Shown: positions 1 through 4,128 of the stretch, piece by piece
How the letters are laid out: every line of letters starts with the position of its first letter
How positions within the stretch are numbered: the stretch's first letter is position 1
NCBI GenBank assembly: GCA_000004985.1
Contig: GG739197.1
Origin: Naegleria gruberi
Lineage: Eukaryota
Strand: one strand, 5' to 3'
Length of the DNA: 4,128 nucleotides
The notes under the pieces: generated by a model
Told to the model about the DNA's origin: nothing
Database searches by the model: none
Seen by the model: the letters and a program-made list of their open reading frames with translations, nothing else
Program-made: the position numbers and the translations under genes

Positions 1-209
1 TAATACTTTTTACATGTGGAAAGTGTTCTATCATCATGCTCCTCTCCGACGTGATAACTAGCCGTACCACAAGAATCAACAATGAAATCAACTTTTGCCT
101 TCTTTTCCTTTATCAAAGCCAACATGACAATCTCTGCCATTGGTGACCGACAAATATTTCCGAGACAAACAAAACATACAGAACAATTCTTCCCTGATTG
201 AGCTGACAT
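1..209 (-). CDS. LTP1: Low-molecular-weight phosphotyrosine protein phosphatase (LMW-PTP), N-terminal 69 codons; the rest of the gene runs off the left edge of the window
   Basis: Hand translation of the reverse complement from ATG at 207-209 gives MSAQSGKNCSVCFVCLGNICRSPMAEIVMLALIKEKKAKVDFIVDSCGTASYHVGEEHDDRTLSTCKKY. It contains the LMW-PTP catalytic P-loop V-C-L-G-N-I-C-R-S (CX5R-S) and the downstream D-S-x-G-T-x-x-Y-H-x-G motif. It also has a yeast-like A-rich context before the ATG (caatacataaaaaATG on the minus strand). It is missing from the ORF track only because no stop codon falls inside the window. Confidence 0.85.
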   Translation of the reverse strand, partial: MSAQSGKNCSVCFVCLGNICRSPMAEIVMLALIKEKKAKVDFIVDSCGTASYHVGEEHDDRTLSTCKKY

Positions 210-337
210 TTTTTATGTATTGTTTTTTCAATTTTCTTTGTTATATACAAAAGCAATTAGATAATATTGAAGGCAAGCCAAGTTTCGTCCTTTGCATTTT
301 GGATTTGTTTTGGAAATAGACATAGTTCGTTCCGTTA

Positions 338-358
338 GCATTGTTTTTGGCATTGTTT
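338..358 (-). promoter_or_regulatory. Direct repeat GCATTGTTT x2 (338-346 and 350-358): HMG-box / Rox1-type ATTGTT cores about 130-150 bp upstream of the LTP1-like ATG
   Basis: agcattgtttttggcattgtttaaag was read directly. YYYATTGTT is the core of the yeast Rox1/Rfg1 hypoxic-repressor site. The functional assignment is only an inference. Confidence 0.2.
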
Positions 359-480
359 AAAGAAATATAGAATAGTTTCAAAATCAAAATTTCACTCTCA
401 TTTATATTATATACAATCTTAGTATCTTTGAGTTTACAATTAATACTCTTAAATTACAATTTCAAAGCTGGATATCAAAA

Positions 481-795
481 TTATTGAATGGAACATTCCT
501 TCTTTTCACCTTCCTGAGGAGCAGTCTCTGATGAGGCTGCAGCAACATCGGATGCACCCTCAAACTCTCCAACTATATACTTTTGCATGTCACTCTTAGC
601 ACTACTTCCATGACCAGCATCATTGAAGGCCTTTGTGCCATCTTTACCAGCCCATTCGAGAATGACATCTTCACCACCCGGATGTTCATCCTTATACGTT
701 CCAAAGGCTACAACCTTTCCCGAGATAATAATCCAAGGATCTTGATGATTTGGACCATGTTCTTCAACTTCAGAGAGTGCAATGTTTCTCACCAT
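481..795 (-). CDS. Cytochrome b5-like heme-binding protein, 104 aa, soluble form with an acidic C-terminal tail and no hydrophobic membrane anchor
   Basis: ATG at 793-795 (minus strand) and TAA at 481-483. The product is MVRNIALSEVEEHGPNHQDPWIIISGKVVAFGTYKDEHPGGEDVILEWAGKDGTKAFNDAGHGSSA... It carries the cytochrome b5 signature HPGGE plus the second axial His in AGHG. It is close to the yeast CYB5 N-terminal pattern (EVxEHNGP..WIII.gKVYDv..FkDEHPGG). The C-terminus GASDVAAASSETAPQEGEKKECSIQ is polar and lacks any transmembrane segment. The context before the ATG is A-rich. Confidence 0.85.
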   Translation of the reverse strand: MVRNIALSEVEEHGPNHQDPWIIISGKVVAFGTYKDEHPGGEDVILEWAGKDGTKAFNDAGHGSSAKSDMQKYIVGEFEGASDVAAASSETAPQEGEKKECSIQ

Positions 796-992
796 TTTGT
801 ATGTTTCTATATTATTGTTGTTTTGTTTTTTTCAAATTGTTGTTTTACTGTCTTGTATCCAAAGCTGACAAATTTATTCTCCAAATAGATCTAAATGATG
901 AGGAGTATTGGGAGAATGGGGTAATATTGGATTCTGAATATGTACAAATGGGAGTTTTTTACTGGGAATAAGGACGTTAGAGATTCGAATCT

Positions 993-999
993 ATATAAT
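993..999 (-). promoter_or_regulatory. Candidate TATA box (TATATAA) about 200 bp upstream of the cytochrome b5 ATG
   Basis: ctatataatt is at 991-1000 and is the only canonical TATAWAW in the 796-1100 interval. The assignment rests on position alone. Confidence 0.2.
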
Positions 1000-1291
1000 T
1001 ATGTTGAAAATAATTACTGCTCTGATGGAATGGATAATGCATGTTATGAATTGATTAATAAATAGAAGAAGTTGTAATACAAGTACCAGAACAAACACTT
1101 GAATCTAAAGAGGACTCTCAAGTAAAGAAGCAAGGAAGAAAACGAAAGAATATATGAACTAACATTGTAAATAAACAATGAGTTGCTCTTTCGTCCTTTC
1201 TTGGAAAGGTTGGTTAAGTATTCAGAGTTCTTTAAAGATCTAAAACAGTCAGTAAAAGATGTTTAAAAATTAATACTTTTATTAATATCGT

Positions 1292-2101
1292 TCAATGTAG
1301 ATTTTCAAGTATCTCAAATAAAATCACTAAATTTGATCTGACTGAGAAATGCGGTATGTGGTTGCCAAATTTTTTGTAATAACTTGGCGGATTTTTCATT
1401 ATCCTTCTTTGGACATAAAATATAGTCTTCATTGAGTTCAAAGTGAGTCTCGTGCTTAACATATGTTCTGCAACTTCATTGATCTTCAACGTCTTGTCTT
1501 TCATACTTATAGCTCCGTTCAGAGATTCTCTAATATATTTTGATTCTTTGTTATTATAGTTGTTTTCCAAATGTGCAACAAGGTTTGTTTTAAATATCTC
1601 AGAACTATAATGAGTGTAAACAACTAAAATATCTTCTGGTTCAACAACTCCCATAATTAAATATCTAAAAGCTCTAGTTTGGGTATAGAACTCTGACTTA
1701 AATTTTGATTTGGCCTTCAGTGCCACACTTCTTTTATGTACAGCTGCAATTTGGACTTTATGGCTATTGTCATATTTAAACTCCCATCTCTTTGATATTT
1801 CATCAGTAGTGGTTCCAATGTATCTTAGAACTTCACCACCGAATCTAACAAAAGCACAGTAAATTATGTCATTACTCTTGTGCATATCAATTGCTTTTGC
1901 AAGTAAATTGAAATCCTTAATAATATTCTTGGGTTCTCGTTTCTCTTTTAACCAAGAAAACAATGGATTTGTAGTGGTGTTCAATTCACCAAGAGATTTG
2001 ATGAGGATGTTCAATTCTGGTTTGTTATCTTGACAATCCTTCGTCACTTTGTCAAAAGCAATTACTTTATCAGGATCCACTAATCTTGTAACTGATCGCA
2101 T
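1292..2101 (-). CDS. GIY-YIG superfamily nuclease-domain protein (T5orf172/MUG113-like core), 269 aa from the first in-frame ATG at 2099-2101. The ORF track extends to 2245 only because codon 1 there is TTG, which is not a eukaryotic start.
   Basis: This is a long uninterrupted minus-strand ORF with a TAA stop at 1292-1294. Track residues 126-230 (nt ~1556-1870) read DIIYCAFVRFGGEVLRYIGTTTDEISKRWEFKYDNSH...EPEDILVVYTHYSSEIFKTNLVAHLENNYN. That gives Tyr of 'IIY', then 12 residues, then 'YIG-T-T', then 'KRW' seven residues later, then an aromatic residue, then a Glu about 60 residues on and an Asn-rich 'ENNYN'. This is the spacing and residue set of the GIY-YIG catalytic core. Compare I-TevI, recalled from memory: GIYQIKNTLNNKVYVGSAKDFEKRWKRH ... 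ERENFWIKELNS..NGYN. The (K/R)-I-G-x-T-x-x-x-x-x-R-x-x-E shape is typical of the T5orf172/MUG113 subfamily that is widespread in fungi. No HMM or BLAST could be run. Confidence 0.5.
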   Translation of the reverse strand: MRSVTRLVDPDKVIAFDKVTKDCQDNKPELNILIKSLGELNTTTNPLFSWLKEKREPKNIIKDFNLLAKAIDMHKSNDIIYCAFVRFGGEVLRYIGTTTDEISKRWEFKYDNSHKVQIAAVHKRSVALKAKSKFKSEFYTQTRAFRYLIMGVVEPEDILVVYTHYSSEIFKTNLVAHLENNYNNKESKYIRESLNGAISMKDKTLKINEVAEHMLSTRLTLNSMKTIFYVQRRIMKNPPSYYKKFGNHIPHFSVRSNLVILFEILENLH

Positions 2102-2511
2102 GTAGTTCCCTCCTTTAATGGGATTCTTCTTGTAATGAATTGAGATGTTCTTCGTCAGATTTGAGAGTGAACTAGTATTGTTTAGAGAAAAAAAATGTCC
2201 CTTCTCCACGCCAAATAGACCAATTGAAGAACACCAACAAAGCAACCGAATATTTGCAAATGGCCAAGGTAAAAACTTTTCTATAGAATTTACATTTAAT
2301 GATGAATATACCCGCTAAATTATTTTGATGATAATTTTAACAATTTTTTCGTCAAATTTTAACGTATCAGATTGCAAAATTATGAAATAAAGTTTATTGA
2401 AAAATGTTAAAAATTGATGCTTAAAGCATAATAAAATCGTCAACAAGTGTTGGGAGAAAAATTCCAAATTAACGCGCAATTGACGTCAAGAATTATCGTC
2501 AATTCTTAATG

Positions 2512-2551
2512 ATTTATTATCAATTTTTGACGTCAAAAATTGATAATAAAT
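2512..2551. repeat. Perfect 40-bp palindrome (inverted repeat with no spacer) centred on the CRE/ATF octamer TGACGTCA (AatII site GACGTC)
   Basis: ATTTATTATCAATTTTTGAC|GTCAAAAATTGATAATAAAT was verified base by base. Position 2532+k is the complement of 2531-k for k=0..19, and the first mismatch is at k=20 (2511 g / 2552 t). Each arm contains AAAATTGATAATAAAT, which has GATAA and ATTGAT cores. Confidence 0.9.
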
Positions 2552-2571
2552 TGATAATGTTTTGTATCAAA

Positions 2572-2593
2572 TATTGATGAAAAAACATCAATA
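2572..2593. repeat. Hairpin-forming inverted repeat: 8-bp stem TATTGATG/CATCAATA around an A6 loop
   Basis: 2572-2579 tattgatg and 2586-2593 catcaata are exact reverse complements, with a loop aaaaaa at 2580-2585. It shares the ATTGAT core with the 40-bp palindrome arms. Confidence 0.8.
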
Positions 2594-2622
2594 ATTACGT
2601 CAAAAAATTCATAATAATTATT

Positions 2623-2635
2623 GTCAATTATTGAC
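2623..2635. repeat. 13-bp palindrome GTCAAT-t-ATTGAC
   Basis: 2623-2635 gtcaattattgac: the arms GTCAAT and ATTGAC are reverse complements around a single central T. It again combines the GTCAA and ATTGA cores seen throughout 2349-2640. Confidence 0.8.
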
Positions 2636-2970
2636 TAAATTCCAGCAATTATTTACTCCAAAATCTTGTAAAATTTCCAAGTTCCAAACTCATCTATTAT
2701 TAGATCCACTTCCATTCCAAATTTCAAACCGAAAAAAATATCTACACTCCTCATCCTCACTCCAACTGATGAAATATCACTCACCTCTTCAGTTACATTC
2801 AAAATTAATGATAATAAATCAAAATTACTTACATTGTTTTCTGTTCAAAATCTGTTGCTTGCATATAAATCGTGCTGTTTAGCACAAATTGAATTATAAC
2901 AAATTACCTAATTTCTTGTGATGAATAATTTTGATGATCCGTAGCAGGTAAAATCATATAATATAAAAAT

Positions 2971-3069
2971 AATACAACAAACCAATTTCGAAGAATAAAA
3001 TCTTTATAAATCCAACTAACAATAATTAAAAAATTAAGAAATTAAGAAATTTAAATACAACAAACCAAT
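2971..3069. repeat. 16-bp direct repeat AATACAACAAACCAAT present twice (2971-2986 and 3054-3069), each copy containing a CCAAT box
   Basis: An exact 16/16 match was read directly from the sequence, with 83 bp between starts. It lies in an A/C-rich tract that has no ORF. Confidence 0.7.
3031..3051. repeat. Short tandem repeat, 8-bp unit (ATTAAGAA), about 2.6 copies
   Basis: aaattaagaaattaagaaatt shows period-8 identity from 3031 to 3051, checked position by position. Confidence 0.6.
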
Positions 3070-3276
3070 AAACAATAAACTCCGCCAACAATTATTGTAT
3101 TAACAAATTAATGATACTATTCAATATTTAATGAGTGATCACTGATGATTTTAAATTGTAGTAAAAATAATGTTGTAGTACTAACCGACAGTTTTGTATG
3201 ATATGATGAGGGAGTTAATGTGTAGACATTTTTTTATTAAAAATAATTTCCGATTTAGTAACCCAACATTTTACAA

Positions 3277-3465
3277 TCAACATTCATCATCACTCATATC
3301 ATCAGTGGAATCCTCTTCAATGGTTTCTTCCTCACAAGAGGATGATCCAGAATCATTGTTTTCCTCTCTTTCTTTTCTCTTTTTTGAGGTGGTCTCCTCA
3401 AGTTCTGTCTTCTTCTTCTTCTTTACTGATTCATTTTGTTTTGCACCCTTCTGCAAATTCTGCAT
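3277..3465 (-). CDS. Possible small (62 aa) highly charged Lys/Glu/Ser/Asp-rich protein; it could equally be a low-complexity artefact
   Basis: It has a true ATG at 3463-3465 with caaaaATG context and TGA at 3277-3279. The product is MQNLQKGAKQNESVKKKKKTELEETTSKKRKEREENNDSGSSSCEEETIEEDSTDDMSDDEC, with a basic NLS-like stretch followed by an acidic Ser/Asp tail (CK2-like sites). It fully overlaps a plus-strand Ser-rich ORF (3194-3481) that looks less protein-like. Confidence 0.25.
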   Translation of the reverse strand: MQNLQKGAKQNESVKKKKKTELEETTSKKRKEREENNDSGSSSCEEETIEEDSTDDMSDDEC

Positions 3466-3588
3466 TTTTGAAACACTATAATGATTTAGTTGATGAGAAT
3501 GAAAGAATTAAGAAAGAATTGGCTAGATATAAACAGGCAGTCAAAATATGAATGAAATGATTAATCAAATGGTGAGCTGTTTAGATGA

Positions 3589-4117
3589 GTATCAAGATGT
3601 CTTTGCATAGGGAGACTCTATTGTGCATCAACCAAAGAAAATTCAAAATCTTTGAAACAAACTCGATACTCAATAAGAATACACCCTAAATATGATACAA
3701 TTAATCTTGCACCCTTTAGAGATATAGAGTATTGGAAAAATCACATTCAAAAAGGGAATTTTGATCAAGGGTTGAAATCAATTTCACCAATTTTGGATCA
3801 AGATTGGAATCCATCACCATCAGATATTTGTTGCTATGATTCAATGCATGTATTATATGAAGGAGTTTTCCAAGAAATGATGAAAATGATCCCTATTCAA
3901 TACTGGGAAAGATTTGACATTGTTTCTGAAACAAAAGTATCCATCATTCCTTCACAAGCATCCTAGAAAGACCACAAATGGCCAGATTTTGAACAGTCTA
4001 AAGGCAATTGAAATTTACATGATCTGTCATTATTATTTAGAGCTGTTTACGCATATCGAAGGATTTAAGGAAATAGAATCAAAGGTTGAAATATTCATAG
4101 ATTGCCTCTATAATTGA
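3589..4117 (+). pseudogene. Decayed transposase-like gene, possibly Transposase_21 / Tnp2 (CACTA, EnSpm, KDZ/Plavaka-type) family. It is an internal fragment with no ATG start, at least one frameshift near 3890-3966, and continues past the window end.
   Basis: Frame 1 is open from 3589 with no start codon; the track ORF at 3652 begins on TTG. It reads ...APFRDIEYWKNHIQKGNF...DICCYDSMHVLYEGVFQEMMKMI... Frame 2 is open from 3890 and reads ...SFLHKHPRKTTNGQILNSLKAIEIYMICHYYLELF... up to TGA at 4118. The EYWK ... D-x-M-H-x-x-x-E-G-V-x-x-x-M segment resembles the conserved (E)LPYWK ... LDVMHIEKNV block of Tnp2-family transposases as I recall it. The spacing differs and nothing was searched. Confidence 0.3.
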
Positions 4118-4128
4118 TAAGCTGACAG

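Follow-up and report, generated by a model that had tools for sequence, protein, structure and literature searches.

An open reading frame (ORF) on the minus strand of a small Naegleria gruberi scaffold carries the letters of a GIY-YIG nuclease motif, and it had been predicted from the sequence to encode a free-standing nuclease beside housekeeping genes. The question raised by this locus is whether the ORF is a gene, and whether the domain that it encodes belongs to the GIY-YIG fold. The window analyzed here, that is the whole stretch of DNA, is the entire scaffold of 4128 bp. We conclude that the ORF is a genuine protein-coding gene of N. gruberi, previously annotated but uncharacterised, and that it is a lineage-restricted orphan. 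That its core is a divergent GIY-YIG-like domain is plausible but unproven, a reading in which we place slightly less than even confidence.

The gene and its neighbours

The frame of the minus-strand ORF that ends at position 1292 is free of stop codons over 340 codons, up to approximately nt 2311; in contrast, 1000 shuffles of the window gave no stop-free stretch longer than 157 codons, and the second-longest real one is 125 codons. No other long ORFs were found in the window. The 269-aa product of the annotated coding sequence is 100% identical to the N. gruberi protein XP_002668225 / EFC35481 (also NAEGRDRAFT_54893 and UniProt D2W622), which is labelled 'predicted protein'; the ORF of the original prediction is thus real, given the length of its open frame and its match to an annotated gene. 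A literature search with the gene identifiers and the sample accessions yielded no paper. The start context of the ATG at 2101 is gggaactacATG, whereas the neighbouring phosphatase gene shows an A-rich context instead, and the frame is open for 72 codons upstream of this ATG. The GC3 of the ORF is 0.32, compared with 0.30-0.32 in the neighbouring host genes, and its GC content also matches theirs. The features of the locus are collected in the table; residues are numbered here according to the 317-codon ORF that starts at TTG, and not according to the 269-aa annotated product.

Features of the minus-strand gene, in positions of the 4128-bp window
Feature	Position (nt)	Strand	Remark
ORF as listed	1292..2245	-	317 codons from TTG
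Annotated CDS	1292..2101	-	from the first ATG (2101); 269 aa and a stop codon
Conserved core domain, residues 121-230	1556..1885	-	sole part common to P0004
GIY-YIG-like N-terminal block, D126-W154	1784..1870	-	DIIY129CAFVRFGGEVLRY142IG144TTTDEISKR153W154
Acidic block V201-E202-P-E204-D205-I-x-V-V-Y210 (VEPEDI)	1616..1645	-	invariant columns
Distal Glu/Asn stretch, E216 to N232 (SSEIFKTNLVAHLENNYNN)	1556..1600	-	predicted helix

Two genes adjoin the ORF, one encoding a cytochrome b5 (Pfam 9.4e-18) and the other a low-molecular-weight tyrosine phosphatase (LMW-PTP; Pfam 4.5e-16), which bears out the description of the locus as a stand-alone, intact gene beside ordinary nuclear genes. An identical cytochrome b5 (XP_002672083 / EFC39339) is encoded on a second N. 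gruberi scaffold of 312 kb, and in an environmental Naegleria contig, 95% identical, the 3' end of the ORF is found at the same position. The original prediction had assumed a budding-yeast context, from which it argued that a nuclear gene of this kind is surprising; that argument fails because the organism is the heterolobosean amoeboflagellate N. gruberi. Further along the 4128-bp scaffold there is a frame-shifted ORF. A candidate transposase at nt 3600-4128 was rejected, as it has no Pfam support. The window gave no match to Rfam and no tRNA; a Mimivirus-type early promoter, AAAATTGA, was also considered and rejected, given that the window shows no enrichment for it (its count is reached in 24 of 200 shuffles) and neither does L003.

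The conserved core and its single relative

When 1.84 billion representative proteins were scanned in full with HMMER, one relative of the ORF was recovered, P0004 (E 7.6e-17, query residues 121-230), with 41% identity (44/107) restricted to these residues; in their N- and C-terminal flanks the two proteins show no conservation. Word-indexed searches that used the ORF, P0004 and the core alignment as queries revealed no further relatives, and none were detected in IMG/VR, in JGI metagenomes, in GTDB genomes, or by tblastn against phages. No annotated homolog was found in the other proteomes searched, and the family has two members among approximately 15 billion proteins. The region singled out in the original prediction as the nuclease core (nt 1556-1870) coincides with the sole conserved stretch (residues 121-230, nt 1885-1556), and the flanking regions, which had been said to match nothing, find no counterpart in Pfam, NCBIfam, PADLOC or PHROGs. 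P0004 is encoded on a metagenomic contig of 178.7 kb (ERZ12289978 NODE_41), gene-dense and dominated by ORFans, on which the only Pfam matches are F-box, WD40, Ank/BTB and DUF4116; two proteins encoded next to P0004 have no relatives in IMG/VR. A foreign or mobile origin of the N. gruberi gene is conceivable because its sole relative sits on this ORFan-dense metagenome contig.

The motif letters that had been read in the core are all in place (DIIY129, RY142IG144, KR153W154, S161H162, E216 and N228-232). Residues Y129, Y142, G144, R153, W154 and H162 are invariant between the ORF and P0004, in a core in which about 40% of the columns are invariant; Y129 and Y142 are separated by 13 residues, at the upper end of the roughly 10-13 usual in the GIY-YIG superfamily, and R153, which aligns with R27 of the I-TevI-like profiles, follows Y142 by 11 residues (approximately 10 in the superfamily). 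It had also been claimed that every residue class needed for catalysis is kept; this holds for both Tyr, the Gly and the Arg-Trp pair, which are conserved, but not for E216 and N228-232, which are not found in P0004, where E216 aligns to an Ile and no Asn is present across the aligned stretch. Among the possible metal-binding Glu residues, E202 in the acidic block VEPEDI is the one with the best conservation, judged from the alignment. The spacing from R153 to E202 is 49 residues, compared with 48 for R27 to E75 in I-TevI; in the hhalign alignments, I-TevI E75 falls on Y210, a non-acidic residue, and the VEPEDI block is paired with the LEEPLFI motif of T4 endonuclease II (EndoII). An Asn 12-15 residues after E202, the spacing expected in the superfamily (N90 in I-TevI), is absent from both the ORF and P0004, and the conserved block that follows the Arg helix is set apart from it by approximately 40 extra residues.

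Comparison of the core with GIY-YIG nucleases

At E<=10, Pfam assigned the 317-aa ORF to zero families, the GIY-YIG, T5orf172 and MUG113 models included, and the result was the same for both cores and for both 41-aa motif halves; for bona fide T5orf172 proteins the sensitivity of Pfam is itself low, given that ICP1 gp5 and gp165 score 21 and 18 bits, respectively, for a cut-off of 20. The Pfam scan of P0004 revealed no GIY-YIG domain, NCBIfam, PADLOC and PHROGs gave no relevant match for the ORF or its core, and sequence and profile searches of the PDB returned no GIY-YIG chain. The outcome that the original prediction had named as counting against it, that is the lack of a significant match to any GIY-YIG family, was in consequence what we found for the curated models.

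Dedicated profiles gave a different picture for one of the subfamilies. A custom-built HMM of I-TevI-like domains places the YIG..RW residues in register in the ORF and in P0004 (single-test P 0.0043 and 0.07), statistics that, as others based on the motif, are partly circular given that the ORF was chosen for its motif. With hhalign, the two-sequence profile of the core aligned in register over 90 columns with 24 I-TevI-like domains (score 19.5, P 0.0086), with a probability of 4.7% in a range of 0.2-4.7% over the subfamily comparisons. None of 150 column shuffles reached this score (null mean 11.0, sd 2.2, max 18.5), whereas in the control comparison of T5orf172 with the I-TevI-like profile the score was 16.4 (P 0.025) and was reached by 5 of 150 shuffles. 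When EndoII was used as the target, the controls gave P values of 5e-5 for TevI and 0.044 for T5orf172, and the core gave 0.13, which is within the null (19 of 80 shuffles reach its score); nonetheless, the motif block is in register with the YIG..RW of both the I-TevI-like and the EndoII profiles. The profile of 8 T5orf172 domains aligned out of register (P 0.26), and this result and the lack of a Pfam match do not sustain the proposed assignment to a T5orf172/MUG113-like type. At the level of profiles, the similarity of the core to I-TevI-type domains is weak but above the shuffle null. The AlphaFold model, of low confidence, shows a beta-beta-alpha ... beta-alpha order, compared with beta-beta-alpha-alpha-beta-alpha in the GIY-YIG fold, and in this model the motif block is modelled as a beta hairpin followed by a helix (pLDDT approximately 50-56, also low confidence); fold searches gave nothing significant, with AlphaFold models too poor to decide.

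Among the known systems closest to the core is the GIY-YIG catalytic domain of I-TevI-type homing endonucleases (PF01541; PDB 1MK0/1LN0). Both have the same motif order, a hydrophobic-Tyr strand, a Tyr-Ile-Gly strand and a Lys-Arg-Trp helix, with a Tyr-to-Tyr distance of 13 residues here versus 11 in I-TevI and a Tyr-to-Arg distance of 11 versus 10. In contrast with I-TevI, the ORF falls below every curated threshold, has about 40 additional residues in the middle of the domain and no conserved Asn after the Glu, and shows no DNA-binding module recognisable by Pfam (NUMOD, zinc finger or HTH); moreover, it is a nuclear eukaryotic gene, apparently placed outside introns and not beside a homing target. 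In T4 EndoII (DenA; PDB 2WSH) the N-terminal half is in register with that of the ORF (VIY/IIY, VYIGKT/RYIGTT and RKR/KRW), and in both proteins an acidic Glu-Pro motif follows a hydrophobic strand, LEEPLFI in EndoII, which we take to be the site of the catalytic Glu118, and VEPEDI in the ORF; however, the FNPPWN Asn motif of EndoII has no counterpart in the ORF. As to the T5orf172 (PF10544) and MUG113 (PF13455) domains, the ORF shares by eye the general pattern hydrophobic-Tyr ... [KRY]-[IVL]-G-x-T ... R with ICP1 gp5, gp165 and gp174, but the T5orf172 motif tEQxxH...W..E.F is absent from the ORF. Slx1 and the endonucleases of Penelope-like elements are likewise nuclear-encoded in eukaryotes and have an N-terminal motif of the GIY-YIG type. 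Slx1 carries a C-terminal RING/PHD zinc finger, whereas the last 87 residues of the ORF (231-317) contain no Cys and match no Pfam zinc finger; Penelope-like elements carry a reverse transcriptase, for which there is no ORF or Pfam match in the ORF or elsewhere in the window. Both of these absences had been correctly noted in the original prediction.

Alternative readings and the proposed role of the core

It is quite possible, although we stop short of calling it probable, that the core has no relation to GIY-YIG and represents a very rare, new kind of domain, in which YIG..RW occurs by chance, and that its role, in Naegleria as in the carrier of P0004, is not that of a nuclease but e.g. one of binding or regulation. 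The negative results in Pfam, NCBIfam, PADLOC, PHROGs and PDB, the low hhalign probabilities, the lack of support from two of the three subfamily profiles (EndoII and T5orf172), and the fold searches would all be expected from such a domain, as would the surplus residues after the Arg helix, the lack of conservation of the Glu/Asn pair in P0004, and a family of just two members. A chance origin of the motif is harder to reconcile with the I-TevI-like score, which is above that of all 150 shuffles and above that of the true-positive control, with a predicted hairpin and helix that fits the N-terminal half of GIY-YIG, and with the fact that five of the five N-terminal motif residues fall on invariant columns, though about 40% of the core columns are invariant. 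The reading as a remnant of a giant-virus or mobile-element gene, either decaying or domesticated, that has kept an open frame but lost catalysis and whose core is an inactivated GIY-YIG-like or other module, is in our view improbable. The contig of the sole relative, with its ORFans and its Ank/BTB, F-box, WD40 and DUF4116 matches, the absence of annotated homologs in the other searched proteomes, the different flanks of the ORF and P0004, the Glu/Asn pair that is not in P0004, the frame-shifted ORF elsewhere on the scaffold, the atypical ATG context and the open codons upstream of it are consistent with a remnant, but that contig is only putatively viral, the ORF is wholly intact over its 340 codons, its GC and GC3 are those of the neighbouring host genes, and its 3' end is in place in the 95%-identical environmental Naegleria.

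Two other readings were suggested by searches of the PDB and were rejected. The profile search gave approximately 20 nanobody/VHH chains, as if the core were an immunoglobulin V-like beta sandwich in which FRYLIMGVVEPEDILVVY mimics antibody framework 3 (YLQMNSLKPEDTAVYYC), with a Cys and a Trp upstream; one of the VHH alignments spans W154 to Y210. Single VHH chains gave E-values of 0.25-1.1, which are not significant, the E-value of 0.0039 obtained with a double-VHH chain is the sum of two domains, and the matches are not independent given that the frameworks are near-identical. Pfam gave zero families for the core and hence no V-set, Thr or Lys stands in place of the second canonical Cys, the WGxG/FGxG motif of strand G is absent, and the model predicts helices both downstream of the hairpin and at the C-terminus; an immunoglobulin fold is, in consequence, very improbable. 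Even less credence is given to residues 30-101 being a degenerate geminivirus-type rolling-circle Rep (HUH) domain, in which case the gene would be a relic of the Rep of a ssDNA virus or plasmid. This idea comes from a phmmer search in which the only PDB match was 1l2m_A ('Rep protein'; query 30-101), presumably the Rep of the geminivirus TYLCV, with an E-value of 0.088 that is not significant. The HUH histidines of its sequence PHLHILIQ correspond, on our reading, to the E and N of PELNILIK in the query; the match stops short of the catalytic Tyr motif and lies partly upstream of the annotated ATG, the residues involved are not conserved in P0004, and Pfam gave no match.

Our tentative preference, held with some doubt, is for a genuine lineage-restricted gene in which the central domain, about 110 residues long, most likely belongs to the GIY-YIG nuclease fold as a highly divergent member. 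In the architecture proposed for this GIY-YIG-like domain, the beta hairpin would carry Tyr129 and Tyr142-Ile-Gly, and would be followed by a helix with Arg153-Trp154 and then by His162; an insertion of approximately 40 residues after His162 would lead to the hydrophobic strand FRYLIMGVV and to the invariant acidic block VEPEDI, in which Glu202, with its I-TevI-like spacing to the Arg, would bind the metal. An active protein would cleave DNA by the one-metal mechanism of GIY-YIG enzymes, with target binding left to the N- and C-terminal regions, which are not conserved. A mobile element or a virus was probably the source from which the lineage acquired the gene. Of all this, the ORF, its conservation, its motif residues and its rarity are shown by the data, and the fold, the catalytic roles, the activity and the origin are inferred from them. 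It is also conceivable, though rather unlikely, that the core represents an unrecognised, extremely rare family, be it a GIY-YIG subfamily with VEPEDI or a new fold, common only to N. gruberi and an uncultured giant-virus-like genome; in that case the gene would have been exchanged between a heterolobosean host and a virus or mobile element of that host, and what Naegleria carries may be a nuclease that has been domesticated.

If the GIY-YIG reading fails, the locus is another orphan protist gene. If it is true, a free-living amoeboflagellate would have a new subfamily, albeit a very small one, of a well-known nuclease fold, and the gene would be a candidate trace, in Heterolobosea, of gene flow between virus and host or through mobile elements, which would be of modest interest for the cataloguing of nuclease diversity and for the evolution of the Naegleria genome.

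The reading frame and its scaffold

The minus-strand ORF is a real gene. The frame that ends at position 1292 runs for 340 codons without a stop, against 125 for the next longest real stretch in the window; across 1000 shuffled versions of the window, the longest run without a stop had a mean of 85 codons and a maximum of 157. Translation from the first ATG, at 2101, gives the annotated product of 269 aa, which is 100% identical to XP_002668225 (EFC35481, NAEGRDRAFT_54893, UniProt D2W622), a 'predicted protein [Naegleria gruberi]'. The budding-yeast setting assumed in the original prediction is therefore wrong; the organism is Naegleria gruberi, a heterolobosean amoeboflagellate, and the surprise argument built on yeasts falls away. 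A literature search for the gene identifiers returned no paper that mentions the gene; it is annotated already, yet uncharacterised.

The window is one whole small scaffold of 4128 bp, and the genes adjoining the ORF are ordinary nuclear genes (see table); Rfam and tRNA scans of the window gave no matches. The ORF has a GC content of 0.33 and a GC3 of 0.32, and with a GC3 of 0.30-0.32 in both neighbours, neither GC nor GC3 gives a compositional sign of recent import. An environmental Naegleria contig (L001, ENA/Logan run ERR1078381) is 95.5% identical to and collinear with positions 109-1364, and therefore retains the phosphatase, the cytochrome b5 gene and the last 72 nt of the ORF, which differ by a synonymous change and a conservative one (Ile to Val).

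Together, L001 and L002, a second contig of the same run, show 95% identity to positions 1-1364 with the gene order unchanged, and their cytochrome b5 falls into one 90%-identity protein cluster with that of the window; the environmental sample therefore contains a close relative of N. gruberi NEG-M. A 312-kb N. gruberi scaffold also codes for an identical cytochrome b5 (EFC39339/XP_002672083), so the 4.1-kb scaffold is probably a haplotig or duplicate. For the ORF protein no second copy is annotated, its cluster having one member on one contig, a hint that at the other scaffold copy the ORF is either subject to presence/absence variation or not annotated.

Features of the 4128-bp scaffold
Feature	Position	Strand	Observation
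Low-molecular-weight phosphotyrosine phosphatase, N-terminal part	1-209	minus	Pfam LMWPc 4.5e-16
Cytochrome b5 gene	481-795	minus	Pfam Cyt-b5 9.4e-18
ORF under study	1292-2245	minus	317 aa from TTG
Region shared with P0004	1885-1556	minus	
AT-rich stretch with CGTCAA sites	2350-2603		254 bp, 100-500 bp upstream of the ORF
Perfect 40-nt palindrome	2512-2551		ATTTATTATCAATTTTTGAC|GTCAAAAATTGATAATAAAT
62-aa ORF	3277-3465	minus	Lys/Glu/Ser/Asp-rich (KKKKKTELEETTSKKRKEREENNDSGSSSCEEE...)
Overlapping ORFs	3652-3966 and 3914-4117	plus	no Pfam match, separately or joined

CGTCAA occurs 8 times in the window, counting both strands, and every copy falls within the AT-rich stretch upstream of the ORF (0.94 expected; 0 of 200 shuffles reach 8), which also contains two TGACGTCA sites and the palindrome; DNA folding of 2470-2610 gives a z of -5.56. 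This stretch could be a regulatory module with bZIP/CRE-like sites, the end of a repeat element or an origin-like structure. The overlapping ORFs within 3600-4128 look like a single gene split by a frameshift, and carry a D-S-M-H-x-x-Y-E-G motif that resembles Tnp2/KDZ-type transposases; the region may be what is left of a repeat or transposon after decay, as would be in keeping with a scaffold that is small and unplaced. The 62-aa ORF has sub-threshold Pfam matches only; it encodes a short acidic/basic protein or else arose by chance in DNA of low complexity.

The only relative found and its contig

A word-indexed search of 5.8 billion clusters returned the ORF protein itself only, and a full scan with HMMER, covering 1.84 billion representatives, added a single match, a 301-aa protein here called P0004 (E 7.6e-17), which is 41% identical across query residues 121-230. 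No more relatives were found with P0004 or the core alignment as query, nor in IMG/VR, JGI metagenomes (searched twice), GTDB genomes or phage genomes. The domain boundaries originally predicted (1556-1870) gain independent support, since the region shared by the two proteins nearly coincides with them; the N- and C-terminal flanks are not alignable. The start codon of the ORF may be at 2101, in an upstream exon or at 1885, because the conserved core starts with Met in both relatives (M121, window 1883-1885, and M143 of P0004) and the frame is open for 72 codons above the annotated ATG.

P0004 is encoded on a metagenome contig of 178.7 kb (ERZ12289978 NODE_41, 43% GC) that is about 90% coding, with closely spaced, intronless ORFs, the majority without a Pfam match and the others with Ank/BTB, F-box, WD40 or DUF4116. 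In the 20.9 kb around its gene, 12 genes are called, 10 of them with 5-9 consecutive A directly 5' of the ATG; the printed upstream sequences show no motif of Shine-Dalgarno type. The contig looks like a giant virus or compact protist genome. The ATG of P0004 itself has no A-run, and the protein has a hydrophobic N-terminal segment (IVCLVLFAVFVVCLLWTWL).

Comparison of the core with GIY-YIG nucleases

The N-terminal half of the motif is striking and reads DIIY129-CAFVRFGGEVLR-Y142IG144-TTTDEISK-R153W154, followed by S161H162. P0004 keeps every one of these residues, in a core where only about 40% of the columns are invariant. All the catalytic letters claimed from the sequence are present, but the proposed distal Glu (E216) and Asn (N228-232) are not conserved: the former is Ile in P0004, which has no Asn opposite the latter. 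After the N-terminal motif, conservation is highest in the block V-E202-P-E-D-I-x-V-V-Y. From R153 to E202 there are 49 residues, and from R27 to E75 of I-TevI 48 (sequence verified on PDB 1MK0/1LN0).

At E<=10 Pfam returned no family for the ORF, for either core or for either motif half, and no GIY-YIG match for P0004, and by the hmmscan check that the original prediction had set for itself, membership in GIY-YIG, T5orf172 or MUG113 is refuted at that level. NCBIfam, PADLOC and PHROGs gave no relevant match, and sequence and profile searches of the PDB returned no GIY-YIG chain. The divergence of the superfamily weakens this negative, because I-TevI as sole query finds no other GIY-YIG structure in the PDB and the Pfam T5orf172 model gives true ICP1 members only 18-26 bits (cut-off 20). 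Three subfamily profiles were therefore built from public viral contigs: 24 I-TevI-like domains, 8 T5orf172 domains (ICP1 gp5, gp165 and gp174 with IMG/VR relatives) and 27 T4 EndoII relatives.

The I-TevI-like HMM places YIG..RW in register in both proteins (single-test P 0.0043 and 0.07). With the two-sequence core as query, hhalign against this profile gave 90 columns in register (score 19.5, P 0.0086, probability 4.7%), a score reached by 0 of 150 column shuffles (null 11.0 +/- 2.2, maximum 18.5). Against EndoII the score was 14.1 (P 0.13), equalled by 19 of 80 shuffles, with the N-terminal half in register and LEEPLFI of EndoII placed on VEPEDI of the core. The T5orf172/MUG113 assignment is not supported, there being no Pfam match and an out-of-register alignment with the T5orf172 profile (P 0.26). 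The test has low power with profiles this small, as the positive controls show: P 5e-5 for I-TevI-like against EndoII (probability 67%, 0 of 80 shuffles), 0.025 for T5orf172 against I-TevI-like (5 of 150) and 0.044 for T5orf172 against EndoII (4 of 80). On these alignments the Naegleria family behaves towards I-TevI about as a true but remote subfamily does, and towards EndoII and T5orf172 like noise.

AlphaFold2 gave a pLDDT of 31 from the single sequence and 42.7 from the two-sequence core, the latter ordered as strand 7-15, strand 18-26, helix 28-33, a long stretch of undefined structure that includes a short strand (45-49), then strand 85-91 and helix 95-111. This low-confidence model is compatible, not reliably so, with a GIY-YIG fold plus an insertion; Foldseek searches against PDB and BFVD gave no match at E<=0.001.

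Identity of the core

Slx1 and Penelope-like elements, already set aside in the original prediction, are excluded as family assignments: Slx1 has a zinc finger and Penelope-like elements carry an RT, neither of which is found here. A PDB sequence search gave 1l2m, the N-terminal domain of the Rep protein of the geminivirus TYLCV (E 0.088, query residues 30-101). It was rejected, given the E value, a region that is not conserved in P0004 and lies partly upstream of the ATG, and the HUH histidines and catalytic Tyr of the Rep family, which have no counterpart in the ORF product. The core profile also matched framework 3 of about 20 nanobody chains in the PDB (single VHH chains, E 0.25-1.1), where RYLIMGVVEPEDILVVY (window 1616-1660, residues 194-210) resembles the antibody VH/VHH sequence YLQMNSLKPEDTAVYYC; the match falls short of significance, Pfam does not back it, the second Cys is missing and helices are predicted there, and it was rejected as a chance look-alike.

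Two readings of the core remain. The likeliest, though at somewhat under even chances, is that it is a GIY-YIG-fold module that has diverged very far, in which Y129, Y142, R153, (H162) and E202 would form the putative active site. Nearly as likely, the core represents a rare, novel domain, with a motif that is coincidental and was singled out by a motif-driven reading; the silence of the curated models speaks for this possibility, and the in-register I-TevI-like alignment against it. The ORF itself is a real N. gruberi gene restricted to its lineage, and its origin may be viral or mobile. Orphan genes are common among protists; the interest that is left lies in the extreme rarity of the domain, with two members in ~15 billion proteins, and in a possible virus-host link.

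Follow-up and report, generated by a model that had tools for sequence, protein, structure and literature searches.

In the 4,128-nucleotide stretch of Naegleria gruberi DNA analysed here (the window), the segment from position 2311 to the scaffold end is best explained as a decayed and internally rearranged copy of a multi-copy DNA transposon of the terminal-inverted-repeat (TIR) type, lying beside a separate host gene; the probability of this reading is roughly 0.6. All of 2311-4128 is probably transposon-derived. The element would begin with the terminus CCCGCTAAA at 2311, followed by about 290 bp of subterminal repeats, in which CGTCAA half-sites occur in both orientations and some are fused as TTGACGTCAA palindromes. 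Its interior would have degenerated to low-complexity sequence. Still recognisable would be part of the second gene, now inverted (3452-3630), together with a 5'-truncated, frameshifted portion of a transposase-like gene for a protein of ~730-770 aa (3627-4128). The ORF at 1292-2101 would be a host gene in its own right, present in a single copy and restricted to the species; its start codon lies 210 bp beyond the putative transposon terminus, which points away from the ORF.

Two gene fragments at the right end identify the repeat. Positions 3452-3630 (plus strand) contain a fragment of the second gene ("gene A") that carries stop codons and is inverted relative to the repeat copy L001, to which it is 98.9% identical (L001 positions 600-421); in tblastn the match to the 90-aa ORF of L001 (E 3.75e-24) is split across two frames. 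It is followed at 3627-4128 (plus strand) by a fragment of the transposase-like gene that is 5'-truncated and frameshifted and runs off the scaffold end. This fragment corresponds approximately to residues 400-566 of P0011, an intact protein of 766 aa, which it matches in two frames in tblastn, and it is 97.5% identical to positions 2810-3134 of L001 and 97.3% identical to positions 1133-1315 of a second Naegleria copy, L006. It has lost 2 bp near 3918 and a single base pair near each of 4095 and 4105. The near-identical repeat pieces stand in differing contexts in L001 and L006, and further N. gruberi copies are located on four scaffolds of 158,571, 508,457, 3,568 and 1,001,995 bp. The repeat is dispersed in multiple copies, truncated ones among them, and the original prediction of a pseudogenised transposase-like fragment at the right end was correct in that the fragment is a 5'-truncated, frameshifted piece of a multi-copy gene.

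The scaffold ends at 4128 probably because the assembler could not cross the repeat. The scaffold is tiny, ends inside a repeat and joins two repeat pieces whose relative orientation is non-canonical. This raises the question of whether the arrangement is partly an artefact of assembly, in which case a chimera, or a collapse at repeat pieces, in the 4.1-kb Sanger scaffold would have produced a juxtaposition at 3627-3630 that is not genomic. Contigs of an ENA sample also break inside the repeat, at window position 3948/3949. However, the left 1,364 bp of the window are reproduced independently, and old transposons normally leave rearranged, truncated copies. An artefact is quite improbable.

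The inferred terminus of the transposon, CCCGCTAAA at 2311-2319 (plus strand, facing right), contains the sole CCCGCT of the window. The same 9-mer is found at position 2029 of L006, where the single CCCGCT adjoins a CGTCAA cluster and lies 160 bp after the transposase stop codon. CCCGCT also forms both ends of L007, an intact, distantly related element whose termini, CCCGCTCCTCTGATTTCGACCT and CCCGCTCCTTTTTTTCGGCGGT, were located by comparing where three contigs diverge; the three independent assemblies diverge directly outside them, and the flanks of L007, L008 and L009 are those of different or chimeric copies. The probability that the terminus is placed as it is by chance is about 1.5e-4. 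In each case the terminus is followed by a run of T and then by TCGTCA[A/T] or TCGTGAT, at offset 39 both in the window and at the right end of L007. Both termini of the latter element contain repeated (C/G)GTCAT, with TCGTCAT or TCGTGAT following the T-run at offsets 27 and 39. The ends of L007 are inverted relative to each other and the window holds one end only. A generic inverted-repeat search of L001, L007 and L008 revealed no clean TIR, and neither a second terminus nor a target-site duplication was seen in the window. Counting against the transposon reading are the extent of the terminus match between the Naegleria copies, which is only 9 nt, and the fourth CGTCAA site of L006, which lies 51 bp outside the inferred L006 terminus.

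The region inward from the terminus (2311-2640, plus strand, 23% GC) contains eight CGTCAA/TTGACG sites, including two in the form of the TTGACGTCAA palindrome. All are located within 2350-2603, at offsets 39-287 from the terminus, compared with 0.94 sites expected, and none of 200 shuffles reached eight. A perfect 40-bp palindrome centred on TTGACGTCAA (2512-2551) is embedded in a 47-bp tandem repeat of 2.1 copies (2479-2577); its arms of 20 nt compare with a mean of 6.6 and a maximum of 11 in shuffled sequence, and the DNA fold z-score is -4.97. By analogy with other cut-and-paste elements, the CGTCAA half-sites would be putative binding sites for the element's own transposase. En/Spm-CACTA and Ac/Ds are cut-and-paste TIR transposons with subterminal transposase-binding repeats. 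The Naegleria element resembles them in its multiple copies, short TIRs, large transposase-like ORF and second ORF, in a short motif that recurs, in either orientation, over the terminal ~300 bp, and in the truncated, frameshifted copies scattered through the genome. It differs from them in its termini, which are 5'-CCCGCT...AGCGGG-3' and not CACTA or CA..TG, and in that its protein has no Pfam transposase match.

Alternatively, the CGTCAA/TGACGTCA cluster and the palindrome (2350-2603) might be CRE-like bZIP sites in the promoter of NAEGRDRAFT_54893, the gene at 1292-2101, in which case only 3452-4128 would be transposon debris. TGACGTCA is the canonical CRE octamer. It occurs exactly, and twice, in the cluster, together with several CGTCA half-sites, as in CRE clusters bound by bZIP proteins; measured from the ATG at 2101, the cluster is 250-500 bp upstream, and three CGTCAA sites of L006 likewise precede an ATG of a downstream ORF by ~60-90 bp. 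By contrast with such clusters, the sites begin 39 nt inside a transposon-type terminus that is common to L006 and resembles both ends of L007, and they fall within a perfect 40-bp palindrome, which would be unusual in a promoter. Moreover, no CGTCAA cluster or enrichment was found near or upstream of P0010, the sole homologue of the gene, or in either of the window's two remaining spacers. A host regulatory module is rather unlikely. The palindromes and repeats that suggested a palindromic control region do exceed chance, but they are better read as a transposon end.

Between the subterminal region and the gene fragments the sequence is devoid of recognisable genes. The ORFs of 2246-3451 that were compared with Pfam gave no significant match (E 0.12 or worse), Rfam and tRNA searches of this interval gave no match, and its longest stop-free stretches amount to 56-110 codons. 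The non-coding gap that had been proposed for 2246-3650 really comprises 2246-3451, since 3452-3630 is already a fragment of the repeat's gene. Within it, a C-rich, G-poor tract (2641-2900, plus strand) confirms the predicted strand asymmetry, with 59 C and 19 G; it has no recognisable coding, its 83-aa ORF has no Pfam match and it shows no significant similarity to the accessible transposon copies. Low-complexity segments are likewise present as predicted: an A-rich spacer (2901-3276, plus strand, 23% GC, (AATTAARA)n), where 16 nt at 2971 are repeated exactly, in direct orientation, at 3054, and a T/C-rich (TTC)n tract (3277-3451). The minus-strand ORF at 3277-3465 (62 codons, rich in Lys, Glu, Ser and Asp), the exact protein of which is absent from a collection of 15 billion proteins, is probably not a gene. 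As nothing in 2320-3451 is significantly similar to the few copies that were accessible, the terminus is linked to the gene fragments by inference only, and the two may be separate remnants. Two weak similarities, one between 2322-2413 and L001 and the other between 2612-2685 and L006, were discarded because 4 and 9 of 100 shuffles, respectively, reached them.

The window constitutes an entire unplaced scaffold of N. gruberi NEG-M, 4,128 bp in length. Its left 1.3 kb is, as expected, conserved housekeeping sequence with two Pfam-supported genes outside the feature. One, truncated by the end of the scaffold, encodes an LTP1-like low-molecular-weight phosphotyrosine phosphatase, of which the N-terminal 69 codons are present (3-209, minus strand; PF01451, E 4.5e-16); the other is that of cytochrome b5 (481-795, minus strand, 104 aa; PF00173, E 9.4e-18). 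The cytochrome b5 protein is annotated twice in identical form (EFC35480.1 and EFC39339.1) on N. gruberi contigs of 4,128 and 312,004 bp. L004, from an independent Naegleria-like dataset, is 100% identical to window positions 109-209 and again contains the junction between cytochrome b5 and the adjacent ORF, through position 1364 and with frame and stop codon intact.

The source of the DNA is an amoeba and not the yeast-type organism that had been assumed. The N. gruberi genome of 40.9 Mb contains 16,620 genes with a mean length of 1,677 bp, and the 1.2-kb gap, which had been considered long for a compact genome, is only ~1.5 times the mean N. gruberi spacer. The change of character postulated at 1292 does not appear in the composition, with a GC content of 33.2% before this position and 30.0% after it; that of the gap, 26.7%, is like that of the other spacers in the window (25.1% and 28.8%).

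The orphan gene NAEGRDRAFT_54893 (1292-2101, minus strand) starts with the ATG at 2101 and encodes a predicted protein of 269 aa. Its frame is open to 2245, and the probability that the resulting 317 codons (1292-2245) remained open by chance is ~1.7e-11. The ORF is single-copy, and its restriction to a narrow lineage, as originally proposed, is confirmed: among 1.84 billion representative proteins its sole relative is P0010, with 41% identity over 107 aa. The conserved core, residues 121-230, contains motifs that by inspection resemble those of GIY-YIG nucleases. The motif order expected of the superfamily, with GIY, then YIG some 10-13 residues on, a conserved Arg ~10 residues further and finally His/Tyr, can be read in DIIYCAFVRFGGEVLRYIGTTTDEISKRWEFKYDNSH and is kept in P0010, although such short motifs, recognised by inspection, are not proof of homology. 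In the string IIY...RYIG...KRW...H...FRYLIMG, RYIG follows IIY by 12 residues and KRW lies 9 further on, before a His and a hydrophobic strand; order and spacing are the same as and similar to those of I-TevI, respectively, and the predicted secondary structure is beta-beta-alpha. In hhalign the motifs are set in register with those of I-TevI-type domains, at P 0.0099 and a probability of 4%.

In contrast to I-TevI, the ORF has no significant sequence, profile or structure support. It matches no GIY-YIG superfamily model (Pfam PF01541 and its clan, PHROGs homing endonucleases, solved structures); searches with the ORF and P0010 against Pfam, PHROGs, NCBIfam and PDB returned nothing significant (no match at E<=1-10), and a custom HMM based on nine verified GIY-YIG domains of phages likewise gave no significant support, with scores of 5.1 and 0.5 bits when its filters were disabled. 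The Glu aligned to the catalytic E75 falls in a segment that is absent from P0010, no DNA-binding domain is recognisable in the ORF, and the N-terminus of P0010 resembles a membrane anchor. An AlphaFold2 model derived from the two-sequence alignment was unusable (pLDDT 31.7). There is about one chance in three that the ORF possesses a GIY-YIG-type fold. What had been called nuclease-like amounts to a resemblance of motifs, and the label of a selfish nuclease is unfounded, because the ORF exists in a single copy, only one relative is known and no nuclease domain can be demonstrated in it.

These data also bear on the proposal that 1292-4128 forms a single accessory island or composite mobile element, combining a selfish nuclease gene of GIY-YIG type with a palindromic control region and transposon remains. 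In its favour are the canonical register of the motifs, their retention in P0010, the restricted distribution of the ORF and the identical cytochrome b5 on the other scaffold, where no recognisable copy of the ORF is annotated. Yet no method yielded a significant nuclease match, the sole relative of the single-copy ORF resides among ordinary eukaryote-like genes with dissimilar flanks, the putative terminus at 2311 faces away from the ORF, and the junction of the ORF with cytochrome b5 recurs in L004. No TIR, target-site duplication or other inverted or direct repeat bounds 1292-4128 and there is no shift in GC; the best pair of repeats (225-252 with 3621-3648) comprises 28 nt of AT-rich sequence with a complementarity of only 79%. 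A single island is improbable. The transposon debris that formed part of the proposal is present and probably extends, with the palindromic region, over 2311-4128, more than had been claimed, but a selfish nuclease island is not supported.

Equally, palindromes adjoining a gene might point to an integrated virus fragment, from a giant virus or one with a CRESS-type Rep and an origin-like palindrome. ORF residues 30-101 gave a weak PDB match to the geminivirus Rep nuclease domain (E 0.088). This match is not significant, lies mostly upstream of the annotated start and was rejected because it keeps no catalytic motif, the HUH motif being lost (PELNIL versus PHLHIL). No relatives of the ORF were found in 2.9 million viral contigs, and the P0010 contig is eukaryote-like, with F-box, WD40 and Ank-BTB genes and an intron-like GTAAGT...AG. 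A viral origin is extremely improbable.

The transposon itself resists assignment to a described group. The Naegleria composite of 733 aa aligns end to end with P0011 at 34% identity and matches no Pfam family even at E<=10; no curated family in Pfam, NCBIfam or PDB was matched by the transposase-like protein. The P0011 element is ~4.9 kb long, with an imperfect 22-bp TIR beginning CCCGCTCC. AlphaFold2 produced no usable model of P0011 (pLDDT 35.7). Candidate acidic residues of P0011, assigned by inspection only (D296, D376, E637), are invariant in alignment A2, as is C394-x2-C397; only CYDxMH is found and no conserved H(3-4)H. The relatives retrieved were limited to N. gruberi fragments, copies in the Naegleria-like ENA sample and one organism in metagenome assemblies; the family was absent from the viral contigs, and a scan of metagenomes yielded no locus beyond the one already known. 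Gene A of L001 and the second ORF of L007 have no detectable similarity.

The piggyBac elements have TTAA as target and encode a DDE_Tnp_1_7 domain. Kolobok likewise targets TTAA and has 5'-RR..YY-3' termini (PMC9587614). Both were rejected: the termini here are CC...GG, there is no Pfam match, and the flanks preceding CCCGCT are ...ATATA in the window and ...TACAG in L007. The CMC/Transib (CMCT) group is defined by an H(3-4)H motif together with C(2)C (PMC12730594); the element's protein has C(2)C but no H(3-4)H, its termini are CCC...GGG, and this assignment was also rejected. The CCCGCT termini, the CGTCA[A/T] subterminal repeats and the ~730-770-aa protein without a Pfam, NCBIfam or PDB family hint at an unclassified lineage. 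It is doubtful that the putative two-gene element represents an unclassified cut-and-paste lineage or superfamily and that, at the same time, the orphan and P0010 are the first members of a narrow protist GIY-YIG-like family.

Transposon debris beside a species-restricted gene is an ordinary situation. The biological consequence is small and lies mainly in corrections: the organism is Naegleria and not yeast, the control region is more plausibly a transposon end, and the nuclease label is unproven. In a study of the N. gruberi methylome, only a small fraction of repeats could be assigned to known transposons (PMC12344493). The CCCGCT terminus, the CGTCAA subterminal repeats and the two-gene layout provide a handle for annotating a Naegleria repeat family whose transposase-like protein is missed by current domain libraries.

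The window is the entire length of a small unplaced scaffold of the Naegleria gruberi NEG-M assembly, and what it carries is an ordinary decayed DNA transposon that lies at the scaffold's end, beside an orphan gene. The mobile-DNA idea in the original prediction is partly right, in that the decayed transposon stands. The nuclease label, the premise of a yeast genome (the DNA is from N. gruberi NEG-M) and the boundary of a single island at 1292 are not supported.

The right end of the window matches pieces of a repeat carried by two contigs, L001 and L006, of a Naegleria-like ENA sample. L001 carries the counterparts of window 3627-3949 (2810-3134, 97.5% identity) and, in reverse orientation, of 3452-3630 (600-421, 98.9%), and L006 carries that of 3948-4128 (1133-1315, 97.3%); related fragments are annotated on four further N. 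gruberi scaffolds. The window copy of the transposase-like gene lacks the first ~400 codons, runs off the scaffold and differs from open copies by one 2-bp deletion and two 1-bp deletions. The predicted pseudogenised mobile-element relic is thus confirmed, as a 5'-truncated, frameshifted fragment of a multi-copy sequence. A composite of the Naegleria pieces aligned over its full length, with 34% identity, to the intact 766-aa transposase-like protein P0011. In three independent assemblies P0011 occurs together with a divergent 429-aa ORF on contigs of ~5.1-5.4 kb; these contigs are colinear and then diverge directly outside ...GGAGCGGG. The opposite end of the element carries the inverted CCCGCTCC, and the two ends form an imperfect 22-bp TIR flanking a ~4.9-kb element. 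The behavior of the element, together with motifs recognized by inspection, suggests that the protein is a transposase. No curated family or solved structure matched it, and its structure model was too poor for use. CMC/Transib, Kolobok and piggyBac were considered and rejected, as the element does not fit the defining criteria of any of them. A word-indexed search with a 1,052-aa composite query returned P0011 alone and missed the near-identical, previously retrieved P0002-P0004, so caution is needed with negatives that long queries give in this type of search.

The two ENA contigs share a break at the identical nucleotide of the transposase-like gene (L001 3134 and L006 1133, equivalent to window 3948-3949). 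At the break one contig runs into a BTB-domain gene; in the other, fragments of a short-chain dehydrogenase and a kinase precede the transposase-like gene. The shared break may represent a single insertion or inversion of which the two contigs show opposite sides, or it may reflect a switch in the assembly. L001 also contains, ~1.9 kb off the transposon copy, a 164-aa ORF (5003-5497) whose match to an HNH endonuclease is weak (E 0.032).

The predicted palindromic region is real and far above chance: all eight CGTCAA sites lie within 2350-2603 (0.94 expected; eight reached in 0/200 shuffles), and a perfect 40-bp palindrome has arms of 20 nt, compared with a shuffle maximum of 11. Rfam and tRNA scans of the sequence were empty. 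The main rival explanation is that the CGTCAA cluster is a CRE-like promoter module of the host. At position 2311, within CCCGCTAAA, is the only CCCGCT of the window; a T-run separates it from the first TCGTCAA, 39 nt past it. L006 has the 9-mer CCCGCTAAA on the other strand, 160 bp past the transposase stop and beside the CGTCAA cluster of that copy; its chance placement was estimated at ~1.5e-4. In L007, a contig with the distantly related intact element, CCCGCT starts both proven termini, followed after a T-run by TCGTCAT or TCGTGAT at offsets of 27 and 39 and, farther in, by repeated (C/G)GTCAT motifs. Because the terminus and CGTCA-type motifs recur in L006 and L007, 2311-2640 is read as a putative end of a transposon of the same family, formed by its terminus and subterminal repeats, in which the CGTCAA/TTGACGTCAA sites would presumably bind the transposase. 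The ATG of the orphan ORF lies 210 bp outside this putative terminus.

Between this putative end and the gene fragments lies 2641-3451, where a C-rich tract, A-rich low-complexity sequence and a T/C-rich tract follow one another. Its similarity to the few accessible repeat copies was not significant, and it may be either decayed interior belonging to a single copy or an unrelated spacer that separates two remnants. An exact 16-nt direct repeat, AATACAACAAACCAAT, occurs at 2971-2986 and 3054-3069, 83 bp apart, inside the A-rich tract and adjoining (AATTAARA)n. The exact 16-mer AAAATTTCCAAGTTCC is common to window 2670-2685 and L006 1919-1934, 50 bp past the transposase stop, and the similarity around it was not significant by a shuffle test.

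A change of character at 1292 is not supported. Composition stays the same across it: the GC content is 33.2% left of 1292 and 30.0% right of it, and that of the non-coding gap, 26.7%, is similar to those of the two left-hand spacers, 25.1% and 28.8%; no repeats bounding 1292-4128 were found. Contig L004 of ENA ERZ929261, an independent Naegleria-like dataset, aligns colinearly with window 109-1364 at 99.2-100% identity except for one indel-rich spacer, and in it the ORF retains its stop codon and its final 24 codons. The LTP1-cytochrome b5 spacer (210-480) is 92% identical to L004 with 21 gapped positions, and the far less variable cytochrome b5-ORF spacer is 99.2% identical. The N. gruberi genome of 40.9 Mb has 16,620 genes that average 1,677 bp (PMC9928731). 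Its mean spacer is therefore ~0.8 kb, against which a gap of 1.2 kb is only moderately long.

The left part has the content originally described, namely a fragment of an LMW phosphotyrosine phosphatase (3-209, minus strand) and a 104-aa cytochrome b5 (481-795, minus strand). The same cytochrome b5 sequence is annotated a second time in N. gruberi, on a 312,004-bp scaffold, so the left part exists as a duplicate or as a second allele; the window scaffold may represent another haplotype or a segmental duplication.

The orphan ORF (1292-2245, minus strand) is certainly a real gene because its 317 codons would be open by chance at p ~1.7e-11. Its protein is 100% identical to EFC35481.1 (NAEGRDRAFT_54893), a 269-aa N. 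gruberi 'predicted protein'. Before the annotated ATG the frame extends upstream for another 48 codons without a stop (2102-2245; chance ~0.023) and without an in-frame ATG, and a weak geminivirus Rep match (E 0.088) falls partly within this stretch; there may be an unannotated upstream exon or an alternative start. Among 1.84 billion representative proteins the sole other relative was P0010, with 41% identity over a core of 107 residues. P0010 is encoded on a 179-kb metagenomic contig, L002, and its source is probably another protist because of the neighboring F-box, WD40, Ank-BTB and DUF4116 genes and an intron-like GTAAGT...AG near its gene. In this part of L002 (10001-10906 and 10912-12456), P0010 has at its N-terminus a transmembrane-like segment that the window ORF lacks, and the next two ORFs look like exons with a GTAAGT...AG intron between them, pointing to a eukaryotic source. 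No synteny or similar flanking motifs were found between the P0010 locus and the window.

The ORF core carries GIY-YIG-like motifs (IIY, RYIG, KRW, H). Sequence and profile searches of Pfam, PHROGs, NCBIfam and PDB with the ORF gave no significant match, and a custom HMM built from nine verified phage GIY-YIG domains scored just 5.1 and 0.5 bits. In hhalign the motifs fell in the canonical GIY-YIG register, yet with P 0.0099 and a probability of 4%; the structure model of the product was too poor for use. That the product might be nuclease-like is a hypothesis we consider rather doubtful, and the description of the gene as selfish is without support because the ORF is single-copy. The repeat family of the window appears to be unclassified by current protein libraries.

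What the first reader, a model, noticed from the sequence alone, without database searches (positions are those of the whole stretch)
2349..2640. Dense, oriented array of CGTCAA / TGACGTCA / ATTGAT(A/G) motifs forming nested hairpins
There are six CGTCAA motifs in ~260 bp, all in one orientation at 2349, 2447, 2481, 2496, 2528 and 2596. Two are full TGACGTCA octamers and one is TTACGTCA. There are also four GATAA cores and three separate hairpin or palindromic units. This is far denser and more ordered than a typical yeast intergenic promoter. It resembles iterons or a multi-site enhancer, for example Sko1/Aca-type bZIP sites plus GATA-factor sites, driving the divergently placed nuclease ORF. 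Alternatively it could be a cis-acting structural element for replication or mobility.
Basis: seen in the sequence. Interest (0 to 1): 0.5.

Follow-up and report, generated by a model that had tools for sequence, protein, structure and literature searches.

The report
Naegleria TTGACG repeat and palindrome cluster
A 300-base stretch between genes of the amoeba Naegleria gruberi (not a yeast) holds far more copies of the short word TTGACG/CGTCAA and far more palindromes than chance allows. It most likely is the protein-binding end or control region of a repeated, probably mobile, element, which makes it real but fairly ordinary.

Summary
CGTCAA occurs 8 times (both strands), only within 2350-2603, against 0.94 expected. 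There are two TGACGTCA octamers, one TTACGTCA, a perfect 40-nt palindrome (2512-2551), several short hairpins and a 47-bp tandem duplication. "All in one orientation" is overstated: only four sites are non-palindromic. The GATAA cores lie inside a wider word, TTGAYR(ATAA), with 17 sites in 2325-2627.

The context was misread. The window is a complete 4128-bp Naegleria gruberi scaffold, not yeast. The neighbouring ORF is an orphan with no detectable nuclease homology.

The right end of the window (3480-4128) is a frameshifted copy of a Naegleria-specific multi-copy orphan gene. A second, Naegleria-like locus (L014) carries another copy of that gene. On its far side L014 has a smaller TTGACG cluster plus the same 16-nt word (AAAATTTCCAAGTTCC) and an inverted CCCGCTAAA, in mirrored order.

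Best reading (confidence about 0.42): binding-site arrays at the ends of a repeated, transposon-like element. They would work like the subterminal hexamers of Ac/Ds.

Main rival (0.25): a CRE/half-CRE promoter cluster for the outward-facing gene.

No tool here holds the N. gruberi genome, so copy number and element boundaries are untested. Interest is low to moderate.

The parts
2325..2635 (.). Whole cluster: 17 TTGAYR sites (8 TTGACG, 4 TTGATG, 4 TTGATA, 1 TTGACA) with palindromes and hairpins. GC is about 21-26%.
   Evidence: 17 of the window's 31 TTGAYR sites fall in 7% of its length. One search gives the composition.
2350..2355 (+). Single CGTCAA site, within TTTTCGTCAAA. The same 11-mer occurs inverted in L014 at 1961-1971.
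2438..2443 (+). Single CGTCAA site, within AAAATCGTCAA. The same 11-mer occurs in L014 at 1983-1993.
2479..2577 (.). 47-bp tandem repeat, 2.1 copies, 75% matches. Each unit starts with (A/T)TTGACGTCAA.
   Evidence: Tandem Repeats Finder, score 112.
2480..2489 (.). Palindrome TTGACGTCAA, a full CRE-type octamer (TGACGTCA at 2481-2488).
2488..2507 (.). Hairpin AAGAATT-ATCGTC-AATTCTT. The CGTCAA site at 2497 spans its loop and 3' arm.
2512..2551 (.). Perfect 40-nt palindrome ATTTATTATCAATTTTTGAC|GTCAAAAATTGATAATAAAT, centred on TGACGTCA (2528-2535) and flanked by TTGATAATAA half-sites.
   Evidence: I3, 100% complementary, no spacer. One search shows it as the dominant stem in the MFE and centroid structures.
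2551..2592 (.). Two hairpins: TTGATA-ATGTTTTG-TATCAA (2551-2570) and ATTGATG-AAAAAA-CATCAAT (2573-2592). The TTGATG sites may be CpG-decayed TTGACG (inference).
2595..2603 (+). TTACGTCAA, a near-CRE site.
2623..2635 (.). Palindrome GTCAAT-T-ATTGAC.
2670..2685 (+). 16-nt word AAAAATTTCCAAGTTCC-type match (AAAATTTCCAAGTTCC), shared exactly with L014 1919-1934. In both loci it lies 30-70 nt from the TTGACG cluster, on the side facing the repeat gene.
2311..2319 (+). CCCGCTAAA on the outer side of the cluster. The same 9-mer occurs inverted on the outer side of the L014 cluster (2021-2029). It is a candidate terminal word only.
   Evidence: My own estimate of chance is about 0.06.
3480..4128 (+). 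Decayed copy (stops and at least one frameshift) of a Naegleria-specific multi-copy orphan gene (family of EFC41272, EFC49894, EFC35460 and EFC49422). It runs off the end of the contig.
   Evidence: Bases 3948-4128 are 97% identical to L014 1133-1315.
1292..2101 (-). Orphan ORF EFC35481 (269 aa). Its ATG lies 250-500 bp from the cluster, and it faces away from it.

Best explanation
The cluster is a dense array of binding sites for one sequence-specific, probably dimeric, DNA-binding protein that recognises TTGAC(G), and it belongs to a repeated, transposon-like element of Naegleria gruberi.

In this model the element's left end lies near 2311-2325. The TTGACG array (2325-2635) is its subterminal repeat region. 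The 16-nt word at 2670 lies further inward. The element's own gene, decayed in this copy, follows at 3480-4128 and beyond.

The arrays would work like the subterminal hexamers of Ac/Ds or the TnpA sites of En/Spm. A protein encoded by the element or the host binds the many sites cooperatively. Head-to-head pairs such as TTGACGTCAA take a dimer. The two ends, which carry the same words in mirrored order, are brought together for cutting, and the same region may also act as the element's promoter.

Shown: the non-random array, its internal tandem and palindromic structure, the neighbouring multi-copy decayed gene, and a second locus with the same words on the other side of another copy of that gene.

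Inferred: that a protein binds, that these are element ends, and that the element is or was mobile.
For: - The array is real and highly non-random.
- Its make-up is what subterminal regions of DNA transposons look like: one short word in both orientations, head-to-head pairs, a 47-bp internal duplication and AT-rich surroundings. Ac carries many AAACGG hexamers in its terminal 200 bp that bind the transposase cooperatively (PMC3260210).
- The window ends inside a repeat. Region 3480-4128 is a frameshifted copy of an orphan gene present on at least four other N. gruberi scaffolds (508 kb, 1 Mb, 712 kb and 3.6 kb), partly as truncated gene models.
- L014 is a Naegleria-like metagenome contig. 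It holds another copy of this gene, 5'-truncated and abutting a truncated short-chain dehydrogenase gene.
- 90-215 bp beyond that gene's stop codon there are TTGACG x3 and CGTCAA x1. All four CGTCAA sites of the 4.6-kb contig fall in those 125 bp.
- L014 also carries the exact 16-mer AAAATTTCCAAGTTCC, the 11-mers TTTTCGTCAAA and AAAATCGTCAA, and an inverted CCCGCTAAA.
- The order of the words is mirrored about the repeat gene. Window: CCCGCTAAA, cluster, 16-mer, gene. L014: gene, 16-mer, cluster, TTTAGCGGG.
- None of the other intergenic regions of the window or L014 has the cluster.
Against: - No terminal inverted repeat longer than 9 nt and no target-site duplication could be shown. Gapped alignments of the two regions do not beat shuffles in either orientation. 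The word chains beat shuffles in both orientations, so orientation is not established.
- The associated gene has no detectable transposase homology. It gives no relevant Pfam hit (none for P0002; only GAF_NLP at E 0.018 for P0003) and has no relatives outside Naegleria. By eye it lacks the C(2)C and H(3-4)H motifs that define CMC-type transposases (criterion from PMC12730594).
- One TTGACGATTT in L014 (2080) lies beyond the candidate terminal word, inside the next ORF.
- L014 was fetched because it carries the repeat gene, which is a selection bias.
- The copy number of the array itself is unknown, because the N. gruberi genome could not be searched.
Confidence: 0.42

Rival explanations
1. Host promoter or enhancer. 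The array is a homotypic cluster of CRE (TGACGTCA) and half-CRE (CGTCA) sites bound by a bZIP-type or other dimeric transcription factor. It would drive the outward-facing gene: the orphan ORF with its ATG at 2101 in the window, and the F-box ORF with its ATG at L014:2053.
For: - There are two perfect CRE octamers, one TTACGTCA and three half-sites 250-500 bp upstream of the ORF's ATG.
- In L014 the smaller cluster lies 60-91 bp upstream of an ATG that opens a long ORF, and TTTAGCGGG lies 24-32 bp upstream.
- The mirrored word order fits '16-mer, cluster, TTTAGCGGG, gene' in both loci.
- Tandem TGACG sites about 14 bp apart recall plant as-1 elements (from memory).
Against: - Seventeen sites, a perfect 40-nt palindrome and a 47-bp duplication are unusual for a promoter.
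- Two unrelated genes would have to share three different words in the same order, and each would have to sit next to a copy of the same repeat gene by coincidence.
- The distance from TTTAGCGGG to the ATG differs: 210 nt against 24 nt.
- There is no array upstream of the ORF's only homologue.
- The expanded transcription-factor family reported for Naegleria is the C6 zinc finger, not bZIP (PMC3537659).
- No transcript data are available here.
Confidence: 0.25
2. Non-functional AT-rich palindromic minisatellite. Replication slippage and hairpin-mediated duplication of a 47-bp unit that happened to contain TTGACGTCAA would have produced the array, with no binding protein involved.
For: - A 47-bp period with 2.1 copies at 75% identity.
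- The locally lowest GC of the window.
- The TTGATG and TTGACA variants look like CpG decay of TTGACG (inference).
Against: - CGTCAA sites at 2350, 2438 and 2598 lie outside the tandem array, in different flanking sequence.
- The same words recur at an independent locus.
- The 40-nt palindrome is perfect although the neighbouring units have diverged by 25%.
Confidence: 0.12
3. Replication origin or iteron array, or another chromosomal structural element such as a centromere-associated sequence.
For: Repeated words, palindromes and an AT-rich, easily unwound setting.
Against: - There are no regularly spaced direct iterons of one length and no initiator gene nearby.
- There is no similarity to any phage or plasmid record, and no match to the core of the array in prokaryotic genome contigs.
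- Nothing is known that links such words to Naegleria origins, and the idea is not testable here.
Confidence: 0.05

Closest known systems
Subterminal hexamer repeats of the maize hAT element Ac/Ds (AAACGG, bound cooperatively by the Ac transposase)
   Same: A 6-nt CpG-containing word repeated many times in both orientations within a few hundred bp, next to the element's gene (PMC3260210). Decayed and internally deleted copies are common in that family too.
   Different: No 11-bp TIR or 8-bp target duplication is shown here. The associated protein is an orphan with no hAT (or any other) transposase signature. The word is different and often forms perfect head-to-head palindromes.
En/Spm (CACTA) subterminal 12-bp TnpA-binding motifs (from memory)
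   Same: Motifs in direct and inverted orientation, head-to-head pairs bound by dimers, a 5' array that doubles as a promoter region, and asymmetry between the two ends (a large array at one end, a small one at the other).
   Different: There are no CACTA termini. The neighbouring protein lacks the C(2)C / H(3-4)H motifs that define the CMC clade (criterion from PMC12730594) and gives no Transposase_21 or DUF4218 hit.
CRE / half-CRE clusters bound by ATF/CREB-type bZIP factors, and tandem TGACG as-1 elements of plants (from memory)
   Same: Exact TGACGTCA octamers, a TTACGTCA variant and CGTCA half-sites, in a promoter-distance position upstream of an ORF.
   Different: The site number and the long perfect palindrome exceed usual promoters. 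Half of the sites are TTGATR or TTGACA, which are not bZIP sites. No factor is known in Naegleria.
Iterons of plasmid and viral replication origins
   Same: Clustered repeats next to AT-rich DNA, with strong hairpin potential.
   Different: Spacing and orientation are irregular, only one 47-bp duplication is present, there is no initiator gene, and the context is a eukaryotic chromosome.

Membership tests
Subterminal repeat region of a cut-and-paste DNA transposon | One short word repeated many times, in both orientations, within a few hundred bp | tested here: met
   17 TTGAYR sites and 8 TTGACG sites in 2325-2627..
Subterminal repeat region of a cut-and-paste DNA transposon | Lies next to a defined element terminus with terminal inverted repeats and a target-site duplication | tested here: inconclusive
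   Only a 9-nt inverted word, CCCGCTAAA (window 2311, L014 2021-2029). The two ends come from different copies, so no TSD can be read. A 25-nt, 72% inverted pair (2325-2349 / 2603-2627, I9) flanked by TTATT is explained by the motif content itself.
Subterminal repeat region of a cut-and-paste DNA transposon | The same word clustered at the opposite end of the element, in mirrored arrangement | tested here: inconclusive
   L014 has TTGACG x3 and CGTCAA x1 downstream of another copy of the gene, with the 16-mer and CCCGCTAAA in mirrored order. This rests on one partial copy and short words, and alignment scores do not beat shuffles.
Subterminal repeat region of a cut-and-paste DNA transposon | The element encodes a recognisable transposase | tested here: not met
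   P0002, P0003 and the window fragment give no transposase Pfam hit at E up to 10. The AF2 model is poor and gives no significant fold match. By eye, C(2)C is absent and H(3-4)H is not kept (one search gives the criterion).
Subterminal repeat region of a cut-and-paste DNA transposon | Multi-copy in the genome, with decayed or truncated copies | tested here: inconclusive
   The gene is multi-copy: five N. gruberi records, including the frameshifted copy here and truncated models. The copy number of the array itself could not be tested, because N. gruberi DNA is not held by any tool.
CRE-type (bZIP) promoter or enhancer cluster | TGACGTCA palindromes or CGTCA half-sites, enriched over background | tested here: met
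CRE-type (bZIP) promoter or enhancer cluster | Upstream of a transcription unit, at promoter distance | tested here: inconclusive
   The cluster lies 250-500 bp from the ATG at 2101. In L014 it lies 60-91 bp from the ATG at 2053. No transcript or transcription-start data are available.
CRE-type (bZIP) promoter or enhancer cluster | Conserved upstream of orthologous genes | tested here: not met
   The only homologue (P0004, 41% identity over 110 aa) has no such array in its 479-bp upstream region on L012/L013. This is a weak test, because the homologue is distant.
CRE-type (bZIP) promoter or enhancer cluster | Bound by a bZIP factor of the organism | not testable with these tools
   Needs EMSA, DAP-seq or ChIP.
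GATA-factor site cluster | Independent (A/T)GATA(A/G) sites | tested here: not met
   All four GATAA cores in 2349-2640 lie inside or directly abut a TTGAYR site, three of them as TTGAYRATAA.
Iteron-type replication origin | Several direct repeats of one length at regular spacing, beside an initiator gene | tested here: not met
   Only a 47-bp x 2.1 repeat at 75% identity. Orientations are mixed. There is no initiator gene and no phage or plasmid similarity.
The AF2 model has pLDDT 32. Only the by-eye motif IIYCAFV..RYIG..RW..SH..VEPEDI is conserved with P0004.

The most novel reading that the evidence does not exclude
The orphan protein family (EFC41272, EFC49422 and relatives) is the transposase or end-binding protein of a so far undescribed, Naegleria-restricted DNA transposon lineage. 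Its ends carry CpG-containing TTGACG (half-CRE) subterminal arrays and a 40-nt palindrome. Binding would be sensitive to the cytosine methylation that marks repeats in N. gruberi.
Probability: 0.2. Interest if true: 0.45.

Novelty: new member of a known kind. Interest (0 to 1): 0.3.

Why it matters
If the array marks the ends of a Naegleria-specific mobile element, it would give a handle on an unclassified repeat family in a deep-branching eukaryote whose transposons are mostly unannotated. It would also give a ready-made cis element (TTGACG sites plus a perfect palindrome) for testing DNA-binding by an orphan protein.

If it is instead a promoter module, it would be one of the first defined cis-regulatory words in Naegleria.

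Either way it is a local, organism-specific feature and not a new principle.

Tried and rejected
- **Yeast context:** rejected. The window is N. gruberi.
- **Giant-virus origin** (AAAATTGA words, AT-rich DNA, orphan genes): no viral relatives of either orphan protein. An 18-mer palindrome scan of viral contigs hit only unrelated phage sequences. The repeat-gene 45-mer is absent from viral contigs. L012, which carries the ORF's homologue, looks like an intron-poor eukaryote (F-box, WD40, DUF4116), not a virus.
- **Plasmid or phage iterons:** no similarity.
- **Structured RNA, tRNA or miRNA:** only a sub-threshold palindrome artefact (MIR8706, E 0.91) and no tRNA.
- **GIY-YIG nuclease for the ORF:** no support.
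- **CACTA/KDZ transposase for the repeat gene:** I recalled a resemblance (DxMH; H..GP..FxE..LK), but there is no relevant Pfam hit and the defining C(2)C and H(3-4)H motifs are not met.
- **Structure prediction:** both models are too poor to use (pLDDT 32 and 49). The Foldseek PDB search gave nothing significant.
- **Fetching more Naegleria DNA:** The metagenome protein scan found nothing. The metagenome pattern scan returned 120 unrelated loci. Prokaryotic genome scans returned nothing.
- **MITE reading of 2325-2627** (25-nt, 72% inverted arms plus TTATT flanks): considered, but the arms are made of the repeated word itself, so it carries no weight.

Full report
**1. The observation**

CGTCAA occurs on the + strand at 2350, 2438, 2484, 2497, 2531 and 2598. 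It occurs on the - strand at 2480 and 2527. That is 8 matches against 0.94 expected, and no shuffle reaches 8. All matches lie within 254 bp and there are none elsewhere in the 4128-bp window. Even when every 6-mer with at least three G/C is allowed to compete, a cluster of 8 in 260 bp beats all 300 dinucleotide shuffles, whose maximum is 5.

The two TGACGTCA octamers (2481, 2528) and the TTACGTCA (2595) are real.

The palindromes are more numerous than reported:
- a perfect 40-nt palindrome at 2512-2551
- ATGCTTAAAGCAT at 2417-2429
- hairpins at 2488-2507, 2551-2570 and 2573-2592
- GTCAAT-T-ATTGAC at 2623-2635

The DNA fold of 2400-2640 has z = -5.65. Hairpin seeds number 14, against 2.6 in shuffles and 0-3 in all other tiles. 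Tandem Repeats Finder finds a 47-bp unit x 2.1 at 2479-2577, and each unit starts with TTGACGTCAA.

**2. What the array is made of**

The common denominator is TTGAYR. Seventeen of the window's 31 sites fall in 2325-2627: 8 TTGACG, 4 TTGATG, 4 TTGATA and 1 TTGACA. Six sites extend to TTGAYRATAA, and these account for three of the four GATAA cores in the finding's interval. The fourth directly abuts a TTGATA site. The GATAA cores are therefore not a second class of site.

Orientation is mixed, 7 on + and 10 on -. Only four CGTCAA sites are non-palindromic, so 'all in one orientation' is not significant.

TTGATG and TTGACA differ from TTGACG by the changes expected from CpG decay. This is an inference. 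N. gruberi does methylate repeats, though without a CpG preference (PMC12344493).

**3. Context**

The window is not yeast. The ORF at 1292-2101 (-) is 100% identical to N. gruberi EFC35481, on a record of exactly 4128 bp.

To its left lie a cytochrome b5 gene (481-795, Pfam E 9e-18) and the 5' part of a low-molecular-weight tyrosine phosphatase gene (1-209).

The ORF is an orphan. An exhaustive HMMER search of 1.8 billion representative proteins found one relative (P0004, 41% identity over 110 aa). That relative sits on an intron-poor eukaryote-like metagenome contig with no array upstream of it. Nothing supports the 'nuclease' label.

**4. The right end of the window is a repeat**

Region 3480-4128 (+) carries coding-like fragments in three frames. 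They match two N. gruberi protein clusters:
- P0002, 94% identity
- P0003, which aligns with the window fragment from residue 10 (65% identity) and with P0002 at 56%

Cluster members sit on scaffolds of 508 kb, 1 Mb, 712 kb and 3.6 kb, several as truncated models. The window copy needs a frameshift near 3915 and has in-frame stops upstream, so it is a pseudogene that runs off the contig.

The family has no relatives outside Naegleria and no relevant Pfam domain. I recalled a resemblance to CACTA/KDZ transposases. It failed the motif criteria quoted in PMC12730594, so I do not file the family there.

**5. A second locus**

P0007, a member of the P0002 cluster, led to L014, a 4.6-kb Naegleria-like metagenome contig. 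L014 1133-1315 is 97% identical to window 3948-4128. There the gene copy is 5'-truncated and abuts a truncated dehydrogenase gene.

All four CGTCAA/TTGACG sites of L014 lie in 1962-2085, just beyond the gene's stop codon at 1869. The two regions share these exact words:
- AAAATTTCCAAGTTCC (16 nt)
- TTTTCGTCAAA
- AAAATCGTCAA
- TAATAAATTGA
- TTATTGACT
- CCCGCTAAA, inverted

Word chains beat shuffles (32 of 1000 shuffles reach the reverse-complement chain and 8 of 1000 the forward chain), but gapped alignments do not.

The order of the words is mirrored about the repeat gene. In the window it is CCCGCTAAA, cluster, 16-mer, gene. In L014 it is gene, 16-mer, cluster, TTTAGCGGG.

**6. Interpretation**

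The mirrored order on the two sides of copies of one repeated gene is what the two ends of a TIR-type element look like. The make-up of the array resembles the transposase-binding subterminal hexamers of Ac/Ds (PMC3260210). No other intergenic region of the window or L014 has the cluster. I therefore favour 'end or control region of a repeated, transposon-like element' at about 0.42.

The same mirrored order also fits promoters of the outward-facing genes: the ORF with its ATG at 2101, and the F-box ORF with its ATG at L014:2053, 60-91 bp from the cluster. The CRE-type promoter reading therefore stays at about 0.25. A passive palindromic minisatellite gets about 0.12 and an origin-type element about 0.05. 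The rest is unassigned.

The two leading readings are not exclusive, because transposon ends often carry the element's promoter.

**7. Limits**

No tool here holds the N. gruberi genome. Scans of metagenome, viral and prokaryotic collections gave nothing related. The following are all untested:
- the copy number of the array
- the true element boundaries
- target duplications
- transcription
- methylation
- protein binding

**8. Verdict**

This is a real, statistically striking binding-site and palindrome cluster. Most likely it is a new example of a known kind of cis element, attached to an uncharacterised Naegleria repeat. Interest is low to moderate (0.3).

Noticed in passing
window 1-4128: The window is an entire small scaffold of Naegleria gruberi (the record length equals the window length). 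Its left end cuts a low-molecular-weight tyrosine phosphatase gene, and its right end cuts a repeat-family pseudogene.
   Followed up: yes
window 3480-4128 (+): Frameshifted, stop-containing copy of a Naegleria-only multi-copy orphan gene (the EFC41272, EFC49894, EFC35460 and EFC49422 family). By eye it carries DSMHVLYEG and NFH..GPL..SAFIGEG..LSK motifs, but no known domain was detected.
   Followed up: partly
L014 1100-1140: In the Naegleria-like metagenome contig, the repeat-gene copy starts abruptly at 1133, directly against a short-chain dehydrogenase gene that lacks its N-terminal part. This is a rearrangement junction typical of repeats, or else a chimeric assembly.
   Followed up: no
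window 1292-2101 (-); L012 10001-10906: The orphan ORF and its single distant homologue share the block DI(I/L)YCAFV-x3-GE-x2-RYIG-x8-RW-x6-SH ... RYL(I/M)M-x2-VEPEDI-x-VVY. It looks GIY-YIG-like by eye but is not detected by any profile method.
   Followed up: partly
window 3277-3465 (-): A 62-aa ORF with an ATG start encodes a lysine-rich then acidic, serine-rich low-complexity peptide. It lies between the AT-rich spacer and the repeat pseudogene. It has no homologues on record and may or may not be a gene.
   Followed up: no
window 228-235, 2410-2417, 2520-2527, 2536-2543: The word AAAATTGA, which I remember as the Mimivirus early-promoter word, occurs four times. One copy lies 19 nt upstream of the phosphatase ATG. 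About 0.7 are expected from base composition. No other sign of viral origin was found.
   Followed up: partly
window 802-846: A 22-bp tandem repeat (x 2.0, 78% identity) lies just upstream of the cytochrome b5 start codon.
   Followed up: no
L016, L018, L022, L023 and about 25 other Ga0126343/Ga0126342 loci: A multi-copy repeat in one JGI sample set carries tandem sub-repeats ATTGAACCATTGACGTCAAAAGTGCAGCCCGCTGCAG, each with a CRE palindrome. Many copies sit at contig ends. It is unrelated in sequence to the window.
   Followed up: partly
L073 1-420; L131 1-170; L041 1810-1850; L027 2378-2433: Other metagenome contigs hold very dense TGACGTCA arrays, up to more than 20 sites in 400 bp, of unknown nature.
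   Followed up: no
P0003 residues 230-303: The only confidently modelled part of the repeat-family protein is a C-terminal small beta-barrel. It has weak, non-significant Tudor/KOW/SH3-like Foldseek matches.
   Followed up: no

What the first reader, a model, noticed from the sequence alone, without database searches (positions are those of the whole stretch)
2512..2551. Perfect 40-bp palindrome centred on TGACGTCA directly upstream of the nuclease ORF
A spacer-less 40-bp perfect inverted repeat is very unlikely by chance in 4 kb, even at 70% AT. Such sequences are cruciform-prone and usually unstable unless maintained. The arms are AAAATTGATAATAAAT and the centre is a canonical CRE/ATF octamer. 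The same ATTGAT, GATAA and CGTCAA building blocks recur around it (2480-2489, 2572-2593, 2623-2635), so the palindrome is the core of a structured element, not an isolated accident. It could be a symmetric binding site for a dimeric regulator, a cruciform or fragile site, a replication or recombination hotspot, or a candidate recognition or cleavage site for the adjacent nuclease.
Basis: seen in the sequence. Interest (0 to 1): 0.6.

Follow-up and report, generated by a model that had tools for sequence, protein, structure and literature searches.

The report
Perfect palindrome in Naegleria intergenic repeats
A real 40-base perfect palindrome sits inside a small cluster of repeated TTGACG motifs between two genes of the amoeba Naegleria gruberi; it is most likely a locally duplicated protein-binding site of an ordinary kind, and nothing ties it to the neighbouring gene, which could not be shown to be a nuclease.

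Summary
Bases 2512-2551 are a spacer-less, perfect 40-bp palindrome centred on TGACGTCA. The next longest perfect palindrome in the window is 12 bp, and 2000 simulations never exceeded 28 bp. The window is a complete 4128-bp contig of Naegleria gruberi.

The palindrome is the best-preserved unit of a ~290-bp array (2346-2635). CGTCAA/TTGACG occurs 8 times there and nowhere else (0.94 expected). The array also holds a 47-bp tandem repeat, an 11-bp tandem repeat and several short dyads. It lies 250-500 bp upstream of the ATG of the orphan gene NAEGRDRAFT_54893.

The "GIY-YIG nuclease" label is not supported. Pfam, NCBIfam, PHROGs and PDB give no hit, hhalign against I-TevI gives 0.18% probability, and the AlphaFold models are unusable. 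The gene's only relative worldwide lies on a 179-kb, densely packed metagenome contig.

No related copy of the palindrome was found in the viral, metagenome or prokaryotic collections. The N. gruberi genome itself could not be searched.

Best reading, at moderate confidence: a homotypic cluster of CRE-like sites for a dimeric DNA-binding protein. It grew by local duplication, and a recent template switch made the 40-mer perfect. A purely neutral duplication product is almost as likely. Interest is low to moderate.

The parts
2512..2551 (.). Perfect spacer-less 40-bp palindrome, with 16-bp arms AAAATTGATAATAAAT around TGACGTCA
   Evidence: As single-stranded DNA it forms a hairpin of -14.3 kcal/mol, z = -6.8.
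2528..2535 (.). Central octamer TGACGTCA, identical to the CRE/ATF consensus. It can also be read as the junction of two 13-bp dyads, ATCAATTTTTGAC (2519-2531) and GTCAAAAATTGAT (2532-2544).
2480..2489 (.). Second full site, TTGACGTCAA (a 10-bp palindrome), 47 bp to the left of the first
2594..2603 (+). Near-full site ATTACGTCAA. It is followed by AAAAATTCATAATAA, a 93% inverted match to the palindrome's left arm, so it is a further direct copy of the right-arm unit.
   Evidence: I14
2346..2355 (+). Half-site TTTTCGTCAA
2434..2443 (+). Half-site AAATCGTCAA
2493..2502 (+). Half-site TTATCGTCAA
2479..2577 (.). Tandem repeat of period 47 bp, 2.1 copies, 75% matches. The palindrome spans the junction of copies 1 and 2.
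2537..2558 (+). Perfect 11-bp tandem duplication, AAATTGATAAT x2. Its first 15 bases (2537-2551) lie inside the right arm.
2566..2578 (.). 13-bp dyad ATCAAATATTGAT, which fits RTCAA-W3-TTGAY
2573..2592 (.). Inverted repeat ATTGATG-AAAAAA-CATCAAT
2623..2635 (.). 13-bp dyad GTCAATTATTGAC. The stretch 2618-2635 is 89% identical to 2514-2531.
   Evidence: (D3)
2346..2635 (.). The whole motif and dyad array. It holds every CGTCAA/TTGACG copy in the window. CpG observed/expected is 2.4 in 2340-2610, against 0.51 for the whole window.
1292..2101 (-). Downstream gene NAEGRDRAFT_54893 (P0001, 269 aa, orphan).

Best explanation
The 40-bp palindrome is the best-preserved unit of a ~290-bp array (2346-2635). 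The array is built from direct and inverted copies of one AT-rich unit whose core is TTGACG/CGTCAA. It lies in the 1.2-kb non-coding spacer, 250-500 bp upstream of the ATG of the orphan gene NAEGRDRAFT_54893 on the - strand.

Function (inferred): it is a homotypic cluster of binding sites for a dimeric sequence-specific DNA-binding protein.
- It contains two full TGACGTCA sites (the ATF/CREB-type bZIP consensus), one TTACGTCA site and three TCGTCAA half-sites.
- A dimer would sit on the central octamer.
- The flanking A5/T5 tracts and TTGATAA arms would be accessory sites or passengers.
- The cluster would regulate the adjacent gene.

Origin (inferred from the repeat anatomy): the array grew by local slippage duplication, seen as the 47-bp and 11-bp tandem repeats. 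The perfect symmetry of the 40-mer comes from a recent intrastrand template switch, in which one arm of an imperfect palindrome was copied onto the other. It does not reflect selection on all 40 positions.

Shown directly: the palindrome, the motif cluster, the repeats and the position relative to the gene.
Inferred: protein binding, the regulatory role and the template switch.

I put about 0.6 on the origin statement and about 0.35 on the regulatory function. The overall figure of 0.4 is a compromise between the two.
For: - Palindrome: it is far beyond chance.
- Motif enrichment: CGTCAA has 8 matches against 0.94 expected, with 0 of 200 shuffles reaching 8. All matches lie in 2350-2603. The probability that six loci fall in a 254-bp span is 5e-6.
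- Strongest hexamer: CGTCAA is the most enriched hexamer of the region, 8 copies against 0 in the remaining 3.8 kb.
- CpG: observed/expected is 2.4 in the array against 0.51 in the window. Six of the nine CpGs in the array sit in the motif.
- Dyads: the 13-bp pattern RTCAAWWWTTGAY gives 4 perfect and 2 one-mismatch copies inside the array, against 0.71 expected. The pattern was chosen after seeing the sequence.
- Symmetry density: the 141-nt stretch folds into five adjacent hairpins, z = -5.5.
- Duplication origin: 47-bp x2.1 and 11-bp x2 tandem repeats. Unit 2 carries an imperfect counterpart (73%) of the palindrome's left half (D2). Other copies of the unit are 82-93% identical (D3-D6 and I14).
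- Duplication is common here: TRF finds seven rows in 4.1 kb, describing about six short tandem-repeat arrays, most of them outside ORFs with homology support.
- Position: the array is non-coding and upstream of a gene.
- Background: TGACGTCA as the ATF/CREB site, and CGTCA as its functional half-site, are established knowledge. Promoter elements of Naegleria are undefined (PMC13315211).
Against: - No orthologous or paralogous copy of the region could be retrieved, so there is no conservation evidence at all.
- The four non-palindromic sites are all co-oriented, and tandem periods are present. Duplication alone can therefore explain the motif multiplicity without selection.
- The 16-bp arms exceed the footprint of any bZIP dimer.
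- The transcription start site is unknown, and 430 bp from the ATG is rather far for a compact genome.
- The dominant specific transcription-factor family reported for Naegleria is the C6 zinc cluster, not bZIP (PMC3537659). I did not verify that N. gruberi encodes an ATF/CREB-like bZIP.
- The gene is an orphan on an unplaced 4-kb contig that also carries a frameshifted pseudogene-like fragment, so the locus may not be under much constraint.
Confidence: 0.4

Rival explanations
1. Neutral by-product. The array is a small degenerating minisatellite in AT-rich spacer DNA. Replication slippage and template switching made the palindrome recently, and it has no function. The match of the centre to the CRE octamer is incidental: it is simply the junction of two GTCAA/TTGAC-ended units.
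For: - 47-bp and 11-bp tandem repeats overlap the palindrome.
- All non-palindromic CGTCAA sites are co-oriented, as in tandem arrays.
- Short tandem repeats are frequent in this contig's spacers.
- The octamer can be read as the abutment of two 13-bp dyads.
- The palindrome is perfect while neighbouring copies are only 73-93% identical, which indicates a young event.
- No conservation data exist.
Against: - The core hexamer is kept intact in six loci while the flanks have diverged, in a CpG-depleted sequence. This argument is partly circular, because the sites were found by their core.
- The spacings are irregular (13-88 bp) rather than a clean period.
- The core equals a deeply conserved transcription-factor site.
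Confidence: 0.35
2. Cis-acting site of a mobile or virus-derived element. Candidates are subterminal transposase-binding repeats or a foldback/MITE element, a recombinase core site (16-bp inverted arms around an 8-bp centre, a loxP/FRT-like geometry), or an origin-like dyad and iteron array. Such an element would have arrived together with the orphan gene.
For: - Arrays of one short motif in both orientations are typical of transposon subterminal regions and of viral or plasmid origins (my own knowledge).
- The only relative of P0001 among 1.84 billion representative proteins (P0002, E = 5.6e-17) lies on a 179-kb, densely packed metagenome contig with Ank/BTB, F-box-like and DUF4116 proteins, which looks like a giant virus.
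- The cytochrome b5 protein of this contig is identical to one on a 312-kb scaffold, while P0001 is annotated only here. The contig could therefore be a haplotype-specific variant.
- A frameshifted gene fragment lies 1 kb to the right.
Against: - No transposase, integrase or replication-initiator domain was found in any ORF tested.
- The right-hand fragment has a single paralogue worldwide, at 58% identity, and not a multi-copy family.
- No terminal inverted repeat pair or target-site duplication stands out. The best candidate has 25-nt arms at 72% (I9).
- No match in viral contigs, phages or plasmids.
- The relative's contig has no comparable motif.
- An independent metagenome contig of the same species shows the same order of phosphatase, cytochrome b5 and P0001 3' end.
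Confidence: 0.1
3. Recognition or cleavage site of the protein encoded by the adjacent ORF, as suggested by the first reader.
For: - The two are close, 430 bp apart.
- P0001 and P0002 share a motif, DI[IL]YCAFV..GE..RYIG.T..I..RW. hhalign places it on the YVG..FEKRW motif of I-TevI.
Against: - That alignment is not significant: probability 0.18%, E = 0.32, 17 columns.
- No hit in Pfam, NCBIfam, PHROGs or PDB, even at E <= 10.
- The structure models have pLDDT around 32.
- Characterised GIY-YIG homing endonucleases are monomers with long asymmetric targets inside conserved genes, not palindromes in spacers (my own knowledge).
- The relative's locus has no such palindrome.
Confidence: 0.03
4. 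Assembly or cloning artefact, such as a foldback chimera, on a small unplaced contig.
For: - The contig is only 4128 bp and unplaced.
- Part of it duplicates a 312-kb scaffold at the protein level.
Against: - The symmetry is confined to 40 bp and the flanks are unrelated. A foldback chimera would mirror the whole flank.
- The palindrome is embedded in diverged copies of the same unit, which an artefact would not create.
- The left 1.36 kb of the contig is confirmed at up to 99-100% identity in four of five segments (83% in the 212-480 spacer) by an independent metagenome assembly. That assembly does not reach the palindrome.
Confidence: 0.04
5. Hairpin RNA precursor. If the spacer is transcribed, it would yield an 18-20-bp perfect stem, an siRNA- or miRNA-like substrate.
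For: - Perfect stem, with a fold z-score of -5.5 to -6.8.
- As far as I recall, N. gruberi encodes RNAi components (my own knowledge).
Against: - The only Rfam match is MIR8706 at 21.7 bits against a gathering score of 95, E = 0.91, which is noise.
- The stem is almost pure A/T with a 4-nt loop.
- There is no evidence of transcription.
Confidence: 0.03

Closest known systems
cAMP-response-element (CRE) type promoter clusters: full TGACGTCA sites plus CGTCA half-sites bound by ATF/CREB bZIP dimers (related: the plant as-1 TGACG repeats)
   Same: The exact octamer occurs twice, with one TTACGTCA variant and three TCGTCAA half-sites within 254 bp. The sites lie upstream of a gene, and the symmetric site suits a dimer.
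   Different: The symmetry extends to 40 bp, well beyond a bZIP footprint. No binding protein is known in Naegleria and there is no evidence of conservation. The sites carry the signature of recent local duplication.
Quasi-palindrome template-switch products and palindromic AT-rich repeats
   Same: AT-rich, spacer-less and perfect arms. Imperfect paralogous copies lie next to it, and it is embedded in slippage-type tandem repeats.
   Different: At 40 bp it is much shorter than the human AT-rich palindromes known to be fragile. No instability has been shown here.
Recombinase core sites such as loxP and FRT (inverted arms around an 8-bp centre)
   Same: The geometry, 16 + 8 + 16 bp.
   Different: The centre is itself symmetric. 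No recombinase gene is on the contig. Degenerate copies are scattered at irregular spacing.
Dyad-symmetry and iteron arrays of viral or plasmid replication origins, and subterminal repeats of DNA transposons (Ac/Ds, En/Spm)
   Same: Many copies of one short motif in both orientations, packed into about 300 bp.
   Different: No initiator or transposase gene was recognised, there are no terminal inverted repeats, and the context is a eukaryotic chromosomal contig.
GIY-YIG homing endonucleases (I-TevI), as the label for the neighbouring ORF
   Same: A short IIY...RYIG...KRW motif resembles GIY...YVG...KRW.
   Different: No profile or structural support. The spacing between the Y and YIG motifs is 12 residues. 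Only one homologue is known, and the target logic of known enzymes does not involve palindromes.

Membership tests
CRE / ATF-CREB bZIP binding-site cluster | Presence of the octamer TGACGTCA and/or CGTCA half-sites | tested here: met
   TGACGTCA at 2481 and 2528. CGTCAA has 8 matches against 0.94 expected.
CRE / ATF-CREB bZIP binding-site cluster | Bound by a bZIP dimer of the organism | not testable with these tools
   Needs EMSA, DAP-seq or ChIP. I did not verify the bZIP repertoire of N. gruberi. C6 zinc clusters are reported as its dominant family (PMC3537659).
CRE / ATF-CREB bZIP binding-site cluster | Promoter-proximal position relative to a transcription start site | tested here: inconclusive
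   The sites lie 249-497 bp upstream of the annotated ATG at 2101. The transcription start site is unknown.
CRE / ATF-CREB bZIP binding-site cluster | Conservation of the sites at orthologous loci | not testable with these tools
   The only related DNA retrieved (L003, L004) ends at window position 1364. The N. gruberi and other Naegleria genomes are not in the searchable collections.
GIY-YIG nuclease superfamily (neighbouring ORF 1292-2101, - strand) | Significant match to a GIY-YIG profile | tested here: not met
   No Pfam, NCBIfam, PHROGs or PDB-sequence hit to a GIY-YIG family, even at E <= 10.
GIY-YIG nuclease superfamily (neighbouring ORF 1292-2101, - strand) | GIY-X(9-11)-YIG motif followed by a conserved Arg, with Glu and Asn further on | tested here: inconclusive
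   IIY-X12-YIG-X8-R is conserved between P0001 and P0002. hhalign puts YIG..RW on the I-TevI motif YVG..KRW, but with probability 0.18% and E = 0.32.
GIY-YIG nuclease superfamily (neighbouring ORF 1292-2101, - strand) | The alpha/beta GIY-YIG fold | tested here: inconclusive
   AlphaFold2 gave pLDDT 32.1 with a single sequence and 31.7 with a two-sequence alignment. A fold search would be meaningless.
Homing endonuclease with its homing site | Target inside a conserved host gene, interrupted by or adjacent to the endonuclease ORF or intron | tested here: not met
   The palindrome lies in non-coding spacer 430 bp from the ORF. No intron or intein context and no split host gene is visible.
Tyrosine-recombinase core site (loxP/FRT-like) | Inverted arms around a 6-8-bp centre | tested here: met
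   16-bp arms around an 8-bp centre. The centre is symmetric, unlike loxP or FRT.
Tyrosine-recombinase core site (loxP/FRT-like) | A cognate recombinase encoded nearby | tested here: not met
   No integrase or recombinase domain in the ORFs scanned.
Foldback assembly chimera | Inverted duplication continues through the flanks | tested here: not met
   Complementarity stops at 2511/2552, and the flanks are not mirror images.
Mimiviridae early promoter (AAAATTGA) | Motif enriched beyond chance and placed a short distance upstream of ORF starts | tested here: not met
   4 matches against 1.71 expected, and 24 of 200 shuffles reach 4. No credible ORF starts downstream of either copy. The relative's contig has 1 copy in 20.9 kb.
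DNA-transposon subterminal repeat region or MITE | Terminal inverted repeats, a target-site duplication, a transposase, and multiple genomic copies | tested here: inconclusive
   No convincing terminal inverted repeats (best pair 25 nt at 72%). No transposase domain. Copy number in the N. gruberi genome could not be tested.
Quasi-palindrome template-switch product | An imperfect paralogous version of the palindrome nearby, and a slippage-prone repeat context | tested here: met
   2560-2585 is a 73% direct copy of 2513-2538. The palindrome overlaps the 47-bp and 11-bp tandem repeats. The event itself is inferred.

The most novel reading that the evidence does not exclude
The palindrome and dyad array is the cis-acting site of a cassette of giant-virus or mobile-element origin. 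The site could be an origin, a recombination site or a cleavage target. The cassette would have delivered the orphan GIY-YIG-like gene into one haplotype of N. gruberi. That gene's only known relative sits on a 179-kb giant-virus-like metagenome contig. The contig would then be a haplotype-specific insertion next to the cytochrome b5 gene that is duplicated on a 312-kb scaffold.
Probability: 0.07. Interest if true: 0.6.

Novelty: new member of a known kind. Interest (0 to 1): 0.28.

Why it matters
No promoter or transcription-factor site has been defined in Naegleria. Reviews name this as an obstacle to building transgene tools (PMC13315211). A compact, testable candidate cis-element with a textbook dimer site would be a convenient first substrate for EMSA, DAP-seq or reporter assays.

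The locus also shows clearly how slippage plus template switching can turn a short motif into a perfect long palindrome. Beyond that, the feature is ordinary. Nothing found here indicates a new kind of system.

Tried and rejected
1. Mimivirus-type early promoter. AAAAATTGA occurs in both arms and at 2409, but AAAATTGA is not enriched. No ORF follows at the right distance, and the relative's contig lacks the motif.

2. Copies of the palindrome elsewhere.
- The 26-mer core has no hit in viral contigs.
- The 18-mer TTGACGTCAAAAATTGAT gives 21 metagenome, 2 viral and 23 prokaryotic hits. None extends beyond the seed, so they are chance matches.
- The 1-kb spacer has no match in plasmids or phages.

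3. More sequence around the gene.
- Exact-protein look-ups for P0001, the cytochrome b5 protein and P0005 found no recorded contig.
- A near-identical cytochrome b5 (P0004) gave two short metagenome contigs that stop at window position 1364.

4. ORFs of 2315-4117, searched as one concatenated query. The only hit was one N. gruberi paralogue of the right-hand fragment.

5. GIY-YIG identity of the neighbouring ORF.
- Pfam, NCBIfam, PHROGs, PDB sequence and profile searches, and hhalign against I-TevI were all negative or non-significant.
- Two AlphaFold runs were unusable, so no fold search was run.
- A profile search with the conserved core found nothing more, and a scan of viral contigs found no relative.

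6. Known RNA families and tRNAs: none.

7. Literature. No paper links Naegleria to TGACGTCA sites, to palindromes of this kind or to this locus tag.

Full report
**Observation.** Bases 2512-2551 read ATTTATTATCAATTTTTGACGTCAAAAATTGATAATAAAT and are identical to their reverse complement. Symmetry ends exactly at 2511/2552.

The next longest perfect palindrome in the window is 12 bp. In 2000 first-order Markov simulations the longest was 24 bp, or 28 bp with the local 23% GC composition. Under an independent-base model the expected number of such palindromes is 5e-8 per window and at most 5e-3 in a 41-Mb genome. A copying mechanism made it, not chance. As single-stranded DNA it forms an 18-bp stem with a 4-nt loop at -14.3 kcal/mol, z = -6.8.

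**Source and gene context.** The window is a complete 4128-bp contig of the amoeboflagellate Naegleria gruberi. The 269-aa product of 1292-2101 (- strand) is EFC35481.1 / XP_002668225.1, NAEGRDRAFT_54893, 'predicted protein', and its longest contig is 4128 bp. All recognisable genes run on the - strand:
- a partial low-molecular-weight tyrosine phosphatase at 1-211 (Pfam LMWPc, 4.5e-16);
- a cytochrome b5 at 481-795 (Pfam, 9.4e-18);
- the orphan gene at 1292-2101;
- a short acidic, lysine-rich ORF at 3277-3465.

On the + strand, 3652-4117 is a frameshifted copy of a gene whose only relative is another N. gruberi protein (P0005, 58% identity, no Pfam family). The palindrome lies in the 1.2-kb non-coding spacer between 2102 and 3276. 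Its centre is 430 bp upstream of the annotated ATG, so it is upstream but not 'directly' upstream.

**Anatomy of the surroundings.** The palindrome is the core of a ~290-bp array (2346-2635).
- Motif cluster: the hexamer CGTCAA/TTGACG occurs 8 times at six loci (2350, 2438, 2480/2484, 2497, 2527/2531, 2598). All lie inside 254 bp and none lies elsewhere in the window. The expectation is 0.94, and 0 of 200 shuffles reach 8. The probability of six loci falling in such a span is 5e-6.
- Site types: two loci are full TTGACGTCAA palindromes, one is ATTACGTCAA and three are TCGTCAA half-sites. The four non-palindromic ones are co-oriented.
- CpG: observed/expected is 2.4 in the array against 0.51 for the window, and six of the nine CpGs in the array sit in the motif.
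- Tandem repeats: Tandem Repeats Finder reports a 47-bp period (2479-2577, 2.1 copies, 75% matches) and a perfect 11-bp duplication (AAATTGATAAT x2, 2537-2558). The palindrome spans the junction of 47-bp units 1 and 2.
- Further copies of the unit: 2594-2617 (93% to the left arm, inverted), 2618-2635 (89%), 2560-2585 (73%) and 2341-2356 (81%).
- 13-bp dyad: the pattern RTCAA-W3-TTGAY occurs perfectly at 2519, 2532, 2566 and 2623, and with one mismatch at 2351 and 2406. I defined this pattern after seeing the sequence, and the copies are not independent. Read this way, the central 'CRE' octamer is simply the abutment of two such dyads.
- Folding: the 141-nt stretch folds into five adjacent hairpins, z = -5.5.

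**The neighbouring 'nuclease'.** The label is not supported.
- P0001 has no hit in Pfam, NCBIfam, PHROGs or PDB sequences, even at E <= 10.
- Its only relative among 1.84 billion representative proteins is P0002 (E = 5.6e-17, 41% identity over residues 73-182).
- A two-sequence profile finds nothing in the PDB.
- hhalign against the I-TevI catalytic domain aligns only YIG..KRW, over 17 columns, with probability 0.18% and E = 0.32.
- AlphaFold2 models have pLDDT 32, so no fold search was worthwhile.

The motif IIY-X12-YIG-X8-RW is a lead, not a membership.

P0002 lies on a 178.7-kb ENA metagenome contig. That contig has tightly packed ORFs, few Pfam domains (Ank/BTB, F-box-like, DUF4116) and an A-run directly before most start codons. 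It looks like a giant virus or a very compact protist genome. It carries no comparable palindrome or motif cluster.

**Related sequences.** No copy of the palindrome was found.
- The 26-mer core has no hit in viral contigs.
- The 18-mer gives scattered chance hits in metagenomes, viral contigs and prokaryotic genomes, and none extends beyond the seed.
- The spacer has no match in plasmids or phages.

Two short contigs from one metagenome sample (ERR1078381) match window 109-1364 and 1-1113. Identity is 99-100% in four of the five segments compared, and 83% with indels in the 212-480 spacer. They confirm independently the order of phosphatase, cytochrome b5 and the 3' end of the orphan gene, but they stop 1.1 kb short of the palindrome.

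The cytochrome b5 protein is identical to a second N. gruberi accession on a 312-kb scaffold, whereas P0001 is annotated only here. The contig may therefore be a haplotig or a gap-filling piece.

**Explanation.** I commit to two linked statements.

Origin (confidence about 0.6). The array grew by local slippage duplication of a ~25-bp unit. The 40-mer became perfect through a recent intrastrand template switch that copied one arm of an imperfect palindrome onto the other. The support is as follows:
- overlapping 47-bp and 11-bp tandem repeats;
- an imperfect (73%) counterpart one repeat unit away;
- perfect arms among copies that are otherwise 73-93% identical;
- the general abundance of short tandem repeats in this contig's spacers.

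Function (confidence about 0.35). The array is a homotypic cluster of sites for a dimeric DNA-binding protein that regulates the adjacent gene. The reasons are these:
- its core equals the deeply conserved ATF/CREB bZIP site, together with its known half-site;
- the CpG-containing core is kept in six loci within CpG-poor DNA;
- it lies upstream of a gene.

Naegleria is reported to rely mainly on C6 zinc-cluster factors (PMC3537659). In fungi these also read dyads of short half-sites at variable spacing (my own knowledge). The binder therefore need not be a bZIP.

The main rival, nearly as likely, is that the array is a neutral duplication product and the CRE match is incidental. Less likely readings are a cis site of a mobile or virus-derived cassette, a target of the neighbouring protein, an assembly artefact and a hairpin RNA. 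The mobile-cassette idea lacks any transposase, recombinase or terminal repeat. The artefact idea fails because the symmetry is confined to 40 bp and is embedded in diverged copies of the same unit. The RNA idea has only noise in Rfam.

**Comparison and novelty.** In what it would work like, the closest known thing is a CRE-type cluster of full and half sites. In how it arose, the closest is a quasi-palindrome template-switch product. The sequence-level criteria for both are met. Binding, conservation and promoter position could not be tested. It is not a demonstrated member of any nuclease-target, recombinase-site, origin or transposon class. I rate it a new member of a known kind.

**Verdict.** It is probably ordinary. 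Its practical value is as a ready-made candidate cis-element in an organism where none has been defined (PMC13315211). Interest is 0.28.

Noticed in passing
window 481-795 (- strand): The cytochrome b5 protein encoded here is identical to a second N. gruberi accession (EFC39339.1) on a 312,004-bp scaffold. The neighbouring orphan gene is annotated only on this 4.1-kb contig. The contig may be an unmerged haplotype, a gap piece or a recent segmental duplicate.
   Followed up: partly
window 3652-4117 (+ strand): Two overlapping ORFs in different frames together match one N. gruberi protein (P0005, 312 aa, 58% identity, on a 712-kb scaffold). The window copy is therefore frameshifted near 3910-3920, or contains a sequencing error. 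The family has no Pfam domain and only these two members were found. The motif CYDSMHVLYEG reminded me of some transposase families, but no search supported that.
   Followed up: partly
L001 (ENA ERZ12289978, NODE_41, 178.7 kb), 1-20906: The only relative of the orphan gene lies on a densely packed contig. That contig has Ank/BTB, F-box-like and DUF4116 proteins and mostly unrecognisable ORFs. A run of 5-9 A sits directly before the start codon of 11 of 13 genes. It looks like a giant virus or a very compact protist genome, but it was not classified.
   Followed up: partly
L003 and L004 against window 1-1364: Contigs from one metagenome sample (ERR1078381, PRJEB11402) carry the same N. gruberi-like locus. 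Coding regions and the 796-1291 spacer are 97-100% identical (99-100% apart from the 73-bp 3' end of the orphan gene). The 212-480 spacer is only 83% identical and has indels, so it is a local hotspot of divergence.
   Followed up: partly
window 1-211 (- strand): This is the N-terminal part of a low-molecular-weight protein tyrosine phosphatase with the CLGNICRS active-site motif (Pfam LMWPc, 4.5e-16). The gene runs off the contig end.
   Followed up: yes
window 2601-2900: There is a strong excess of C over G on the + strand (GC skew down to -0.67) in non-coding DNA just to the right of the array. This may be a transcribed or untranslated region. It remains unexplained.
   Followed up: no
window 3277-3465 (- strand): A 62-aa ORF rich in Lys, Glu, Asp and Ser, with no family match. 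It may be a small acidic protein or an exon, and it overlaps a (TTC)n run at 3403-3423.
   Followed up: no
window 802-846, 3024-3055, 3057-3080: More short tandem repeats lie in the spacers, with periods of 22, 8 and 7 bp. Slippage duplication is evidently common on this contig.
   Followed up: no
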